This document shows, piece after piece, positions 1 through 64,000 of a stretch of DNA of 64,000 nucleotides. The notes below the pieces were generated by a model. That model was given only the letters and a program-made list of their open reading frames with translations. It was not told where the DNA came from and ran no database searches. Each line of letters opens with the position of its first letter. Position 1 is the stretch's first letter. A program made the translations under genes and the position numbers. Location: positions 56,575 to 120,574 of the forward strand of contig SCUO01000047.1 of the NCBI GenBank assembly GCA_004297395.1. The letters are read 5' to 3'. The DNA comes from Chloroflexota bacterium (GTDB lineage: Bacteria > Chloroflexota > Limnocylindria > Limnocylindrales > CSP1-4).

Positions 1-189
1 TCGAGCCTGGCGACGCCGCCCGTCGAGAGCGAGCCGACATACGCGGTCGTACCGGGTCCGGCGGCGATGCCTTCAGGCGCCCAGCCGCCGGCCAGGTCGA
101 CCCGGGCTGGGAACGGCGCCGCCAGCACGGCGGTGGCGGCGAGGGGGATGGCGATCAGCCCGGCCAGGGCCGAGGTGAGGCGTCGGCGC
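1..189 (-). CDS. Secreted protein, N-terminal fragment (gene runs off window start); signal peptide followed by beta-propeller-like (SMP-30/gluconolactonase/LRE-like?) region
   Basis: Reverse strand ATG at 189-187 gives MRRRLTSALAGLIAIPLAATAVLAAPFPARVDLAGGWAPEGIAAGPGTTAYVGSLSTGG...; hydrophobic signal peptide; no stop before position 1. Confidence 0.4.
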
Positions 190-342
190 ATCGTGGCGCA
201 CCTCCGTGTCGAAGGGAAGCGCGACCGGCCGGAACCGGCCGCTCCCGACGTGCGGTGCGATACGAGAGGTACGCCGGGCGGCCCGACCACGGATCGAGCC
301 GTCGCCGCACCCCGGGTTACAGATCCGTGTCAGAGTCCCGGC

Positions 343-1017
343 ATGGCCGGTTCGTCACGCGCCTTCGTCCTCCGGCACACCCGGCTCCGGCCGGTGCCCG
401 GCCTCGAGCCGATCCGCCTCCACCTGGCCGACGATGCGCTTGCCCTGTGGCGGGCCGTCCAGCTCGAAACCGGCGATGCGGACGCCCCGATCCCCTATTG
501 GGCCTTCGCCTGGGGCGGCGGTCTCGCGATCGCGCACTACCTTCGGGACCGGCCGCAAACGGTGGCCGGCCGGCGCATCCTCGACCTCGCGTCGGGCTCG
601 GGCCTGTGCGCGATCGCGGCGCTCCAGGCTGGAGCGTCGGCCGCCACCGCCGTCGACATCGATGTCCGCGCCGTCACCGCGATCCGGCTGAACGCCCGGG
701 CGAATGGCGGTCGCCTGACCGTGCTCCAGCGCGACGTCCTGGACGACGAGCCGCCGGACGTCGACGTCATCCTGGCCGGCGACTGCTGGTACGAGGCCGG
801 CCTCGCGGCCCGGGTCCTGCCCTGGCTGCGACGGGCGGGCGAAGCCGGGATCGATGTCCTCGTCGGCGACCCCGGGCGCGCCCATCTCCCGGTCGCCGAG
901 CTCGTGGAGCTTGCCGCCTACGACGTCCGGACCACGACCGAGCTCGAGGACCTTGACCATCGGCGGGGCCGGGTGTACTCGCTTCGGCCGCGCGAGCCGG
1001 TCGGCGCCGTCAGCTGA
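343..1017 (+). CDS. Class I SAM-dependent methyltransferase (small-domain RsmC/PrmA-like)
   Basis: SAM motif I ILDLASGSGLCAIAA, motif II VDIDVRA, acidic motif VILAGDCWY; internal ATG 343 chosen because N-terminal part of ORF 67..1017 is low-complexity and antisense to the secreted-protein gene. Confidence 0.7.
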   Translation: MAGSSRAFVLRHTRLRPVPGLEPIRLHLADDALALWRAVQLETGDADAPIPYWAFAWGGGLAIAHYLRDRPQTVAGRRILDLASGSGLCAIAALQAGASAATAVDIDVRAVTAIRLNARANGGRLTVLQRDVLDDEPPDVDVILAGDCWYEAGLAARVLPWLRRAGEAGIDVLVGDPGRAHLPVAELVELAAYDVRTTTELEDLDHRRGRVYSLRPREPVGAVS

Positions 1018-1831
1018 GCGGGAGGTCGGCGGGCAGGCCTTCAGGCTCCGGAAACGCCGGCTGGAGGGCCTCGATCGCATCCGCCACGATCGTCCCGACC
1101 GCGAGGTTGCGGAACCACTTGTGGTCCGACGGGATGACGTACCACGGGGCCTCGGCGGTCGAGCACCGGGTCAGGGCGTCGTCGAACGCCGCGATCGCGA
1201 CATCCCAGCGCTCCCGGTCGCGGAGGTCGGAGCGCCGGAACTTCCAGCGTTTGGCTGGGTCGGCGAGACGGGCCCGCAATCGTTCCAGCTGCTCGGCCGG
1301 GCTGATGTGCAGGAAGAGCTTGATGATCGTCGTGCCCTCGACCGCGAGCAGCCGCTCGAAGGCGTTGATGGCGTCGTAGCGGCGGGCCCAGGTCGCCTCG
1401 GGGACGAGCTCCCCGATCCGCTCGGCGAGCACGCCCTCGTAGTGCGACCGGTTGAAGATGACGATCTCGCCGTCGCCGGGCACCTGGGCGTGGACGCGCC
1501 ACAGGAAGTCATGGGCGAGCTCGGGCCCGACCGGGACGCCGAATGGCACGGCCCGAACGCCCATCGCGTTGAAGGCCCGCATGAGGTGCCTGATCGCGCC
1601 ATCCTTCCCGGCCGTGTCGATGCCCTGGAGGACGATGAGGATCCGATGGCGGTGCTCGGCCCAGACGGTCTCCTGCAGCACCTCCAGCCGATCGAGGTCG
1701 GCGGCCGTGCGGTCGCGCGCGGCGTCCTTGTCGAACCCGAGCGTCGCGCCCGGGTCCATCGTCGCGAGGCGGACCGACGTGCCGGGCGCGACCCGGAACG
1801 CGTCGCCCAGGCGCTGGGGGGACCCGTGCAT
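1010..1831 (-). CDS. Polyphosphate kinase 2 family (polyphosphate:nucleotide phosphotransferase)
   Basis: PPK2 Walker A IVLQGIDTAGKDG, FNRSHYE, WYVIPSDHKW motifs; start at internal ATG (MHGSPQRLGDAF...) matching usual PPK2 N-terminus; 8-nt convergent overlap with methyltransferase. Confidence 0.85.
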   Translation of the reverse strand: MHGSPQRLGDAFRVAPGTSVRLATMDPGATLGFDKDAARDRTAADLDRLEVLQETVWAEHRHRILIVLQGIDTAGKDGAIRHLMRAFNAMGVRAVPFGVPVGPELAHDFLWRVHAQVPGDGEIVIFNRSHYEGVLAERIGELVPEATWARRYDAINAFERLLAVEGTTIIKLFLHISPAEQLERLRARLADPAKRWKFRRSDLRDRERWDVAIAAFDDALTRCSTAEAPWYVIPSDHKWFRNLAVGTIVADAIEALQPAFPEPEGLPADLPLS

Positions 1832-1910
1832 CGGTTGAGCGTAGCGCCGACGGGCAGCGTCGTCGCGGCTCCGTCGGCGCGGCAGCACACCCTCGACGTA
1901 GAGTTCGGAG

Positions 1911-2120
1911 ATGGACGCCCTGACCGCCTTCGGCGTCGCGGCTCTGACCTTCATGATGCTGATGTACGCGCTGGAATCGCGCGGGCGGGCGTTCATCCTA
2001 GCCTTCGCCGTCGGCTGCGCGCTTTCGAGCGCCTACGGCTTCGCCTCCGGGACTTGGCCGTTCGGGGTCGTCGAGGCGGTCTGGACGCTCGTCGCCGTTC
2101 GACGCTACGCAACTCGATGA
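1911..2120 (+). CDS. Small two-helix membrane protein (hypothetical)
   Basis: 69 aa, two hydrophobic spans (AFGVAALTFMMLMYAL / FILAFAVGCALSSAYGF); stop TGA overlaps ATG of next gene (ATGA). Confidence 0.5.
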   Translation: MDALTAFGVAALTFMMLMYALESRGRAFILAFAVGCALSSAYGFASGTWPFGVVEAVWTLVAVRRYATR

Positions 2121-2371
2121 CGGCGCCGTGCCGGACGCCTCCAAGGGCTTCCAAACGCGCTCCCCACATTGCCCGCTACGGCGACGGCACCCTCAAGTCG
2201 CGCGGCTTCACGTTGGACGGCGAGATGCACGGCAAGTGGGAATTCTTCCGCAAGGACGGCAGCATGATGCGAGCCGGCGAGTTCGACCGCGGCCGCCAGG
2301 TCGGCGTCTGGCGGACGTTCGATCGAACCGGCCGGCTCGTGAAGGAGACCGACTTCTCGAAGCACGGATGA
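2117..2371 (+). CDS. MORN-repeat (YwqK-like) small protein
   Basis: GDGTLKSRGFTLDGEMHGKWEFFRKDGSMMRAGEFDRGRQVGVWRTFDRTGRL: MORN variant repeats; C-terminal frame of ORF 854..2371 whose upstream part is antisense to PPK2. Confidence 0.6.
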   Translation: MTAPCRTPPRASKRAPHIARYGDGTLKSRGFTLDGEMHGKWEFFRKDGSMMRAGEFDRGRQVGVWRTFDRTGRLVKETDFSKHG

Positions 2372-2384
2372 GGGTAGCGTCAGC

Positions 2385-3302
2385 TCACGGCGTGATCCGC
2401 ATGGAGTCCACGATTGCCTGGGCTTCCGTCGCCCGCGCCGTCGAGCCGACGTCGACGAGGGCGACAACGAGCCGGGTCCCGTCCACGTCGATGATCCAGT
2501 ACCGCAAGGTCTGTCCCGGGGCGGGGGCCGGGGCGCCGACGAGGTCGGGATTGGCTTCGCCGACGACGGGCCACAGCGAGGGTTCCGAACCCCCTGAACA
2601 GGCCTCGGCGGTCGCCGGCCTCGAGAGCTCGAGGCTCTTGCCCGCAAAGCCGCCCAGGGTGACGTCGGTGGCCGCCGACGCATCGATCCCGGGCACGGCC
2701 GACATGGCCGCCACCAGGTCGTCGACGCCCGGGCCCGGTGCCTCCTCGAGCAAGCCCTTGGTCGGGTCGCAGGGGTCTACATAGAGGTTTGCGACCGCCA
2801 TGATTGCCACCGAGGGCGCGTCCTCCGGGAACGGGAAGACGGCCCACTCGATCAGGCCCTTGTACCAGCCTTCCGGGATCGTCAGGGTGATCGAAAGCGG
2901 CTCGACCGCGGTGATGATCCAGTCGCCCGGAGCCAGCGGGGCTCCCCCGCCGGGATGCGTAGAAAACAGGGCCGGGAACGTAGTGGCCGGTGTCGGCTCG
3001 GGTGGTGGCGACAGCGCGAGCGTTGGGCTCGGCGTCGCCGTGGCGGCCGGACCACCCGGCCCGGAACCGCCCGGGAGCAGGTTGTAGCCCACGATCGCGA
3101 CCACGACCACGGCGGCCGCGGCGATCGCCAGGCGGGCGAAGTTGTTCATATTGGCGAACCTCCACGCCGGCCACCAGGACCGGCGCTGTAGGGTCGCGGG
3201 GACTCGGTCGAGCACGTCGTCCAGGACGCGGTCCGGGAGCGCCGTGGCGCCCTCCTCCAGCCACGACCGAACGATGCGGTCTACGTCGCGATCGGTGCTC
3301 AC
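2385..3302 (-). CDS. Anti-sigma factor (single-pass membrane, N-terminal cytoplasmic anti-sigma domain, extracytoplasmic domain)
   Basis: ATGA overlap with upstream ECF sigma gene; N-term helical domain, TM span LAIAAAAVVVVAIVGY, Pro/Thr-rich linker, C-terminal globular domain. Confidence 0.6.
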   Translation of the reverse strand: MSTDRDVDRIVRSWLEEGATALPDRVLDDVLDRVPATLQRRSWWPAWRFANMNNFARLAIAAAAVVVVAIVGYNLLPGGSGPGGPAATATPSPTLALSPPPEPTPATTFPALFSTHPGGGAPLAPGDWIITAVEPLSITLTIPEGWYKGLIEWAVFPFPEDAPSVAIMAVANLYVDPCDPTKGLLEEAPGPGVDDLVAAMSAVPGIDASAATDVTLGGFAGKSLELSRPATAEACSGGSEPSLWPVVGEANPDLVGAPAPAPGQTLRYWIIDVDGTRLVVALVDVGSTARATEAQAIVDSMRITP

Positions 3303-3847
3303 TGGGCAGCCTCCCGCGTCGCTGGTCGAGCGTCGGCCTCGAGGGCCGCGCGCAGGCCACGCATCGCGTGATGTAGTCGAGAACGAACCGTCCCGATGGG
3401 CACGCCGAGGGTCTCGGCGACCGCCTCGAGCGGCAGGTCGAGGTAGTGGTGCAGGACCACCACCGCGCGATGGTCGATGGACAGGCGACGGAAGCCACGC
3501 TCGAGCTGGTCGCGATCGACGACCTCGCTCAGGCCCTCCGGCGTCGCCGGCCCTCTGGCCGGCAACAGGCGGAGATTCGGCGCCCAGACCCGGGTCCGGT
3601 GTCCCTCGGCGTAGCAGGCGCGCACGAGGAGCCGGTACGACCAGGCGTCGAACTTCGCCGGGTCGCGCAGGAGCGGAAGGTCCCGCCAGATGCTCAGCAG
3701 CGCCTGCTGCGTCGCATCCTCGGCGAGATCGATGTCGCGCAGGATCCGGTGCGACACCGCATGGAGGCGGGCACTCACGGCGACGGCGAGGCTCGCGAAG
3801 GCCTCCTCGTCACCACGCTGCGCCCTGCGCACGAGCTCGATGTCCAT
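3299..3847 (-). CDS. ECF (sigma-70 family group IV) RNA polymerase sigma factor
   Basis: Region 2 (DATQQALLSIWRDL, FDAWSYRLLVRACY) and region 4 (LSIDHRAVVVLHHYLDLPLEAVAETLGVPIGTVRSRLHHAMRGLR) motifs. Confidence 0.85.
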   Translation of the reverse strand: MDIELVRRAQRGDEEAFASLAVAVSARLHAVSHRILRDIDLAEDATQQALLSIWRDLPLLRDPAKFDAWSYRLLVRACYAEGHRTRVWAPNLRLLPARGPATPEGLSEVVDRDQLERGFRRLSIDHRAVVVLHHYLDLPLEAVAETLGVPIGTVRSRLHHAMRGLRAALEADARPATREAAQ

Positions 3848-3883
3848 GCGTCTCCACGTCCGCGGCGCCGGCCCTTCGCCGAC

Positions 3884-3933
3884 GTCCGAACGGTATGGGC
3901 TGCGCCGGGCGCGCGGCGACTCAATGTTCGGAC
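3884..3933. promoter_or_regulatory. 8-bp perfect inverted repeat GTCCGAAC-N34-GTTCGGAC immediately upstream of ECF sigma gene
   Basis: Seen directly in sequence 3884-3891 and 3926-3933; lies 36-85 nt upstream of sigma start codon. Confidence 0.25.
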
Positions 3934-4020
3934 AGTTTCCCAGCCGCCACCCACGCGGTCACCCCAAGAGCTTCCGAGGGAGAACGCTCGGCGGACGCTT
4001 GGCTCGCTGCCGCGTCGGGC

Positions 4021-4380
4021 CTACCTGTCGGCTGGCCCGCCGACCACGTCGGCCTCGGCCTCGAGCTCGATTGCCCGCTCCGTCCGGCTGAGATGGCTGG
4101 TCTCGACGATCCGTGGTCGGCCGTCCCGGTCCTTCCAGCGAGCCTGAATCCGATCGTCGTTCGCCTCGCCCACCAGGCGAAGGACCACGTTGAAGCCGGA
4201 GCCGCTGCGCTCGATCGATTCAACCGTCACCGCCGTCGCGGGAAGCGGCAGGAGCGCCAGGACCTCGCCGAGGTTCCGTCGAAGCTCGTCGCTGAGATCC
4301 TCGATCGCGCGATCCACGTCGCCGGCGACGAGCGCGGCGCCGAAGGCCTCAGCCCGTTCTCGAACGACCGTCTCGTCCAT
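4021..4380 (-). CDS. Hypothetical small protein (119 aa)
   Basis: Clean C-terminal frame of ORF 4021..4830 from ATG 4380 (MDETVVRERAEAFGAALVAGDVDRAIEDL...); divergent from ArsR gene; upstream part of the long ORF is Arg/Ser-rich junk. Confidence 0.45.
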   Translation of the reverse strand: MDETVVRERAEAFGAALVAGDVDRAIEDLSDELRRNLGEVLALLPLPATAVTVESIERSGSGFNVVLRLVGEANDDRIQARWKDRDGRPRIVETSHLSRTERAIELEAEADVVGGPADR

Positions 4381-4564
4381 GGCTCCCGTCCTCCGATGCG
4401 CTCGGCAGTCGCGGGCGCGGTGGAACCGGCCGGCTGCGGCCACGACGACGATGGCCCGCCTCCCGTCCCGATCGCGGCACGCGATCGGCGGATTGCGATA
4501 CGAAATGCTCTCAGGAGCGCTCGCGATCGCCACCACCACGCTCGCTGGGACTGACCTTGGAGGC

Positions 4565-4593
4565 TTGACATCGCCGCCAGCCTCGGGTTCAAT
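4565..4593 (+). promoter_or_regulatory. Putative sigma-70 type promoter for ArsR-family operon (TTGACA-N17-TTCAAT)
   Basis: TTGACA at 4565-4570, 17-nt spacer, TTCAAT at 4588-4593, about 20 nt upstream of ATG 4613. Confidence 0.35.
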
Positions 4594-4603
4594 TGGCGAC
4601 ATC

Positions 4604-4621
4604 CATAACAGTATGGTTATG
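4604..4621 (+). promoter_or_regulatory. Putative ArsR/SmtB operator: inverted repeat CATAAC-N6-GTTATG spanning the start codon
   Basis: CATAAC 4604-4609 and GTTATG 4616-4621; ArsR-family repressors typically bind imperfect 12-2-12 palindromes at their own promoter; here only a 6-N6-6 repeat is seen. Confidence 0.3.
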
Positions 4622-4969
4622 AAGGGACGCATGGACCAGCACCGCCAGCTCGACGCCGTCTTCGGAGCCCTCGCCGACCCGACCCGCCGGGCGATCCTTG
4701 CCCGCCTCGTGGACGGTGATCGGACGGTCGCCGAGCTGACGGCTCCGTTCGGCGTCTCGCAGCCCGCGATCTCGCGACACCTCAAGGTCCTCGAGCGGGC
4801 CGGGCTGGTCTCTCGCAACCGGCGAGCCACTGCTCGCCCCAGCCACCTCGAGGCCGAGCCGCTCCGCGAGGCGACGGAATGGCTGGCCCGCTACCAGGCG
4901 TTCTGGGACGAGAGCCACGAGCGGCTCGACGCCCTCCTCGCCTCCCTGACCCGACAGCCCGAAGGCTGA
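4613..4969 (+). CDS. ArsR/SmtB family transcriptional regulator
   Basis: wHTH motif ADPTRRAILARLVDGDRTVAELTAPFGVSQPAISRHLKVLERAGLV; first ATG 4613 (alternatives 4619, 4631). Confidence 0.85.
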   Translation: MVMKGRMDQHRQLDAVFGALADPTRRAILARLVDGDRTVAELTAPFGVSQPAISRHLKVLERAGLVSRNRRATARPSHLEAEPLREATEWLARYQAFWDESHERLDALLASLTRQPEG

Positions 4970-5007
4970 TCATCCTCGTTCGCAGCAGCTCGAAAGGAGC
5001 GTCCCCG

Positions 5008-5511
5008 ATGGGAGCCACCAGGATCACGGCCCCGGCCGGCGTGCCGTTCATCGACATCGAGCGCGAGTTCGCGGCGCCACGAGCCCTCGTCCATCGCGCC
5101 TACTCGGACCCGGAGCTCCTGAAGCAGTGGCTCGGTCCTCGCAAGTACGTCATGGAGATCGAGGTCTGGGAGCCGCGTGACGGCGGTCGATGGCGGTACA
5201 TCCACCGCGACGCGGACAGCGCCTACGGCTTCCACGGGGTCTTCCACGGTCCCCAGACCGAGGAGCGGATGCTCCAGACCTTCGAGTTCGAGGGCGCTCC
5301 GGGACACGTGTCCCTCGAATCGGTCGAGTTCATCGACCAGGGCGACCGGACCCTCGTCCGGAACCACGCCGTCTACCAGTCGATCGAGGCCCGCAACGCG
5401 ATGGTCGAGTCGGGCATGGAAGAAGGCATCAACGACGGCTTCGATCGCCTCGACGCGCTCATGGCGCGACTTACGACGCACGAGCCGGCAGGCGCCGGCG
5501 CCCCGCGCTGA
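5008..5511 (+). CDS. SRPBCC / Aha1-like (activator of Hsp90 ATPase homolog) domain protein
   Basis: Typical ArsR partner; RBS AAAGGAG 8 nt upstream of ATG 5008; START/Bet v1-like fold signature residues (HRAYSDPELLKQW, EFEGAPGHVS). Confidence 0.75.
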   Translation: MGATRITAPAGVPFIDIEREFAAPRALVHRAYSDPELLKQWLGPRKYVMEIEVWEPRDGGRWRYIHRDADSAYGFHGVFHGPQTEERMLQTFEFEGAPGHVSLESVEFIDQGDRTLVRNHAVYQSIEARNAMVESGMEEGINDGFDRLDALMARLTTHEPAGAGAPR

Positions 5512-5558
5512 CCACCCACGCTGATCCTGAGCGCCCGGAACATCGAGGTACCCCGAAC

Positions 5559-5984
5559 ATGCAGTACAAGCTCGAGGTCGTCGTCGTGCCCGTGTCCGAC
5601 GTCGATCGGGCCAAGGCCTTCTACGTCGACCAGGTCGGCTTCGCCCTGGACGTCGACCACCAGCCGAACGACGACTTCCGGGTCGTCCAGATGACACCGA
5701 ACGGGTCCGGCTGCTCGGTCACGATCGGCAAGGGCATGGCGAAGATGGAGCCGGGGTCGCTGACCGGCCTCCAGCTGAGCGTCGGTGACATCGAGGCCGC
5801 CCACGCCGAGCTGGCCGGGCGGGGCGTGCCAGTGAGCTCGGTCCAGCACCACGACGGGACCGGTTTCGTGGATGGCCCGGGCGGCGACTACAACTCGTTC
5901 TTCTTCTTCGATGACCCGGATGGCAACGGCTGGGCCGTCCAGCAGAGCCCGCTCGTCAAGGCAGCCGAAGCCGCGGGCGCCTGA
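5559..5984 (+). CDS. VOC family (glyoxalase/bleomycin-resistance/dioxygenase) protein
   Basis: KLEVVVVPVSDVDRAKAFYVDQVGFALD... duplicated beta-alpha-beta-beta-beta modules; ATG 5559 with GAGG upstream. Confidence 0.8.
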   Translation: MQYKLEVVVVPVSDVDRAKAFYVDQVGFALDVDHQPNDDFRVVQMTPNGSGCSVTIGKGMAKMEPGSLTGLQLSVGDIEAAHAELAGRGVPVSSVQHHDGTGFVDGPGGDYNSFFFFDDPDGNGWAVQQSPLVKAAEAAGA

Positions 5985-5992
5985 GGAGCTCG

Positions 5993-6451
5993 TCAGGCCG
6001 TCGGCATGAGGCGGATCATCGGGATGCGCCGGCCCGACTGCTCGGGATACTCGGCGAACCACGGGAGGGCCCGGACGTGCGCGTCCCACAGGCGGTCCCG
6101 CTCTGCGCCCTCGACGAAGGTTGCCAGCGCCTGGATCGTCTGCGTCCCGACCTCGAGCGTGACGTGCGGGGTGCGGCGCACGTTGTTCACCCACATCGGA
6201 TCGGTCGGCGACCCGCCGGCAGTGCCGGCGACGATGTACTCGCCGGCGTCGCGCGAGTAGGTCAGGATCGCCCGCCGTGGCTGGCCGCTTCTCGCCCCGA
6301 TCGAAGTCATGAGCAACAGCGGGTGGCCCGCCATCGGACCACTCGTGACCGCGCCGCCGTGGGCGCGCATGTCGGCAATGAGGGCTTCCTCCCAGGGATC
6401 GGCGGCGGTGTCAGGCATCGGGTGCTCCACGTCGAACCGTTGCATCCGCAA
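5993..6451 (-). CDS. Deazaflavin (F420)-dependent nitroreductase family protein (DUF385-like)
   Basis: PMAGHPLLLMTSIGARSGQPRRAILTY...IVAGTAGGSPTDPMWVNNV pattern typical of this family. Confidence 0.7.
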   Translation of the reverse strand: MRMQRFDVEHPMPDTAADPWEEALIADMRAHGGAVTSGPMAGHPLLLMTSIGARSGQPRRAILTYSRDAGEYIVAGTAGGSPTDPMWVNNVRRTPHVTLEVGTQTIQALATFVEGAERDRLWDAHVRALPWFAEYPEQSGRRIPMIRLMPTA

Positions 6452-6549
6452 CTACTTGGCATCAGTGTACCCGACGCTGCCCAAACACCCAGTGCGCCGG
6501 CTTGCTGGCAGGGACCGCGGGACGGACGACGGCGGTGCATCATCCGGGC

Positions 6550-7437
6550 ATGCGTGAACATCGCCTGATCCCGAGGTCCGACGGTGGCGTCATCGAGGTC
6601 GTTCTCGACGGCGAGCCCGACGCCCGAGTCCTCCTCTACCACCATGGAACCCCGGGTTCGGGACTTCCCTCGCCGGAGATGGTCGAGGCCGCGACCGCCC
6701 GCGGCCTGCGCTACGTCGCCATCGTCCGCCCGGGCTACGCGGGCTCGACCCGCCGTCCCGGCCGGCGCGTGGTCGATGTCGCCGACGACGCGGCGCAGGT
6801 CCTCGATGCGATCGGAGCATCCCAGTGCCTCAGCCTGGGGTTCTCGGGCGGCGGCCCGCATGCCCTTGCCTGCGCGGCGGCCATCCCGGAGCGCGTCTCG
6901 GCTGCGGGGACGGTCGGCTGCGTCGCGCCGTTCGACGCGAATGGCGTCGACTTCCTGGCCGGTATGGGCAGCGAGAACATCGAGGAGTTCGGCGCTGCCG
7001 TCGAGGGACCCGCGGCCCTCCATGCCTTCCTGGCGGGATACGCGGAGACCCTGCGGGTCGTGACCGGCGAGGAGGTCGCCGACGCCCTCGGGGATCTCGT
7101 CCCGGCGGTGGATCGGGCCGCCATCGAACGGGGCTACGCCGCCTCGCTCGCGGCGAACATCCGGAACGGCCTCGAGCCCGGCTACCTGGGCTGGTTCGAC
7201 GACGACATGGCCTTCGTCCAGGGGTGGGGCTTCGATCTCCGGGAGATCGGCGTACCCGTCGCCCTGTGGCAGGGTGAGCAGGACCGGATGGTCCCCTATG
7301 CCCACGGCGTGTGGCTCTCGAGGGCGCTGCCGACCGTCCGGGCCCATCTGCTCCCGGACCACGGCCATCTGTCGATCGCGGTTGATTCCATCGGGGCCGT
7401 GCTCGACGACCTCATCGACGCCGCCGGAGCGGGCTGA
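6550..7437 (+). CDS. Alpha/beta hydrolase fold protein
   Basis: Nucleophile elbow GFSGGG, HG oxyanion motif (LLYHHGTPGS), C-terminal catalytic His (DHGHL); start at internal ATG 6550. Confidence 0.75.
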   Translation: MREHRLIPRSDGGVIEVVLDGEPDARVLLYHHGTPGSGLPSPEMVEAATARGLRYVAIVRPGYAGSTRRPGRRVVDVADDAAQVLDAIGASQCLSLGFSGGGPHALACAAAIPERVSAAGTVGCVAPFDANGVDFLAGMGSENIEEFGAAVEGPAALHAFLAGYAETLRVVTGEEVADALGDLVPAVDRAAIERGYAASLAANIRNGLEPGYLGWFDDDMAFVQGWGFDLREIGVPVALWQGEQDRMVPYAHGVWLSRALPTVRAHLLPDHGHLSIAVDSIGAVLDDLIDAAGAG

Positions 7438-7563
7438 AACGCCCGCCGGACCCGGTTGGGGCCGGACGGCCGCTCCGACGGGGACCACCTGGGCCTTGCC
7501 CGCGACACGCCGCGGATGACCATGAGCGGCGGCGTCCGATCCCGTACAGGAGCCCACACCGTC

Positions 7564-8031
7564 ATGGCCACTCGCGCCTACCTTCGCCAGCCGGGCCTCG
7601 AGATCCCACGCCCGGAGCTGCACCTCGCCGGCAAGCTCAGCGTCATCTTCCTGGGCCTGCTGGGCCTCGGGGCCGTCGCTGGTGGCATCGCCCTGACATC
7701 GAAGCCGGACGGCAGCGTCATGCACTTCGACGTGGCCATCCTCGGCGGCAGCCCCTTCACTGACTTCTTCGTGCCGGGCCTGATCCTCGGTGGCCTCTTC
7801 GGCATCGGCTCCTTCGTCGTCGCGGCCCTGGGCCTGCGTCACGCCCGCATTGCCCCGTTCCTTGCCTTCGCAGTCGGCTGCGGCCAGATGATCTGGATCG
7901 TGATCGAGCTGACGATCATCGGCGAGTTCAGCTTCCTCCACCCGACGTTCTTCGGGGTCGGCCTGGTCATCGCCCTTGCTGCGGTCCCGTGGGGCTGGCC
8001 GACCTTCCAGGCCTGGCGCCGCAGCCGCTGA
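7564..8031 (+). CDS. Integral membrane protein (4 predicted TM helices), hypothetical
   Basis: Hydrophobic spans LSVIFLGLLGLGAVAGGIAL, FFVPGLILGGLFGIGSFVVAAL, FLAFAVGCGQMIWIVIELTIIG, FFGVGLVIALAAVPWGW. Confidence 0.55.
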   Translation: MATRAYLRQPGLEIPRPELHLAGKLSVIFLGLLGLGAVAGGIALTSKPDGSVMHFDVAILGGSPFTDFFVPGLILGGLFGIGSFVVAALGLRHARIAPFLAFAVGCGQMIWIVIELTIIGEFSFLHPTFFGVGLVIALAAVPWGWPTFQAWRRSR

Positions 8032-8034
8032 CGC

Positions 8035-10002
8035 TCAGGCCCAGGGAACGCTGGCGATCCTGACCGGCGCGCTGACGCCCTTGACCGTCGTCTCGCGAGC
8101 GTCATCGGCCGCGCCGGCCCCGGCCTCGGCCAGGGTCTCGGCGGTGGCGAGGATCTCCGCGCCACCGGCCAGCGCGGCGACGCGAGCGGCGACATGGACG
8201 CCCATGCCGCTGTAGTCCGCCTCGCGCCGGTTCGCCTCGGCAACGTGGAGCCCGATCCGGACGGTAATGGCGAATCCGGTCGCGGCGCGATGGTCGCGCA
8301 GGGCCCGCTGGATCGAGATCGCGCAGTCGAGGCCCTGCCGAGCCGAGGCGAACGCCACGAAGAAGCCGTCGCCGGTCGTGTTGACAACCTCGCCTCCGGC
8401 GGCTGCGAAGCGCGCCCGGAGGGTGTCGTCGTGCCAGCGAAGGAGGCGTTCCCAGGCCTGGTCGCCGAGGGCCTCGGCGAGGTTCGTCGAGCCCACGATG
8501 TCGGTGAACATGAACGTCATCCGGACCTGGACCGGCCCGGTCCGGCGTTCCTGGGCGGCCCGCAGCTCGCGCTCGGCCGCCTGGATGTCGCCGGGTGCGC
8601 CCAGTCGACGAAACTCGTCGAGCGCGGCCCGCAGCTCCAGGTCCGCGTCCTCGTCATCGTCGGTCGACCACAGGGCCCGGGCCAGGAGCGCCCGCGACCG
8701 CGCGACCTCGTACGGCGCGCCGACCTCCCGCCACTCCCGGATCGCCGTTCGCAGCTCGGCCTGGGCGGCGACCGCATTGCCCTCGGCCAGCAGGATCTGA
8801 CCCTGCGCGACGGCCTGGCTGGCCCGCAGCGCCGGCGACGGTCGGGCGGTGATGATCTCGGCGTGCTCGGCGGCCGCTGCCCTGGCCTTTCCGGCGTCGC
8901 CGGCCGCGAGCGCGATCTCGACCTGGGCTGGGAGGAGCCGGGCCCGGGCCCAGTGGTCCCAGGTCTCGGCGAGCGCCGCCTCGATCGCCGTCGACGCCGC
9001 CTTCACCTTGCCCTCGGCAAGGCGGATCAGGGCGAGCGCCGGCTGGGGTGACTTGCCCCTCGCGTGTGCCTCCCGAAGCGCGGCCTCGGCGCCCTCCAGA
9101 TCGCCGCGCAGGCGGCGGACGTCGCCGATCGCGTAGAAGCCTTCAGCCTCGATCGGCCCGGCGTTGAATCGGGCGAGCTCCGTGGTGGCACCCTCCAGCT
9201 CGGTCTCGGCCGCGGCCCAGGCCCCGCGGATCGCCTTGACCTCGGCCCGGTGGACGCGACACACGCCGGGGAAGCCCGAGACGGCCTGCGCCTGGCAGTA
9301 CCGCTCGGTGGCCTCGATCCACTCCGTCGCCCGCCGATAGTCGGTCAGGTCGCGGCACGTCCCGATCATCCGGCAGGCCGTCACGCCGCTGGCGAACGGC
9401 GAAAGCTCGCCGCTGACCGCCGCGAGGGCCGCCTCCTCGAGGAGGGCGAAGCCGTCGTCGACATCGCCGGCGGCGATCTTGAGCTGGCCCAGGGTTCCCT
9501 GGGCAAAGGCCCGAAGATCGCCGTTGGTCGTCCGCTCCCCGATCTCGACGGCCCGCGCTGCCTCCACCAGGGCGCGCTCGGGGTCGCCGGACGCTGCCGC
9601 CGCCTCGGCGCGGGTCAGGGCCAGGTAGCCGTGGGCGTAGCTGTCGCCGTCCCCGAGCAGCCGTTCCGCTCGCCGGATCCAGCTCGTCGAGATCGATGTC
9701 TTGCCCAGGAACGCGTACTCGCGGGCGATGTCGAGGGCGAGGTAGGCAGCCCGCGCCTGGTCACCCTCCTCGAGCCAGGCCTTGAAGGCCCGCTCCTTGG
9801 CGGCGATGCCGGCGTCCGCCTGTGCAGCGAAGAACGCGGCCGTGGCGAGGTCCTCGAGGTCGGCGCCGCGAAGGGGACCGGCCGCCTCGGCAGCCGTCAG
9901 GCGCTCGAATGCCGACGACCAGTCATGGCGTGCGAGGGCCGCCCGGCCAGCCTCGAGCGGTTCGGCCGGACCCGCGGTCGAGGGGGACGTCACCTCGGTC
10001 AT
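8035..10002 (-). CDS. TPR-like helical N-terminal domain fused to C-terminal class III adenylate/guanylate cyclase domain
   Basis: C-terminal MTFMFTDIVGSTNLAE ... VVNTTGDGFFVAF cyclase motifs (metal-binding Asp present); N-terminal about 470 aa of Ala/Leu/Glu-rich TPR-like repeats. Confidence 0.8.
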   Translation of the reverse strand: MTEVTSPSTAGPAEPLEAGRAALARHDWSSAFERLTAAEAAGPLRGADLEDLATAAFFAAQADAGIAAKERAFKAWLEEGDQARAAYLALDIAREYAFLGKTSISTSWIRRAERLLGDGDSYAHGYLALTRAEAAAASGDPERALVEAARAVEIGERTTNGDLRAFAQGTLGQLKIAAGDVDDGFALLEEAALAAVSGELSPFASGVTACRMIGTCRDLTDYRRATEWIEATERYCQAQAVSGFPGVCRVHRAEVKAIRGAWAAAETELEGATTELARFNAGPIEAEGFYAIGDVRRLRGDLEGAEAALREAHARGKSPQPALALIRLAEGKVKAASTAIEAALAETWDHWARARLLPAQVEIALAAGDAGKARAAAAEHAEIITARPSPALRASQAVAQGQILLAEGNAVAAQAELRTAIREWREVGAPYEVARSRALLARALWSTDDDEDADLELRAALDEFRRLGAPGDIQAAERELRAAQERRTGPVQVRMTFMFTDIVGSTNLAEALGDQAWERLLRWHDDTLRARFAAAGGEVVNTTGDGFFVAFASARQGLDCAISIQRALRDHRAATGFAITVRIGLHVAEANRREADYSGMGVHVAARVAALAGGAEILATAETLAEAGAGAADDARETTVKGVSAPVRIASVPWA

Positions 10003-10110
10003 GGCCGGATTGTCGCACCCCGGTCGACCTGCGCCCGCACGTCGGCGGAGGGCAGCGTCGTCGACGCTCCGCTAGAGTCCACGAACAACGCGAAACGGAG
10101 GCATGGAACG

Positions 10111-11190
10111 ATGACCGCGCCCGTCGCCCTGCTCATCGGGACCCCCAAGGGAGCCTTCATCCTCGATGGCGACGCCGGGCGCGGGCGCTGGGCCGTCCGC
10201 GGGCCGCTGTGCGAGGGGTGGCCGATCCACGATGTTTCCGTCGAACCCGGGACGGGCGCACTCCTTGCCGGGGGCGGCAGCCCGTGGTACGGCGGAGCCA
10301 TCTTCCGCAGCGACGATCATGGCGCGACCTGGACGCATTCCAGCGAGGGCCTGACCTACGGCGACGATGGTCCGAAGCTGAAGACGGTCTGGAACGTCAC
10401 GGCCGACGGGAACGGCACGATCTACGCGGGTGTGGAACCGGCCGGCCTGTTCCGGAGCGATGACGACGGCGCCACCTGGTCCCACGTGGAGGGCCTGACC
10501 AACCACCCGACGCGGCCCGAGTGGCAACCGGGCAACGGCGGGCTCATCCTCCACTCGATCGTCCCCCACCCCACCGACCGTGGCCGGATCTGGGTCGGGA
10601 TCTCGGCCGTCGGGGCCTTCGAGACACGCGACGGTGGGGCGTCCTGGGAGACCCGCAACAGGGGCGTCCGGGCCGAGTTCAACCCCGAGAACCGGTATCC
10701 CGAGTTCGGCCAGTGCGTCCACAAGCTGGTCATGGCCGCCGACGGCGGCGAGCACCTCTACCAGCAGAACCACTGCGGCGTGTACCGGTCCAGCGACGGC
10801 GGCCGCGAGTGGCAGGAGATCAGCGCCGGCCTCCCATCCGATTTCGGCTTCCCGATGGTCGCGCACCCGCGGGACCCGCAGACGGTCTGGACGATCCCGC
10901 TCACCCAGCCCGAGGAGGGCCGCCTGATGCCCGAGGCGAAGGCCGCGGTCTGGCGGACCCACGACGGCGGCGACTCCTGGGTCCGGTCGGGCGAGGGCCT
11001 GCCGCAGGACGGCGCGTACCTGGGCGTGCTGCGTGAGGCCATGGCGGTCGATCGGCTGGATCCCGTCGGTGTCTACTTCGGGACCAGCACCGGCCAGGTG
11101 TACGGCAGCGCCGACGAGGGTCGGACGTGGTCGCTCGTGGCCGGCAACCTGCCGCCGATCTGGTCGGTCGAGACAACCGCAGGCCGTTGA
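10111..11190 (+). CDS. BNR/Asp-box repeat beta-propeller protein (Ycf48/sialidase-like)
   Basis: Six S-x-D-x-G-x-T-W-like repeats (RSDDHGATW, RSDDDGATW, TRDGGASW, RSSDGGREW, THDGGDSW, SADEGRTW); GGAGG RBS 9 nt upstream of ATG 10111; upstream part of ORF 9064..11190 is antisense to the cyclase gene. Confidence 0.8.
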   Translation: MTAPVALLIGTPKGAFILDGDAGRGRWAVRGPLCEGWPIHDVSVEPGTGALLAGGGSPWYGGAIFRSDDHGATWTHSSEGLTYGDDGPKLKTVWNVTADGNGTIYAGVEPAGLFRSDDDGATWSHVEGLTNHPTRPEWQPGNGGLILHSIVPHPTDRGRIWVGISAVGAFETRDGGASWETRNRGVRAEFNPENRYPEFGQCVHKLVMAADGGEHLYQQNHCGVYRSSDGGREWQEISAGLPSDFGFPMVAHPRDPQTVWTIPLTQPEEGRLMPEAKAAVWRTHDGGDSWVRSGEGLPQDGAYLGVLREAMAVDRLDPVGVYFGTSTGQVYGSADEGRTWSLVAGNLPPIWSVETTAGR

Positions 11191-11201
11191 CCGATCAGCC
11201 C

Positions 11202-11480
11202 ATGGCCGCCGCCGCCCCGGCGATCGTCCACCTGCCGCGCTCGCTCGTGGCGCTCTTCCCGGGTGCACCCCGCCGCCTGGAGGCGTTCGGAGCGACGGTC
11301 GCCGACGTCCTCGACGACCTCGATCGCCAGGTGCCGGGGATGCGCAACCGGCTCCTCGACGCCGGCCCCGAGATCAGGGCCCACATCAACGTATACGTCG
11401 CGGCGGAGCGGGCCGGGCTCGACACACGGGTCCCGCCGGGGGCCGACGTCCACATCGTGCCGGCGGTCTCAGGCGGCTGA
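11202..11480 (+). CDS. MoaD/ThiS-family ubiquitin-like sulfur-carrier protein (C-terminal Gly-Gly)
   Basis: 92 aa ending ...HIVPAVSGG; starts 12 nt after BNR gene stop. Confidence 0.6.
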   Translation: MAAAAPAIVHLPRSLVALFPGAPRRLEAFGATVADVLDDLDRQVPGMRNRLLDAGPEIRAHINVYVAAERAGLDTRVPPGADVHIVPAVSGG

Positions 11481-11560
11481 CATCGCCCGGCCCCGAGGGC
11501 GGACCGGGTCGCCCCGCTCCGACTCCGGTCGGCTCCGACCCCGGCCGGTTCGGGTCCCGC

Positions 11561-12997
11561 TCAGATCGACGGGCGCTGCCAGCCGCCGGAGGCCGCCTCG
11601 ACGACGGCGGCCCCGGCGAGGACGAGATCCTCGCGCCACGGCGGCCCGACGACCTGGATCCCGATCGGGAGACCCTCCGCGGATGTCCCACCCCGGACTA
11701 CGGCCGCCGGCCAGCCGGTGAGGTTGTAAACGTCGCTGTACGTGTCGCCGAACCAGGCCGCGGAGCTCTCACCGTGGCGGATGGCCGGTTGCGGCATTGC
11801 CGGACAGACGATGAGGTCGCGGCCCTGGAACCACGCCAGGAGGCGGCTTCGGATGGCGTCGGCCCGCTCGACGAGGGCGGTCAGCTCGGGAGCCGCCACG
11901 GCCGGCTCCCGGACGACCCAGTCGCGCGTCGCGTACGACCCGAACCCCGCGGTCCCGGCGCCGCTGATCAGCCGTTCCAGCCAGGCGAAACCGTCTGCCC
12001 GGATGAGGCCGTTCCAGGCGCGCCACGCCTCGTCGAGGCCGGGCGGGAGCAGCGCTTCGACGCGGGCCCCACGATCGCGGAGGGCGTCGGCCGCGAGCCC
12101 GACAGCCGCGATCGTCTCGGCCGTGGGCGTGCGCATGGCGTTGTCGGCGAACGTGACCACCCGCAGACCCTCGAGATGGACCGCCGCGGGGTCCCGCAGC
12201 CCAACCGGGGCAACGTGGGGATCCCGTCCATCGGGCCCGGCGATGACCGGCAGGATCAGCCCCAGATCCTCCACCCGACGAGCCAACGGCCCAAGCTGGG
12301 TGAACGACTGGAAGAGGCCCTCGAAGCCCGGCCAGTGGCCCGTCCGGGGAACCCGCCCGCTCGTCGGCTTGAGGCCGGCGATCCCGCACACGTGGGCAGG
12401 CTGTCGGATGCTGTCGCCGGTATCGCTGCCGATGTCGAATGGCGAGCCGCCGGCTGCGACGATCGCCGCCGCCCCGCCGCTGCTCCCACCGGGGGTCCGC
12501 TCGAGGTCGTACGGGTTGGAGGTCCGGCCGTAGACATCGTTGTCGGTCTCGTCCGACCAGGTGAACTCGGGCGTGTTCGTCTTGCCGAGGAGGATCGCGC
12601 CGGCACGCTTCAGGCGGGCGATGACCGTGGCGTCCTCGTCCGGCACCCGATCCCGCCAGCCGATCGTCCCCGCCGTCGTGACGACACCGGCGGAGTCGAG
12701 CGAGTCCTTGGCCGTGAAGGGCACGCCGTGCAGCGGGCCCAATATCGTCCCGGCGGCGCGCCCCAGGTCGGCCCGCCGGGCGCGATCGAGGGCGTCGTCG
12801 GTGAATCGGACAACGGCATTGATCGCGGGATTGACCGCCTCGATCCGGGCCAGGCATGCCTCGACGAGCTCGACCGAGGTCACCCGGCCCTCGCGGACGG
12901 CTGCGGCCATCCAGGTTGCCGAAGCGAAGCACTGCTCATCCACGGTCGAAGTGTGGCTCGGCAGCGGCCGCTGTGCGCGGCCCTCGGACGCCTCCAA
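11561..12997 (-). CDS. Amidase (amidase-signature family)
   Basis: GGSSGGAAAIVAAGGSPFDIGSDTGDSIRQPA signature, Ser-cisSer-Lys triad context (KDS...). Confidence 0.85.
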   Translation of the reverse strand: MEASEGRAQRPLPSHTSTVDEQCFASATWMAAAVREGRVTSVELVEACLARIEAVNPAINAVVRFTDDALDRARRADLGRAAGTILGPLHGVPFTAKDSLDSAGVVTTAGTIGWRDRVPDEDATVIARLKRAGAILLGKTNTPEFTWSDETDNDVYGRTSNPYDLERTPGGSSGGAAAIVAAGGSPFDIGSDTGDSIRQPAHVCGIAGLKPTSGRVPRTGHWPGFEGLFQSFTQLGPLARRVEDLGLILPVIAGPDGRDPHVAPVGLRDPAAVHLEGLRVVTFADNAMRTPTAETIAAVGLAADALRDRGARVEALLPPGLDEAWRAWNGLIRADGFAWLERLISGAGTAGFGSYATRDWVVREPAVAAPELTALVERADAIRSRLLAWFQGRDLIVCPAMPQPAIRHGESSAAWFGDTYSDVYNLTGWPAAVVRGGTSAEGLPIGIQVVGPPWREDLVLAGAAVVEAASGGWQRPSI

Positions 12998-13054
12998 TCC
13001 CGTGGCCGAGGGCGGGACGCGGGTCAGCGGACCCGGCCCGAGCGACCCCGCCTG

Positions 13055-13504
13055 TCAGCGGGTCCGGCCCTCCCGCAGCGCCGCCACCGACTTCGCGATG
13101 CGGCGCTGCCGCGTCTCGTCCGTCTTCGCGCCGTCGACCTGGAGGGTATGCCAGGACTTGTTGCTGTACGACAGCCTGTCGAACGTCGCCCGGGCCGCCG
13201 GTTCGGCGTCGAGAGCGGCTCCGAAGTCCGCCGGCACGATGACCTCGCGCGGTGCGGTGTCCAGCTCGAGGTCGATCTCGACCTCGTCGCCGGCCTTCAG
13301 GCCCGACGCGGCACGGTGCTCATTGCTGACCCCGATCATGTACGCGCCGCCCATGACCGCGACCGTGTTCCGGTAGCTGTAGCCGTTGATGGTGACGCGG
13401 ACAGGCGGCCGCTTGCCCGCTCCCAGGACCTGGACGACCGCCTCGGGCACCTCGAAGCCGGCGGCAGTCTTGCCGGCGGCCATGATGGTGGCTCGGAATC
13501 GCAT
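13055..13504 (-). CDS. DUF1905/YdeI-like domain protein
   Basis: VPEAVVQVLGAGKRPPVRVTINGYSYRNTVAVMGGAYMIGVS pattern of DUF1905 followed by YdeI/OmpD-associated C-terminal segment. Confidence 0.55.
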   Translation of the reverse strand: MRFRATIMAAGKTAAGFEVPEAVVQVLGAGKRPPVRVTINGYSYRNTVAVMGGAYMIGVSNEHRAASGLKAGDEVEIDLELDTAPREVIVPADFGAALDAEPAARATFDRLSYSNKSWHTLQVDGAKTDETRQRRIAKSVAALREGRTR

Positions 13505-13527
13505 GGTGGGCCTCCCGCGGGCGCTGG

Positions 13528-14931
13528 TCAGGCGGTCGCAGCCGGTGGGATGTTCTGGTTGCGGTGGAACAGGTTCGTCGGATCGTACGCGGCCTTGACG
13601 GCGGCGAGCCGATCCCAGGTCGGGCCTGGGTAGGCAGCCCGGACCCGGGCTTCGCCCTCGTCGGTGAGGAAGTTGACGTAGGCGCCCTGGTCCTCCTGGC
13701 GGATCGCCGCCAGGAGCTCGGCCAGCCAGGCCTCGCGCCGCTTTCGCTCCTCTGCCGTCTCGTAGAAGGCGCCGACGACCGCCATGATCCTGCTGGATCG
13801 GTGGGCGAAGGCAGTTGCGTCGGCGGGGACGCGGGCCATTGCCCCGCCGAGGACCCGGAGCTGGGCGAACCGGAATGGCGCGTCCGAGGCTCGCAGATGG
13901 TCCATGATCGCGCCCGCCGCGGGCCGATCGACCCGATCCAGGAACAGCGTGTGGCTCACCGCGGTCGGGTGGTAGCTGTCATCCGCGGGCGGGAACATCT
14001 CGGGGTAGGCCATCTCCCGGACGAGATCCGCGTGGGCGGTCGCGAGCGCCCGGAACGGCGCGTAGACGGCTGCGCCGGCACTGACGTCGCCGGCGTAGAC
14101 CATCATCGCCAGGATCACCAGCTGGCCGTGGACCGCCTCGGGCAGGAACGGCATCGGCGGCGCCGGCATGACGTTGGCGATGGTGGACAGCTCCTCGGGC
14201 GCCGCCTCGGCCGCGGCGATGAAGCCGGCGACCGTCTCGGGCGTGGCCGGCAGGACGAGGATCCCACCGACGACCGTGCCGAGCGGGTGGAGGCGGTAGC
14301 GGAGACGGGTCACGACGCCGAAGTTGCCGCCGCCGCCGCGGATGGCCCAGAACAGGTCCGGGTGGGTCGTCGCATCCACCTGGAGGATGCGGCCGTCGGC
14401 GGTCACGATCTCGACGCCGAGGAGATTGTCGATCGTCAGGCCGTGCTTCCGGACGAGGTAGCCGATCCCGCCTCCGAGGGTGATCCCGCTGATCCCGACC
14501 GAGCCTGTATCGCCGAAGCCGAGGCCGAGCCCATGCTCGGCGAGGGCGGGCGTGACCTCGCCCGCGGTCAGGCCGGCGCCGGCCCAGGTGGACCGCGTTT
14601 CGGCGTCGATGTCGAGGGTCTTCAGGTCTCGGAGGTCGATGACCAGGCCGTCGTCGGCGCTGCCGTGGCCGGCGCCGCTGTGGCCCCCGGCTCGAACGGC
14701 GAGCTCCAGGCCGTGGTCGCGCGCCGCGGCGATCGCCGCGGCCACGTCTCCGGCATCGGCGACCCGGGCGATGACCGCGGGTCGCGGATCCGTGCCGCCG
14801 AGCATGATCGTGCGGGCGGTGTCGTACTCGGGATCGGCGGGGGTGATGACCCGGCCGCGCAGGGTGGCGCGCAGCCGGTCGATCGCCGCCCGGGTCGCGG
14901 GCGCCGTGGGGGTGCTCATCGGGGCCTCCAT
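13528..14931 (-). CDS. FAD-binding oxidoreductase (FAD-linked oxidase / berberine-bridge-like)
   Basis: FAD-binding PCMH domain motifs RAGGHSGAGHG, GGGNFGVVT; C-terminal BBE-like segment YVNF. Confidence 0.8.
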   Translation of the reverse strand: MEAPMSTPTAPATRAAIDRLRATLRGRVITPADPEYDTARTIMLGGTDPRPAVIARVADAGDVAAAIAAARDHGLELAVRAGGHSGAGHGSADDGLVIDLRDLKTLDIDAETRSTWAGAGLTAGEVTPALAEHGLGLGFGDTGSVGISGITLGGGIGYLVRKHGLTIDNLLGVEIVTADGRILQVDATTHPDLFWAIRGGGGNFGVVTRLRYRLHPLGTVVGGILVLPATPETVAGFIAAAEAAPEELSTIANVMPAPPMPFLPEAVHGQLVILAMMVYAGDVSAGAAVYAPFRALATAHADLVREMAYPEMFPPADDSYHPTAVSHTLFLDRVDRPAAGAIMDHLRASDAPFRFAQLRVLGGAMARVPADATAFAHRSSRIMAVVGAFYETAEERKRREAWLAELLAAIRQEDQGAYVNFLTDEGEARVRAAYPGPTWDRLAAVKAAYDPTNLFHRNQNIPPAATA

Positions 14932-15138
14932 GGTCCGGTCGTGGCAAGTGGTACCGATAGGGACAGCCGGCGCCGGGCAGATTCATCGGTCCGTGGACGC
15001 GATGATGGTCCGGCGCCGGTCGGCGGGCTCCCCGGGACGGTGGACGGGGACGCCGGCGAGCCCTGACCCTGACAGTCTTGCAGATGGGCGCAGATCGTTC
15101 CGTTCGGGGTGGGCAGGTACCGCCGACTTGACGGCGAA

Positions 15139-16125
15139 TCAGCCCTCCGGCGTCAGCCAGACCGGGTAATCGGTGACGTTCTCCGGGGTCCCGTCCCGAG
15201 CCGAGTAGTCGAAGACTCGGAGCGTCCCCCACTGGGCGGCATCGACGCTGTACGGCACGGTCACGTCGAACGTGCCCCAGCAGCCGGTGCCGCAGGTGGC
15301 CATGGCGCCGACCTCGACGAGGACGTCGTCGTCGCCGTCGAGGATCGCGATGCGGAAGTTGGCCTCGAAGACGTTGCTCGATCCGGTGACGCGCATCGGG
15401 TTGCCGCCGGCCGCGCCCCAGGCCGGTCGATCGACCCAGATGGCGGGCAGCTGGTCGGTGTAGTCGGCACGGCCGACGGGATGGTCGAGGATGACGCCCT
15501 CACCGCTGAAGACCGTGACCGGCTCACCATCCAGCCGGAAGGTCACCGCATCGACCGTTGGGAACTGGGTCAGCGTGTACACGACCTGGGCCAGGCGACC
15601 CAGGACCGACGCACTGCCGCCCCCGGATTCGAACTCCCGCGAGAGATCGACCGTGGCGACTCCGTCCTCGATCGTCAGGCCGAGGAAGCGGGTGCCCTCG
15701 GGGATCGTCGTGTACATGGCCAGACGGCCGGCCAGCTCGGGTTCGCTCGGGCCGGCGAGCAGCGCAGCCATGGCCGCGGCGCCGACCGCCTGGGTCCTGG
15801 GGATCTCGCGCAGGACCGGCACGAGGCCGCCATCGTGGCTGAAGCTGCCGAGGAAGAAGTAGGCGCGGATCGTGGTGGTCTCGCTGGCCGATCCGGTTGG
15901 GCTCGCCGCAGGCGAGCCGGCGGGTGTCGGGCTCGAGGTGCCGCCGGCGGTGGGCTCGGGGCTGGGCGGGTCGATGGATGGGGCGGTCGTCGACACCGGC
16001 GGGGCGACCGTACCGAGATCGCCGGTCCCGGACCCGCAGGCGGCGAGGCTCAGAACGATCGAGGTGATGACGAACGCCGCGAGCAGGCTCGCGGGTCGGC
16101 GACTGGCGGCGGACTGGCGGTTCAT
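15139..16125 (-). CDS. GerMN-domain lipoprotein (LpqB-like, short)
   Basis: Lipobox LAACGSG after signal peptide; GerMN-type segment; ATGA-overlapped to upstream histidine kinase as in mtrA-mtrB-lpqB operons. Confidence 0.65.
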   Translation of the reverse strand: MNRQSAASRRPASLLAAFVITSIVLSLAACGSGTGDLGTVAPPVSTTAPSIDPPSPEPTAGGTSSPTPAGSPAASPTGSASETTTIRAYFFLGSFSHDGGLVPVLREIPRTQAVGAAAMAALLAGPSEPELAGRLAMYTTIPEGTRFLGLTIEDGVATVDLSREFESGGGSASVLGRLAQVVYTLTQFPTVDAVTFRLDGEPVTVFSGEGVILDHPVGRADYTDQLPAIWVDRPAWGAAGGNPMRVTGSSNVFEANFRIAILDGDDDVLVEVGAMATCGTGCWGTFDVTVPYSVDAAQWGTLRVFDYSARDGTPENVTDYPVWLTPEG

Positions 16126-17597
16126 GGCTCCGATCTCGGTGTGGGCTCCGACATGCTCGAAGCCTCCCGCGGGCCCGTATCAGCCCGATCGCCAGCCGGT
16201 AACGATCGGGTCACAGGCAGCCTGACCGTGAAGGCCAGCCCGCCACCCGGCCTCGTCTCGGCCCGGATCGAACCGCCGAGGAGGGTCGCGTGCTCGGCCG
16301 CGATGGCAAGGCCCAGGCCGGAGGTGGATGTCGCCGAGCTGGCGCGCGAGGGATCGGCCTTGTAGAAGCGATCGAACAAACGCGGGAGGGCGTCCGCGGC
16401 GGCCCCCGGGCCTCGATCGGCGACGACGACGCTGACCTGGTCGTCACCGGCCGAGACGGTCACCTCGACCGGCGCACCCGGGGCGTGGACGCGAGCGTTG
16501 TCGAGCAGGTTGCCGATGATCCGGTCGAGCCGCCGGACGTCGGATTCGATGACCACCGGAGCCTCGGGCAGGATGGTCCGCGCCTCCGGGAGGCGCGTCG
16601 CGACGATCGCGCTGACGACCCGGCCGAGATCGAGCGGCTCGAGGCGGGGGGCCTCCGCCTGGGCGTCGAACCGCGACAGCTCCATGAGATCCTCGACCAG
16701 GATCCGGAGGCGGCGGATGTCGCCCACGAGCAGTTCGGCGGCGCGCCGGGCATCGGGCTCGAGGCGGTCCAGGCCGGCCTCGATGATCGAGGCCTCGGCG
16801 ACGAGCGCGGTCAGGGGCGTCCTGAGCTCGTGCGAGACGTCGGCCACGAAGCGCCGGTTCTGCCCCTGGGCCGCCTGGAGGCGCTCGACGGTGGACTCGA
16901 GCGAATCGGCCATCCGGTTGAACTCGCCGGCCCAGGCAGCCAGCTCGTCTCGGCCCTGCACCGGCAGCCTCGCGCCGAGGTCCCCGGCCGCGATCCGCCC
17001 GGCGGCCACGCTGCCCGAGGCGATGGGCCGGAGGATCCGGCGGGCGATGAAGCCGGCCGTCACCAGGGCGACGAGGACGGCGATCAGCCCGGCGGCGACG
17101 AGGCCGGCCCGGAGCTGCCCCAGGGCGTTCTCCAACGGGCTGGCATCGACGACCAGGTAGACGGCCGGCCCATCGCCCTGGCGACCACCGACGATCAGCG
17201 AGGGCCGGCCATTCGCCGCCTGCCACGAGTAGCCGAGCCGGCCGGCGTCGACGGTTTGGCGCAGGCCGGCGGGCAGGCCAGCGAGGACCGGGAAGAGGGA
17301 TGACGGCTGGACGAACGGGTCCGCGTCGCCGAAGTCGACCATGAGGCCGACGTCGCCCCGGAGGCTGAATGCCTGGGCCAGGCCGCTGGCCTCGAAGTCG
17401 GGGCGGCTCGCGTCGGGCGGCAGCTGGTCGGGCAGGAGCACGGACAGGTCGAACTGGGCCTGGCGGCTCGCATCGGCGAGGAGGCTCTCGCGGAGCCGAG
17501 CCTCGACGAAGGCGTACGTCCCGATCCCGATCGCCGTCACCGTGACCGCGACGAGGGCAACCAGCGTGACGGCCAGCCGCGCCCGGATCCCGCGCAC
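16122..17597 (-). CDS. Sensor histidine kinase (MtrB-like; 2 TM, HAMP, HisKA, HATPase)
   Basis: HAMP IASGSVAAGRIAAGDL, H-box FVADVSHELRTPLTAL, N/G boxes NLLDNARVHA, GLGLAIA. Confidence 0.85.
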   Translation of the reverse strand: MRGIRARLAVTLVALVAVTVTAIGIGTYAFVEARLRESLLADASRQAQFDLSVLLPDQLPPDASRPDFEASGLAQAFSLRGDVGLMVDFGDADPFVQPSSLFPVLAGLPAGLRQTVDAGRLGYSWQAANGRPSLIVGGRQGDGPAVYLVVDASPLENALGQLRAGLVAAGLIAVLVALVTAGFIARRILRPIASGSVAAGRIAAGDLGARLPVQGRDELAAWAGEFNRMADSLESTVERLQAAQGQNRRFVADVSHELRTPLTALVAEASIIEAGLDRLEPDARRAAELLVGDIRRLRILVEDLMELSRFDAQAEAPRLEPLDLGRVVSAIVATRLPEARTILPEAPVVIESDVRRLDRIIGNLLDNARVHAPGAPVEVTVSAGDDQVSVVVADRGPGAAADALPRLFDRFYKADPSRASSATSTSGLGLAIAAEHATLLGGSIRAETRPGGGLAFTVRLPVTRSLPAGDRADTGPREASSMSEPTPRSEP

Positions 17598-17605
17598 CGC
17601 GCCCC

Positions 17606-18346
17606 CTAGCGCGCCGGCTCGCGGGCCGCCTTGTAGCCGGCGCCGCGGACGGTGAGGATGAGCGTCGGGGCGCCGGGATCGGCCTCGACCTTCGCCCGGA
17701 GGCGGCCGACGGCGACGTCCACGAGCCGCGAGTCGCCAAGGTAGTCGTAGCCCCAGATCCGGTCGAGCAGCAGCTCCCGGGTGAAGACCTGGCCCGGACG
17801 TCGGGCGAGCACGACGAGGAGGTCGAACTCCGTGCGCGTCAGCTCGATCTCGCGCCCATCGCGCTCGACCGTTCGCCCGCCTGGGTCGATCCCGAGCGGG
17901 CCGAGCCTGATGAAGTCGTCTCCCGGCCCCGACGCACCGGCCCCGGCGGCGACTGCCCCAACGGCCCCGGCCCTGCCGTCGTGGCCGTGACGGCGGAGCG
18001 CGGCCCGGACCCGGGCCACGAGCTCGGGCATCTCGAACGGCTTGCGGAGGTAGTCGTCCGCCCCGGATTCGAGGCCGACCACGACGTCGATCGTGTCACT
18101 CCGGGCGGTGAGCATGACGATCGGAACCATCGATTCCCTGCGAATCGCGCGGCAGACCTCGAGGCCATCGAGGCGCGGCAGCATGACGTCGAGGAGGACG
18201 AGGTCCGGCGGGCTCGCTCGCCAGCGTTCGAGGGCCAGGACGCCGTCGGCCGCCGTGTCGACCTCGAAGCCAGCGGCCCGCAGGCCGAGCGCGGTCACCT
18301 CGCGAATCGATGGGTCGTCCTCCACGACCAGCACCCGGGCATCCAC
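17606..18346 (-). CDS. OmpR/PhoB-family response regulator (MtrA-like)
   Basis: Receiver ARVLVVEDDPSIRE...LLDVMLPRLDG...MLTARSD and winged-helix RLRAKVE...ILTVRGAGYK; GTG at 18346 is the only in-frame start before the receiver domain; upstream 150 codons of ORF 17606..18799 are Arg/Gly junk. Confidence 0.75.
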   Translation of the reverse strand: MDARVLVVEDDPSIREVTALGLRAAGFEVDTAADGVLALERWRASPPDLVLLDVMLPRLDGLEVCRAIRRESMVPIVMLTARSDTIDVVVGLESGADDYLRKPFEMPELVARVRAALRRHGHDGRAGAVGAVAAGAGASGPGDDFIRLGPLGIDPGGRTVERDGREIELTRTEFDLLVVLARRPGQVFTRELLLDRIWGYDYLGDSRLVDVAVGRLRAKVEADPGAPTLILTVRGAGYKAAREPAR

Positions 18347-18483
18347 GTCATCGAGTATGGCAGCGCGCGCGGACCGGGCCAGGCGTGGAATGCTTTGACG
18401 GCCTCGCGCGGTCGACCTCGACCGCCCGGCGATCGGTGGCCGCGAGTGCTTCGAAGGCGCGCCGTTGCCCTGGGCGCCTCGGG

Positions 18484-19215
18484 TCAGCGGAGGCTCGCCA
18501 GGAAGCGGAAGACCGGCAACGCCGCGGCGTAGCCCTCCGCGAGCACATCGGGCAGGTCCGGCGAGGTCACATCGCGGTCCGCCAGCCGCCGCCCGAAGAC
18601 GACGTCCTTCCAACGGAAGAGGTCCGCCATCGGGTGATCCGCCGCCAGTCCCGGCGGCACCCGCTTCAGCGTTTCGTGGCTTCGGGCACCCCCGAACCAG
18701 GCAACGAAGCCCTGATCCTCGAGCGCGGCCCGGACCTCGTCCGGCGCCTCGAGCACGGCCCGTCGGAAGGCGTCGAGCCGCGGCTTCTCGGGCATCCACA
18801 TGCCGCCCCCGACGTACATCTCGCCCGGCTGGAAGTTGAAGTAGCCGCCGTTGCCGTGGGGGCTGTCATCGGCCCGCTCCCCTGCCCCGCCGGCGCCCTC
18901 GATCCAGGGGAAGGTCGCCGCGTAATGCGTCTTGTAGGGCGACTTGTCGCGGCTGAAGCGGGTGTCCCGGTAGATCCGGAACGGCGATCGCTTCGGGTCG
19001 GCCTGGAGCGGGATGCCGCGGGCTCGGAAGCGCTCACCGACAGCGACGACGAGCGCCTCCATGGGATCTTTGAGGAGCCGTTCGAAGTCCGCCTTGCGAG
19101 GCTGGAACCAGGCCCGGTCGTTGTTGACGGCGAGGTCGGCCATGAACTGGATGGCCTCGGGCCGGAAGCCGGCGAAGCCAGGGCTCGCGGTCGCGGTCGA
19201 TGTGGCAGCGGGCAT
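18484..19215 (-). CDS. DUF2461 (TIGR02453) family protein
   Basis: FMADLAVNNDRAWFQPRKADFE...FRIYRDTRFSRDKSPYKTHY characteristic of TIGR02453. Confidence 0.75.
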   Translation of the reverse strand: MPAATSTATASPGFAGFRPEAIQFMADLAVNNDRAWFQPRKADFERLLKDPMEALVVAVGERFRARGIPLQADPKRSPFRIYRDTRFSRDKSPYKTHYAATFPWIEGAGGAGERADDSPHGNGGYFNFQPGEMYVGGGMWMPEKPRLDAFRRAVLEAPDEVRAALEDQGFVAWFGGARSHETLKRVPPGLAADHPMADLFRWKDVVFGRRLADRDVTSPDLPDVLAEGYAAALPVFRFLASLR

Positions 19216-19257
19216 GGGAACCTCCCGGGGGTCAGGGCCGGCCCCCCTGGCGGGACG

Positions 19258-19569
19258 TCAGTCGGGATCCGTCGACGCTGGCGGCGGGGTCCCGGCGGAG
19301 CGGCCGGCGCGGACGATCCAGGTGCCGACCCCCAGGCCGGCACCGGCGGCGATCACCGCGACGATGATCGCCGCCGGCGGGAATCCGCCACTGGCGTCCA
19401 TCTGGGCAAGCGCCCCGATGATCACGGCGTAGAACGCCACGAGAAGGCCGAGGCCGATGGCGAAGCCCGCCGCGAGCCAGCGGCGGGTCGCCGGCCGTCG
19501 CACGGCCAGGACGACGATCACCGCGATCATGACGGCGGCAAGCGCGACGACGATCGGCGAATCGAACAT
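19258..19569 (-). CDS. Small membrane protein (3 TM, hypothetical)
   Basis: C-terminal frame of ORF 19258..20202 from ATG 19569: MFDSPIVVALAAVMIAVIVVLAV...; rest of that ORF is antisense to DUF1304 gene. Confidence 0.45.
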   Translation of the reverse strand: MFDSPIVVALAAVMIAVIVVLAVRRPATRRWLAAGFAIGLGLLVAFYAVIIGALAQMDASGGFPPAAIIVAVIAAGAGLGVGTWIVRAGRSAGTPPPASTDPD

Positions 19570-19677
19570 CACCGGACCGTAGCCGTTCCGAGCCCCTGAA
19601 ACAAGCCGGGCGGCCCGGATCGACGGTCGCCCGGCGGCTGAAGCCCCATTCGAGCGCCGCGCGCGGCACAATGCCGA

Positions 19678-20076
19678 TTGATGCACCCCATTGCCGCAGC
19701 CGCCGCCGTCATCGCCGCGCTCATCCACGCCGGGTTCTTCCTGCTGGAGAGCGTCTGGTTCCTGCGGCCGAGGGTCTTCGCCCGGTTCGGGCTGGCCTCG
19801 CTGGAGCAGGCGCGGATCGTCCGCTCGTTTGCCTTCAACCAGGGCTTCTACAACCTGTTCCTGGCGGTCGGGGTGGGGCTCGGGCTCGGGCTCGTCGCCA
19901 CGGGCTCGACCGAGGCCGGCCGGGCCATCGTCCTGTTCGCCTGCGGCTCGATGGTCGCGGCCGGGGCCGTCCTCGTCCTCCACAACGCGCGGTTCCTGCG
20001 AGCCGCCGCGATCCAGGTGGTGCCGGCGCTCGTCGCGGTCCTCGGCGGCTTGTGCCTCGGGGTCTCGGGTGGCTGA
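19678..20076 (+). CDS. DUF1304 family membrane protein
   Basis: AAAAVIAALIHAGFFLLESVWF...FAFNQGFYNLFLAVGV pattern; 4 TM. Confidence 0.6.
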   Translation: MMHPIAAAAAVIAALIHAGFFLLESVWFLRPRVFARFGLASLEQARIVRSFAFNQGFYNLFLAVGVGLGLGLVATGSTEAGRAIVLFACGSMVAAGAVLVLHNARFLRAAAIQVVPALVAVLGGLCLGVSGG

Positions 20077-20274
20077 CGAGCTCGATCCAAAGGAGGCGGC
20101 CCGGATCCGCCGGCGGGATCGCGACCTCGAGGCCGAGCAGCGAGCCCTGATGAACCCGGGCATGGGCAAGGTCTTCAAGCAGATCCAGGACGCGATGGGC
20201 AAGGCGGCCGGCGAGCCGGCCGCGACCTCTGTCCCCAGGCGCAGGCGTCGCCCGAAGGCCTGACCCGGAGCGGC

Positions 20275-21051
20275 CTACCCTGACAGCTCTCGTCCGAACT
20301 GGCGGGCCGGCGCCTGGGAGTAGCCGAGCGCCTCCCAGAATGCGGCTCCGTCGGCATTCCCGTCGCGGACGATGACGTTGACCTTCTTGCAGCCGAGGGC
20401 CTCCAGGCGCGCCTCGATCTGGCGCACGAGCCGCGTCGCGAGCCCGCTCCGTCGCTCGTCCGGCATCGTTGCCACGTGGTAGATCCAGCCGCGCCGGCCG
20501 TCCCAGCCGCCCATCGCTGACCCGACGGCCTGGGTCCCGCGGACCGCGACGAGAAGCATGCCCGGGTTCCGCTGGGCGAGGGCCCGCAAGCTCGCGTCGT
20601 CGTCGCCGAGCGATCGGAAGCCGACGGCGTCCCACAGGGCCCTGAGCGGCGGGCCGTCGCCGGACCGGTACTCGCGGACGACGATCGGGGGCGGCTCCGG
20701 TCGGGGCGGTGGGGTCGTCACGGCGGCGCCCGCCGGCGCGCGCGTTGCAGTGGACCTGGCGCCTGCCCTCCGCGCCGCGATCCGGTCCGTCAGGCTCGAG
20801 ATCGGGGCCGGCCCACGGCGGGCGACCGTCATCGCCGCCCGGGCCTCGTCGAGGGTCGCGAAGGGCCCGCGCACGAGGGGCAATCCGAGCTCGTTGGACT
20901 GTTCGGCGTCGCTGACCATCCAGCCGCCAGACGACTGCTCGACGCTGAATCGGCCATCGCCGCTGACGTAGCGGCCGGCCGATTCCCGCTTCAGCTTCGT
21001 GGGATCGGGCGGGGTCGCCGGGGTACCGGCCTTCGTCGAGCGGGCGGGCAT
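20275..21051 (-). CDS. GNAT N-acetyltransferase with N-terminal extra domain
   Basis: C-terminal motif A region VGSAMGGWDGRRGWIYHVATMPDERRSGLATRLVRQIE; start at internal ATG 21051. Confidence 0.7.
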   Translation of the reverse strand: MPARSTKAGTPATPPDPTKLKRESAGRYVSGDGRFSVEQSSGGWMVSDAEQSNELGLPLVRGPFATLDEARAAMTVARRGPAPISSLTDRIAARRAGARSTATRAPAGAAVTTPPPRPEPPPIVVREYRSGDGPPLRALWDAVGFRSLGDDDASLRALAQRNPGMLLVAVRGTQAVGSAMGGWDGRRGWIYHVATMPDERRSGLATRLVRQIEARLEALGCKKVNVIVRDGNADGAAFWEALGYSQAPARQFGRELSG

Positions 21052-21173
21052 CGCCAGAGCGTACCGGACGCGGCGGCGGCTGGTCACGAGCCGACTTGAC
21101 GAGGCCGGCAGCGACGACGATCTTCGTATCCGCCGCCACTCACCCCCGTTTCGCCGGAGCGCCCAACTCGCCC

Positions 21174-22478
21174 ATGGCCGTCCTGGCCCGCCCGTTCGCC
21201 CTGGCCATCGCGTTCGCAGTCGGCGTCTTCGTGCTGGTTGCGGTGCTGCTATGGGCACGGGCCGACTTTGCCACGCCACCCTACAAATTCATGCTCGGGC
21301 CGGCCGGGATGCTCGCCTTCGTCCTCGCCGTCACGACCCAGCTCGTCTCAGGCTTCGTGCTGGCGGTCCGTCGGCCCGACCTGCCGATCGGCCGGCTCTC
21401 CCTGATCTTTGCCTTCGTGATCGGCGAGGCGATGGTGGCGAACGCCTACCTGGCCCTGGCAGAGCAAGGTGTCGTGGGTCCGTGGCAGCCCACCTGGGTC
21501 GCCTGGTTCACATCCTGGTTCGCCTTCTCGGGCGGGGCCCTGACGGCCCTGGTCCTCGGTCTGGTCTTCCCGGACGGGCGTCTCCCCGGCCGCCGCTGGG
21601 GAGTTGCCCTGGGCCTCGCCTTGGCGGGTGCAGTGATCACGGCCGCGGCGATCGCCCTCCTGCCCGGCAGGCTGATCCTCTACCCCGCGTACCGCAACCC
21701 GGCGGCCCTGGATGCCAGTCTGACGGGCTGGCTCACGGCGGCCACCGTCGTCGGGATCGGGCTGCTGGCGTTCGGCGGCGTGGCGGTGTCGATCGCACTG
21801 CTCCTACGGTATCGGCGGGCAGACGAGCTGCTCCAGGTACAGCTTCGCCTGTACATCGCGTCGGCGATCGGCCTGACCGTTGGCTTCCTCGCGTTCCTCG
21901 CCGCCCTGGGGTCCCTGCCCGACGACTCCCCCGTTGGCGAACTCATCATGGTGGCCTTCGTAGCGAGCGGTGGCCTGCCCCCGATCGCCCTGCTGCTCGC
22001 CATCAGTCGCTATCGCCTCTACGACATCGACGCGATCCTGAGTCGAGCCTTCGTCTTCGGGACCTTGACCGCGATCCTGGCGGGCGTCTACACAGCCTCG
22101 ATTCGATTGTTCAACTCGCTCTTCACCGCCCTGACCGGCGAGAACTCCGATGCAGCGCTCGTGATCACCACGCTCGTCATTGCCGCGACCTTCACGCCGA
22201 TCAAGCGCCGCCTCGAGACCCTCGTCGAGCGACGCTTCCGCGCGCCGGAGGCAGCCGTTCCCGGGATCGATCCTGAGGCGTCGGTCGGCGATGCGGCCGT
22301 GGACGTCGCAGTCGATCTCGACGATGCTGCGGTCGGGCGGATCGCCGCCGCCGTCCTCGCCGACCCTGGCTTCGCGGCGCTGCTGGATACGCACCTGCGG
22401 GCGCTCGAGCCAACGGCCGCGGTCGCTCAGGAGCCCGGAATCCCGCCAACGGAGGATCGGCATCGCCACCATGCCTGA
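21174..22478 (+). CDS. Polytopic membrane protein (at least 7 TM) with cytoplasmic C-terminal tail, hypothetical
   Basis: Successive hydrophobic helices through residue about 330, then Ala/Asp-rich soluble tail. Confidence 0.6.
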   Translation: MAVLARPFALAIAFAVGVFVLVAVLLWARADFATPPYKFMLGPAGMLAFVLAVTTQLVSGFVLAVRRPDLPIGRLSLIFAFVIGEAMVANAYLALAEQGVVGPWQPTWVAWFTSWFAFSGGALTALVLGLVFPDGRLPGRRWGVALGLALAGAVITAAAIALLPGRLILYPAYRNPAALDASLTGWLTAATVVGIGLLAFGGVAVSIALLLRYRRADELLQVQLRLYIASAIGLTVGFLAFLAALGSLPDDSPVGELIMVAFVASGGLPPIALLLAISRYRLYDIDAILSRAFVFGTLTAILAGVYTASIRLFNSLFTALTGENSDAALVITTLVIAATFTPIKRRLETLVERRFRAPEAAVPGIDPEASVGDAAVDVAVDLDDAAVGRIAAAVLADPGFAALLDTHLRALEPTAAVAQEPGIPPTEDRHRHHA

Positions 22479-23319
22479 CCACGACGCCGCCCTCGACCAG
22501 CTCATCGTCCGACTCAAGACCCGCGCGGCCGACCCGGAGCGGCGGGCCGACGTCATCGTCGACGCCTTCAGCGCCTCGGCCCGGACCATGGACCTCGGCA
22601 GCCTCCTTGGCATGGGACGCTCGGTCGCCGGCAGCCTCAACCAGCTCCTGGGCGAGATCCGGACGACGGGCATGCCCAGCCCGCAGTCACGGGCGACCGC
22701 CGATGCCGTTGCTGCGGCGATGGGGACGCCGGCCAACCCGACGCTGGCCGCGCCGGCGACGCCCGGGGATGTCGATGCCGTCGAGGCCGAGCTCGGTGGG
22801 CGGTTGCCGACGGCCCTCCGGAGGGCGTACCTCGAGGTCGCCGATGGCGGCTTCGGACCGGGCGCGGGGTTGCTCCCGCTCTCGGCCGCGCTGGCCATCT
22901 ACCGTGATTACCGGGCCGAATCACCCGGCCCTCGCCGCTCGTCGTGGCCGGCCGTACTGCTGCCGCTGACCGAGCGCGAGCCGGGCCACTACTGCGTGGA
23001 GGTCCCCGGCGGGCGGGTCCTCGACTGGGATCCGGAGGACCTTCGCGAGCACTCGAGCGAGGCCGCCTGGCAGCGATCCTTCAGCGAGGTCGCTGCGACG
23101 GCGGAGGCGTGGCTCACGGCCTGGGTCGGCAGCCGGACCCAGGCGGAGGAGACGGCCGACATGCTGGCCCGTTCGCAGGTCGAGGAAGCGCGTCGGTCGA
23201 GGGCGGCGATTGCCGCCATGACGCCGGAGCAGCGGGCGAAGATGGGCCTGCCCGAGATCGGCTGGGAGCGGGTCGTGTGGGGCGGCATCGGGCTCGACGA
23301 GGGCGAGCCCGGCGGCTGA
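22471..23319 (+). CDS. SMI1/KNR4 (SUKH-1) family protein
   Basis: LPTALRRAYLEVADGGFGPGAGLLPL and PGHYCVEVPGGRVLDWDPEDL motifs typical of SUKH immunity-type proteins; ATG 22471 overlaps upstream gene by 8 nt; GGAGG 15 nt upstream. Confidence 0.65.
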   Translation: MPDHDAALDQLIVRLKTRAADPERRADVIVDAFSASARTMDLGSLLGMGRSVAGSLNQLLGEIRTTGMPSPQSRATADAVAAAMGTPANPTLAAPATPGDVDAVEAELGGRLPTALRRAYLEVADGGFGPGAGLLPLSAALAIYRDYRAESPGPRRSSWPAVLLPLTEREPGHYCVEVPGGRVLDWDPEDLREHSSEAAWQRSFSEVAATAEAWLTAWVGSRTQAEETADMLARSQVEEARRSRAAIAAMTPEQRAKMGLPEIGWERVVWGGIGLDEGEPGG

Positions 23320-23330
23320 GCCACGGGGTC

Positions 23331-25256
23331 CTACGGGGTCGCGTCGACTCCGGTCCAGCGCCGGTCCACGGCCAGCTGGATGATCGTGGGCTTCTCGGCC
23401 ACGAGCGCCTGGCGGAGGGCTGACTCGACGCCGCTGTCCGAATCCACCCGGACACCCCGGGCCCCCAGGGCCCGAGCCGCGGCGGCGAAATCGACCGGCC
23501 CCAGGTCCGTCGCCGCGGTGGAGCCGCCATCGCGCCGCTCCTGGTGGGCACGGATCAGGCCGTACTGCTCGTTGTCGAAGACGAGGACGGTCGTCCGAAG
23601 ACCCATCCGGACGGCGGTCTCGATCTCGGCCAGGGTCATCCCGAGGCCACCGTCGCCGACGAGGGCGACGACCGCCCGATCGCGATGGACGAGACCGGCG
23701 GCGATGGCCGCCGGGAGGCCATACCCCATCGCCCCGGACGTCGGCCCCAGGAACGTGCCCGGTCGTCGGAAGCGGAAGCCGCGCGCGGCCCAGCTGCCGA
23801 AGCTGCCTGCATCCGTCGCCACGATGCCGTCGTCGGGCAGGAGGGCCCGCAGCATCGTGATCACCTTGCCGGGGTGGACGCCCGGCCCGGACCAGGGGTG
23901 GCTATCGACGATCGTCGCGGCCTCCCAGGCCGCGCGATCCGCTTCGTTTCGAGCCACCCTGGCGTCCGTGGAGGCGGCATCCAGGACGCCGCGTGACTCC
24001 AGCCGCGCGACCGCGGCCCGGAGGAACTGCTTCGCGTCAGCCTCGACCGCGATATCCGGGACGGCCAGCTCCGTCGAGGGTCGGCCCGGAGCAATGTCGA
24101 CATGGGCCCAGCGCGTCCCCGGCGCCGGGATCGTCCAGCCATGGGAGGCGATCTCGCCGAGCCGGCAGCCGATGACGAGCATCGCGTCCGCCGAAGCGAG
24201 GCGCTCCCGGACGACCGCCGGTGAGCCGTAGCCGGTCATGCCGAGATAGAGCGGATGGTCGTTCGAGATCACGTCGCCGCGGCGCCAGGCCGCGATCACG
24301 GGCACCCGCAGGAGCTCGGCGAGCCGAACGAGCTCGTTCGAGGTCCGGGCCCGCAGGATTCCGCCGCCGGCCAGGATCACCGGACGCTCTGCGCCGGCCA
24401 GGAGATGCAGCACGGCCGCGATCTCGGCGTCATCCGGACGCGGCGGCGCGACCCTGGGGGTCGGCGCGACTCCGCCGTCCGGCACGGTCTCGTCGAGGAG
24501 GTCCTCCGCGAGGGCGAGGAGGACGGGCCCGGGCCGGCCGGTCGTCGCCTGGCTGACGGCGGTCTCGACGGCGGCCACGGCCTCCGCGACATCACGTGGC
24601 TCGGCCGCCCACTTGGCGAGGCCTCCGAGGGTGGTCACCAGGTCGACCTCCTGGAAACCCTCGCGGCCGCGGGCCGCGCGCTCGACCTGGCCGACGAGGG
24701 CGAACATCGGGCTGGAATCGGCCGTGGCGGTATGGATGCCGATGGCCAGGTTGGCCGCGCCGACGGCCCGGGTACCGAGGCAGGCAGCCGGCCGGCCGGT
24801 CAGCTGGGCGTGGGCCTCGGCCATGAACGCGGCGGCGCCCTCGTGGCGGGTGGCGACGACATGGATCCCCGCCGCATCGAGGCCGTCGATGAGGCCGAGG
24901 AAGCTCTCGCCCGGCACGGTGAAGGCCCATCGAACGCCGGCCCGGCGAAGGGCGTCGGCGATCATCCGCCCGACCGTGACCGGCCCGGCCGGAGCCTCCG
25001 GCAGTGCCTCGGGCTCGGGCGCTGCGGCGGCCTCGACGTCGACCTCGGGCGCGATCTCCGCTTCGGACTCGAGATCGATATCGGGTTCGATCTCCGTGTT
25101 TGCATCGGGCGCGTCGTCCGCCGCGGGCGCGTCGACCGCCTCGACCTCGGCCGCGGGCGCGACCGCGTCGGACAACTCCGGTTCGACCGCGTCGGGTACC
25201 TCAGGTGTGGCCGCGTCGGGCGCATCGGCGGCCACCCGGACCTCCTGGTCGTCCAT
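23331..25256 (-). CDS. Thiamine-diphosphate-dependent enzyme, acetolactate synthase large-subunit-like, with about 95-aa acidic low-complexity N-terminal extension
   Basis: TPP Pyr domain (GVRWAFTVPGESFLGLIDGL), central domain, TPP-binding GDGGLGMTLAEIETAVRMGL...VFDN motif. Confidence 0.85.
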   Translation of the reverse strand: MDDQEVRVAADAPDAATPEVPDAVEPELSDAVAPAAEVEAVDAPAADDAPDANTEIEPDIDLESEAEIAPEVDVEAAAAPEPEALPEAPAGPVTVGRMIADALRRAGVRWAFTVPGESFLGLIDGLDAAGIHVVATRHEGAAAFMAEAHAQLTGRPAACLGTRAVGAANLAIGIHTATADSSPMFALVGQVERAARGREGFQEVDLVTTLGGLAKWAAEPRDVAEAVAAVETAVSQATTGRPGPVLLALAEDLLDETVPDGGVAPTPRVAPPRPDDAEIAAVLHLLAGAERPVILAGGGILRARTSNELVRLAELLRVPVIAAWRRGDVISNDHPLYLGMTGYGSPAVVRERLASADAMLVIGCRLGEIASHGWTIPAPGTRWAHVDIAPGRPSTELAVPDIAVEADAKQFLRAAVARLESRGVLDAASTDARVARNEADRAAWEAATIVDSHPWSGPGVHPGKVITMLRALLPDDGIVATDAGSFGSWAARGFRFRRPGTFLGPTSGAMGYGLPAAIAAGLVHRDRAVVALVGDGGLGMTLAEIETAVRMGLRTTVLVFDNEQYGLIRAHQERRDGGSTAATDLGPVDFAAAARALGARGVRVDSDSGVESALRQALVAEKPTIIQLAVDRRWTGVDATP

Positions 25257-25357
25257 CAGTTGGCCGGATTCGGGAGCAGCGTCACGAGCATGCTCATGAC
25301 CACGAACAGGGCCACGATGGCCATGAGGACCCGACCGAAGCGCGCACCAGGCAGCAT
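25256..25357 (-). CDS. Possible 33-aa hydrophobic leader/micro-protein translationally coupled to TPP enzyme
   Basis: ATG 25357 ... MLPGARFGRVLMAIVALFVVMSMLVTLLPNPAN, stop TGA overlaps downstream ATG (TGATG); not in ORF track (below length cutoff). Confidence 0.3.
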   Translation of the reverse strand: MLPGARFGRVLMAIVALFVVMSMLVTLLPNPAN

Positions 25358-25364
25358 CTCAGAC

Positions 25365-25856
25365 CTATCGGTAGTTCTGGAACTGGAGCGGCACGACCTC
25401 GTCCAGCTCACGGAGGCGGGCGATCACCCGCTGGAGATCGTCGCGGCTCTTGCCGGATACGCGGATCGCGTCACCCTGGATCTGCGACTTGACCTTGGGG
25501 AACTCGTCGCGAATCAGCTTGGTGAGCTTCCGGGCGAGGTCGTCGGGCAGACCCTTGCGCAGCCCGATCCGCTGGCGGACCTTGTTGCCGCCCGCCTCCT
25601 CGACCTTGCCCCAGTCGAAGATCTTCAGCGACAGGTTGCGCCGGACTGCCTTGGACTCGATGAGGTCCTTGATCGCCGACGCGCGGAACTCGTCATCGGT
25701 CAGGAGGGTGAGCTCATCGGCGCCCTGCTCGAGCTGGACGGTGGCGCCCTTGAAGTCGAAGCGCTGGGCGACCTCGCGCCGAACCTGGTCGAGGGCGTTG
25801 CGGAGCTCCTGGACGTCGAACTCGCTGACGACATCGAATGACTGGTCGCCGGCCAT
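25365..25856 (-). CDS. yajQ: YajQ family cyclic-di-GMP-binding protein (UPF0234)
   Basis: SFDVVSEFDVQELRNALDQVRREVAQRFDFKG... colinear with YajQ. Confidence 0.85.
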   Translation of the reverse strand: MAGDQSFDVVSEFDVQELRNALDQVRREVAQRFDFKGATVQLEQGADELTLLTDDEFRASAIKDLIESKAVRRNLSLKIFDWGKVEEAGGNKVRQRIGLRKGLPDDLARKLTKLIRDEFPKVKSQIQGDAIRVSGKSRDDLQRVIARLRELDEVVPLQFQNYR

Positions 25857-25868
25857 TCGAGCACCTCC

Positions 25869-26273
25869 TCATCCCGCCGCGGGATCGCCGCCGACGGTAC
25901 CTGCCCGGGCCTGGATCGACCACTCGCGCAGTCGCTCCACGAGCCCATGGCGCGTGTCCAGGACCATGACCCCGGAGGTTCGGCGCCGTCCGCCGTCCTC
26001 GCGGAACACGTAGCCCAGGTGCCAGATCGCCACGATGGTGTCGCCGCTCACGAGGTGGCGCTCGATCGTGAACTCGACCTGGTCCTGCCTTGCCGCCAAT
26101 GCCAGCCAGTGTGCCCGGTGGGCGTTGTGGCCGACGATCGGCGGACTGAACGGATCCACATGGTACTCGGCGTCGGGCGAAAGGATCGAGACCAGGAGGT
26201 CGCCGTCGAACGTCTCACGAGCGCGAGCCAGGGAGGCCAGGAGATCCCCGGCCTCGGCGTAGCCGATCGTCAC
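25869..26273 (-). CDS. SnoaL-like / NTF2-fold protein
   Basis: 134 aa, alpha+beta cone pattern, 4-nt overlap with upstream Mur ligase gene. Confidence 0.55.
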   Translation of the reverse strand: MTIGYAEAGDLLASLARARETFDGDLLVSILSPDAEYHVDPFSPPIVGHNAHRAHWLALAARQDQVEFTIERHLVSGDTIVAIWHLGYVFREDGGRRRTSGVMVLDTRHGLVERLREWSIQARAGTVGGDPAAG

Positions 26274-27820
26274 CGCTTGCTCAACGCCGCCAGCAGCCGC
26301 TCGCCGATCCGGTAGCTCTGGCCGCCGCCCATGACGAGGACGACGTCCCCGGCCGCGACCTGGCCGGCCAGCCAGTCGGCCGTTGCCTCCACCGAGCCCG
26401 GCGCCCCGTGCGGAATCCCCGGCCGGCGGCGGGCGACGGCCTCGGCGAGGGCGGCGCTCGAGGCGACCGTGGTGTCGGTGTCGCGGCCGGCCCAGATGTC
26501 GGCGACGGCCACCGCATCGGCGGTGGCCAGGGCGACGGCGAAGTCCTCGAGCAGGGCCGCCGTCCGGTGGAACGTCAGGGGCTCATACACGGCCCACACC
26601 CGCCGCCCGGGCTCGCGCTGGCGGACGGCGGCGATGGTCACGCTGATGGCGGTCGGGTGGTGCCCGTAGTCGTCGTAGACGACCACGCCCGCAGCCTCGC
26701 CCTTGCGCTCGAGCCGGCGTCCGACGCCACGGAAGCGGCCGACCCCCCGGGCAACCTGGACGGGATCGCCGCCGAGGAGCGAGGCGACGCCGATGACGGT
26801 CAGTGCGTTGGCCGCGTTGTGCCGGCCGGCCGTCGCCAGCCTGACGACGAGCGGATCCCCGGCTCGCGGGAGGCCGAAGATCTCCAGGGTCGTCCCACCG
26901 GGATCGAGCGCCGTGATGGTGGCGACGATCGCCTCGGCCGGACCGCCACCGGTCCGGTAGCGCTCGCGTGCGGCGGCGATGGCCGGGCCCGGTGACGCGT
27001 CCTCGTCGAGGACCTGGGTGGCGAGCACGCCGCCCTCCCAGCCGGAGAGCTGCTCGGCGACGAGGCGGGCTCCCCGGTCGCCGATGTTCGCGACGAGCAC
27101 CGGCCGGTGGCCGTCGTGCCAGGCACTCCGGCGGATCCACGCGTCGAACGCGTCACGGACGGCCAGCTCGTCGGCGAAGACGTCGGGGTGGTCCCACTCG
27201 ACGCTGGTCAGGACCGCGATCGACGGCCGATAGGGATCGAAGTTGCCGGCATACTCGTCGGCCTCGACGACGAAGCGCTTGGCGTCCGCGCGGTGGATCG
27301 CGGTCGAGGGGGCGCCCACCACGCTCGGCAGGAGCGCGCCAACGAACGCCGAGGCGTGTGGGACCGCCGCGAGCAACCAGCCCGCCGTCGTGCTCTTGCC
27401 GTGCGTCCCCGCGACGGCGACGAGCCGCTTGCCGTAGGCGGCGTCGGCGACGACCTGCTGCCACGGCTCGATCGGGATGCCGGCGGCCCGGGCCGCCTGG
27501 AGCTCGGGATGGTCCGGCGCGATCGCGGTGAGCGCCTTCGTGACCGCGAGCCGGTCCGGCGGTGGCGTCGTGGTGACGTGCGCGGCCGCATGGCCGGTGA
27601 GCAGCTCGAGCCCGGCCTCGGCGAACGCCGCCGTGTACGGCGACGGCCCGCCGGCATCGCAGGCGGTCACCACGGCTCCGGCCCAGGCGGCGTGGAGGGC
27701 CGCGGCGGATGCCCCGGCGCCGGCGGCCCCGACGACGTGGATGCGTTCGCCGAGCCGGATCGGCCGGGCCTCCCGGGCCTGCGCCAGTCCCGCGCCGATC
27801 TCCGCGGCCGACCGCGTCAC
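26270..27820 (-). CDS. Mur ligase family protein (MurC / Mpl-like UDP-N-acetylmuramate:amino acid ligase)
   Basis: N-terminal Rossmann RIHVVGAAGAGASAAAL, P-loop GTHGKSTTAGWL, central and C-terminal Mur ligase domains (DEYAGNFD, GRHNAANAL); GTG 27820 overlaps cinA stop (GTGA). Confidence 0.8.
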   Translation of the reverse strand: MTRSAAEIGAGLAQAREARPIRLGERIHVVGAAGAGASAAALHAAWAGAVVTACDAGGPSPYTAAFAEAGLELLTGHAAAHVTTTPPPDRLAVTKALTAIAPDHPELQAARAAGIPIEPWQQVVADAAYGKRLVAVAGTHGKSTTAGWLLAAVPHASAFVGALLPSVVGAPSTAIHRADAKRFVVEADEYAGNFDPYRPSIAVLTSVEWDHPDVFADELAVRDAFDAWIRRSAWHDGHRPVLVANIGDRGARLVAEQLSGWEGGVLATQVLDEDASPGPAIAAARERYRTGGGPAEAIVATITALDPGGTTLEIFGLPRAGDPLVVRLATAGRHNAANALTVIGVASLLGGDPVQVARGVGRFRGVGRRLERKGEAAGVVVYDDYGHHPTAISVTIAAVRQREPGRRVWAVYEPLTFHRTAALLEDFAVALATADAVAVADIWAGRDTDTTVASSAALAEAVARRRPGIPHGAPGSVEATADWLAGQVAAGDVVLVMGGGQSYRIGERLLAALSKR

Positions 27821-28314
27821 CCTCCGGCCGCCTCGGCTCGTTCGATGAGCAGCTCGAGTACTGCCCGGGCGCTCTCGAGCCTGTTCCCGGCGCGGTCGCT
27901 GCCCCAGGTGAACCGGCGGACATCCGTCCCGCGGGCGTCGGCCAGGCCAACGTAGGTCAGCCCGACCGGCTTCTCCGGACTCCCGCCGTCGGGGCCGGCG
28001 ATCCCCGTCACCGACGCCGCGAGCGACGCCCGGAGGCGATCCCGCGCTCCCGTCGCCATCGACCGGGCGACCTGGGCGCTCACCGCCCCATGGGCGGCGA
28101 GGCTGGCTTCGGGGACACCTAGGAGCGAGGCCTTGGCCGCATCCGCGTACGAGACGACGCCGCCCGCGAAGTAGCCCGACGAGCCCGGGATCTCGGTGAT
28201 CGCCGCCGCCACGAGGCCGCCGGTGCACGATTCGGCGACCGCGACGGTCAGGCCTCGCCCAAGGCAGACGCCCTGGAGTCGCTCGGCCAGGCTCCGCAGG
28301 TCCGCGTCAGCCAC
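27817..28314 (-). CDS. cinA: CinA C-terminal domain protein (PncC-like NMN deamidase)
   Basis: LTVAVAESCTGGLVAAAITEIPGSS...GPDGGSPEKPVGLTYVG. Confidence 0.8.
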   Translation of the reverse strand: MADADLRSLAERLQGVCLGRGLTVAVAESCTGGLVAAAITEIPGSSGYFAGGVVSYADAAKASLLGVPEASLAAHGAVSAQVARSMATGARDRLRASLAASVTGIAGPDGGSPEKPVGLTYVGLADARGTDVRRFTWGSDRAGNRLESARAVLELLIERAEAAGG

Positions 28315-28320
28315 GACGCG

Positions 28321-29751
28321 CTACCGGCGCTGGGTGAGCTGCGGCGGCGCGGGTGGCTGGAAGAGCCAGGTCTCCGGGATGCCGGGCGCGCCGAGGGCAC
28401 CCAGCGAGACTCCATTCAGGGTGTATCGCGTGACGCCCGAGGAACCCGTCCGGACCTCGACCGATGTCGTGCCGGTGAACACGATCGTCTCGCCCGATCG
28501 GAGTGTCTTCCCGGCCTGGGTCAGGCGCGGATCCACGACGCCATCGACCCAGACCTTGAGCCAGGCATTGCCGCCCTGGACGGTCACGACCAGGTTGACG
28601 CCCTTGTATGCGACGGTGACGGTCCTGGTCAGGGACGCCGTCTTGCCCTCCTGGGAGGTGGCCGTGATCGTGATCGACCAGCGACCCTCGGTCAGCTCGA
28701 GGGGCGTGGCGAAGCTGCCGTCGGCCCCGACCTGGACGGTCAGCCCATCGGGCTCCTCGGGCGGTGCCGAGGCCGACGGATCCGGTACCGGCGTCACCGT
28801 CGGTACCGGCGCCGCCGTGGGCACGGGTGTCGGCGGGGTCGAACCATCGGGCGGGCCCAGCCAGGTCGCGCGGACGACGACCGTGGAGGCGTTGGTGGTC
28901 ATGCCCTCGACCGGTATCGCCCCGTTCTCGAACGTCGTCCCGTCCTGGGGCTGGGTGACGGTCAGCGTCGGCGCCTGGATGACCAGGTACGGGACGTTGA
29001 TGATCAGCTGCTTGACCTCGTCCGCGTGCCGCCCGGTCTCGGGATCCAGGGCGTCGATGTAGAACTGGTTCTGGCCCCGCCGGACGTCCACGGCGACGCT
29101 CCAGGTGCCGTCCGACAGGGCCGTGACCCGGTACGTCGGTGGCTGGCTCGGGCCGAGGGCGACGGTCACGGTTGCCCCGGCCGTGGCGGTGCCTTCCAGC
29201 CGGTAGGTGGTCGCGGATTCAGGCGCCTCGACGACGGCCGAGGCCGGCCGCACGATCTCGAGGGTCGGGGGCTTGGCGAAGCGCATGAGCTGCGAAGCGA
29301 GGTACAGGCCGAACAGGACGACCGCAACCGTCATCATCGCCGCGGCCACGACCGACGGCGAGAACGTCAGCGGCCGGGGCGTCTCCAGGATGGCCTTGGG
29401 GGCCACGACGACCGGCTCGGTCGGCACCTGGTCGCCGCGTTCCCGGCGCCACTGCCGGAGGACGTCTTCGGGATCGAGCTCGAGGTAGATGGCGTAGTTC
29501 CGGAGGAAGCCCTTGGTGTAGACGGCGCCGGGCAGCTCGCGATAGTCGCCTCGCTCGAGGGCGGCCAGGTAGCGGGCCCGGATCTTGGTGTCCCGCTCGG
29601 CCCGGAAAAGATCGACGCCCTTCCGCTCGCGGGCCGCGACGAGCCGGTCCGGCAGGGCCGGCGTCAGGTCCGGTTCGATGGGTGCCCGATCGCCGCGGGC
29701 ACCCGCGCGGGCCTCGGCCCCGGTCCGTCGCGCCTCGTCGCCGATGGCCAT
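28321..29751 (-). CDS. RodZ-like protein: N-terminal XRE-type HTH, single TM, Pro/Thr-rich linker, C-terminal DUF4115
   Basis: HTH GAEARAGARGDRAPIEPDLTPAL...RARYLAALERGDY, TM VVAAAMMTVAVVLFGLYLA, C-terminal beta domain. Confidence 0.7.
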   Translation of the reverse strand: MAIGDEARRTGAEARAGARGDRAPIEPDLTPALPDRLVAARERKGVDLFRAERDTKIRARYLAALERGDYRELPGAVYTKGFLRNYAIYLELDPEDVLRQWRRERGDQVPTEPVVVAPKAILETPRPLTFSPSVVAAAMMTVAVVLFGLYLASQLMRFAKPPTLEIVRPASAVVEAPESATTYRLEGTATAGATVTVALGPSQPPTYRVTALSDGTWSVAVDVRRGQNQFYIDALDPETGRHADEVKQLIINVPYLVIQAPTLTVTQPQDGTTFENGAIPVEGMTTNASTVVVRATWLGPPDGSTPPTPVPTAAPVPTVTPVPDPSASAPPEEPDGLTVQVGADGSFATPLELTEGRWSITITATSQEGKTASLTRTVTVAYKGVNLVVTVQGGNAWLKVWVDGVVDPRLTQAGKTLRSGETIVFTGTTSVEVRTGSSGVTRYTLNGVSLGALGAPGIPETWLFQPPAPPQLTQRR

Positions 29752-29757
29752 GTCTGT

Positions 29758-32154
29758 CTAGTCATCCCCTGCGTCGCCGTCGTCCGGATCGCCTCCCGGC
29801 TCGTCACGCCGGAGCACGACCCGGGCGTTCGACCCGTCGAACGCACCGATGTAGCCCCGCGCCTCCAGCTGGTCGATGATCCGGGCGGCTCGCGCGTAGC
29901 CGATCTTGAGTCGTCGCTGGAGGAGCGACGCCGAGGCTCGATCGTACTCCCGGATGACATCACGGGCATCATCGAAGAGCCGGTCCTTGTCGACGTCGTC
30001 GAGGTCCTCGACCGTGCCGGTCGATTCCTCGTCACCCTCGATGATCTGCATGTCGTAATGCGGATCGTCGATCTGGTCCTTCCAGTGGGTCCCGATCCGG
30101 CCGATCTCGACGTCCGAGACGAAGACGCCCTGGAGGCGCATCGGACGGGGCAGGTCGGACGGCTGGTAGAGCATGTCGCCGCGGCCGATGAGGTCCTCCG
30201 CGCCGGGCGAATCGAGGATCGTCCGGGAATCGATCTGGGAGGCCATCGCAAACGCGATCCGGCTCGGGAAGTTCGCCTTGATGAGGCCCGTCACCACGTT
30301 GACCGAGGGCCGCTGGGTGGCGAGGACCATGTGGATCCCGGTCGCCCGGGCCTTCTGGGCCAGGCGAACGATCGGGTCCTCGACGTTCTTGCCCTCGCGC
30401 ATCATGAGGTCGGCCAGCTCGTCGACCACGATGACGATGTAGGGCATCCGGTCGTCGGGGTCGATCCGGGTGTCGTTGTAGGCCCGGATGTTCCGCGAGC
30501 TCGCCCCGGCGAAGCGTCGGTAGCGGCCCTCCATCTCGTTGACCGCCCACTTGAGGGCCGCCTTGGCCCGCTCCGGCTCGGTGATGACCGGCACGAGCAG
30601 GTGGGGCAGGCCGTTGTAAGCCGCCAGCTCGACCCGCTTGAGGTCCATGAGGATCATCCGGACGTCGTGCGGGGTGGCGTTGCAGAGGAGGCTGGTGATG
30701 AGGGCGTTGACCATGACGCTCTTGCCCGAGCCGGTGGCCCCGGCGATGAGCAGGTGCGGCATCTTGGCGAGATCGACCGCCTGGGCCTTGCCGGCGACGT
30801 CGCGACCCAGGGCAAAGGTCAGCTTCGAGGTCCCCGCCCCGCCGAGCTCCACCTGCTCGAGGATCCCCCGCAGGGCGACGATGTTGAAGTCCTTGTTCGG
30901 GACCTCGATGCCGACCGCGCTCTTGCCGGGGATCGGAGCCTCGATCCGGAGGCTCCGGGCCGCCAGGGCCATGGCCAGGTCGTCGGCCAGTCCCTCGATC
31001 CGGCTGACCTTGACGTGCGGGGCCGGCTGGACCTCGTACTGGGTCACCACGGGGCCGGCGTTGCGGCCGACGATCTGGGCCTGGATGTCGAAGCTGGCCA
31101 GCTTCTTGACGATGATCTCCTCGTTCCGCCGGTGATGGGCATCCTCGTTGGCGAGGCCCACTCGCTCGACCGCCGCATCCAGCAGGTCGAGGTGCGGCAG
31201 GACGTAGTCGATTCGGTCCCGGGTCGGCGGCGAATCCGAGGCCGAGGTGATGTCATCGAGTGCGCGGACCGGGCGCGGCGGCGCGACGAGCGTCGCTGCG
31301 GCGGCGCCAGCGGCGAGCTCCCCGTTCCGGGCTGGCGCGAACGTGGCCGACGTCGGGACCGCCGACGGCACGGCCGAGGGGATGTGGTCGCCGTGGTCCT
31401 CGCCCCAGATCCCCGTCTGGCCGCTCGAGGGCGAGGCCGAGATGCCGGCCTTGCCGGCCCGGCCACCCCGTCCGCCGCCGTTGCGATCGTTCACCACGCC
31501 GGTCCCGGGGCCGGCGGCACCAGCGCCATTTCCGCGGCCCCGACCGGTGGCCTCGTCGGCGCCAGGCCTCGAGTCGCGCCGGATCGAGGCGGCTGCGGCG
31601 GCACCGAGCCAGTGGGCCAGCGTCGTGCCTGGCTTCACCAGCTCGCGGAGGGGCAGGTTGAAGGCGAGCATGAGCCCGACCGCCCCGACGGCGACGAGCA
31701 GGACGAACGCCCCCGGCGCCGTGAGCGGCGAGACGAGGGTGTCCTCGAAGAACCGCCCAAGGCGGCCGCCGCTGATCTCGCCGAGCGGGGCGATCTGGAT
31801 CGCGCCGAGGAGCCCGAGGTAGGCCACGACGATCCCCACGATCGTGAGGCCCCAGCCCGACGAGGGCTGCCGGCCGGGACCCCACTCGACGTACCAGCCC
31901 GCGCCGAGGAGCAGGAACGGCAGGAGCCAGCGGAGGCTCCCGAACCACGGCCCCACCGAGCCGATCCACCAGTCGGTGAGGCGGCCCTGGCCGGGCAGGA
32001 CGAGGGCGACCAGGGTGAACACGCCGACCACGAGCAGGATGATCCCGACGATCGAACGGGCCACCTCGGGCCCGACGCTGGGCAGGGCGATCCGGGGCAG
32101 GCCGAGACCGCGTCGGCGGCTTCGACGTGGTGCCGCCCGGCGGCGAGTGGCCAC
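29758..32154 (-). CDS. ftsK: DNA translocase FtsK/SpoIIIE
   Basis: N-terminal 4 TM, Gly/Arg linker, motor domain Walker A GATGSGKS, Walker B VIVVDELADL, C-terminal gamma wHTH (ASASLLQRRLKIGYARAARIIDQLE). Confidence 0.9.
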   Translation of the reverse strand: MATRRRAAPRRSRRRGLGLPRIALPSVGPEVARSIVGIILLVVGVFTLVALVLPGQGRLTDWWIGSVGPWFGSLRWLLPFLLLGAGWYVEWGPGRQPSSGWGLTIVGIVVAYLGLLGAIQIAPLGEISGGRLGRFFEDTLVSPLTAPGAFVLLVAVGAVGLMLAFNLPLRELVKPGTTLAHWLGAAAAASIRRDSRPGADEATGRGRGNGAGAAGPGTGVVNDRNGGGRGGRAGKAGISASPSSGQTGIWGEDHGDHIPSAVPSAVPTSATFAPARNGELAAGAAAATLVAPPRPVRALDDITSASDSPPTRDRIDYVLPHLDLLDAAVERVGLANEDAHHRRNEEIIVKKLASFDIQAQIVGRNAGPVVTQYEVQPAPHVKVSRIEGLADDLAMALAARSLRIEAPIPGKSAVGIEVPNKDFNIVALRGILEQVELGGAGTSKLTFALGRDVAGKAQAVDLAKMPHLLIAGATGSGKSVMVNALITSLLCNATPHDVRMILMDLKRVELAAYNGLPHLLVPVITEPERAKAALKWAVNEMEGRYRRFAGASSRNIRAYNDTRIDPDDRMPYIVIVVDELADLMMREGKNVEDPIVRLAQKARATGIHMVLATQRPSVNVVTGLIKANFPSRIAFAMASQIDSRTILDSPGAEDLIGRGDMLYQPSDLPRPMRLQGVFVSDVEIGRIGTHWKDQIDDPHYDMQIIEGDEESTGTVEDLDDVDKDRLFDDARDVIREYDRASASLLQRRLKIGYARAARIIDQLEARGYIGAFDGSNARVVLRRDEPGGDPDDGDAGDD

Positions 32155-32159
32155 GGCTC

Positions 32160-33848
32160 CTAGACCTCGACCACGACCGGGAAGACCATCGGCCGGCGCT
32201 TCGTCTGCTCGTACAGGAAGCGCGAGACGCCGTCCTTGATCTGGGTCTTGAGCAGGGCGATCTCGCTGATGTGGTCACCGGGGTTCTCGACCGAGGCGAC
32301 GACCCGCACGACGGCGGCCTCGAGGATCCGGTCGTACTCGGCCCCGTGGATGAAGCCGCGGGTGATGATCTCGGGCGTGCCGATGACGGCACCGGTCTGC
32401 TTGTCGACGGTCACCACGATCATGAACATGCCGTCGTTGGCGAGCGCCCGCCGGTCGCGGAGGATGACGTCGCCGACCTCGCCGACCGACAGGCCGTCGA
32501 CGAAGACGTACCCGGCCGGGACGGCAGTTGCGCGCCGGGCCGAGCCGTCGGCGAGGAACTCGATGGGCTGGCCGTTCTCGATGATGAACACGTTCTCCGG
32601 CGCTACGCCGGTCTCGATCGCCAGGCGACCGTGCTGGACCTGCATCCGGAACTCGCCGTGGATCGGGATGAAGTGCTTCGGCTTCGTCAGGCCGAGCATG
32701 AGCTTCAGCTCCTCCTGGCTGGCGTGGCCGGAGACGTGGGCCCGCTTGATCGTGTGGTAGAAGACGTTCGCCCCCGCCTTGAACAGGTTGTCGATCGTCC
32801 GGCTGACGTACTCCTCGTTGCCGGGGATCGGGCTGGCGCTGACGATCACGGTGTCGCCCTGGCGGATCTCGACGAAGCGGTGGTCACGGTTGGCCATCCG
32901 GGCGAGGCCGGCCATCGGCTCGCCCTGGGCGCCGGTCGTGCAGATGACGAGCTTCGCGTCGGGCACGTCGTTGAGCTTGTCCTTGGCCACGATCCGGCCC
33001 GTGTCGTAGGTCAGGTAGCCGAGGTCCGAGGCGATCCGGAAGTTCTGCTCCATCGAGCGGCCGATGACCGTGACCTGGCGGTCGAACGTGGCGGCGGCGT
33101 CAAGGACCTGCTGGACGCGGGCGATGTTGCTGGCGAAGGTAGCCACGATGACCCGGCCGTCGAGCGGCTCCATGATCTCGCGGAAGGCCTCGCCAACGGT
33201 CCGCTCCGAGGGCGTATAGCCGGGGTTCTCCGCCCGCGTCGAGTCCGACATGAGGCAGATGACGCCCTCCTCGCCGAGCTTGGCGAGGGTATGGAAGTCG
33301 CTCAGCTTGCCGTCCACGGGCGTGTGGTCGAACTTGAAGTCGCCGGTGTGAACGACGATCCCGACCGGTGTCCGCAGGGCGATGCCCATCGCGTCGGGGA
33401 TCGAATGGCCGATCCGGAACGGGATGGCCGTGAAGGGCCCGATCTGGAGCTCGTCACCGGGCTCCAGGGCGAGCAGCGGGTTGTTGTGGAGCTTGTGCTC
33501 CTTGACCTTGTTGCCGAGCAGGCCGCGAGCGAGCGTGGACGCGTAGACGGGCACGCCCGGGAACTCGGGCAGGATGTAGGGCAGGCCGCCGACATGGTCC
33601 TCGTGGGCATGGGTGATGAGGAAGGCCCTGACGTTCGCCTTCTTGTCCCGGAGATAGGTGATGTCCGGGACGACGAGATCGATGCCGAACATCTCCTCGT
33701 CGGGGAACATGAGGCCGCAGTCGATGACGACGATGTCGTCGCCGTACTCGAACACGAACATGTTCTTGCCGATCTCGCCCACCCCGCCGAGCGGGATGAT
33801 CCTGAGGGGCGTGCCGGTCGGCTGCGGTGCGGCGGATTTCCTGGGCAT
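32160..33848 (-). CDS. rnj: Ribonuclease J (metallo-beta-lactamase / beta-CASP)
   Basis: HAHEDHVGG motif, beta-CASP motifs, C-terminal domain; start at internal ATG 33848 (upstream 334 codons of ORF are Arg-rich junk). Confidence 0.9.
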   Translation of the reverse strand: MPRKSAAPQPTGTPLRIIPLGGVGEIGKNMFVFEYGDDIVVIDCGLMFPDEEMFGIDLVVPDITYLRDKKANVRAFLITHAHEDHVGGLPYILPEFPGVPVYASTLARGLLGNKVKEHKLHNNPLLALEPGDELQIGPFTAIPFRIGHSIPDAMGIALRTPVGIVVHTGDFKFDHTPVDGKLSDFHTLAKLGEEGVICLMSDSTRAENPGYTPSERTVGEAFREIMEPLDGRVIVATFASNIARVQQVLDAAATFDRQVTVIGRSMEQNFRIASDLGYLTYDTGRIVAKDKLNDVPDAKLVICTTGAQGEPMAGLARMANRDHRFVEIRQGDTVIVSASPIPGNEEYVSRTIDNLFKAGANVFYHTIKRAHVSGHASQEELKLMLGLTKPKHFIPIHGEFRMQVQHGRLAIETGVAPENVFIIENGQPIEFLADGSARRATAVPAGYVFVDGLSVGEVGDVILRDRRALANDGMFMIVVTVDKQTGAVIGTPEIITRGFIHGAEYDRILEAAVVRVVASVENPGDHISEIALLKTQIKDGVSRFLYEQTKRRPMVFPVVVEV

Positions 33849-33862
33849 GGGGCCTGGTCCGA

Positions 33863-34606
33863 TCAAAAGAAGGTCGGCGCGTCGAGCGCCGGGTCGACCG
33901 GACCAGCGTCCGGTGGCGGAGTCGGGAACGCCTCGGCCGTGGCCGGCGCCCCGGCGACCGCGGAGGCGGTGGTGCGACGCCGGCGGGCCTCGAGCAGGGC
34001 CGCGGGGATGCCGGTCGCGTCGTCGTAACTCTGGCGCTCGACCTCGGGGGCGCGGAGGGCTGCCGCCGGGTGGTACATCGCGTAGACCATGGCCGAGGTG
34101 GCGCCTGTTGTGGGGTCCACAGGGTGGAGCGTCCCGTGGGCCTGGGTGATCCTGGCCCCCGGGATGAAGCGGCCCATCGAGTGGCGGCCGAGGGTCACGA
34201 CGAGCGCCGGGTCCAGGATCTGGAGCTGGCGCTGCAGGTACGGCAGGCAGGCGGCGACCTCGTCCGGCTCGGGGTCGCGGTTGTCGGGCGGTCGGCACTT
34301 CACGACGTTCGTGATGAACACCTCTTCGCGCCGCCAGCCGATCGTGGCGAGGAAGCGGACGAGCAGGTCGCCGGCTCGACCCACGAAGGGTCGACCCTGG
34401 CGGTCCTCGTTCATCCCGGGCCCCTCGCCGACGAACACGACCTCCGTGTCGGGGTGGCCCTCGCCCGGCACGGCCCGGGTCCGGCCGGCGTGGAGACGGC
34501 AGCGGGTGCAGGTGCGGACCTCCGCGGCGATGGCCTCGAGCGCCGCCGCCCGCGAGGCCGGCGCCTGGGCCGGGGCGTCGAGCGCCAGGCGCTCGCCTGA
34601 CGTCAC
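33863..34606 (-). CDS. Uracil-DNA glycosylase family 4 (UdgA-type, 4Fe-4S)
   Basis: Cys cluster CTRCRLH, GEGPG motif, FITNVVKCRPP, HPAA. Confidence 0.8.
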   Translation of the reverse strand: MTSGERLALDAPAQAPASRAAALEAIAAEVRTCTRCRLHAGRTRAVPGEGHPDTEVVFVGEGPGMNEDRQGRPFVGRAGDLLVRFLATIGWRREEVFITNVVKCRPPDNRDPEPDEVAACLPYLQRQLQILDPALVVTLGRHSMGRFIPGARITQAHGTLHPVDPTTGATSAMVYAMYHPAAALRAPEVERQSYDDATGIPAALLEARRRRTTASAVAGAPATAEAFPTPPPDAGPVDPALDAPTFF

Positions 34607-35676
34607 GCCGGCGCCCCGACCGGGTTCGTTGCCCGCCGCGAGCGCGCCCGGACCCAGTCGCGCTCGACAAGGGCCTCGGCGATCTCGACCGCATTCGTCG
34701 CGGCACCCTTGCGGAGGTTGTCCGAGACGACCCAGAGGGCCAGCCCGCGGCCGCCGTCGATCGAGGGATCCTGGCGGACGCGACCGACGAAGACCTCGTC
34801 CCGGCCGGCCGCCGTGCTCGCGAGCGGGTACTCGTGGCTGGCCGGGTCATCCTGGACGACGACCCCGGGGACCTTCGCGAACAGCGCCCGCGCCTCGTCC
34901 GGGGAGATCGGCCGCGTCGTCTCCACGTGGACGGCCTCGGAGTGGCTCACGAAGACGGGGATCCGGACCGCGGTGCAGGACAGGCGCAGCGCGGGCAGGT
35001 GGAGGATCTTGCGGCTCTCCGTGACGACCTTCCACTCCTCTCGGGTGTAGCCGTTATCGAGGAAGACGTCGATCTCGGGCAGGGCGTTGAACGCGATCGG
35101 GTGGGGATAGACGGCCGCGACCTTGGGCTCGCCGCGAACGTGGGCCTGGACCTGGCCCTCGAGCTCGGCCAGCGCGTCGGCGCCCGTGCCGGACACGGAC
35201 TGGTAGGTGTCCACGATGACCCGGTCCAGCCCGACGCTATCGCGGAGGGCCATGAGGACCGGAACGAGCTGCATCGTGGAACAGTTCGGGTTGGCGATGA
35301 TCCCCTCGTGCCATTCGAGGTCGTCTGGGTTGACCTGGCTGACGACGAGCGGCACGGCCGGATCCATCCGCCAGGCGTTCGAGTTGTCGATGACCGTCGC
35401 GCCGCGGGCCGCCGCAGCCGGCGCCAGCTCCAGCGAGACATCGCTGCCGGCGCTGAACAGGGCGATGTCGACGCCCTCGAACGCGTCCGGGACTGCCTCC
35501 CCGACTTCGAGCGTCCGACCCGCGGCCTCGACCGTCCGGCCGGCCGAGCGGCCGCTCGCGAGCAGCCGCAGCTCGCCGATCGGGAAGTCTCGTTCGGCGA
35601 GGACCTGGGCCATTGTCCGACCCACGACGCCGGTGGCGCCGACGACGGCTACGCTGAGCGGGGAACGCTGGTTCAT
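34603..35676 (-). CDS. asd: Aspartate-semialdehyde dehydrogenase
   Basis: VAVVGATGVVG Rossmann, active-site NCSTMQL, C-terminal dimerisation domain; ATG 35676. Confidence 0.9.
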   Translation of the reverse strand: MNQRSPLSVAVVGATGVVGRTMAQVLAERDFPIGELRLLASGRSAGRTVEAAGRTLEVGEAVPDAFEGVDIALFSAGSDVSLELAPAAAARGATVIDNSNAWRMDPAVPLVVSQVNPDDLEWHEGIIANPNCSTMQLVPVLMALRDSVGLDRVIVDTYQSVSGTGADALAELEGQVQAHVRGEPKVAAVYPHPIAFNALPEIDVFLDNGYTREEWKVVTESRKILHLPALRLSCTAVRIPVFVSHSEAVHVETTRPISPDEARALFAKVPGVVVQDDPASHEYPLASTAAGRDEVFVGRVRQDPSIDGGRGLALWVVSDNLRKGAATNAVEIAEALVERDWVRARSRRATNPVGAPA

Positions 35677-35722
35677 CCGGGCATGGCTCCGCAGGGTGAT
35701 CTGATCAGGCGGGCACGGCGCG

Positions 35723-35728
35723 AGTATA
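35723..35728 (-). promoter_or_regulatory. Putative -10 element TATACT (minus strand) for asd; part of recurring TAYACT-C(C)GC signature
   Basis: Plus-strand AGTATA at 35723-35728, 47 nt upstream of asd ATG; same hexamer plus GC-rich discriminator found upstream of nusA, rplS, rpsB, ffh. Confidence 0.35.
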
Positions 35729-36069
35729 CCCGGCCCGCTCGAGCCTTCCGCCCAACGAGGCCGTACCGCCCGCGGCGACAACGTGGCTGGCTCGGCGCCC
35801 GGCGTCGAAGGCTCCTCGTCGCGCGTGGTCTGTCACCCAGTGACTGAGGGACTGGTATGGCCCCGGGGCGGCGCGTAGCGGAACCGGGATGCACCCGCCG
35901 ACTACCAGCCGCTCCTCAGCCGGGCCCAAGGCCGCACGCCTCCGAATCTCACGTTCGACGGAGGCGCCAGCCAGTCGCACACGCTGACCGCGCCGCGCTG
36001 CCAGTCACCAGGCGAATGGCTGCCCGACCTGACGCCGGTGGAATCGGACGAGCCGCGGGACGGACCCGC

Positions 36070-36095
36070 GGCTCGCATCGATCAGGGGCCGCCGA
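36070..36095 (-). terminator. Weak stem-loop just downstream of pnp stop (possible terminator, no U-tract)
   Basis: GGCCG-TCTTCGG-CGGCC on transcribed strand. Confidence 0.2.
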
Positions 36096-36110
36096 AGACG
36101 GCCTTCGCAC

Positions 36111-38693
36111 TCAGACGGGTTCCTTGGCCAGGTGACGCTGCATCGCGGCCTTGCGCGACAGGTTGACCCGGCCCTGGCGGTCGATCTCGACGACCACGAC
36201 CATGACCTCGTCGCCGACGGACACGACGTCCTCGACGCTCGGCACGTGGTAGTCGGCGAGCTCGCCGATCCGGACGAGGCCCTCCTTGCCGGGCAGGATC
36301 TCGACGAACGCGCCGAAGCCCATGATCCGGGTGACCTTGCCGAGGTACAGGGCGCCGACCTCGACCTCGCGGGTCAGGCTCTCGATCCACTGGATCGCCT
36401 TGCGTGAGTTCTCGCCGCTCACCGCGGCGATCTCGACCGTCCCGTCGTCCTCGACGTTGATCTCGGTCTGGGTTTCCTCCTGGATCTTGCGGATCATGGA
36501 GCCGCCCTTGCCGATGATCTCGCGGATCTTCTCGGGGTTGATCTTGATGGTGATGATCCGCGGCGCGAAGTCGCTCATCGACTCGCGCGCCTGCGGCAGG
36601 ACCTCGGTCATCTTGTCGAGGATCTCGAGGCGGGCCGCCAGGGCCTGCTTCAGGCCGTCGCGAATGATCGCCTCGTTGATGCCCTTGACCTTGATGTCCA
36701 TCTGGAGGGCGGTGATGCCGTCCCTCGTCCCGGTGACCTTGAAGTCCATGTCCCCGACCGCGTCCTCCTTGCCGAGGATGTCGGTCAGGACGACGAAGCG
36801 GCCGTCGGGCTCACTGATGAGGCCCATCGCCGCGCCGGCGACGGGCGCCGAGATCGGCACGCCGGCGTCCATGAGGGCGAGCGTCGAGCCGCAGGTCGAG
36901 GCCATCGAGGTCGAACCGTTGGACGACAGGCACTCGGACACGAGCCGGATGACGTACGGGAAGTCCTCGTTCGTCGGCAGGACGGGGATGAGCGCCCGCT
37001 CGGCCAGGTTGCCGTGGCCGATGTCGCGCCGGCTGGGGCCGCGCATCGGCTTGTTCTCGCCGGTCGAATAGGGCGGGAAGTTGTAGTGGTGGATGTAGCG
37101 CTTCTCGGTCTTGGGGCTGATCGTGTCGATCCGCTGGACGTCCGAGGACGCGCCGAGGGTCGCGATCGTCAGGACCTGGGTCTCGCCCCGGGTGAAGAGC
37201 CCCGAGCCGTGGGCTCGCGGCAGCAGCCCGACGTCGACCGAGATCTGGCGGAGCTCGGTCAGGCCGCGGCCGTCCATCCGGATGCCGTCCTCGAGGGCGA
37301 CCTTGCGGGCCGTCTTCTTGTGGACCAGGTTGAAGAGGCCCTTGCTGACGCGAGCGTCGCGGCGGGCCGCCTCCTGGATGGCCTTGCTGTCGCCGCCCGA
37401 GCGGGTTGCCCGGATGGCGTTCGCGATGCCCTCGCGGAGGGCGTTGATCCGGCCGGGCAGGTCGTTGCCGAACCAGATCAGGAGGTTGGCGGTGGCCTCG
37501 GCGTCCGGCAGGGCCCGATGGGCCTGGGCCAGCTCGATGCCGAAGAAGTTGGACAGGGTCGGGAGCTTGTAGTTCTCGAGGTCCGGGTAGCCCTCGCGGG
37601 CGATCGGCAGGGTGTCGAGGTAGCGGCCGGCCTCGAAGTGGGTGCCGTCGGCGAGGGCGGCCTCGAGGAACGCCAGGTCGAAGCCCACCGAGTGGCCGAC
37701 GACGACGGAGTTGCCGATGAACTTGAGGGCCTGGGCGGCGGCCTCGGCCGGCTTCGGCGCCTTCTTGACGTCGGCATCGGTGATGCCGTGCATCTGCTTG
37801 CCGACGATCGGGCGGCCGGGGTTGACGAGGGTCGACCAGCGGTCGGTGATCTTGCCCTTCTTGACCTTGACCGCGGCGATCTCGACGAGATCGGCCAGCT
37901 TGGGATCCGTGCCGGTCGTCTCGACGTCGACGACGACGAGCTCGTCACCCCGCCCGACGGCGTCGACGAACTCGAGGACCGAGCCGGTGCCGGGCTCGAG
38001 GAACGGCGTGCTCTTTGGCTTGCCGACCGCCTCGCGCAGCTGCTCCTGGATGTCGATGAGCGGCTGGAGGGCTCGATGGCCGAAGAGGATGGCCTCGGCC
38101 ATGACGTCTTCGGGCAGGAGCTTCGCGCCGGCCTCGACCATCATGATCGCGTCGCGGGTGCCTGAGACGATGAGGTCGAGCTCCGAATCGGCGAGCTGGC
38201 TGTAGGTCGGGTTGACCACGAACTCGCCGTCGATCCGGCCGACCCGGACCGCACCAACGGGCCCGGCGAACGGGATCTCGCTGATGGTGAGGGCGGCCGA
38301 CGCGGCGACGGTGCCGAGGACGTCGGGCTCGTTCTCCTGGTCGGTCGAGAGGACCGTGATGACGAGCTGGATGTCGTCCTTGTAGCCCTCGGGGAAGAGC
38401 GGCCGGATGGGCCGATCCGTGAGGCGGGCGGCCAGGGTTGCCGCCTCGGACGCGCGGGCCTCGCGCTTGATGAAGCCGCCCGGGATCTTGCCCGCGGCGT
38501 ACATCCGCTCCTCGAACTCGACGGTGAGCGGGAAGAAGTCGAGTCCCGGCCGCGGATCGGACCGGTTGGCGGTGCCGAGGACCAGGGTGTCACCGTAGCG
38601 AACGGTGACTGCGCCGCCGGCGAGACGGGCGAGCTTGCCGGTCTCGATGGTCAGGGTACGACCGCCGAACTCGGTCTCGAAGATGGTGGACAC
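36111..38693 (-). CDS. pnp: Polyribonucleotide nucleotidyltransferase (PNPase) with embedded DnaQ-like DEDDh 3'-5' exonuclease domain
   Basis: GTG start; PH1 (1-230), inserted exonuclease (about 250-412: VVDVETTG, GHSVGFDLAFL, HRALPDAEATANL), alpha-helical remnant, PH2 (GSGLFTRGETQ...), KH (IKINPEKIREIIGKGGSMIRKI), S1 (GKVTRIMGFGAFVEIL); 860 aa. Confidence 0.9.
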   Translation of the reverse strand: MSTIFETEFGGRTLTIETGKLARLAGGAVTVRYGDTLVLGTANRSDPRPGLDFFPLTVEFEERMYAAGKIPGGFIKREARASEAATLAARLTDRPIRPLFPEGYKDDIQLVITVLSTDQENEPDVLGTVAASAALTISEIPFAGPVGAVRVGRIDGEFVVNPTYSQLADSELDLIVSGTRDAIMMVEAGAKLLPEDVMAEAILFGHRALQPLIDIQEQLREAVGKPKSTPFLEPGTGSVLEFVDAVGRGDELVVVDVETTGTDPKLADLVEIAAVKVKKGKITDRWSTLVNPGRPIVGKQMHGITDADVKKAPKPAEAAAQALKFIGNSVVVGHSVGFDLAFLEAALADGTHFEAGRYLDTLPIAREGYPDLENYKLPTLSNFFGIELAQAHRALPDAEATANLLIWFGNDLPGRINALREGIANAIRATRSGGDSKAIQEAARRDARVSKGLFNLVHKKTARKVALEDGIRMDGRGLTELRQISVDVGLLPRAHGSGLFTRGETQVLTIATLGASSDVQRIDTISPKTEKRYIHHYNFPPYSTGENKPMRGPSRRDIGHGNLAERALIPVLPTNEDFPYVIRLVSECLSSNGSTSMASTCGSTLALMDAGVPISAPVAGAAMGLISEPDGRFVVLTDILGKEDAVGDMDFKVTGTRDGITALQMDIKVKGINEAIIRDGLKQALAARLEILDKMTEVLPQARESMSDFAPRIITIKINPEKIREIIGKGGSMIRKIQEETQTEINVEDDGTVEIAAVSGENSRKAIQWIESLTREVEVGALYLGKVTRIMGFGAFVEILPGKEGLVRIGELADYHVPSVEDVVSVGDEVMVVVVEIDRQGRVNLSRKAAMQRHLAKEPV

Positions 38694-38704
38694 GGGGTGC
38701 TGTT

Positions 38705-38724
38705 CCTCCTGTCGTGGGAGGAGG
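38705..38724 (-). promoter_or_regulatory. pnp 5' leader hairpin sequestering the Shine-Dalgarno (CCUCCU-N8-AGGAGG)
   Basis: On mRNA strand: CCTCCT CCCACGAC AGGAGG AACAGCACCCC GTG. Confidence 0.4.
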
Positions 38725-38772
38725 CGACGAATGGTTCCTGGCCGATCAGCCTGCCGGGAGCCCGATGCGATC

Positions 38773-38795
38773 GACCCCGGGGTGGACCCGGGGTC
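38773..38795 (-). promoter_or_regulatory. 9-bp GC stem-loop in rpsO-pnp intergenic region (candidate RNase III processing / rpsO terminator hairpin)
   Basis: GACCCCGGG / CCCGGGGTC arms with 5-nt loop. Confidence 0.4.
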
Positions 38796-38811
38796 AACGG
38801 TGGCAGCGAGC

Positions 38812-39114
38812 CTAGCGGCGGAGTCCGAGCCGTCCGATGACGGCGCGGTAGCGCGTGTTGTCCTTCTTCACGAGGTAAGCGAGAAGGCGACGGCGCTGGC
38901 CGACGAGCTTGAGGAGGCCGCGACGCGAATGGTTGTCCTTGGGGAAGCTCCGGAGATGCCCCGTCAGGTCCTTGATCCGCTCGGTGAGGAGCGCGACCTG
39001 GACTTCCGGTGAGCCGGTGTCGCCGTCCTTGACGGCAAACCCCGTGATGATCTCCTGCTTCTCTTCCCGCGCGAGCGGCACTCGGTCCTCCGACACGAAC
39101 GTGACTGTATGCAT
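38812..39114 (-). CDS. rpsO: 30S ribosomal protein S15
   Basis: [51 protein letters not shown]; ATG 39114 (alternative GTG 39096 would give 94 aa). Confidence 0.85.
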
Positions 39115-39126
39115 TTCCTTCAACTT

Positions 39127-39155
39127 TGACCGACGGATCCTAGCAGCCAATCGCG
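39127..39155 (-). promoter_or_regulatory. Putative rpsO promoter (TTGCCC-N17-TAGGAT on minus strand)
   Basis: In 78-nt ribF-rpsO gap. Confidence 0.25.
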
Positions 39156-39191
39156 GTTCGGGCAAACGCCGGGGCCTCTCCCAGCGTTCCC

Positions 39192-40013
39192 TCAGGCCCC
39201 AACCCGACCGCCATCCCTCGCGAACACCAGGCGCAGGCGCCCGTGGATCGGTGCTTCCGTGACCAGGGCCAGGTCGCCGTCCGCTCCGATGACGGCCGTC
39301 GCAGTCAGCGCGCCGGTGGCCCCCTGCCCCTCCACGGTGGCCGGGTATTCCCCGGCGGGCGGGAGCGCTACTGGCATCGGCGCGACGAGGCGGGCGCGGC
39401 CGTCGGGGGCAGGGCTCCCCTCCCCCACGATCGCGTACGGACGACCGAGCAGCCTCGCTGCCCCGGCCAGGTCGCCCGCTGCGATGTCCGAGCGGATCTC
39501 GCCGCTCCGGACGGGCCGGCCGTCGAGATCGAGGCTCGGGATGATCGCGACGTCGTAGCCCATCGTGGCCCCGAGCGCGGCCACGGCCTCCGGGGTTCCG
39601 CGCCGATCGTGGCCGAAGGCCGATTCGGGGGTCATCAGGAAACCCGCGAGCGCCGTCCGGGCAGCGATCCGGCCGATGAAGTCCTCGAACTCGGTCATCC
39701 GGAGGGCGACGTCGAAGTGTTGGACGATGGTGACCTCGACGCCGGCTGCGGCAAGTCGCTCGAGGCGCTCGTCGGGGTCGCACAGCAGCGGCGGGGCGGC
39801 GCCGGTGAGGATCTCGTCGGGGTGGTGATCGAAGGTGATGACCGTCGGCCGAGCCGATCGGCGAGCCGCCTCGGAAACGAGGTGCTCGAGCAGGTAGGCG
39901 TGGCCGAGATGGAGGCCATCGAAGACGCCGACGACCACGAACAGTCGCCCGTGCTCGGCGCCGAGGGCGTCGATCCCTGCCACGACCGCCATCTCGCGCG
40001 CTGCGTCAGGCAT
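39192..40013 (-). CDS. ribF: FAD synthetase (RibF) with apparently degenerate C-terminal riboflavin-kinase domain
   Basis: FMN adenylyltransferase motifs [24 protein letters not shown]; ATG 40013 overlaps truB stop by 8 nt; C-terminal domain lacks the GFPTAN-type flap motif. Confidence 0.75.
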
Positions 40014-41007
40014 CGATGGGGACCTCGTCGGGTTCGGGTTCTCCAACGGCCGAAGCACCCCGGGTGGCGGCGACGGCACCTGGGAGCATCTTCGCCGGCG
40101 CCAGGCGTCGGCCGTCGAGCGCCCCGATGCCCACGATCCGGCCGTCGCCGTCGAGCAGCCGGATCGGCGCGTCCGACGGCAGGCCCGCCAGGCCGGCCGC
40201 GGGCCGGACGAAGCGGCCCATCGCGGCGTCGGTGATCTCCCCGGGCTGCAGCCGGACGGAGGGCATCGCCTCGAGGCCCGCGTCGACGGGGAGCAACAAC
40301 CCGGCGATCGCCGCCGCGCCCTCCGCGCTGGCAGCTCGCAACCCGTCCAGCGGCACGGCATCCTCGAGCCGGAACGGTCCGCTCGAGGTCCGGATGAGCG
40401 CGCCGAGGTAGGCGCCGCTGCCGAGGGCCGCGCCCAGGTCCCGGGCAAGCGCGCGGACGTACGTCCCGGCCGAGCACTCGACGTCGACGATCGCGATCGG
40501 CCGGGCCGGATCGTCGGCGTTCCAGGCGGTGAGCTCCAGGGCGTGGATGACGACCGAGCGCTCGGCGAGCTCCGGGGCCTCGCCGGCGCGGGCCATGGCG
40601 TAGGCGCGCCGGCCGCCGACCTGGATGGCCGAGAACGCCGGCGGCCGCTGCCGGATCTCGCCCCGGAACCCCGCCAGCGCCGATTCCACCGCCACCGAGG
40701 AGAGCGGCGGTCCGTCCACCGGGGTCAGCTCGCCATCGAGGTCATCGGTCGCCGAGGTGGCCCCGAAGCAGATCGTCGCCCGGTAGCCCTTCCGATCGCC
40801 GAGGTGGTACTCCACGAGCCGGGTCGCGCCACCCAGGAAGAGCGGCAGGACGCCGGAGGCGAAGGGGTCGAGGGTCCCGCCATGGCCGATGCGGCGGGTC
40901 CCGGTGAGCCGTCGCGCCAGGGCGACCACGTCATGGGACGTGGGGCCGGGCGGCTTGGCCAGGACGAGGACGCCGTCGAGCCCGGACGCGTCGGTGCGGC
41001 GTGCCAC
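40006..41007 (-). CDS. truB: tRNA pseudouridine(55) synthase TruB
   Basis: Catalytic Asp motif IGHGGTLDPFASGVLPL, C-terminal PUA-like extension. Confidence 0.9.
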   Translation of the reverse strand: MARRTDASGLDGVLVLAKPPGPTSHDVVALARRLTGTRRIGHGGTLDPFASGVLPLFLGGATRLVEYHLGDRKGYRATICFGATSATDDLDGELTPVDGPPLSSVAVESALAGFRGEIRQRPPAFSAIQVGGRRAYAMARAGEAPELAERSVVIHALELTAWNADDPARPIAIVDVECSAGTYVRALARDLGAALGSGAYLGALIRTSSGPFRLEDAVPLDGLRAASAEGAAAIAGLLLPVDAGLEAMPSVRLQPGEITDAAMGRFVRPAAGLAGLPSDAPIRLLDGDGRIVGIGALDGRRLAPAKMLPGAVAATRGASAVGEPEPDEVPIDA

Positions 41008-41052
41008 GTTCAGCGAGTCCCGGTCGAGCAGGCCACGGTCAGGCGGCCACGA

Positions 41053-42072
41053 TCAGCGCTGAACGGCGGCCGCGAGCCGCTCCGCTTCCGGCAGGACGAG
41101 CGCGCGCGCCTCTGAGACGGTGGCCTGGAGCGAGGCACCCGCCGCGCGGGCGTGCCCGCCGCCCCCGAACAGCCCGGTCAGGACGGTCGCATCAAACCCG
41201 CCCGGCTTCGTCCGGACGGAGATCCGCGTTGCCGGACCCGCCTCCTTGAACAGGATCGCGACCTCCGCCGCCTCTGACTGGGACAGCAGATCGATGATCC
41301 CCTCGGAGTGGGCGCTCAGGGCGCCCGTCTCGGTCACGTCGGCGGTGAGGAGGGTCGAGTGGATGACCAGGCCGCCGGCCGCCGTCTGCAACCGGTCGAG
41401 GACTCGGCCGAACAGGCGCAGCTGGACGTCCGGCTTGGTGCGATACAGGCGATTCGAGATCTCGGACAGCGGCGCGCCGGCCGCGACGAGGGCCGCCGAA
41501 ACAGCGAGGGTCCGCGGCGTCGCGTTGGGATGGGCGAACGTCGCGGTGTCCATGACGATGCCGGCCATGAGCGCCGTGGCGAGGGCTCCGTCGCCGGCCG
41601 TGAGCGGGACGCCGAGCGCCGCGGCGAGGAGGGTCACGAGCTCGCAGGTCGCTGCCGATCGTGGGTCCACCCAGTCCGCGGGACCGGCGGCGCCGTTCGA
41701 GGCGTGATGGTCGATGACGACCGTCGGCAGGCGGGCCAGGATCTCCGCCTGGCGCTCCCGGAGCTCGCCGACGCGCTCGAGCGAGCCGCAATCGACGAGG
41801 ACGGCGAGGTCGTAGGCCACGCCCGGCTCGGGGTCCGTCCGGAAGGCATCGATCCCCGGCAGGAACGCGTACAGCGGCGGCGGGACGTCCGTGCAGACCA
41901 GTGACGCCCGGCCGCCGCGGGCCTCGATGATCAGGCGCAGGGCGAGGCCGGCCCCGAGGGTGTCCGCGTCGGGGTTCTCGTGGCTCACGACGAGGAGGGA
42001 CCTGGCCTGCCGCAGCTCCGCCACGACGGCGGCCGGCACGGCCTCCAGCCACGGCTCCAGGAAGGTGCTCAT
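41053..42072 (-). CDS. nrnA: DHH/DHHA1 phosphoesterase (NrnA-type nanoRNase / pAp phosphatase)
   Basis: DHH motifs VVSHENPDADTLGAG, VDCGS, IDHH; DHHA1 GGGGHARAAG. Confidence 0.8.
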   Translation of the reverse strand: MSTFLEPWLEAVPAAVVAELRQARSLLVVSHENPDADTLGAGLALRLIIEARGGRASLVCTDVPPPLYAFLPGIDAFRTDPEPGVAYDLAVLVDCGSLERVGELRERQAEILARLPTVVIDHHASNGAAGPADWVDPRSAATCELVTLLAAALGVPLTAGDGALATALMAGIVMDTATFAHPNATPRTLAVSAALVAAGAPLSEISNRLYRTKPDVQLRLFGRVLDRLQTAAGGLVIHSTLLTADVTETGALSAHSEGIIDLLSQSEAAEVAILFKEAGPATRISVRTKPGGFDATVLTGLFGGGGHARAAGASLQATVSEARALVLPEAERLAAAVQR

Positions 42073-42632
42073 CGGCGGCCCTTGCGCGAGGCCCGCGAGC
42101 CGCCGTCGCGACCCGCTCCCCCGCCGGCATGACCACCGGACTGGCGGGCGCGCTGCCGTCGCGGCGGGCGACGCTCGGACGTCGGCGGCTCCGGGATCGG
42201 CGGCTCGACCGGCGCATCGCCCTCGTGCGGCAGCCGCGCGACCGGGGTGGGCAGGACCTCCTCGGTCGGGCCGTCCTCGGCGCCGGCCGCCGAGCCGGCT
42301 TCGAGCTCGTTGATGAGCCGCAGGACGCGGGTCCCGCGCTCGCTCGTCTCATCGAGCCGGACGTGGAGATCGGGGATCCGCTTGATCCGGAGCCGGACCC
42401 CCAGCTCGTGCCGGATGAACGGCACGGCATGGGCCAGGGCCGCGACCGCCGCGTTCCGCTCCGCGTCCGTCCCGATCACGCTCACCCAGACCTTGGCATG
42501 CCGAAGATCCGGCGTCGTCTCGACATCCGTGATCGTCGCAAACCCGATCCGCGGATCGGCAACCTCCCGGGCAAGCAGCTGCCCGATCTCCTGCCGCAGC
42601 AGCTCATCGACTCGGTCGGTTCGTTGGGTCAT
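42069..42632 (-). CDS. rbfA: Ribosome-binding factor A with Arg/Gly-rich C-terminal extension
   Basis: RVDELLRQEIGQLLAREVADPRIGFATITDVETTPDLRHAKVWVSV; 4-nt overlap with nrnA. Confidence 0.85.
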   Translation of the reverse strand: MTQRTDRVDELLRQEIGQLLAREVADPRIGFATITDVETTPDLRHAKVWVSVIGTDAERNAAVAALAHAVPFIRHELGVRLRIKRIPDLHVRLDETSERGTRVLRLINELEAGSAAGAEDGPTEEVLPTPVARLPHEGDAPVEPPIPEPPTSERRPPRRQRARQSGGHAGGGAGRDGGSRASRKGRR

Positions 42633-42771
42633 CTGATTCGGTGTACCGCGTCATCGCCAACGCCGGGCGGCCAGGCGAAGGCGCCGGCGAGCACCGGAGC
42701 GAGCGCACGCGAACGTGCGTGAGCGAGGAGCGCAGCCGGCAACACACGCATCGTCGTCTGGCGTGGCGACC

Positions 42772-44676
42772 CTACGAAGCCAGCGATCGACTAACCATCT
42801 GCGACGTATAGCATTCGATGACGTCGCCCTCCTGGAGGTCGTTGAAGCCTGCCAGCGCGATCCCGCACTCGAAGCCCGTGGCGACCTCGCGGACGTCGTC
42901 CCGGAAGCGCCGCAGGGACTCGATCCGGTCCGTGGCGACGACCTTGCCGCCCCGCCAGACGCGGGCACCGCCGCGGACGATCCGCCCGTCGGTGACGTAG
43001 GAACCGGCGATGACCTGGCTCTTGCCGACCTTGATGATCTGGCGAACCTCGGCCCGGCCCTCGATGACCTCGACGAGCTCCGGCTCGAGGAGCCCGGACA
43101 GGGCCTTCTCGATGTCGTCCGTCAGCTGGTAGATGATGTCGTAGAGGCGGACGTCGACCTTCTCGGTCTCGGCGGCACGGCGGGCCGTGTCGCTGATCCG
43201 GGTGTTGAAGCCGACGACGATCGCGTTCGAGGCCGAGGCCAGCAGGATGTCGTTGTCGGTGATCTCGCCGGCGCCCTCGTGGAGGACGTTGATCTTGACC
43301 TCGTCCGTGGCCAGCTGGCCGAGGGCGTGGGTGATCGCCCCGAGCGAGCCCGAGACGTCGGCCTTGAGGATGATCCGGAGCTCCTTGGCCTGGCCGGCCT
43401 GGATCTGCTTGTAGAGGTCCTCGAGGGTCGCCCTGCCACTCCCCTCGCCGCCCTTCGACGCGATCTGGGCGCTGCGCGCCTCGACCATGGCCCGGGCTTC
43501 CTTCTCGTCGGCCACGACCCGCAGGATGTCGCCGGCCTCGGGCACCTCGGACAGACCCAGGACGACCGCGGCGGTCGCGGGACCGGCCTTGGGGATCCGC
43601 TTGCCGGTCTCGTTCTCGAGGGCCCGGACACGACCGAACGTCTCGCCGACGACGATGACGTCGCCGACCCGGAGCGTGCCGGTCTGGACGAGGGCGGTCG
43701 CCACGGCGCCGCGGCTCTTGTCCATGCGGGCCTCGACGATCGTGCCGATCGCGGAGCGCTTGGGGTTGGCCTTGAGGTCCTGGAGGTCGGCCACGAGGAG
43801 GACCATCTCGACGAGATCGTCGAGGCCCATCCGGCTCTTCGCCGAGACGGGCACGAGCGGGGTGTCGCCGCCGTACTCCTCGACGACGACACCGGCCTCG
43901 GTCAGCTCGGTCTTGACGCGATCCGGGTTCGCGTCGGGCTTGTCCATCTTGTTGAGGGCGATGATGATCGGCACCTTCGCCGCCTTGGCGTGGCTGATCG
44001 CCTCGAGCGTCTGGGGCATGACCCCGTCGTCGGCGGCGACGACCACGATCGCGATGTCGGTGACCCTGGCGCCGCGGGCCCGCATCGCGGTGAACGCCTC
44101 GTGGCCCGGGGTGTCGAGGAAGACGACCCGCCGGCCATCCTTGGTGACCTCGCTGGCACCGATGTGCTGGGTGATCCCGCCGCGCTCGCCGGCTGCGACG
44201 GTCGTCGAGCGGATCGCGTCGAGGAGGCTCGTCTTGCCGTGGTCGACGTGGCCCATGACGGTCACGATCGGCGCACGGGTCACCAGGTCGGCGTCGTCGA
44301 CCTCGGTGAAGAGCTCCTCCTTGGATGCTTCGGAGACGGCGCCGTCGGCGCCATCCTCGGCGCCGTCGCCGCCCGCGGCGGCAACGGGCTCGGCGACCTC
44401 GTAGCCGAGCTCGCCGGCGACGAGGGCCGCGGTGTCGCGGTCGATCAGCTGGTTGATCGTGGCGAAGATCCCGCTCTTGATGAGCTCGCGGATGACGTCC
44501 GCGGGATTGACGCCGAACAGGTCGGCCAGCTCCTTGACGGTGATCGTCGCGGGCAGCTCGATCGCGCCGCGCTCGCGCGGATCGATCGTCTGGACGCTCG
44601 CACCGAACGCGCCTTCGCGACGCGGCGGCTTGCGGGGCCCGCGACGGCCGCGGGTGCCGCTCCTACTCCTGGCCAC
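42772..44676 (-). CDS. infB: Translation initiation factor IF-2 (short form, 634 aa)
   Basis: G domain [24 protein letters not shown]; C-terminal beta-barrels. Confidence 0.9.
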
Positions 44677-44962
44677 GGGTCCCTCCTCCGATGGTGTCGG
44701 TCGTGACGGTCTCGACGAGCTCCTCCTGGAGCCCTGCCGGGACCGGGGTTTCGAGGGCCCTGGAGAGGGCTCCTCGGCGAATGGCGTTGGTGATGCAGTC
44801 GAGGTCGCGACAGACGTAGGCGCCGCGGCCGGGGAGCCGGCCCGTCGGGTCCGCGGCGACTCCGCCGCCCGGGGCGCGGACGATCCGGAGGAGCTCGCGC
44901 TTGTCGCGGGTCGTTCGGCAGGCCACGCACGAGCGCGTCGCCGGCCGGCGCGCCGGACGCAC
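44663..44962 (-). CDS. ylxR: YlxR/DUF448 family protein (RnpM-like)
   Basis: CVACRTTRDKRELLRIV...GRGAYVCRDLDC pattern. Confidence 0.75.
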   Translation of the reverse strand: MRPARRPATRSCVACRTTRDKRELLRIVRAPGGGVAADPTGRLPGRGAYVCRDLDCITNAIRRGALSRALETPVPAGLQEELVETVTTDTIGGGTRGQE

Positions 44963-44976
44963 GACCGCAGCCGGGG

Positions 44977-46452
44977 CTACGACGCCACCTCTTCGGTGGC
45001 CGCCTTCCTGGCGCGGGTTCGGGGCTTGGCAGCGGTTGCCGGCTCCGGCTCCGAGGCCACTTGCTCGGCGGCGGGCTCGTTGGCGGCCGCCGCCTTGGCC
45101 GTGGTGGCCTTCGCCTTGGTGGCCTTGGCTGCCTTCGTGGTCGGCTTGGCCTTCGACGTCGTCGCCGCCGTGGCGACGGGCTCACCGGCCTCCACGATCG
45201 CGGCCTCGGCCACCCCGTTCGTGGGTTCCGCGGCGGCCTTCTGCGGCCGGGCCCTCGGCTTCTTCTCGACAACGGTCTCGGCGGCGGCCTCGGCCGTCTC
45301 GGCGGTTGCGGCGAGCGGCTCGGCGGCGGCCTCGGCGGGCGTCAGGCCGGCGTCGGGGGCCGTCGTGGCGATCTCCGGGGCGACCGACGGCCCCGCGGCC
45401 TCGGCCGCCTTCGCCTCGGCGACCGAGACGTCGCTCCGAATGTCGATCCGCCAACCGGTCAGCCGGGCGGCAAGCCGGGCGTTCTGACCCTCACGACCGA
45501 TCGCCAGCGAGAGCATCCGCTCGGGCACGGTGACGTTCGCGATCCGATGTTCGATGTCGATGTCGACCGACAGGACCTGGGCCGGCGAGAGGGCGTTGGC
45601 CACGAACTGGGCCGGATCGTCATTCCAGGGGATGACGTCGATCTTCTCGCCGCCGAGCTCGGCGACGACGGCCTGGACCCGGGCGCCACGCTGGCCGACC
45701 GTCGCGCCGACGGGATCGAGGCCCTCCTGGCGCGATGAGACGGCGACCTTGCTGCGGCTGCCGGCCTCGCGGGCAATGGCCCGGATCTCGACCGTGCCGT
45801 TGTGGATCTCGGGGACCTCGAGCTCGAAGAGCCGCTTCAGGAAGCCCTTGTGGGTCCGGCTGACCATGAGCATGGGGCCCTTGGGTCCGCGGCGGACCTC
45901 CAGGACGAAGGCCTTGACGTTCTGGCCGATGCGGTAGTGCTCGAGGGGCGATTGCTCGGTCGTGGCCAGGATGGCTTCGACGCCCTTGCCGACGTCCAGG
46001 ATGATCGCGCGCGGCTCGGCCCGGTTCACGGTGCCGGTGATGAGCTCGCCCTCGCGGCTCGCGAACTGGTCGTAGACGACGTCGCGCTCGGCTTCGCGGA
46101 GGCGCTGCAGGACGACCTGCTTGGCCGTCTGGGCCCCGATCCGGCCGAACGATTCGCCGTCGAGCTGCTCCATCTCGACGAGCTCGCCGGGGACGGCGTC
46201 GGCCTTGTGGCCGCGAGCCTCGTCGAGGGTGAACTCGGTCAGCGGGTCCTCGACCTCGGAGACGGCGACGCGGGCCCGGAAGACGCGGATCTTGCCGCTC
46301 TCACCGTCGATTCGGACGTAGATGTCCTCTTCGTTCGCGATCCGGCGGTAGGCGGCCTGAATCGCCTCCTCCACCGTCCGGATGAGCTGCTCTCGGGGAA
46401 CCTGCTTCTCGGCGTTGAGCTGGAGGAGGGCGCCGACGAAATCTCGACTCAT
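44977..46452 (-). CDS. nusA: Transcription termination/antitermination factor NusA with Ala/Lys/Thr/Pro-rich C-terminal tail
   Basis: NTD, S1, KH1/KH2 (LAIGREGQNARLAARLTGWRIDIRS); start at ATG 46452 preceded by GGAGGG (the upstream in-frame ATG lies inside the SD). Confidence 0.9.
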   Translation of the reverse strand: MSRDFVGALLQLNAEKQVPREQLIRTVEEAIQAAYRRIANEEDIYVRIDGESGKIRVFRARVAVSEVEDPLTEFTLDEARGHKADAVPGELVEMEQLDGESFGRIGAQTAKQVVLQRLREAERDVVYDQFASREGELITGTVNRAEPRAIILDVGKGVEAILATTEQSPLEHYRIGQNVKAFVLEVRRGPKGPMLMVSRTHKGFLKRLFELEVPEIHNGTVEIRAIAREAGSRSKVAVSSRQEGLDPVGATVGQRGARVQAVVAELGGEKIDVIPWNDDPAQFVANALSPAQVLSVDIDIEHRIANVTVPERMLSLAIGREGQNARLAARLTGWRIDIRSDVSVAEAKAAEAAGPSVAPEIATTAPDAGLTPAEAAAEPLAATAETAEAAAETVVEKKPRARPQKAAAEPTNGVAEAAIVEAGEPVATAATTSKAKPTTKAAKATKAKATTAKAAAANEPAAEQVASEPEPATAAKPRTRARKAATEEVAS

Positions 46453-46500
46453 GGTCGCTTCGCCCTCCAATCATCATCGTTCTGTTTCCGAGCCCCGCCG

Positions 46501-46527
46501 AAAAAAATACGTGGGGGTCACCCACGT
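46501..46527 (-). terminator. Intrinsic terminator: 7-bp stem ACGUGGG/CCCACGU, 5-nt loop, followed by U7 tract
   Basis: Plus strand AAAAAAA (46501-46507) TACGTGGGGGTCACCCACGT; lies downstream of ispG and 48 nt upstream of nusA start. Confidence 0.6.
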
Positions 46528-46557
46528 CCACGAGGCGGCCGTTTCGATTCGCCGCGG

Positions 46558-46563
46558 AGTATA
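46558..46563 (-). promoter_or_regulatory. TATACT -10-like element between ispG stop and the terminator (candidate nusA promoter feeding a leader attenuator)
   Basis: Plus AGTATA 46558-46563; followed on minus strand by CCGCGG discriminator-like GC block. Confidence 0.3.
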
Positions 46564-46586
46564 CACCCGGGTGGGTGGATCGTCGA

Positions 46587-47843
46587 TCAGCGATCAGGCG
46601 GACCGGGCCGCTCCAATGACGGGTAGCGGCGCTCGATGTAGGCCTCGAGGATCTCGATGAACTCGTCGACGAGGCCCTCGCCGCGGAGTGTCCGATCGAG
46701 CTTGCCGTCCACGAACACCGGCGCGACCGGGTCCTCGAACGTGCCGGGCAGGCTGATCCCGATGTTGGCGTGCTTCGATTCACCCGGGCCGTTGACCACG
46801 CAGCCCATGACCGCGACGGTCAGCTCCTCGACGCCAGGGTGCGTCTCCCGCCACTCCGGCATCCGGTCCCGCAGGTGAATCTGGATCCGCTCGGCCATCT
46901 CCTGGAAGAAGGTCGAGGTCGTCCGGCCGCAGCCGGGACAGGCGCTGACCTGGGGCAGGAACGAGCGGAGACCCATTGACTGCAGGACCTGCTGGGCGAC
47001 CCGGACCTCCTCCTCGCGTTCGCCGCCCGGTGCCGGGGTCAGCGAGACCCGGATGGTGTCGCCGATCCCCTCGTTCAGCAGGATCGCGAGGCCGGCCGTC
47101 GATGCCACGATGCCCTTCATCCCCAGCCCGGCCTCGGTAAGCCCCAGATGGAGCGGGTAGTCCGAGCGACCGGCCAGGAGCCGGTAGACGTCGACCAGGT
47201 CGCGAACGTTGGAGACCTTGGCCGACAGGATGATCCGGTCGTGGCGAAGGCCCGTCGCCTCGGCCAGCTCGGCCGAGCGCATCGCCGACTCGATCATCGC
47301 CTCGATCATCACGTCCCGGGCGTCACGGGGCGCGGCGGCCCGGGCGTTGGCGTCCATGAGCTCGGTCAGGAGGGCCTGGTCGAGGGATCCCCAGTTGACC
47401 CCGATCCGGACCGGCTTGTCGTGCTCGATGGCGACTCGGACGATGGTCTGGAAGTTCTCGTCGTGGCGCTTGCCGCCGACGTTGCCGGGGTTGATCCGGT
47501 ACTTCGCGAGCCCCGCGGCCGCGGCCGGGTGCTCCACCAGGAGCTGGTGGCCGTTGTAGTGGAAGTCGCCGATGACCGGGACCGAGACGCCCAGGTCGGC
47601 CAGCTTCCGGAGCACCTCGGGCACGGCGGCCGCCGCGGCATCCGTGTTGACCGTCACCCGAACGAGCTGGCTGCCTGCGTGTGCCAGGCGCGCGACCTGG
47701 ATGGCGGTGGCGTCGGGGTCGGCGGTGTCCGTGTTCGTCATCGACTGGACGACGACCGGATGGGCGCCCCCGACGAGGACGCCGCCGACGTCGACGGACA
47801 CGGTCGCCCGGCGCCGGGGGCGAAGGGATTCGGCGCCGGCCAC
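46587..47843 (-). CDS. ispG: 4-hydroxy-3-methylbut-2-enyl diphosphate synthase (IspG/GcpE)
   Basis: [12 protein letters not shown], Cys ligands CPGCGRT ... [11 protein letters not shown]; GTG 47843 two nt after rseP stop; N-terminus aligns with mycobacterial GcpE. Confidence 0.9.
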
Positions 47844-47845
47844 GG

Positions 47846-48988
47846 TCAGGTGCCGCCGAGCCCGCGGGCGATGTCGAAGGCGGTCACCCAGACGAGGAAC
47901 AGGAGCAGCATCGCGAAGCCGACGAAGTAGGTCAGGCGCTCGGCCCGCAGCGACAGCCGCTGGCCGACGAACCGCTTCAGGATGAGCATGAGCATCCGAC
48001 CCCCGTCGAGCGGCGGGAAGGGCAGGATGTTGACGACGGCGAGGTTGGCCGAGAGGATCCCGGCGAGGTACAGCGTGACGATCGGGCCGAGCGTCCAGAA
48101 GACGTCGCCGATCTGGGTCGCGATGCCGACCGGTCCGGAGGCCGGCGGCGCCTCCGTCGGCCGGGTGACGATGGCGCTGGCGAGCTGGCCTACGCCATCG
48201 ATGATCAGCCGGGTTGCCGTCACCGTCCGCTCGACGCCGAGGCCCAGCGCATCCCCGAACGGGTAGGTCACCCTGTCCTTCGACAGGCGCCCCTCGAGGG
48301 GAACGCCGGGCTCCACGATGTTGCCGTCGTCGTCCCGGACCGCGGCCTTGCCGATGCCCAGCGCGCCCTTGCCCTCGGCGATCTCGTCGGCCGGCCGGAG
48401 GGTCGCCGTCAGGTCGAGGATCGCGTCGCCGCGCCGGACCGTCAGGACGACGGTCTTGCCGGTCCGTTCGCGGAGGTCGTCGAGGACCGGCTCGAGGCCC
48501 GCAAACACGTCGTAGGCCTGGCCGTCCACGCGCTCGATGACGTCGCCGACGCGGACGCCGGCCACCTCCGCCGGCGAGCCTGGGTCGACATACGGGACGT
48601 AGACCCCGATCGCGGGGTCCCCGGTGAGCGCGATCCCGGCGAAGATCGCGAACGCCAGGACGATGTTCATGGCGACCCCGGCGAGCAGGATCACGAGCTT
48701 CTTCCAGAGGGGCTGGGCGGCGAACGAGCGCGGATCCTCGGCCTCGTCGCCGTCCTCGCCCTCGAGCTTGACGAAGCCGCCGATCGGCAGCCAGTTGAGC
48801 GTGTAGATGGTCTCGCCCCGGTTCCGGAGGACCTTGGCCCGGGGTGGGAACCCGACGCCGAACTCGAGGACGCGGACCTTGAACAGTCGCGCGGTGACGA
48901 AGTGGCCGACCTCGTGGACGAGGACGAGGATCCCGAGGATCCCGAAGAACAGGATGATCGTGACGAGCGTCCGGACGATGTCGTTCAA
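47846..48988 (-). CDS. rseP: RIP zinc metalloprotease RseP/Rip1 (site-2 protease, M50, one PDZ)
   Basis: HEVGHF zinc motif 20 residues from proposed TTG start 48988 ([30 protein letters not shown]), PDZ, LDG motif [11 protein letters not shown]; TTG overlaps dxr stop (TTGA). Confidence 0.8.
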
Positions 48989-50232
48989 GCGATCGACCCC
49001 GTTGCGTACTGGTTGTGAATCTCCGCCTCGAGGGCGACGAGGTCCTCGACGCCGGGCGCCGCCCCGCCGGTTCCGACCCCGCCGGCCCCGTAGCGCTCCA
49101 CGGCCGCGGCGAGGAGCCGCGGAATCCCCGGGAAGTCGAGGCTGCCGTCGAGGAACCGCGCAACCGCGACCTCGTCGGCGGCGATAAGGGCGGCCGTTGC
49201 CCAGGGACCCTGGCGGCCGGCCCCACGGGCGATCCGGAGGGCCGGGAACCGGGATTCGTCGGGCGCCCGGAAGTCGAGCCGCGCGATCGAGACCAGATCG
49301 GGCGGGGCGGCCGGCGACGGGCGACGACGCGGGTGCGTAAGGGCGTACTGGATGGGGAGTCGCATGTCCGGGGTGCCCAGCTGGGCCTTGAGGGAGCCGT
49401 CGACGAAGAGGACGGCCGAGTGGATGACCGACTGCGGATGGATCAGGACGTCGATCGACTCGTACGGGGCATCGTACAGCCAGTGTGCCTCGATGACCTC
49501 GAGGCCCTTGTTGGCCAGGGTCGCGCTGTCGATCGTGATCTTCGAGCCCATCCGCCACGTCGGGTGACGAAGCGCCTGGTCCGGCGTCACGCCCGCCATC
49601 GCGGCACGATCCAGGTCCAGGAAGGGGCCGCCTGACGCGGTCAGGACCAGCCGGGCGATCGAGGCGTGGTCCTCGCCGACGAGGCACTGCCAGATCGCGG
49701 AGTGCTCGGAATCGATCGGTCGAAGCCAGCCGAGCGGGCTGGCCAGGTGGCCGCGCGGGTCGGTCGCGGCCGCGGCCGCGGCAAGCTGCCGCGCCAGCGG
49801 CATGACGAGGTGCCCACCGGCGACGAGCGTCTCCTTGTTGGCCGTGGCGACCACCGTCCCGGCACGGAGCGCCGCGAGGACCGGTCGGAGGCTCACCATC
49901 CCACCCGTCCCGACGACCAGAAGGTCCAGATCCGGCCGTGCGGCGAGCGCCTCCAGCGCCGCCGCACCCACCGCGACCCGGGTCCCCGCTGGAAGCTCGC
50001 CCAGATCAGCGCGCGCGGCCGGGTCGGCCAGGACGACGACGTCCGGGCCCAGCCGGCGAGCCTGCTCGCCGAGCAACCGGCCGTTCCGTCCGGCCGCCAG
50101 GCCGACGACCTCGAACGCGCCGTCGCGGGCGATGACATCGACCGCCTGTCGCCCGATCGACCCGGTGGAGCCGAGGAGGCCGATCCTGAGCCGAGGCGTC
50201 GCCCCGATGTCAGTCGAAGACGATGACGACAT
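48985..50232 (-). CDS. dxr: 1-deoxy-D-xylulose 5-phosphate reductoisomerase
   Basis: [13 protein letters not shown] motif, catalytic segment ...[10 protein letters not shown]... Confidence 0.9.
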
Positions 50233-51040
50233 ACAGCATCACGACCGGGGCGGCGAAGAGGAACGAATCGACGCGATCCAGGAGCCCCCCGTGGCCCGGG
50301 ATCAGCCGTCCCGAGTCCTTGGCGCCGGCGGCCCGCTTGAGCATCGATTCGGCGAGGTCGCCCGCCTGCGCCGCGGCGGCGACGATCGGCCCGAGCAGCG
50401 TGCCCGTGTACCACGGCCGGCCCAGGGCAGCGACGAGGAGAGTCGCCACCACGGTCACGGCAACCGCCCCGCCGACGACGCCTTCGACCGTCTTGGCGGG
50501 CGAGATGTGGGCCATGAACGGCCTTTTCCCGAAGCGCCGGCCGACGAGGTACGCCCCGGTGTCGAAGGCCCAGACGCACAGGATCAGGAGGAGGATCCAG
50601 CCCCGCTCCGGCCCCAGGACGTCGAGCACCGCACCGTCGGGCACGGCCGGCACCTGGATCCCGAGGCGCGGCACGAAGCCGAGGAGCCCCACGTACATCG
50701 CCCCGAACACCGTCGTCCCGAAGCTCGCCAGGCCCTCGCGCGGGTCGGACCTGGCGATGGCGGCCGTCCCCACCAGGACGACGCCGACCGCGGCAACGAG
50801 CAGCCCGGCTCCACCGGGCACCGCGGTCACCGCATCGGCCAGGGCGATGGCCACGGCCAGGACGATGCCCAGGGCCGGGAAGGCTGGGTGGCCGGCTGCC
50901 TCCAGCAGCCGGAATGCCTCGCGGGCACCGATGGCGACGGCGATGGCGACGAGCACGGCGATCCACGGGCCGCCCAGCCATAGGACGGCGAGGAGCGGCG
51001 GGATCAGGAGCGCGGCACTCCGCGCCCGGTCACGGAGCAC
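50210..51040 (-). CDS. cdsA: Phosphatidate cytidylyltransferase
   Basis: CTP-transferase signature [28 protein letters not shown]; multi-TM. Confidence 0.8.
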
Positions 51041-51049
51041 CCGAGGATC

Positions 51050-51847
51050 CTAGCGGCCGAAGCGCCGCTGGCGGGACGCGAACTCGAGGACCGCCGCGTC
51101 GAGGGCCTCGGGCCCGAAGTCGGGCCAGAGCGTTTCGGTCGTGACGAGCTCGGCGTAGGCCGACTGCCAGATCAGGAAGTTGGAGAGGCGCTGCTCGCCG
51201 CCCGTCCGGATGACGAGGTCCGGGTCAGGCGTGCCCGCCGTGTAGAGGGCCGCCGCGATCGTCGCCTCGTCGACCTCGTCGGGCCTGAGGCCGGCCGCCA
51301 CGATCCGACGGACGGCATCCACGAGCTCCGTCCGGCCGGCGTAGTTGAAGGCAATGTTCAGGAGCATCTCGGTGCCGCCCGCCGTGGCGTCGAGGGCATC
51401 CTCGATCGAAGCCCGGGTTTCGGGCGGCAGCTCGTCGGTCCGGCCGATCATCCGGACCCGCACCCCCTGGGCCCGGAGCTCGTCGGTCTCGCTCCGGATG
51501 GCCGCCTCGAGGAGCCCGAACAGCGCCACGACCTCGTCGTCCGAGCGAGCCCAGTTCTCGCGGCTGAAGGCATACAGGGTCAGGACGCGGAGGCCACGCC
51601 GGCGGGCGTGGCGGAGGACGCCCCGGATCGCTTCCACGCCGGCCGGGTGACCCTCGAGCTCGGGCAGCCCCCGGGCCCTGGCCCAGCGACGGTTGCCGTC
51701 CATGATGATCGCGACATGGCGGGGCAGCTCCGAGGCCGGCGTCTCGTCGAGGGTCGGACCGGCGGTCCGTTCGGGCGCCTCGACGGCCCCCGGCTCGTGG
51801 GCCGTGGGTGGCGCGTCGATCGGGCGTACGAGCGGTGTGCGGGTCAC
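51050..51847 (-). CDS. uppS: Isoprenyl transferase (undecaprenyl/decaprenyl diphosphate synthase)
   Basis: HVAIIMDGNRRWA, ...FSRENW..., NIAFNYAGRTE; GTG 51847 overlaps frr stop (TAGTG). Confidence 0.85.
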   Translation of the reverse strand: MTRTPLVRPIDAPPTAHEPGAVEAPERTAGPTLDETPASELPRHVAIIMDGNRRWARARGLPELEGHPAGVEAIRGVLRHARRRGLRVLTLYAFSRENWARSDDEVVALFGLLEAAIRSETDELRAQGVRVRMIGRTDELPPETRASIEDALDATAGGTEMLLNIAFNYAGRTELVDAVRRIVAAGLRPDEVDEATIAAALYTAGTPDPDLVIRTGGEQRLSNFLIWQSAYAELVTTETLWPDFGPEALDAAVLEFASRQRRFGR

Positions 51848-52404
51848 TAGACCTCGAGGACCTCCTGTTCTTTCGCCCCACCGACGCGATCGACGTCGGC
51901 GATGTGACGATCCGTCGTCTTCTGGATGACATCCAGGAGCTTGTGGACCTCGTCTGTCCCGAGGTCGCCCTCGCGCTCGAGCTTCTTGAGGTGGTCGGCG
52001 GCGTCGCGGCGGAGGTTGCGGATCTCGACCCGGGCCTCCTCCATCCGCTTGTGGACGACCCGGACGAGGTCCCGTCGCCGCTCCTCGGTCAGTTGCGGGA
52101 TGTTGAGCCGGACGACCGTCCCGTCGACGTTCGGGGTCAGCCCGATGTCGCTCTTGATGATCGCCTTCTCGATCGCCCCGAGGACGCTGCGGTCCCACGG
52201 CTGGATGACGATCTGGTGGGCCTCGGGGATGCTGATCCCGGCCAGCTGGTTGAGGGCCGTCTGGGTGCCGTAGTAGTCGACGTGGATGCGCTCGACGAGG
52301 CTGGTCGAGGCGCGGCCGGTCCGGACTCCCTGGAGGTCGCGCTCCATGGCCTCGACGGCACGGGCCATCTTGTGGTCGGCTCCGGCAACGATCTCCTGGC
52401 TCAT
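51847..52404 (-). CDS. frr: Ribosome recycling factor
   Basis: 185 aa from internal ATG 52404; [23 protein letters not shown]... Confidence 0.9.
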
Positions 52405-53158
52405 GCCCGCACGCTCTCCGCCCCGGCCGCCGTGATCAGGGTGCCGACCGGCTCGCCCCTCGCGACCCGGGCGATGTTGTCGGCCTGGTTGAGGTCGAAG
52501 ACGACGATCGGGAGGTCGTTCTCCATGCACAGCGAGACCGCCGCTGCATCCATGACCCGGAGCTGGTCGCGGAGGAGGTCGGCGTACTCGAGGTGGTCGT
52601 AGCGTCGGGCGGTCGGGACGGTCATCGGGTCCGCATCGTAGACCCCGTCGACCTTGGTCGCCTTGAGCAGCACCGACGCGCCGATCTCGACCGCTCGCAG
52701 CGCAGCGGCAGTATCGGTCGTGAAGTAGGGGTTGCCGGTGCCGGCCACGAAGATCACGACCCGGCCCTTCTCGAGGTGCCGGACCGCCCGCCGCCGGATG
52801 TAGGGCTCGGCGATCTCGTTCATCGCGATCGCGCTCATGACCCGGACCGGGATCCCCACCCGCTCGATGGCGTCCTGGAGGGCCAGGCCGTTCATGACCG
52901 TGGCGAGCATGCCGATATAGTCGCCGGTCGCCCGATCCATGCCCCTGGCCGACGCCGCGAGGCCCCGGAAGATGTTGCCGCCGCCGACCACGATCCCGAC
53001 CTCCACGCCCGAGGCGTGGACGGTCCCGACCTGGCGGGCGATGAAGGTGCAGAACTCGGGGTCGACGCCGTACGTCCGGTTGCCCAGCAGGGCCTCACCC
53101 GAGAGCTTGAGCAGGATCCGTTCGAAGCGCGGTCGCGCCGGAACGGATGCGGCGTCGG

Positions 53159-53162
<4 letters not shown>
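52401..53162 (-). CDS. pyrH: UMP kinase
   Basis: [41 protein letters not shown]. Confidence 0.9.
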
Positions 53163-53758
<596 letters not shown>

Positions 53759-53824
53759 GCTTGGTTCCTGCTCCCTGGTGGCGCGGACGCGTGTCCGCGG
53801 TTGTCGAATCGGGTTGGCCGGCCG

Positions 53825-54778
53825 TCAGCCGGGGGTGGGGCCGGCGGCCTCGCGCTCGGCGGCTTCGCGAGCCAGCTCGGCGGCGATCTCCTCGGCCGAC
53901 GCGGATGCGGCGGGGTCCTCGGCCGGTGCCGGCGCGGGGGCGCCGGGCAGGAGGTCCTCCTCCTCGTCCGGAGCGAAGCTGAGGGCCGCGCCACCGGCGA
54001 GGGCCGCCACGAGGGCGTCGCTCGCCTCGACGTCGTCGTACTCGGGCTCGGCCACGGTCGGCTCGGGCTCGGGCTCCATCGTCGCCCGGGCGGCGCGCTC
54101 GTTGGCACCTTCGAGGGCGGCGTCGGCGACCAGCGAGCACAGCAGCCGGATGGCCCGGATCGCGTCGTCGTTGGCCGGGATGATGTAGTCCAGCTCGTCG
54201 GGGTCGACGTTCGTGTCGCCGGTGCCGACGACCGGGATCTCGAGCTTGTTTGCCTCGGTCACCGCGATCCGCTCGCGGTGGGGGTCGACGATGAAGACCG
54301 CGCCCGGCAGGCGCTTCATCTTGCGGATGCCGCCGAGGGTCGCGGTCAGCTTCGTCAGCTCCTCGGTCAGCTTGGCGGCCTCCTTCTTGGGGAGGCGCTC
54401 GAACTCGCCGGCCTGCTGCCGCGCCTCGAGCTGCTCCATGAGCCCGATCCGCTTCTTGATCGTCACGAAGTTGGTGAGCATGCCGCCCAGCCAGCGCTTG
54501 TTGATGTAGGGCATCCCGGCCCGGGTCGCCTCCTGGGCGACGGGTTCCTGGGCCTGCTTCTTCGTCCCGATGAACAGGACCGGCTCGCCCCGGGCCACCG
54601 TCTCGCGGACAAAGTCGAGGGCGGCCTCCAGCCGTTGCGCGGTCTGGGCGAGGTCGATGATGTGGATCCCGTTGCGCTCGGCGAAGATGAACGGGCGCAT
54701 CTTGGGATTCCAGCGGCGAGTCTGGTGGCCGAAGTGGACTCCGGCTTCCAGCAGCTGCCGCATCGAGACGGACGGCAC
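53825..54778 (-). CDS. rpsB: 30S ribosomal protein S2 with about 100-aa acidic C-terminal extension
   Basis: [51 protein letters not shown]. Confidence 0.9.
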
Positions 54779-54956
54779 GGGGCAGATCCTCCTGTTCGGT
54801 TGCTACCGCCGCGGGCCTCGTCGCCGGGGACCGTCCGGGCGCCGCTCTCACGGTCGTTCCGGCCGGCACCGTCCCGGTCGGAACGGTCCGCGTGTGTGCT
54901 CCATCGCGGGTTGCGATGGGCGGTCGATGTGTCGCGGGAGTCCCGCGGCGCGGCGG

Positions 54957-54962
54957 AGTGTA
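54957..54962 (-). promoter_or_regulatory. TACACT -10-like element upstream of rpsB (long leader about 170 nt)
   Basis: Plus AGTGTA 54957-54962; minus strand TACACTCCGCCG. Confidence 0.3.
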
Positions 54963-54995
54963 GCACGGGATCCGTTCGAGGCCGATCTCCGGGGG

Positions 54996-55015
54996 CGGCG
55001 CCGCGCTCGGCGCCG
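54996..55015 (-). terminator. Weak GC hairpin (CGGCGCC-GCGCTC-GGCGCCG) downstream of yraN, no U-tract
   Basis: Seen in sequence; separates yraN end from rpsB promoter region. Confidence 0.2.
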
Positions 55016-55028
55016 GTAGGTGTCGGCG

Positions 55029-55421
55029 CTACAGCGCCGCCACGTGGTGGCGGATGCGGACCGCGCCTCCCGGCTCGCGCGGCGGCTCCACGACGACGAG
55101 ATCGATTCGGAGCGGGAGCGCCGGAACGGGTGTCCCGTCGGCCAGGATGCCGCGCTCGCGGAGACCCTGGGCGCCACGCCGGATCCGCGTCCGCTTGGCC
55201 GCGTCGACGGTCTCCTCGGGCAGGCCGAACTCGCGGCTCCGCCGCTTGCGGACCTCGACGATCACGAGCCGCGCCGGCGGCGCCGGATCGATGGCCACGA
55301 TGTCCAGCTCGGCCCGACCGACGTGGACGTTCATGCCCAGGATGGTCCAGCCGGCGGTCCTGAGCCGGTCGGCAACGAGCCGCTCGGCCGCGTCGCCCGA
55401 TTGCTGTGATCCGGTCCGCAC
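55029..55421 (-). CDS. yraN: YraN family (UPF0102) endonuclease-like protein
   Basis: GEDLAARYL-type N-term (AAERLVADRLRTAGWTILGMNVHVGRAELDIVA), conserved gene order with rnhB. Confidence 0.7.
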   Translation of the reverse strand: MRTGSQQSGDAAERLVADRLRTAGWTILGMNVHVGRAELDIVAIDPAPPARLVIVEVRKRRSREFGLPEETVDAAKRTRIRRGAQGLRERGILADGTPVPALPLRIDLVVVEPPREPGGAVRIRHHVAAL

Positions 55422-55503
55422 GGCACGAGCATGCGCCGGGCCACTTCACTGCCACTTATCTGATCGGGGCCCGGGGTCCGGATCCCAGCGCGCTTCCCGA
55501 GGA

Positions 55504-56277
55504 TCAGCCCGGGACGGCGACCTCGAGCTCCAGGCCATCGGCGAGGTCCGCCACCAGGTCGGAGACATCGATGCCCGGCGGGGTCGTGCCGTCGCCGACG
55601 AGGCCATCGAGCCCGGGGGTGCCGTCGCCGAAGAGGTCCAGGCCCAGCTGATCGCCGGCGAGCGTCCGCTGGAGGGCCAGGAAGCTCCGGCGATGGAAGG
55701 GAGTCAGGCCCTGGCGTCGAATCGCCTGGCGGTGCTCGAGCGTGGCGTAGCCCTGGTTCCGCTCCCAGCCGTAGCCCGGGTAGCGGTCGGCCAGTCGGGC
55801 CATCATCCGGTCCCGCACGACCTTGGCCACGACCGAGGCACAGGCGATCGTGTAGCACTTCGCGTCGCCGTCGACGATGGCGGTGTACGGCCCGACATGG
55901 GCCTCGAAGTTCGCGATCCGGTTGCCGTCGACCAGGACGTGGTCGCGCTCGCCGAGCCGGGCGATCGCCCGGCGCATCGCCAGGTGGGTGGCGTGGTAGA
56001 TGTTCAGCCGGTCGATCTCGGCGACCGACGCCGCCCCGACGCCCACGGCGACGGCCCGGGCCCGGATGACCGGCGCGAGCCGCTCGCGCTGCGCCGCCGA
56101 GAGGGTCTTGGAATCGCGGACGCCACGGATGCGATGGGAGTTCGGCCGGATGATCACGGCCGCGGCCACGACCGCCCCGCAGGTGGGGGCCACCCCGACC
56201 TCGTCGACGCCAACGACCCGGGTCGCGCCGGAGCGCCAGAGGGGCCGTTCGAAGCGGAGTGTGGGAGCCTGCGGCAC
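55504..56277 (-). CDS. rnhB: Ribonuclease HII
   Basis: VGVDEVG (DE catalytic), DSK, HATHLAMRRA; Gly/Asp-rich C-terminal tail. Confidence 0.85.
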   Translation of the reverse strand: MPQAPTLRFERPLWRSGATRVVGVDEVGVAPTCGAVVAAAVIIRPNSHRIRGVRDSKTLSAAQRERLAPVIRARAVAVGVGAASVAEIDRLNIYHATHLAMRRAIARLGERDHVLVDGNRIANFEAHVGPYTAIVDGDAKCYTIACASVVAKVVRDRMMARLADRYPGYGWERNQGYATLEHRQAIRRQGLTPFHRRSFLALQRTLAGDQLGLDLFGDGTPGLDGLVGDGTTPPGIDVSDLVADLADGLELEVAVPG

Positions 56278-56385
56278 GGGCCCTAGCCTACCGTTCGGGC
56301 GAGGAGGCTGCCCGCCGCTCGGCAGTGGGACCGGGACGTGGCCGGCGAATCCGGACGACCACCCCGCCGGGCAGTCGCGAGGCTG

Positions 56386-56419
56386 GGAGAATCGAGCGAC
56401 CCCGCCGCCTGGCGGGGTC
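56386..56419 (-). terminator. Stem-loop (9-bp perfect GC stem GACCCCGCC/GGCGGGGTC, 4-nt loop) downstream of rplS; candidate terminator with poor U-tract
   Basis: Seen at 56398-56419; 38 nt downstream of rplS stop. Confidence 0.35.
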
Positions 56420-56456
56420 GGGTCTGGGCGGGCGGAGCCGTCGCGGCGCTGCCGTG

Positions 56457-56807
56457 CTAGCTGTTCGTGCGCCGCTCGCGCAGCGTGGCGGACTTGCCGA
56501 CCCGCTTGCGCAGGAAGTACAGCTGGGCGCGACGGGCCTGCCCGTGCCGCACGACCTCGATCTTCTCGATGCGCGGGCTGTTGATCTTGAACGTCCGCTC
56601 CACGCCGACGCCGCTGGCGATCTTGCGGACGGTGATCGAGCGGGTGATGCCGCCGCCGCGGAGCCGCATGATCACGCCCTCGAACACCTGGACCCGCTCT
56701 TTGTTGCCCTCGATGACGCGGGCGGAGACGCGGACGGTGTCGCCGGTGGCGAGTTCCGGCAGGTCGGTGCGGAGCTGATCGGCGACGATCTCGTCGAGCA
56801 CGTTCAC
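56457..56807 (-). CDS. rplS: 50S ribosomal protein L19
   Basis: GDTVRVSARVIEGNKERVQVFEGVIMRLRGGGITRSITVRKIASGVGVERTF. Confidence 0.9.
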   Translation of the reverse strand: MNVLDEIVADQLRTDLPELATGDTVRVSARVIEGNKERVQVFEGVIMRLRGGGITRSITVRKIASGVGVERTFKINSPRIEKIEVVRHGQARRAQLYFLRKRVGKSATLRERRTNS

Positions 56808-56890
56808 GGTGGCGGTTCCCTGGTCGTGGAGGCAGCCCGAGGCCGCGGGTGGATCAGTGGATCGGGGTGGCCGCGCGCGGCCGAGGGCGG

Positions 56891-56896
56891 AGTATA
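56891..56896 (-). promoter_or_regulatory. TATACT -10-like element for rplS (with CTGATC 16 nt upstream as possible -35)
   Basis: Plus AGTATA 56891-56896, in trmD-rplS gap. Confidence 0.35.
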
Positions 56897-56914
56897 GCAG
56901 AGGTCCCCGGGCGA

Positions 56915-57652
56915 TCAGGCCTCGGGCTCCTCGAGCGCCTCGCCCTGGATGGCCTCGAGGATCCGGCGCTCCTCCAGGCCGGCGGGACGGCCGTCGAGCA
57001 GATCGGGACGTCGCTCGAGGGTTCGGCGGAGGGAGGCCTCGAGCCGCCAGCGCCGGACCGCCTCGTGGTGGCCGCTGACGAGGACATCCGGCACGCCCTG
57101 GCCGCGGAACTCGGCCGGACGGGTGTACTGCGGGTACTCGAGCAGCCCGTCGGCGAACGACTCCTCGGCCGTCGAGGCGGCATCGATGGCGCCCGGCAGG
57201 AGCCTGATCACGGCATCGACGACGACGAGGGCTGGCAGCTCGCCGCCGGTCAGGACGTAGTCGCCGATCGAGAGCTCGACGTCGACCAGCCCGCGGATCC
57301 GGTCATCGACGCCCTCATAGCGGGGGCAGACGAGGATGAGGTGGTCGCGCCGGGCCAGCTCTGCCGCCCGGGCCTGGCGGAAGACCTCGCCGGCCGGATC
57401 GAGGAGGATGGCGGTTGAGCCCGGGCCTCGCAGCGCATCCAGGGCGGCGGCCACCGGCTCGGGCCGCATGACCATCCCCGCTCCCCCGCCGTAGGGCGTG
57501 TCGTCGACGCTCCGATGCCGCCCGAGGCCCCAGTTGCGGAGGTCGTGGACACGGATGTCGGCGATCCCCTGCTCGCGGATCCGGCCCGGGATGCTGGCCG
57601 AGAGCGGTCCTTCGAGCATCGCCGGGAACAGCGTCAGGAGATCGATCCGCAC
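56915..57652 (-). CDS. trmD: tRNA (guanine37-N1)-methyltransferase
   Basis: [15 protein letters not shown] knot [28 protein letters not shown]. Confidence 0.9.
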
Positions 57653-57653
57653 G

Positions 57654-58328
57654 TCAGCCGTCCTCGGCCGGCCCTGCGGTCGCGTCGCCCCCGGGCGCCG
57701 ACCCGGGACCGCCCTTGCCGTGACGGGACCAGCGCGGGCGCTTCCGCGGCGGCCGGGCAGCGGGCGTGTCGACGGCCGGCGACCCGAGGTCCAGGACAGC
57801 CTCGTCGACGACGATCTCGTGCCGCTCGGGGGCGAAGGTCCGGACGATGCCCTTCACGATCGGCAGGTCGAACTCGCCGACCGAGCCCCCGCGGACGACG
57901 ACAACCTCGGCCGCACCGGCCCGGTAGACGTCGACGACCGTGCCGAGGGCCGTGCCGTCGAGGCCGCGGACCTCGCTGCCGACGACCTCGTGCCAGTACG
58001 CGGCCCCCGGCTCGAGGTCCAGCGTGCGGTCCACGGCCGCCTCCAGCCAGGCGTCGCGAAGCCGCTCCGCCGCCGTCCTGGAGGCGATCTCCCGGAACTG
58101 GAGCCGCCAGCCCGGGCCGTCCTCGACAGGCCCGGAGGCGACGATCGTGAGCGGCGTGACGGAGCCCTCGCGGTGGAGGACCCGGCCCGGTGCGAAGCGA
58201 TCCTCGGGCCGGTCCGTCAGGACCTCGACCCGGACCACGCCCCGAAGGCCGTGGAGGCTCCGGACCCGGCCGACGACCAGTCGCGTGAGCGAAACGGGCC
58301 CGGCTCCCGAATCGGGCGTGGCGTCCAA
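57654..58328 (-). CDS. rimM: Ribosome maturation factor RimM with basic/Gly-rich C-terminal tail
   Basis: [23 protein letters not shown] barrel; true start may be a GTG a few codons in. Confidence 0.8.
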
Positions 58329-58390
58329 GCCGGACTCGGCGCTCGCAGCGGGCCAAGCGCCTGCGGCGTCCGGGTCGGGGGCGGGGTCGC

Positions 58391-58624
58391 TCAGAGGATC
58401 TCGAGCGTCACCGACCCGCCCTCACGGGCGGCGGTGACCTTGAGGAGCGTCCGGAGCGCCTTGGCGACGCTGCCGTTCCGCCCGATGACCTTGCCCATGT
58501 CGTCCTCGGCGACGTGGAGCTCGATGACGGTCCCCTCGGCGTCCTCGACCTCGGTCACGGTGACCGAATCGGGGTCGTCGACGAGCGACCGGGCGACGTA
58601 TTCGACCAGTTCCCTGGCTGCCAT
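58391..58624 (-). CDS. KH-domain RNA-binding protein (UPF0109/YlqC-like)
   Basis: 77 aa, ...GKVIGRNGSVAKALRTLL...; conserved between rpsP and rimM. Confidence 0.75.
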   Translation of the reverse strand: MAARELVEYVARSLVDDPDSVTVTEVEDAEGTVIELHVAEDDMGKVIGRNGSVAKALRTLLKVTAAREGGSVTLEIL

Positions 58625-58635
58625 CTCTGCGGCTC

Positions 58636-58890
58636 CTACTTGGCGGCGGGCAGGACGCCCGACGCCCGCAGGAGGCGGGCGACGGTATCCGAGGGCTGGG
58701 CGCCCTTGGCGATCCAGGCCTTGGCCTTCTCGGCATCAACGACGAACTCGACCGGCTCGGTCCGCGGGTTGTAATGCCCGATCGTCTCGATCGAGCGGCT
58801 GTCGCGGGCGCTCCGCGAGTCGGTGACGACGACGCGGTAGGCCGGCTGCTTCTTGGCGCCGATGCGCGTCAACCGGATACGAACGGCCAT
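58636..58890 (-). CDS. rpsP: 30S ribosomal protein S16
   Basis: [42 protein letters not shown]. Confidence 0.9.
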
Positions 58891-58939
58891 GCTGTACGGG
58901 TTCCTCCAGATCAGTCGGGCCTTGGGCCGGCCCGGTGGC

Positions 58940-60754
58940 TCACTTGACGGTGATGACGATCCTCGAGTGGCCGGCCGTTTTCGACGTGATCGAGGTCATG
59001 CCGGCACCGGCCAGGTGATCGAGGTAGGGCTTGAGCTCCGTCGTCCACAGCTCCAGCTCGGTCGACGGCAGGAACCGCTCGGCCAGGGCCAGCGAGGCGT
59101 CGAGGGCGACGAACAGCTGCACGTCGTTCTTCGCGCCCGCGACCTCGATGACCCGATCGTAGGTCCCCGAGGTGGCGAGCGACGTGCCCGCCTCGACATC
59201 GAGGATCCGCTCGACGAGGCCACCGCCCCCGCCGATGATCACCAGGTCGCCGCGGACGGCGAAGGCAAGCTCGACCCGGCCGAGATCGGCGCCCGGCACG
59301 CCCATCGAGCCGAGGAGTGACGAGACGTCACCGAGGTCGACGGTCGTGACGGTCACCCCGCCGTGATCGCTGTCGCGGACGGTGATGTCCGTGCCGGTCG
59401 AGCCGAGGACGAGCAGGTTCCGGATCTGGCCGAGGCGCGCGGCCGCGACCTCGGCGTCGGTGCCGCGGATCAGGATCACCGCGCCGAGGGCATCGTCGGT
59501 GGGCAGCACCGCGATGCCGAGATCCTCCATCCAGCCGGTGAGGTTGGCGGTCCCGCCGAGCATGCCCAGCGCATCCTCGAGGCCGCCGAGCGCTTCGAGC
59601 ATCGAGGGCTCGCTGCGGAGGACACCGAGGGTCTGCTCGATCGAGGCGCCCAGGCCGTGCAGCTCGAGATAGCCGAGCGTATCGGCCGGGAGGGCGCTGG
59701 CGAAGCGGCTCTCCGCGGCCGGCGCGGAGGTCGGCGCATCGGACGGCAGGGTCGACCGGTCTACCGGCTGGTAGGTATCGAAGATGAGGGCGTCGTCGAT
59801 GACCCGGATGCCGCCGATCGTCCAGAACCCCTCGGGAATCCGGGGCATCTCGACGCCGAGCGGACCGCTTGCGTCAACGAGGGCATCGTAGAGGGGGTCC
59901 ATGTCGAGGTAGACCGACGCGACCTGGTCGCCCTCGAGCTTCGAGCGAGCCTCACGGTAGGTCTTGTTGGTGTCGACGCCCTCGGCGTCCAGGCGGGCAT
60001 CGATGGCGTCGCGGATCGAGGCGAGCGCGCCGACGAGGAGGTGCCGCTCGTGGAGCGCGCAGCCGACGTCACCGGCGATCAGCACGATCTCGACCTCGCG
60101 ATGCTCGTCGGCGTCATCGGTCGAGCCGAAGATCGAGGCACAGGTCGCGGACCCGTCGGTCGTGGCGACGAAGAGGAACCCGTCCGCGCCGCCCCCGGCC
60201 ATCATCCCGGTCAGGGCATCCGCGGTCACCGAAACGGCCATCGGCCCGGCCAGCAGGGGCTTGACCCGGGTCGCGTAGTCGATCTGGCCGCCCGTCGACT
60301 CGCTCGTGATCCGTTCGAGGAGCTCGTCGATCTTGGCGTCGAGGGTCGACTGGTCCTCGAAGCCCGGGAAGTGGGCGAGCAGGTTGCCGAGGTGCTGGCG
60401 CTGATCGCCCGGCAGCTCGGGCCGCAGCTCGACGACGACGGCGCTGTCTGCCGGCAGGTACTTGAGGACGTCCGGCAACGGGCTCGCCGCCAGGAACGAC
60501 GCGGCCAGGGCGATGGCCGCGATGGCCGCCACGGCCAGGCCGCCGCCGATGAGCCAGCGGCCGCGGCTGGCGCCGGGGGCAGTCCCCGCCGGCGTTGCCG
60601 CGATCGGCTCCAGAACGGCCGCCGGACCGTCCGCCGCCAGAGTCTCCGGCTCCGGCCCGCCCAGCACGGGATCAGTCGGGGCGGGGACGGTCGAATCGGG
60701 TCCGGACCATGCCTGGGGCGCGCTGCCTTGGGTCTCGTCGGGTCGGGCTTCCAC
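58940..60754 (-). CDS. DUF3352 family membrane-anchored protein
   Basis: N-terminal cytoplasmic Pro-rich region, [26 protein letters not shown], large extracytoplasmic domain. Confidence 0.6.
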
Positions 60755-60770
60755 GGTCAGGTCCTCTCCG

Positions 60771-62102
60771 CTACCGGCGTCCCGGGAAGGCGCCGGCGAG
60801 GCCCTTCCCGCGCATGCCCGACAGCTGCTTCATGACGCGCTGCATCTCGCCGAACTGCTTGACCAGGCGGTTGACGTCGGTCAGCTGGGTGCCGGAGCCG
60901 GCGGCGATCCGGCGCCGTCGGGACGCATTGAGGACGTTCGGGTCGCGCCGCTCACGCGGCGTCATCGAGCGGATGATCGCCTCGGTCCGCCGCATCTCGC
61001 CGCGGTCGACGGCGGCCTGGGCCTCCTTGGCCATGCCACCGAGCCCCGGGATCATCGACACCAGGTTGCCGATCGGGCCCATCTTCTGGACCTGCTGGAG
61101 CTGCTCGAGCATGTCCTCGAGGGTGAACTCGGCCTTCCGGAGCTTGGCCTCGAGCTTGGCCGCCTGGTCTACGTCGACGACCTCCTGGGCCCGCTCGACC
61201 AGGGTCATGACGTCGCCCATGCCGAGGATCCGGCCGGCCAGCCGGTCGGGATGGAAGACCTCCAGGGCATCGCTCTTCTCGCCCGTGCCGAGGAACTTCA
61301 CCGGGATGCCGCTGACGGATGCGATCGAGAGCGCGGCGCCGCCGCGGGCATCGCCATCGATCTTGGTCAGCACGAGTCCGGTGACGGGCACCGCGGCCGC
61401 GAACGCCTGGGCCACGCCCACGGCCTCCTGGCCGGTCATGGCATCGACGACGAGGAGCGTCTCGATCGGCTGGACGGCGGCGTTGACCGCGCCGATCTCG
61501 GCCATCAGGGCCTCGTCGATCGAGAGCCGGCCGGCGGTATCGAGGATGACGGTGTCGCGGACGAGTCGCCGGGCGGCCTCGACGCCGCCCCGGGCGATGT
61601 CGACGACGGGGGTGCCGGCCGGGGCCCGGTGGACCGGGATGTCGAGGGCCCGCCCGAGGGTCTCGAGCTGGTCGGCCGCCGCAGGCCGGTATGGATCAGC
61701 GGCCACGAGGAGCGGGCGGCGGCCCCCCTTCACGATGTGGCGGGCCAGCTTCGCGGCCGAGGTCGTCTTGCCCGAGCCCTGGAGGCCGACCAGGCTGATC
61801 ACCGCCGGGTTGCCGTGGAGGTGGAACGTCCGGTCACCGACCCCGAGCAGGGCGACGAGCTCGTCGTGGACGATCTTCACGACCTGCTGGCCGGCGGTCA
61901 GGCTGCCGAGGATCTCCGCTCCAACCGCCCGCTCGCGGACGCGGGCCACGAACTCCTTGACGACCTTGAAGTTGACGTCGGCCTCGAGGAGGGACAGTCG
62001 GATCTCGCGCAGCGCGGTATCGACGTCCGCCTCGCTGATCCGGCCCCGGCCGGTGAGCGTGGCGAGCGTCCGGCGCAACCGGTCGCTGAGGGCGTCGAAC
62101 AC
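60771..62102 (-). CDS. ffh: Signal recognition particle protein Ffh
   Basis: NG domain GLQGSGKTT, DTAGR, M-domain; GTG 62102 (VFDALSDRL = canonical MFDxLSxRL) preceded by perfect AGGAGG 12 nt upstream; upstream 46 codons of ORF rejected. Confidence 0.9.
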   Translation of the reverse strand: MFDALSDRLRRTLATLTGRGRISEADVDTALREIRLSLLEADVNFKVVKEFVARVRERAVGAEILGSLTAGQQVVKIVHDELVALLGVGDRTFHLHGNPAVISLVGLQGSGKTTSAAKLARHIVKGGRRPLLVAADPYRPAAADQLETLGRALDIPVHRAPAGTPVVDIARGGVEAARRLVRDTVILDTAGRLSIDEALMAEIGAVNAAVQPIETLLVVDAMTGQEAVGVAQAFAAAVPVTGLVLTKIDGDARGGAALSIASVSGIPVKFLGTGEKSDALEVFHPDRLAGRILGMGDVMTLVERAQEVVDVDQAAKLEAKLRKAEFTLEDMLEQLQQVQKMGPIGNLVSMIPGLGGMAKEAQAAVDRGEMRRTEAIIRSMTPRERRDPNVLNASRRRRIAAGSGTQLTDVNRLVKQFGEMQRVMKQLSGMRGKGLAGAFPGRR

Positions 62103-62193
62103 GACTCGAGAAGGCCTCCTGCTGGCTGGAGCCCGGCGCGCCGCGGTGAGCGGGCCGGGTGGTGCGCGGGTTCTGGCGACACCGGGTGGCGCG

Positions 62194-62199
62194 AGTGTA
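62194..62199 (-). promoter_or_regulatory. TACACT -10-like element upstream of ffh
   Basis: Plus AGTGTA 62194-62199; minus TACACTCGCGCC; about 90 nt upstream of ffh GTG. Confidence 0.3.
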
Positions 62200-62278
62200 G
62201 CGCATCGATCGGGCGCGACCGGGGGCGAGGTCCGGGCCAAGGGCTGGGCGAGGCGAGGCCCGGTGCCGGGCGCGCGCC

Positions 62279-63214
62279 TCAGGCGCCCGGCGGCGCGAGG
62301 ATCTCGAATGCCAGCTCTGCCGTGGCCTCGCCGTCCCTGATGATGAGCGCGTAGGTTCCCGGGCCCGGCGCCGGGACCTCGAAGCGGGATTCGAGGCCGG
62401 GCGCGCTGGCCCCTGCGGCGATGACCATGACGGACTGGCTGTGCCCATCCCTGCGGGGCTCGACGAGCGTCCCGTCGGGCAGCCGGAGGGAGACGTTCGC
62501 GGCAGTGAACGGGAAGCCACCGCTGAAGTCGGCCGTGTATCGCGCGTCGTAGGTGAGGGTCATGGCCAGGATCCCGGCGGCGAGCTGCTGTCGCCAGTCC
62601 GGGAGGTCGGCCCGCAGCTCCACGCGCTGGAGGGCGATCGCCAGGCTGCCAGCCTGGCCGGTCACGCCGAGGTCGACGTAGCGAGGCGCCAGGGTCACCG
62701 CGGCCTTGGCGGCGCCGACGAGCGGGACGATCGCCTGGTGCTCCTCGGCCCGGCCCACCCGGATCGCGGCCGCGGCGACGTCGAAGGCGGCGTCGACGTC
62801 GAAGACCAGGGTCACGGTCTCATGGGTGTGGCCCGGCACCAGGGGCAGGACGCTGTCACGGGTCGGCTCGACCGCCACGTCCCCGGCGACGAGCGCGATC
62901 GGCCCGTCCATCGACGCCTCGTCGTCGCCGGGATTGCCGAGGAGCAGGGTGACGGCCACCGGCCCGCCCTTGGCGTCGATCGACGCCGTGGCCGTCTGGA
63001 AGGTGAGGACGAAGCCGCCGTACCAGATCGTCCGGTCGAGGCGGTAGTCCGTCACGATCGGCGTGGGCTCTGGAGCGACCGACGCGGTCGCATCGGGGAC
63101 CGGCGTCGGCGCGTCGGTGAGGCAGCCGCCGAGGACCAGCGGGAGAACGGGTCCGAGGACGAGCGCGATCGCCGTGGCGAGGCGTCGCGGCCGGCGACGA
63201 CGCGCTTCCCTCAC
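62279..63214 (-). CDS. Lipoprotein, hypothetical (lipobox LGGC)
   Basis: MREARRRRPRRLATAIALVLGPVLPLVLGGC signal/lipobox; 4-nt overlap with ftsY stop. Confidence 0.6.
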   Translation of the reverse strand: MREARRRRPRRLATAIALVLGPVLPLVLGGCLTDAPTPVPDATASVAPEPTPIVTDYRLDRTIWYGGFVLTFQTATASIDAKGGPVAVTLLLGNPGDDEASMDGPIALVAGDVAVEPTRDSVLPLVPGHTHETVTLVFDVDAAFDVAAAAIRVGRAEEHQAIVPLVGAAKAAVTLAPRYVDLGVTGQAGSLAIALQRVELRADLPDWRQQLAAGILAMTLTYDARYTADFSGGFPFTAANVSLRLPDGTLVEPRRDGHSQSVMVIAAGASAPGLESRFEVPAPGPGTYALIIRDGEATAELAFEILAPPGA

Positions 63215-64000
63215 CCGCGAGCCGTACCGAACAGCGCGGCCACGAAGGCCGTGGGATCGAACGGCAGCAGGTCGTCGATGCCCTCGCCCACCCCGACGAA
63301 CCGGACCGGGACCCGGAGCTGGTCCTCGATCGCGAAAACGATGCCGCCCCGGGCGGTCGAATCGAGCTTCGTCAGGACGATCCCCGTCAGGCCGACGGCG
63401 GCGTGGAAGGCGACCGCCTGGGCCAGCCCGTTCTGGCCGGTCGTGGCATCGAGGACGAAGAGCGTTTCCGGGCTGGCGCCGGGCAGCCGGCGATCGATGA
63501 CCCGGCGGACCTTGGCCAGCTCGTCCATGAGGTTCGACTTCGTGTGGAGACGGCCGGCGGTGTCGGCGATGACGACGTCCGCGCCCCGGGCGATGGCGGC
63601 ATCGAGCGCGTCGTAGACCACGGCCCCGGGATCCGCACCCGGCGCATGGGCGACCACCTCGACCCGGGAACGCTCCGCCCAGATCCGGAGCTGATCGATG
63701 GCGGCGGCCCGGAAGGTGTCGGCCGCGGCCAGCAGGACGCGCCGGCCGGCCCTTGATTCGCGGTGGGCCAGCTTGCCGATCGTCGTCGTTTTGCCCGTCC
63801 CGTTGACCCCGACGACGAGGATGACAGTCGGGTGGCCAGCGACCGCGGGACGCAAGTCCCAGTCAGGATCGCGCGGCGCGAGCAGGGCGGCCAGCTCGGC
63901 CCGGACCGCGCCCTCGGCGGATGGCGCGTCGCGCCGGCTGCGGGCGCGTTCCACGATCCGGCCGGCGAGCGAGGCCCCGACGTCGCCGCCGATGAGGACC
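63211..64000 (-). CDS. ftsY: Signal recognition particle receptor FtsY (C-terminal NG domain; gene continues past window end)
   Basis: GVNGTGKTT, DTAGR, TKLD motifs; no start within window for full-length protein. Confidence 0.85.
   Translation of the reverse strand, partial: VLIGGDVGASLAGRIVERARSRRDAPSAEGAVRAELAALLAPRDPDWDLRPAVAGHPTVILVVGVNGTGKTTTIGKLAHRESRAGRRVLLAAADTFRAAAIDQLRIWAERSRVEVVAHAPGADPGAVVYDALDAAIARGADVVIADTAGRLHTKSNLMDELAKVRRVIDRRLPGASPETLFVLDATTGQNGLAQAVAFHAAVGLTGIVLTKLDSTARGGIVFAIEDQLRVPVRFVGVGEGIDDLLPFDPTAFVAALFGTARG

Follow-up and report, generated by a model that had tools for sequence, protein, structure and literature searches.

Polynucleotide phosphorylase (PNPase) is among the most conserved and best-studied enzymes of RNA decay, and its helical domain is the least understood part of it. 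The window analyzed here, a stretch of 64,000 nucleotides from a Limnocylindria genome, raises the question of why a pnp gene should encode 860 amino acids, about 150 more than is typical, and what the additional residues might do. A first-pass annotation had read the surplus (37458–37946, which is exactly aa 250 to 412) as an apparently intact DnaQ-like 3′-5′ exonuclease of the DEDDh type embedded in a housekeeping PNPase, an architecture for which it knew of no described example. Coordinates of the gene and its domains are given in Table 1.

Table 1. Features of the pnp locus, with positions in the window and residues of the encoded protein
Feature	Position	Strand	Remarks
pnp, 860-aa polynucleotide phosphorylase with predicted embedded DEDDh domain	36111..38693	minus	GTG start; stop codon included
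PH1 (first RNase PH-like domain), aa 1-208, with GGFIKRE channel loop	38070..38693	minus	Pfam RNase_PH and RNase_PH_C (144-208); dN/dS 0.09
First helix of helical domain (aa 210-223) and variable N-side linker (aa 224-252)	37938..38069	minus	AF2 helices 210-223, 237-248
Predicted embedded DEDDh (DnaQ/epsilon-like) 3′-5′ exonuclease domain, aa 253-405	37479..37937	minus	Pfam RNase_T
Exo I motif VVDVETTG, aa 254, putative catalytic D256 and E258	37911..37934	minus	both residues invariant, 85/85
Exo II motif GHSVGFDLAFL, aa 333, putative catalytic D339	37665..37697	minus	D339 and F338 invariant
Exo III-epsilon motif HRALPDAEATANL, aa 392, putative catalytic H392 and D397	37482..37520	minus	H392, R393, A394, D397, A398 invariant, 85/85
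Rest of PNPase helical domain, aa 406-469	37287..37478	minus	AF2 helices 394-432, 436-447, 451-469; pLDDT ~88-95; dN/dS 0.32
PH2 (second, catalytic RNase PH-like domain), aa 480-700	36594..37256	minus	Pfam RNase_PH 480-613; dN/dS 0.12
KH domain, aa 712-771	36381..36560	minus	Pfam KH_1, E 6.6e-11
S1 domain, aa 777-848	36150..36365	minus	Pfam S1, E 3e-17
rpsO (ribosomal protein S15), directly upstream of pnp	38812..39114	minus	Pfam Ribosomal_S15, E 5e-34

The pnp gene and its PNPase core

The open reading frame and its unusual length were confirmed, with a net insertion of ~147 to 156 aa. Genes around pnp are ordered nusA-infB-(DHH/DHHA1)-truB-ribF-rpsO-pnp, and synteny at a locus of the freshwater genus "Candidatus Limnocylindrus" (L081) is identical, the rpsO-pnp arrangement included; by this arrangement, pnp is the organism's housekeeping PNPase, as had been proposed. 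The true start of rpsO is probably internal to the called open reading frame, giving a protein of ~89 aa. In the pnp leader, the RNAalifold consensus was only partial, the alignment being gappy, and a pattern count was used for the conserved anti-SD/SD pairing.

The whole protein scored 939.8 bits against the PNPase equivalog model TIGR03591 (cut-off, 525.05) and 936.9 bits against NF008805 (cut-off, 471), in each case as two stretches split by the insert. The Pfam domains (RNase_PH twice, RNase_PH_C twice, KH_1, and S1) are colinear with solved PNPases, as the annotation had described for the flanks, and PH1 aligned with the solved enzymes from aa 3 to 223. PF03726 was undetected in the Pfam scan of the window protein, in which the helical linker is interrupted. 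In PH2, the motifs FTRGETQ (within GSGLFTRGETQ, which begins at aa 496), NGSTSM, and GDMDFK are found at aa 500, 592, and 647, respectively. From E. coli PNPase, we take FTRGETQ to supply the RNA-binding Arg, NGS(S/T)SM the phosphate site, and D..GDMDFK the metal site. All 85 sequences compared share R502, S594, T595, S596, D644, D650, and K652. Given the equivalog score and the invariant catalytic motifs, the PNPase core is intact and predicted to be capable of phosphorolysis.

Position and family of the inserted block

Alignment to solved PNPases stops at query residue 221 or 223 and restarts at 416 or 453 (416 for 8zaw), with the matching gap in the solved chains running from 235 to 283 in 8zaw and from 238 to 312 in 5yjj. 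The annotation had placed the block between PH1 and the helical domain. Judged from these alignments, it instead sits within the helical domain, past the first helix (aa 210 to 223), where ~45 helical-domain residues are replaced by a DEDDh domain of 153 aa plus linkers. Canonical bacterial PNPases (TIGR03591; E. coli 3cdi/3gcm, C. crescentus 4aid, and S. epidermidis 5yjj) lack the DEDDh block and keep these ~45 residues. Structure prediction by AF2, run on the monomer (pTM, 0.72), returned the expected DEDD fold and one continuous helix of 39 residues (aa 394 to 432; pLDDT, ~90) running from the insert into the remaining helical domain, so that a rigid connection between the two is predicted. 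The S1 region was poorly modeled (pLDDT, <50), which was attributed to a shallow alignment.

The identity of the block as a DnaQ-like domain was borne out by profile search: Pfam RNase_T (PF00929) matches aa 253 to 405 over the full length of the profile (1–164 of 164; E value, 1e-29; 101 to 104 bits against a gathering threshold of 24), and the insert has the RNase H-like alpha/beta fold of DEDD exonucleases. All three DEDD motifs lie where they had been reported, and D256 and E258 (Exo I DxE), D339 (Exo II D), and H392 and D397 (Exo III Hx4D) occur in order, assigning the domain to the DEDDh type. These five residues are invariant in all 85 sequences of the conservation set, which spans 69 to 96% identity, and are kept in two more divergent fragments (P0122 and P0136). 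Residues surrounding them are also conserved across the set (ETTG, HGI, FD..F, DT, and HRA..DA); position 335 in Exo II varies between Asn (47/85) and Ser (38/85, including the window protein).

Selection across the protein is uneven, with dN/dS at 0.09 to 0.14 in the PNPase core, 0.19 in the insert, and 0.32 to 0.43 in the linker and helical parts; the N-side linker is the least conserved segment (68% identity; dN/dS, 0.43). The insert region measures 228 to 233 aa across the sequences compared, and pairwise distances of the insert and the core are correlated (r = 0.76). The insert has thus been inherited together with the PNPase core under purifying selection. Alternatively, the block might be a noncatalytic module, whether a sensor of nucleotides or oligonucleotides, a gate for NDP or phosphate at the pore, or a surface on which partner proteins dock, RNase J, RNase E/Y, and a helicase being examples. 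We regard this as improbable because the retention of five metal-binding and general-base residues, together with the motif residues around them, in 85 sequences is what catalysis demands and exceeds what a scaffold needs. The insert is very probably a genuine exonuclease domain that is under selection and competent for catalysis.

The nearest kin of the insert are found among DNA-type enzymes. Its best profile-family matches are the DEDD domain of DEDD plus GIY-YIG (Cho-like) proteins and the exonuclease domains of DinG and PolC, and on the structure side its relatives are PolC and DinG, together with epsilon, ExoX, and TREX-like enzymes. Neither its best family match nor its closest structure places it with RNase T, Orn, or REXO2. 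A dnaQ orthologue would be expected to stand alone and to carry an alpha-binding tail at its C terminus. Against the DNA polymerase III epsilon model TIGR01406, the score was 78 bits, far from the cut-off of 222.7, whereas the isolated insert, at 75.3, clears the broad domain model TIGR00573 (cut-off, 71.5), and the whole protein, at 71.0, narrowly fails to. The insert likewise falls below the equivalog score of every named DnaQ-family protein. Many fused PNPases are labeled "DNA polymerase III epsilon subunit family exonuclease" by JGI; since the TIGR01406 cut-off is missed, this name is a domain label and not a statement of orthology.

Distribution and integrity of the fused architecture

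The fused architecture recurs, with the same synteny, in no fewer than 80 and as many as 334 species-level genomes; every one of the 80 species-level genome loci that were retained carries it. Each of the 240 matches listed for two probes (the best 120 for each), drawn from NCBI, ENA, JGI, and Logan assemblies with some contigs exceeding 1 Mb, is the fused form at 859 to 866 aa. "Candidatus Limnocylindrus" shares the fused PNPase at ~69% identity. The insertion is therefore lineage-wide in Limnocylindria, an uncultivated class of soil and freshwater Chloroflexota.

These data also bear on whether the block could be an artifact or a neutral passenger, that is, a chimeric assembly, a misjoined gene call, or a recent insertion, selfish or acquired horizontally, that has no function. 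The lineage is known only from metagenomes, and some database relatives are frameshifted gene calls, both of which would favor such an origin. Against it stand the recurrence and near-constant length of the architecture, an unbroken reading frame and uniform GC content across the junctions, the dN/dS of 0.19 in the insert, the codivergence of insert and core, and the absence of a second copy of the insert from the window. A chimera, which the annotation had flagged as a concern, is excluded because the architecture recurs in hundreds of independent assemblies, and for practical purposes we consider the artifact and passenger readings refuted. An intein or other mobile element was ruled out by the lack of a second copy in the window, the uniform GC content, the strong purifying selection, and the single fixed site.

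In an exhaustive search of 1.84 billion protein representatives, no fused PNPase-DEDD protein outside Limnocylindria was seen among the matches inspected, which came from the 150 listed of 12,514. Five proteins considered as independent fusions (P0147, P0176, P0170, P0158, and P0167) proved to have RNase_T+GIY-YIG+UVR, DinG-like, PolC, or RNase_T+BRCT architectures, which are also those of the next-best non-PNPase relatives in the search. Another five, considered as degenerate inserts elsewhere at 42 to 52% identity to the junction query (P0156, P0194, P0178, P0163, and P0135), are frameshifted gene calls, in which R/P/S-rich out-of-frame stretches of high-GC DNA, and not decayed domains, account for the sequence; the Pfam scan assigned no family to P0156 or P0194.

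No solved PNPase or other chain in the PDB spans both modules, and no paper on a PNPase with a DEDDh insert was found. To this extent the annotation's view of the architecture as undescribed holds. The insertion is not unique to the window genome, since it is lineage-wide and databases already tag both domain sets, PF00929 included, on Limnocylindria proteins. The architecture is real and apparently undescribed in the literature.

Candidate functions and known systems

We propose that, in an ancestor of Limnocylindria, ~45 helical-linker residues were exchanged for a complete DEDDh 3′-5′ exonuclease domain of the epsilon/PolC/DinG type, such that the homotrimer would hold three phosphorolytic (PH2) sites and an equal number of hydrolytic sites that depend on metal. 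The solved PNPases have their helical domain on the ring face that is opposite S1/KH, and the domain helps to form a side pore leading to the active site (Nurmohamed et al. 2009, PMC2723993). Because the insert would be tied to the helical domain by the continuous 39-residue helix, the DEDDh sites should stay fixed on this back face, close to the pore. A second, phosphate-independent 3′-end trimming activity, cooperating with PNPase on single-stranded 3′ ends, would be the most likely function. Its candidate substrates are RNA 3′ ends or fragments on which the phosphorolytic site works poorly or which it lets go: short limit oligonucleotides, ends near secondary structure, or any end at low phosphate. 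Taken as a whole, the proposal of a bifunctional PNPase with a built-in DEDDh exonuclease is one that we favor with moderate confidence, and we hold with similar confidence that RNA is the main substrate of the insert; any one specific role is doubtful. The pnp operon contains an NrnA-like DHH/DHHA1 gene, and a nanoRNase role may therefore already be covered.

What counts against RNA as the substrate is that the characterized relatives closest to the insert (the PolC proofreading domain, DinG, ExoX, and epsilon) are mainly DNA exonucleases, and we infer the term "exoribonuclease" for it from context and not from homology. The DEDDh module might instead act on DNA or RNA:DNA hybrids, serving the secondary functions of PNPase in DNA-end processing, recombinational repair, or R-loop removal, and not bulk RNA decay. 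Both its best family and structure matches and the next-best architectures in the large protein search would fit such a role. In addition, B. subtilis DinG prefers single-stranded DNA, removes R-loops, and cuts single-stranded RNA only with Mn2+ (PMC12525004), and PNPase itself degrades single-stranded DNA and takes part in the repair of double-strand breaks, both in B. subtilis (PMC2709576, PMC3241651) and in E. coli (PMC5379764). However, sugar specificity in the DEDDh superfamily is not reliably tied to sequence subfamily, and the full RNA-binding set of this PNPase (KH, S1, and the channel loop) is kept under strong selection. The gene also remains in a translation and RNA-processing operon, as ordinary pnp equally does, and the only linkage to a repair gene is in Limnocylindrus, where a UDG gene lies two genes downstream. 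On this evidence, we consider a DNA- or hybrid-directed function rather unlikely.

Several known systems share elements of the proposed enzyme. The PolC exonuclease is a domain inserted inside its host enzyme, not a terminal fusion, and the DEDDh insert is likewise interior to its host. The PolC proofreading domain (2p1j, 9qpc), the N-terminal exonuclease of DinG (8zef/9ii8), ExoX (4fzx), and the Pol III epsilon subunit (1j53) have the same fold and Exo I/II/III-epsilon motifs, but the hosts of DnaQ-like domains are a DNA polymerase or helicase, whereas the host here is an RNA phosphorylase. The same DEDDh subfamily is found in a Cas2-DEDDh fusion (8fy9; PMC10284694; E value, 1e-13), in which it likewise gives the host machine 3′-end trimming; that fusion is terminal, to a CRISPR integrase subunit, acts on DNA prespacers, and is unrelated to RNA decay. 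Phosphorolytic PNPase is also paired with a hydrolytic DEDD nuclease in RNA decay, as human mitochondrial PNPase-SUV3 with REXO2 (PMC7261184) and as PNPase with RNase D in the degradosome of Caulobacter (PMC4245959), in both cases as distinct proteins. REXO2/Orn and RNase D belong to other DEDD subfamilies, whereas the insert is epsilon/PolC/DinG-like and covalently built in.

The parallel with the RNA exosome is more speculative. In the eukaryotic exosome, the PH ring is catalytically dead, and the hydrolytic nucleases are separate subunits. In contrast to the eukaryotic and archaeal exosome, with its separate nuclease subunits (Rrp44 and the DEDDy nuclease Rrp6, the latter in PDB 4oo1), the Limnocylindria PNPase appears to combine both chemistries, each apparently live, in one polypeptide with a nuclease of the DEDDh and not the DEDDy type. 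It may thus be a single-polypeptide bacterial counterpart of the exosome design of a PH ring plus a hydrolytic nuclease, with both types of 3′-5′ site live and physically coupled, an idea that we put forward tentatively. The three DEDDh domains would then form a crown at the side pores, on the face opposite S1/KH, taking 3′ ends or limit oligonucleotides from PH2 or degrading RNA under phosphate limitation. If so, whether RNA decay conserves energy (NDP) or is irreversible (NMP) would be decided intramolecularly, by a single enzyme.

In sum, two different 3′-end-degrading chemistries appear to be housed in one protein, with a second nuclease, predicted to be active, within the helical domain of PNPase, and this variant is found throughout an abundant class of soil and freshwater bacteria. 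The names now in use, PNPase alone in some cases and "DNA polymerase III epsilon family exonuclease" in others, do not convey this architecture. If the inserted domain is active, the Limnocylindria enzyme would offer a one-protein system for studying how phosphorolytic and hydrolytic 3′-end decay are divided or coupled, what purpose the PNPase back-face pore serves, and by what route an exosome-like partnership of PH ring and hydrolytic nuclease can come about.

A DEDDh exonuclease domain within the PNPase helical domain

The 860-aa product of pnp is a genuine PNPase, and the insert that it contains truly belongs to the DEDDh exonuclease superfamily; every sequence and fold feature that we tested agrees with both assignments. 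Pfam identified two RNase_PH, two RNase_PH_C, KH_1, and S1 domains, and the PNPase identity proposed for the flanks held, with the NCBIfam equivalog TIGR03591 matching the whole protein in two stretches at 939.8 (cut-off, 525). The PNPase site motifs FTRGETQ, NGSTSM, and GDMDFK are all present, with key residues invariant. Between the two PH modules, the RNase_T profile (PF00929) aligned over its full length (1-164 of 164) with aa 253-405 (E = 1e-29), confirming the exonuclease domain suspected in the first-pass annotation, and the insert alone scored 103.8 bits (gathering score, 24). The nucleotide span originally assigned to the insert corresponds exactly to aa 250-412, and the motifs lie where they had been quoted: VVDVETTG (Exo I) at aa 254, GHSVGFDLAFL (Exo II) at 333, HRALPDAEATANL (Exo III) at 392, and GSGLFTRGETQ at 496. 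The nearest NCBIfam models to the insert were the DEDD exonuclease domain-containing protein NF005906 (1e-42), DinG-exo (2e-37), and PolC-exo (3e-36). Orthology with DnaQ, RNase T, or Orn was rejected because the equivalog scores of each were not reached. GC level stayed flat through both junctions (0.68-0.72).

The insert had been placed between PH1 and the helical domain, which proved incorrect: it lies within the helical linker domain, past its first helix. Alignments with solved PNPases break at residues 221-223 and pick up at 416 (8zaw) or 453 (5yjj), and only 47-73 residues occupy this interval in the solved structures, so that the net gain is ~150 aa. An AlphaFold2 model (alignment of 85 sequences; mean pLDDT, 75.8; pTM, 0.72) was confident across aa 130-510, including the insert (pLDDT of about 85-96), and poor at the channel loop (aa 46-82) and S1 domain, which we attribute to the shallow alignment. 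The predicted alpha/beta DEDDh fold was as anticipated, but its kinship is with epsilon, PolC-exo, DinG-exo, and ExoX rather than with RNase T. A PDB search found no chain spanning both PNPase and DEDDh modules.

Features of the window and segments of the modelled protein
Feature	Position	Strand	Remarks
RNase J gene	32160-34850	-	downstream of pnp, past asd; listed ORF 896 aa
pnp ORF	36111..38693	-	860 aa, GTG start
Insert	37458-37946	-	
Exo II Asn position (aa 335)	37689-37691	-	Ser in the window protein
rpsO-pnp intergenic region	38694-38811		
Anti-SD/SD hairpin	38704-38722	-	CCUCCUCC-N7-AGGAGGA; just upstream of pnp start
Perfect 12-bp GC-rich hairpin	38770-38798	-	few bases past rpsO stop; no U-tract after it
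Listed rpsO ORF	38812-39783		323 aa
DHH/DHHA1 gene	41053-42072	-	NrnA-like nanoRNase/pAp phosphatase family
Helix (AlphaFold2)	aa 210-223		
Linker with short helix (AlphaFold2)	aa 237-248 (helix)		
Alpha/beta DEDDh domain (AlphaFold2)	aa 252-393		
One unbroken helix (AlphaFold2)	aa 394-432		Exo III helix at start, PNPase helical-domain helix at end
Two further helices (AlphaFold2)	aa 436-447, 451-469		

Recurrence, conservation, and selection

The insertion is biology and not an artefact. In a search of 5.8 billion proteins, the best 120 matches (845-866 aa, 84-96% identity) all carried PF00929 together with PNPase domains, and they came from NCBI, ENA, JGI, and Logan assemblies, some on contigs of 1-2.8 Mb. 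A selfish element and the chimeric assembly against which the first-pass annotation had cautioned are both effectively excluded. When aa 201-470 were searched against a single genome from each GTDB species, 334 loci encoding a relative emerged, of which 80 were kept; at 76-89% identity, all 80 match the insert and both junctions. Of these, 79 are from Chloroflexota MAGs, in most cases with the label Ca. Limnocylindrales or Limnocylindria, and the full-length orthologues drawn from them (n = 58) are 860-862 aa long. Seven contigs with fused pnp (L069 [DATLVO010000031.1], L005, L014, L029, L048, L060, and L064) were deposited as Verrucomicrobiia, Ca. Sulfomarinibacteraceae, Anaerolineaceae, and Thermomicrobiales. 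Their 80-86% identity to the window makes mis-binning or outdated and incorrect taxon labels most likely, rather than a wider distribution.

Exhaustive HMMER searching of 1.84 billion representatives at 50% identity yielded no more than 60 matches at E <= 1e-30, nearly all of them pieces of one fused-PNPase family. Five representatives (P0156, P0194, P0178, P0163, and P0135) that might pass for degenerate domains or new families proved to be frameshifted gene calls in which in-frame segments alternate with Arg/Pro/Ser-rich out-of-frame stretches. The sole divergent full-length representative, P0124 (864 aa), has the architecture of the window protein and comes from the freshwater genus Ca. Limnocylindrus; its own best 120 matches are all fused, and the gene order at its locus is that of the window (nusA-infB-rbfA-DHH/DHHA1-truB-ribF-rpsO-pnp-asd-UDG-rnj-ftsK). 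The insertion therefore dates back at least to the divergence of Limnocylindraceae from the soil and sediment clades.

Among 85 sequences with 69-96% identity to the window protein, the catalytic residues D256, E258, D339, H392, and D397 are invariant, as are T260, G261, D268, E271, H302, G303, F338, F342, D360, T361, R393, A394, and A398; two more divergent fragments (P0122 and P0136) retain DxE, FD, and Hx4D. The Exo II Asn (H-N-x-x-F-D) varies across the family (47 Asn, 38 Ser); the catalytic Asp, four positions further on, is constant. Pairwise Nei-Gojobori dN/dS (400 sequence pairs) was 0.09 for PH1, 0.12 for PH2, 0.14 for KH/S1, 0.19 for the DEDDh domain, 0.32 for the residual helical domain, and 0.43 for the N-side linker. 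Distances in the insert and core were correlated (r = 0.76; 3570 pairs). Length differences in the insert region amount to only a few residues. The insert thus appears catalytically competent, and the invariance of the catalytic set makes a purely structural or regulatory role unlikely.

The early proviso that such an insertion might prove widespread and already annotated applies in part: it is lineage-wide and domain-tagged, yet uncharacterised and apparently unremarked. At NCBI these proteins are named 'polyribonucleotide nucleotidyltransferase', and at JGI the name 'DNA polymerase III epsilon subunit family exonuclease' is given to many. No description of the architecture was found in full-text literature on PNPase with DEDD-type insertions or fusions, Chloroflexi and Limnocylindria included, and the main Limnocylindria genomics paper mentions neither PNPase nor any exonuclease.

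The rpsO-pnp leader and neighbouring genes

Two hairpins lie between rpsO and pnp. The 131-nt region with the 12-bp hairpin folds at -56.7 kcal/mol (z = -2.2), and its equivalent is kept at orthologous loci with varied, partly compensatory sequence; as in the corresponding E. coli leader, it may stabilise the 3' end of rpsO or be a site of processing. The second would sequester the pnp ribosome-binding site, whose SD lies 9-11 nt ahead of the start codon, and is a candidate element for translational (auto)regulation. Among 59 distinct orthologous leaders, 57 have its CCTCC...GGAGG pairing (53 with the strict pattern and 4 variants recognised by eye), the exceptions being locus L028 and Ca. Limnocylindrus L081; start codons in these leaders are TTG (42), GTG (15), and ATG (2). 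The listed RNase J ORF is over-extended, with Pfam domains beginning at aa 361 and an overlap with asd, and comparison with L081 suggests a true length of probably about 555-605 aa. The listed rpsO ORF is likewise over-extended; at 70% GC, spurious long ORFs are a common occurrence. The whole 64-kb window (1-64000) gave no Rfam match at gathering score and contains no detected tRNA or tmRNA gene.

Possible roles of the fused enzyme

In the exosome, the PH ring is paired with Rrp6. PNPase is likewise paired with the DEDD nuclease REXO2 in human mitochondria (PMC7261184) and with RNase D in the Caulobacter degradosome (PMC4245959); whereas these partners are separate proteins, the DEDDh domain here lies inside PNPase. 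In solved PNPases, the helical domain sits on the torus face opposite S1/KH and forms part of a pore giving a second path to the active site, considered a passage for NDP and phosphate and not an entrance for RNA (PMC2723993; see also PMC3376730). Joined to this domain by an unbroken helix, three DEDDh domains would be fixed in defined positions on the back face beside the pores. One enzyme would then combine reversible, Pi-dependent phosphorolysis (yielding NDP) with irreversible, Pi-independent hydrolysis (yielding NMP). The most economical role would be trimming of single-stranded 3' ends together with PNPase, with likely substrates being ends or short fragments released or poorly handled by the PH2 site or, under phosphate scarcity, 3' ends in general. 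Of related interest, the DHH/DHHA1 gene lies in the same nusA-infB-...-rpsO-pnp operon, also in Ca. Limnocylindrus, and its product may already cover short-oligonucleotide degradation.

Alternatively, the insert may act at DNA ends or R-loops, a serious if less likely reading. By sequence and fold it groups with epsilon, PolC-exo, DinG-exo, and ExoX, not RNase T or Orn, and among the HMMER matches listed, the next-best relatives have DNA-repair or replication architectures. For the DinG exonuclease of B. subtilis, ssDNA is the preferred substrate; the enzyme also degrades RNA strands in hybrids, and it requires Mn2+ to act on ssRNA (PMC12525004). A 3'-5' DNase function and a part in repair are documented for PNPase as well (PMC2709576, PMC3241651, PMC5379764).

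Collectively, the fused PNPase is real, ancient within its class, and under selection, and its proposed mechanism is plausible, with the substrate uncertain. Reached by domain-fusion inference in uncultivated organisms, such an enzyme would surprise a specialist in RNA decay.

Follow-up and report, generated by a model that had tools for sequence, protein, structure and literature searches.

The region between ispG and nusA

In the locus described here, an intrinsic terminator stands directly in front of nusA, and the question arises whether this element is a regulated attenuator of the nusA operon or the plain terminator of the ispG operon located upstream. The window, by which we mean the whole stretch of DNA that was analysed, is 64 kb long with a GC content of 71.9%. 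The reading that we favour is that of a rimP-leader-type attenuator placed directly before nusA, with NusA as its most likely effector (probability about 0.68).

Inspection of the 134-nt gap between ispG and nusA confirmed each of the features that an earlier note on this DNA had described there, all on the minus strand. In the direction of transcription, the elements follow each other in the order promoter (TCGACG-17-TATACT), hairpin, A+U7, 48 nt containing GGAGGG, and the nusA ATG:

46589..46587, minus strand: stop codon TGA of ispG (direct reading of the sequence)
46586..46581, minus strand: -35-like element TCGACG, directly 3' of the ispG stop, separated from the -10 by a 17-nt spacer
46563..46558, minus strand: -10 element TATACT, preceded by GGTG (46567..46564)
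46552..46528, minus strand: short 5' leader, composed of the A-rich GAAUCGAAAC (46550..46541), GGCCGCC (46540..46534) and the spacer UCGUGG
46527..46509, minus strand: hairpin ACGUGGG-UGACC-CCCACGU, 7 bp of which 5 are G-C, loop of 5 nt, about -10 to -11 kcal/mol
46527..46521 and 46515..46509, minus strand: stem arms ACGTGGG and CCCACGT, on either side of the loop TGACC (46520..46516)
46508 and 46507..46501, minus strand: terminator tail, A followed by T7 (direct reading)
46500..46493, minus strand: CGGCGGGG, predicted 3' strand of the helix P1, pairing with GGCCGCC (46540..46534) in the read-through RNA
46468..46463, minus strand: Shine-Dalgarno sequence GGAGGG of nusA, within the 48-nt stretch 46500..46453
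46452..46450, minus strand: start codon ATG of nusA (direct reading of the sequence)
44977..46452, minus strand: nusA, 491 aa, with NusA_N, S1 and KH domains (Pfam) followed by a low-complexity C-terminal tail

Pfam scans of the window identified GcpE (IspG) upstream of the gap, and NusA_N/S1/KH_5, YlxR, IF-2, RBFA and DHH downstream of it. On the basis of Pfam and open reading frames, nusA is the first gene of the minus-strand series nusA-ylxR-infB-rbfA-DHH. This series belongs to a long cluster of translation and RNA genes on the same strand, in which Pfam recognised khpA, rimM, yraN, frr, uppS, cdsA, dxr, rseP and ispG ahead of the gap, and nusA, ylxR, infB, rbfA, DHH, truB, rpsO and pnp after it; trmD, rplS, rnhB, rpsB, tsf and pyrH were assigned to the cluster by ORF position and N-terminal sequence only.

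The absence of rimP from the locus, also noticed earlier, was borne out. No RimP was present among the small plausible ORFs of the window or among the genes that separate ispG from nusA in some relatives, and the NusA N-terminus begins directly with NusA_N in the Pfam match, i.e. there is no rimP fusion. Furthermore, rimP was absent between the leader and nusA in all of the approximately 190 loci that were informative on this point.

The window contains no tRNA or tmRNA gene, and thus no metY-like gene upstream of nusA, and no Rfam family reached its gathering threshold in it. When the search was relaxed to E≤10, only RAGATH-28 (16.6 bits for a gathering threshold of 45.3, E 0.88) and Atu_C3 were returned, and both were taken as chance matches. 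The weak RAGATH-28 match covers 46457-46527 on the minus strand, from the hairpin to the GGAGGGCGAAGC region.

Conservation of the leader in relatives

A generic terminator scan of the 44-49 kb region returned 2 sites for 1.1 expected, a count that is uninformative when taken alone, and the remaining terminator-like sites across the window were at chance level. The T7 tract is nevertheless the only run of at least 5 T or A, on both strands, in the 64 kb. In order to establish how far the leader is conserved, a comparison suggested by the earlier note, one genome per species was scanned with NusA. This gave 80 loci (81 with the window), nearly all titled as Chloroflexota, Limnocylindrales or Limnocylindria MAGs, whose NusA N-terminal regions were 67-97% identical to that of the window.

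The same hairpin and T-tract were found 38-79 nt upstream of nusA (from stem to ATG) in 80 of the 81 loci, these being counted, here and in the P1 statistics below, as they stand and not as phylogenetically independent cases; the exception has just 25 nt of upstream DNA. The 17-mer core CGTGGGTGACCCCCACG was exactly retained in 75 of 80 loci, as a single copy per locus that was always ahead of nusA. The 4-fold degenerate sites of the first 120 nusA codons served as a yardstick: their mean pairwise identity was 0.59 and none of the 24 columns was invariant, whereas the hairpin core was identical in 57 of the 61 loci used for this comparison. On this evidence the hairpin is not a product of chance, and conservation is what decides the point.

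The conserved part extends beyond the hairpin. Between the -10 element and the hairpin, a segment of 27-35 nt consists of a short GC-rich stretch, an A-rich GAAYNGAAY segment and an invariant GGCCGC. On the other side, the hairpin is followed in relatives by 7-9 U, 22-70 variable nt, GGAGG, and ATG or GTG. Closer relatives also keep a block GGAGGGCGA(A/U)GCGACC ahead of the nusA ATG.

The association of the element with nusA was examined in two sets of sequences. A regular-expression search for GUGGG...CCCAC with a T-rich tail in the 922 kb of related loci returned nusA leaders only (79/79). In the same 922 kb, 67 of the 69 runs of at least 6 T, on either strand, corresponded to the U-tract of a nusA leader. 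Practically the only canonical hairpin and U-tract terminator in nearly 1 Mb of 70%-GC sequence is thus the one in front of nusA, which argues for a specific regulatory interaction, rather than a generic stop signal, as the reason for its retention. Canonical U-tract terminators being almost absent from the clade, other genes must terminate by different signals.

In addition, metagenome contigs were scanned with GTGGGTGACCCCCACNNNTTTT, and at least 120 stretches with hairpin and T-tract were obtained. Among the matches listed, nusA lay 58-129 nt downstream in all 113 informative cases, 7 being too short to tell; no hairpin in a context other than nusA was seen among these 113. Some of the metagenome lineages possess a NusA whose N-terminus is only 40-49% identical to that of the window, with the hairpin kept. 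A distant lineage of 62% GC retains the order uppS-cdsA-dxr-rseP-ispG, then nusA-ylxR-infB-rbfA. In a second one, ruvC-ruvA are located upstream of the module, and in a third one the upstream gene is divergent and the promoter is close to consensus (TTGTGA-17-TGcTATAAT).

A sub-lineage sequence, CGGGTGACCGAACC, was observed just past the U-tract in loci L007, L012, L014 and L022, and also in L008. It repeats GGGTGACC of the hairpin top, and a loop-loop interaction or an alternative pairing of this repeat is possible in these five loci.

A predicted promoter ahead of the hairpin

In a promoter scan, TCGACG-17-TATACT matched the consensus at 9 of 12 positions, 1 such site being found for 0.1 expected. 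The anchored comparison of relatives showed TTCGAC or TTTGAG at the -35 position, then a spacer of 17-18 nt and GGTG-TATACT. The -10 hexamer was present in all 80 loci (as TATAGT in 5 of these), 27-35 nt upstream of the hairpin core, and GGTGTATACT, which covers the -10 region, was found in 44 of the 61 tabulated loci. From the position of the -10 element, transcription would start near 46551.

When the 80 loci were compared, no conserved promoter was found between the U-tract and the Shine-Dalgarno sequence, a stretch that varies in both length and sequence. These results agree with the proposal of the earlier note that the promoter lies upstream of the hairpin and that no room is left for one downstream. 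A promoter overlapping the terminator, with TATTTT as its -10, was also considered and rejected: its -35 is poor, and many relatives have GTTTTTTTT instead.

In the scanned part of the window (1-60000), the only other sigma70-like match was ATGACC-16-TATAGT (52894-52921, plus strand), which falls within the pyrH/tsf region or antisense to it. As a further observation, the A-rich segment of the leader, GAAUCGAAAC or GAACUGAAC, loosely resembles the M. tuberculosis boxC RNA bound by the NusA KH domains; in the portion of the boxC literature available, AUA and AUU are described as important for this binding.

RNA structure of the leader

The upper stem and the loop are invariant and therefore uninformative on pairing. 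The lower stem varies. The first pair outside GUGGG/CCCAC, otherwise C-G, is replaced by A-U in the two lineages that are most distant, the second is A-U or G.U, and the third is G-C, G.U, U-A or A-U. Such G.U pairs and double changes point to an RNA helix and not to a DNA operator. Upon folding of the terminated-length RNAs, the median pair probability of the hairpin was 0.997, and it exceeded 0.9 in 79 of 83 non-redundant leaders.

The leader ahead of the hairpin is only about 25 nt long. No conserved competing pairing or antiterminator was found when the 83 non-redundant leaders were folded and the relatives aligned. Two candidates visible in the window were discarded. An antiterminator formed by CGUGG/CCACG is possible in some of the loci only, and its pairing would in any case lie ahead of the U-tract. 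The 5'-proximal hairpin GCGGC...GCCGC, predicted for the window leader, lacks conservation among relatives.

A second helix is predicted in the read-through RNA. The GGCCGC sequence, invariant or nearly so among relatives, is contained in GGCCGCC, the 5' strand of the predicted helix P1, which brackets the terminator. GGCCGC(C/U) is complementary to the sequence following the U-tract, which reads CGGCGGC, GGGCGGCC, GAGCGGCC or CGGACCGGC. The alignment past the U-tract being out of register for column-based covariation, P1 was judged by duplex energies and MFE structures. The cognate duplexes had a median energy of -11.7 kcal/mol, whereas random 12-mers drawn from these loci gave -6.6 and segments further along the leader gave -5.6. 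P1 was part of the MFE fold in 77 of 82 non-redundant read-through leaders, the hairpin being retained in all 82. Strand variants of P1 were observed, GGCCGCUC/GAGCGGCC vs GCCGCC/GGCGGC, and the change between GCCGCC/GGCGGC and GCCGCUC/GAGCGGC looks compensatory in the sequences compared. Since P1 forms only after read-through, it cannot set termination; we take it as a predicted feature of the 5' end of the mature mRNA, perhaps involved in stability or processing.

Comparison with known attenuators

Naville and Gautheret (2010, Genome Biol 11:R97, PMC2965389) presented the rimP-leader, located upstream of rimP-nusA-infB, as more ubiquitous than any other transcription attenuator. The stem of this short terminator, GGGc...gCCC, is conserved to an unusual degree and leads into a U stretch. 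An antiterminator is lacking, the gene begins 4-130 nt away, and the motif is confined to this operon. NusA was proposed as its effector, and feedback by another product of the operon was also considered (PMC2965389). In the available portions of the supplementary data of that paper, the core GUGGG...CCCAC followed by U's occurs in Chlorobi, cyanobacteria, Clostridia, Delta- and Alphaproteobacteria, and others.

This core is the one found in the window, where the hairpin ACGUGGG-UGACC-CCCACGU followed by A+U7 has the same G-rich 5' arm and C-rich 3' arm; examples from those portions are AAAGUGGGGGAUCCCCACUUUUUU (Chlorobi) and GGAAGUGGGUUAAUGCCCACUUUUUUU (cyanobacteria), to be compared with ACGUGGGUGACCCCCACGUAUUUUUUU of the window. 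The other traits are also shared, namely the U stretch, the lack of an antiterminator, the distance to the start codon (48 nt) and the restriction to one operon. Furthermore, many of the published entries seen in the same portions appear to carry a -10-like hexamer some 20-40 nt upstream, as the window does. Differences were also noted. The first gene behind the rimP-leader is rimP, whereas the leader in the window precedes nusA-ylxR-infB-rbfA and its first gene is nusA. Moreover, the clade of the window is distinguished by the invariant loop UGACC and by the upstream GGCCGCC, with the predicted helix bracketing the terminator. When the supplements of PMC2965389 were searched by term, no Chloroflexi entry for this family was returned, and none occurs in parts 1-2 of the 4. 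The window element is best taken as a member of the rimP-leader attenuator family, in Chloroflexota and directly before nusA, a kinship that the earlier note does not mention.

The Rfam family RF01770, the rimP leader of Gammaproteobacteria, contains two hairpins, the second of which (CUGGGCU..GCCC+U7) is of the window type, and its operon context is alike. RF01770 did not match the window at gathering (47 bits) or at E≤10, whereas the E. coli leader used as a control scored 102 bits. As RF01770 is specific to Gammaproteobacteria, this non-match is silent on the broader family.

The statement of the earlier note that NusA-dependent termination in its own leader is known in Bacillus has a published basis: in the accessible text of PMC12288461, which cites Mondal 2016, NusA-stimulated termination in the NusA leader of B. 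subtilis is said to result in autoregulation. For the E. coli operon, autoregulation was reported by Plumbridge 1985 and Nakamura 1985, as cited in the available text of PMC2965389. In both organisms the leader terminator is the point at which NusA limits its own gene, and in the window a leader terminator likewise stands ahead of nusA. A leader of this type has its promoter upstream of the terminator, so that transcription of the operon must read through it; for the window, this arrangement is predicted from sequence and conservation. However, the B. subtilis operon starts with rimP (ylxS) and that of E. coli with metY, neither of which is present at the window locus. NusA dependence is experimental in B. 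subtilis and E. coli, whereas for the window it would be deduced, and the uninterrupted U7 looks intrinsically strong. A looser parallel is offered by greA, another transcription-factor gene with a leader terminator, which according to the available part of PMC6829880 yields the short GraL RNAs and is linked to autoregulation; both the sequence and the factor are unrelated, and this is an analogy only.

One of the most widespread bacterial attenuators is thereby extended to uncultured Chloroflexota of the Limnocylindria type. Where the locus lacks rimP, the element is still attached to nusA, which indicates that it belongs to nusA rather than to rimP. For the conservation of the GGG/CCC stem, noted in 2010, the parts of the literature examined contain no explanation, and the present clade supplies an unusually invariant and context-free example for this question. 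The element is of interest because it is so extremely conserved, because the clade has hardly any other U-tract terminators, and because of the bracket helix. In terms of annotation, a 5' leader/attenuator feature belongs before nusA in the genomes of this clade.

Proposed mechanism and alternative explanations

We infer the start site, the actual termination, NusA as the effector and the role of P1, and propose the following scheme. A sigma70-type promoter, TCGACG-17-TATACT, would start the transcript near 46551. Some 25 nt further on (about +25 to +50), the hairpin and A+U7 would form an intrinsic terminator at which most polymerases would stop, freeing a leader RNA of about 50 nt, and the fraction that reads through would transcribe nusA-ylxR-infB-rbfA. 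Transcription arriving from the ispG operon would meet the same terminator. Since there is no antiterminator fold, the extent of read-through must depend on a protein that targets either the elongation complex or the hairpin. NusA is the most likely effector: by analogy with the known systems, more free NusA would lead to more termination in its own leader, i.e. to negative feedback. The short and fixed distance between promoter and hairpin could make termination sensitive to the speed at which NusA loads onto the young elongation complex. In the read-through RNA, GGCCGCC would pair with GGCGG past the U-tract, so as to enclose the terminator at the 5' end of the mRNA, perhaps with an effect on stability or processing.

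NusA-dependent terminators of B. subtilis tend to be weak. The hairpin with its perfect U7 looks strong and factor-independent, and NusA may add little here. In addition, the strict invariance of UGACC and GGCCGCC, which goes beyond what generic NusA action would need, hints at a sequence-specific partner. The attenuator could be the same and its effector different, another factor binding the hairpin and GGCCGCC in a sequence-specific manner. The candidates would be IF2, a YlxR/RnpM-like protein, RbfA, NusG, or a 30S or initiation component that reads the three loop-adjacent G-C pairs, like those of the initiator-tRNA anticodon stem. The loop UGACC and the stem core remain invariant even where N-terminal identity of NusA drops to 40-49%, several products of the operon bind RNA or the ribosome, and feedback by another of its products was, as mentioned above, envisaged by Naville and Gautheret (PMC2965389). 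The initiator tRNA of E. coli, encoded just upstream of the E. coli leader, also has GGG/CCC by its anticodon loop; this likeness, however, amounts to three G-C pairs. NusA-stimulated leader termination is the one mechanism with experimental backing, in another species, according to the accessible text of PMC12288461. We therefore regard a non-NusA effector as unlikely, NusA being retained.

A more far-reaching proposal is that GUGGG-UGACC-CCCAC and GGCCGCC form a protein-binding riboregulator common to the whole rimP-leader family, for instance a mimic of the initiator-tRNA anticodon stem that would be read by a component of initiation or 30S assembly. We consider this a long shot. If it were true, nusA-infB transcription would be coupled to initiation capacity, and P1 would give the read-through RNA of this clade a definite 5' end, either processed or stabilised. 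Being almost devoid of other U-tract terminators, the clade would then offer a clean system for finding the reader of the motif.

The hairpin might also be a plain terminator of the uppS-cdsA-dxr-rseP-ispG operon, nusA being transcribed from an unrecognised promoter downstream of or overlapping it. Its position is compatible with such a role: it lies 60 nt past the ispG stop without any other terminator in between, and would stop read-through from ispG. The loci in which the neighbourhood of nusA has changed speak against it. The distance between ispG and nusA in relatives is mostly about 110-430 nt and reaches about 5.9 kb in some, a few of the values being frame-error artefacts. The inserted genes encode a GH18 glycosidase, a GNAT acetyltransferase, an alpha/beta hydrolase, putative lipoproteins and a membrane protein, and are partly on the opposite strand. 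Even with 0.5-5.8 kb of such unrelated genes (GH18, GNAT, hydrolase, lipoproteins) between ispG and nusA, the module adjoins nusA, and it also persists with ruvA or a divergent gene upstream. As the module stays with nusA when the upstream gene differs or diverges, it is not simply an ispG terminator, and nusA transcription must cross it. This is what had been proposed from the window alone, and the attachment of the module to nusA whatever the upstream gene, as judged from these sequences, upholds it. In the loci with a divergent neighbour, the promoter of the module is the only source of nusA transcription that is visible in the sequence. The -10 upstream of the hairpin is conserved, and the 22-70 nt past the U-tract are unconserved and without a promoter-like element. 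An ispG terminator is thus a very improbable reading. In L051, about 230-550 nt past ispG, we observed a tandem repeat unit of which one frame reads RPLDDPAFQVTAGRPIRGQIGARS 3-4 times; it resembles repetitive intergenic DNA more than a gene.

Alternatively, the promoter and the terminator could constitute a tiny independent gene, whose RNA of about 50 nt would have a role of its own, such as sequestering NusA or some other RNA-binding protein in the manner of a decoy or sponge, and polymerases would reach nusA only incidentally. An efficient terminator would make the terminated RNA plentiful, GGCCGCC and the hairpin are far more conserved than termination needs, and the leader terminator of greA does generate the short GraL RNAs (available part of PMC6829880). 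However, every copy found in the loci compared lies 38-79 nt ahead of the nusA start, none turned up in another place, and nusA has no other conserved promoter, so that read-through is not incidental. A function in trans would add to attenuation and not replace it, and an independent small-RNA gene is accordingly given very little credence. Finally, it is scarcely credible that the inverted repeat CGTGGG-N5-CCCACG is a DNA operator on which a dimeric repressor would act as a roadblock at about +30: it is a perfect and invariant repeat of 6-7 bp just downstream of the promoter, but the T-tract is conserved on one side only, the stem changes preserve pairing in RNA, partly as G.U, which would be a mismatch in DNA, the loop is asymmetric, and the motif matches an RNA attenuator family across phyla.

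Other observations on the cluster

The C-terminal part of NusA in the window, residues ~345-491 (44977-45420, minus strand), forms a tail of about 145 aa in which Ala, Glu, Pro, Thr and Lys abound and no Pfam domain was recognised. In many relatives the tblastn match covered NusA residues 1-344 only, the tail thus being variable or absent.

Downstream in the same cluster, the 323-aa ORF at 38812-39783 (minus strand) has ribosomal protein S15 as its sole match, within its last 81 residues. The match being confined to these residues, the real rpsO is short and the ORF owes its spurious length to the high G+C content.

The PNPase gene (36111-38693, minus strand) encodes 860 aa with two RNase_PH, two RNase_PH_C, one KH and one S1 domain. 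PNPases normally carry an all-alpha linker domain at the position where, in the window protein, residues 253-405 match Pfam RNase_T (PF00929, a DEDD 3'-5' exonuclease) with an E value of 9.9e-29. The PNPase of the window may therefore contain an inserted second exonuclease domain.
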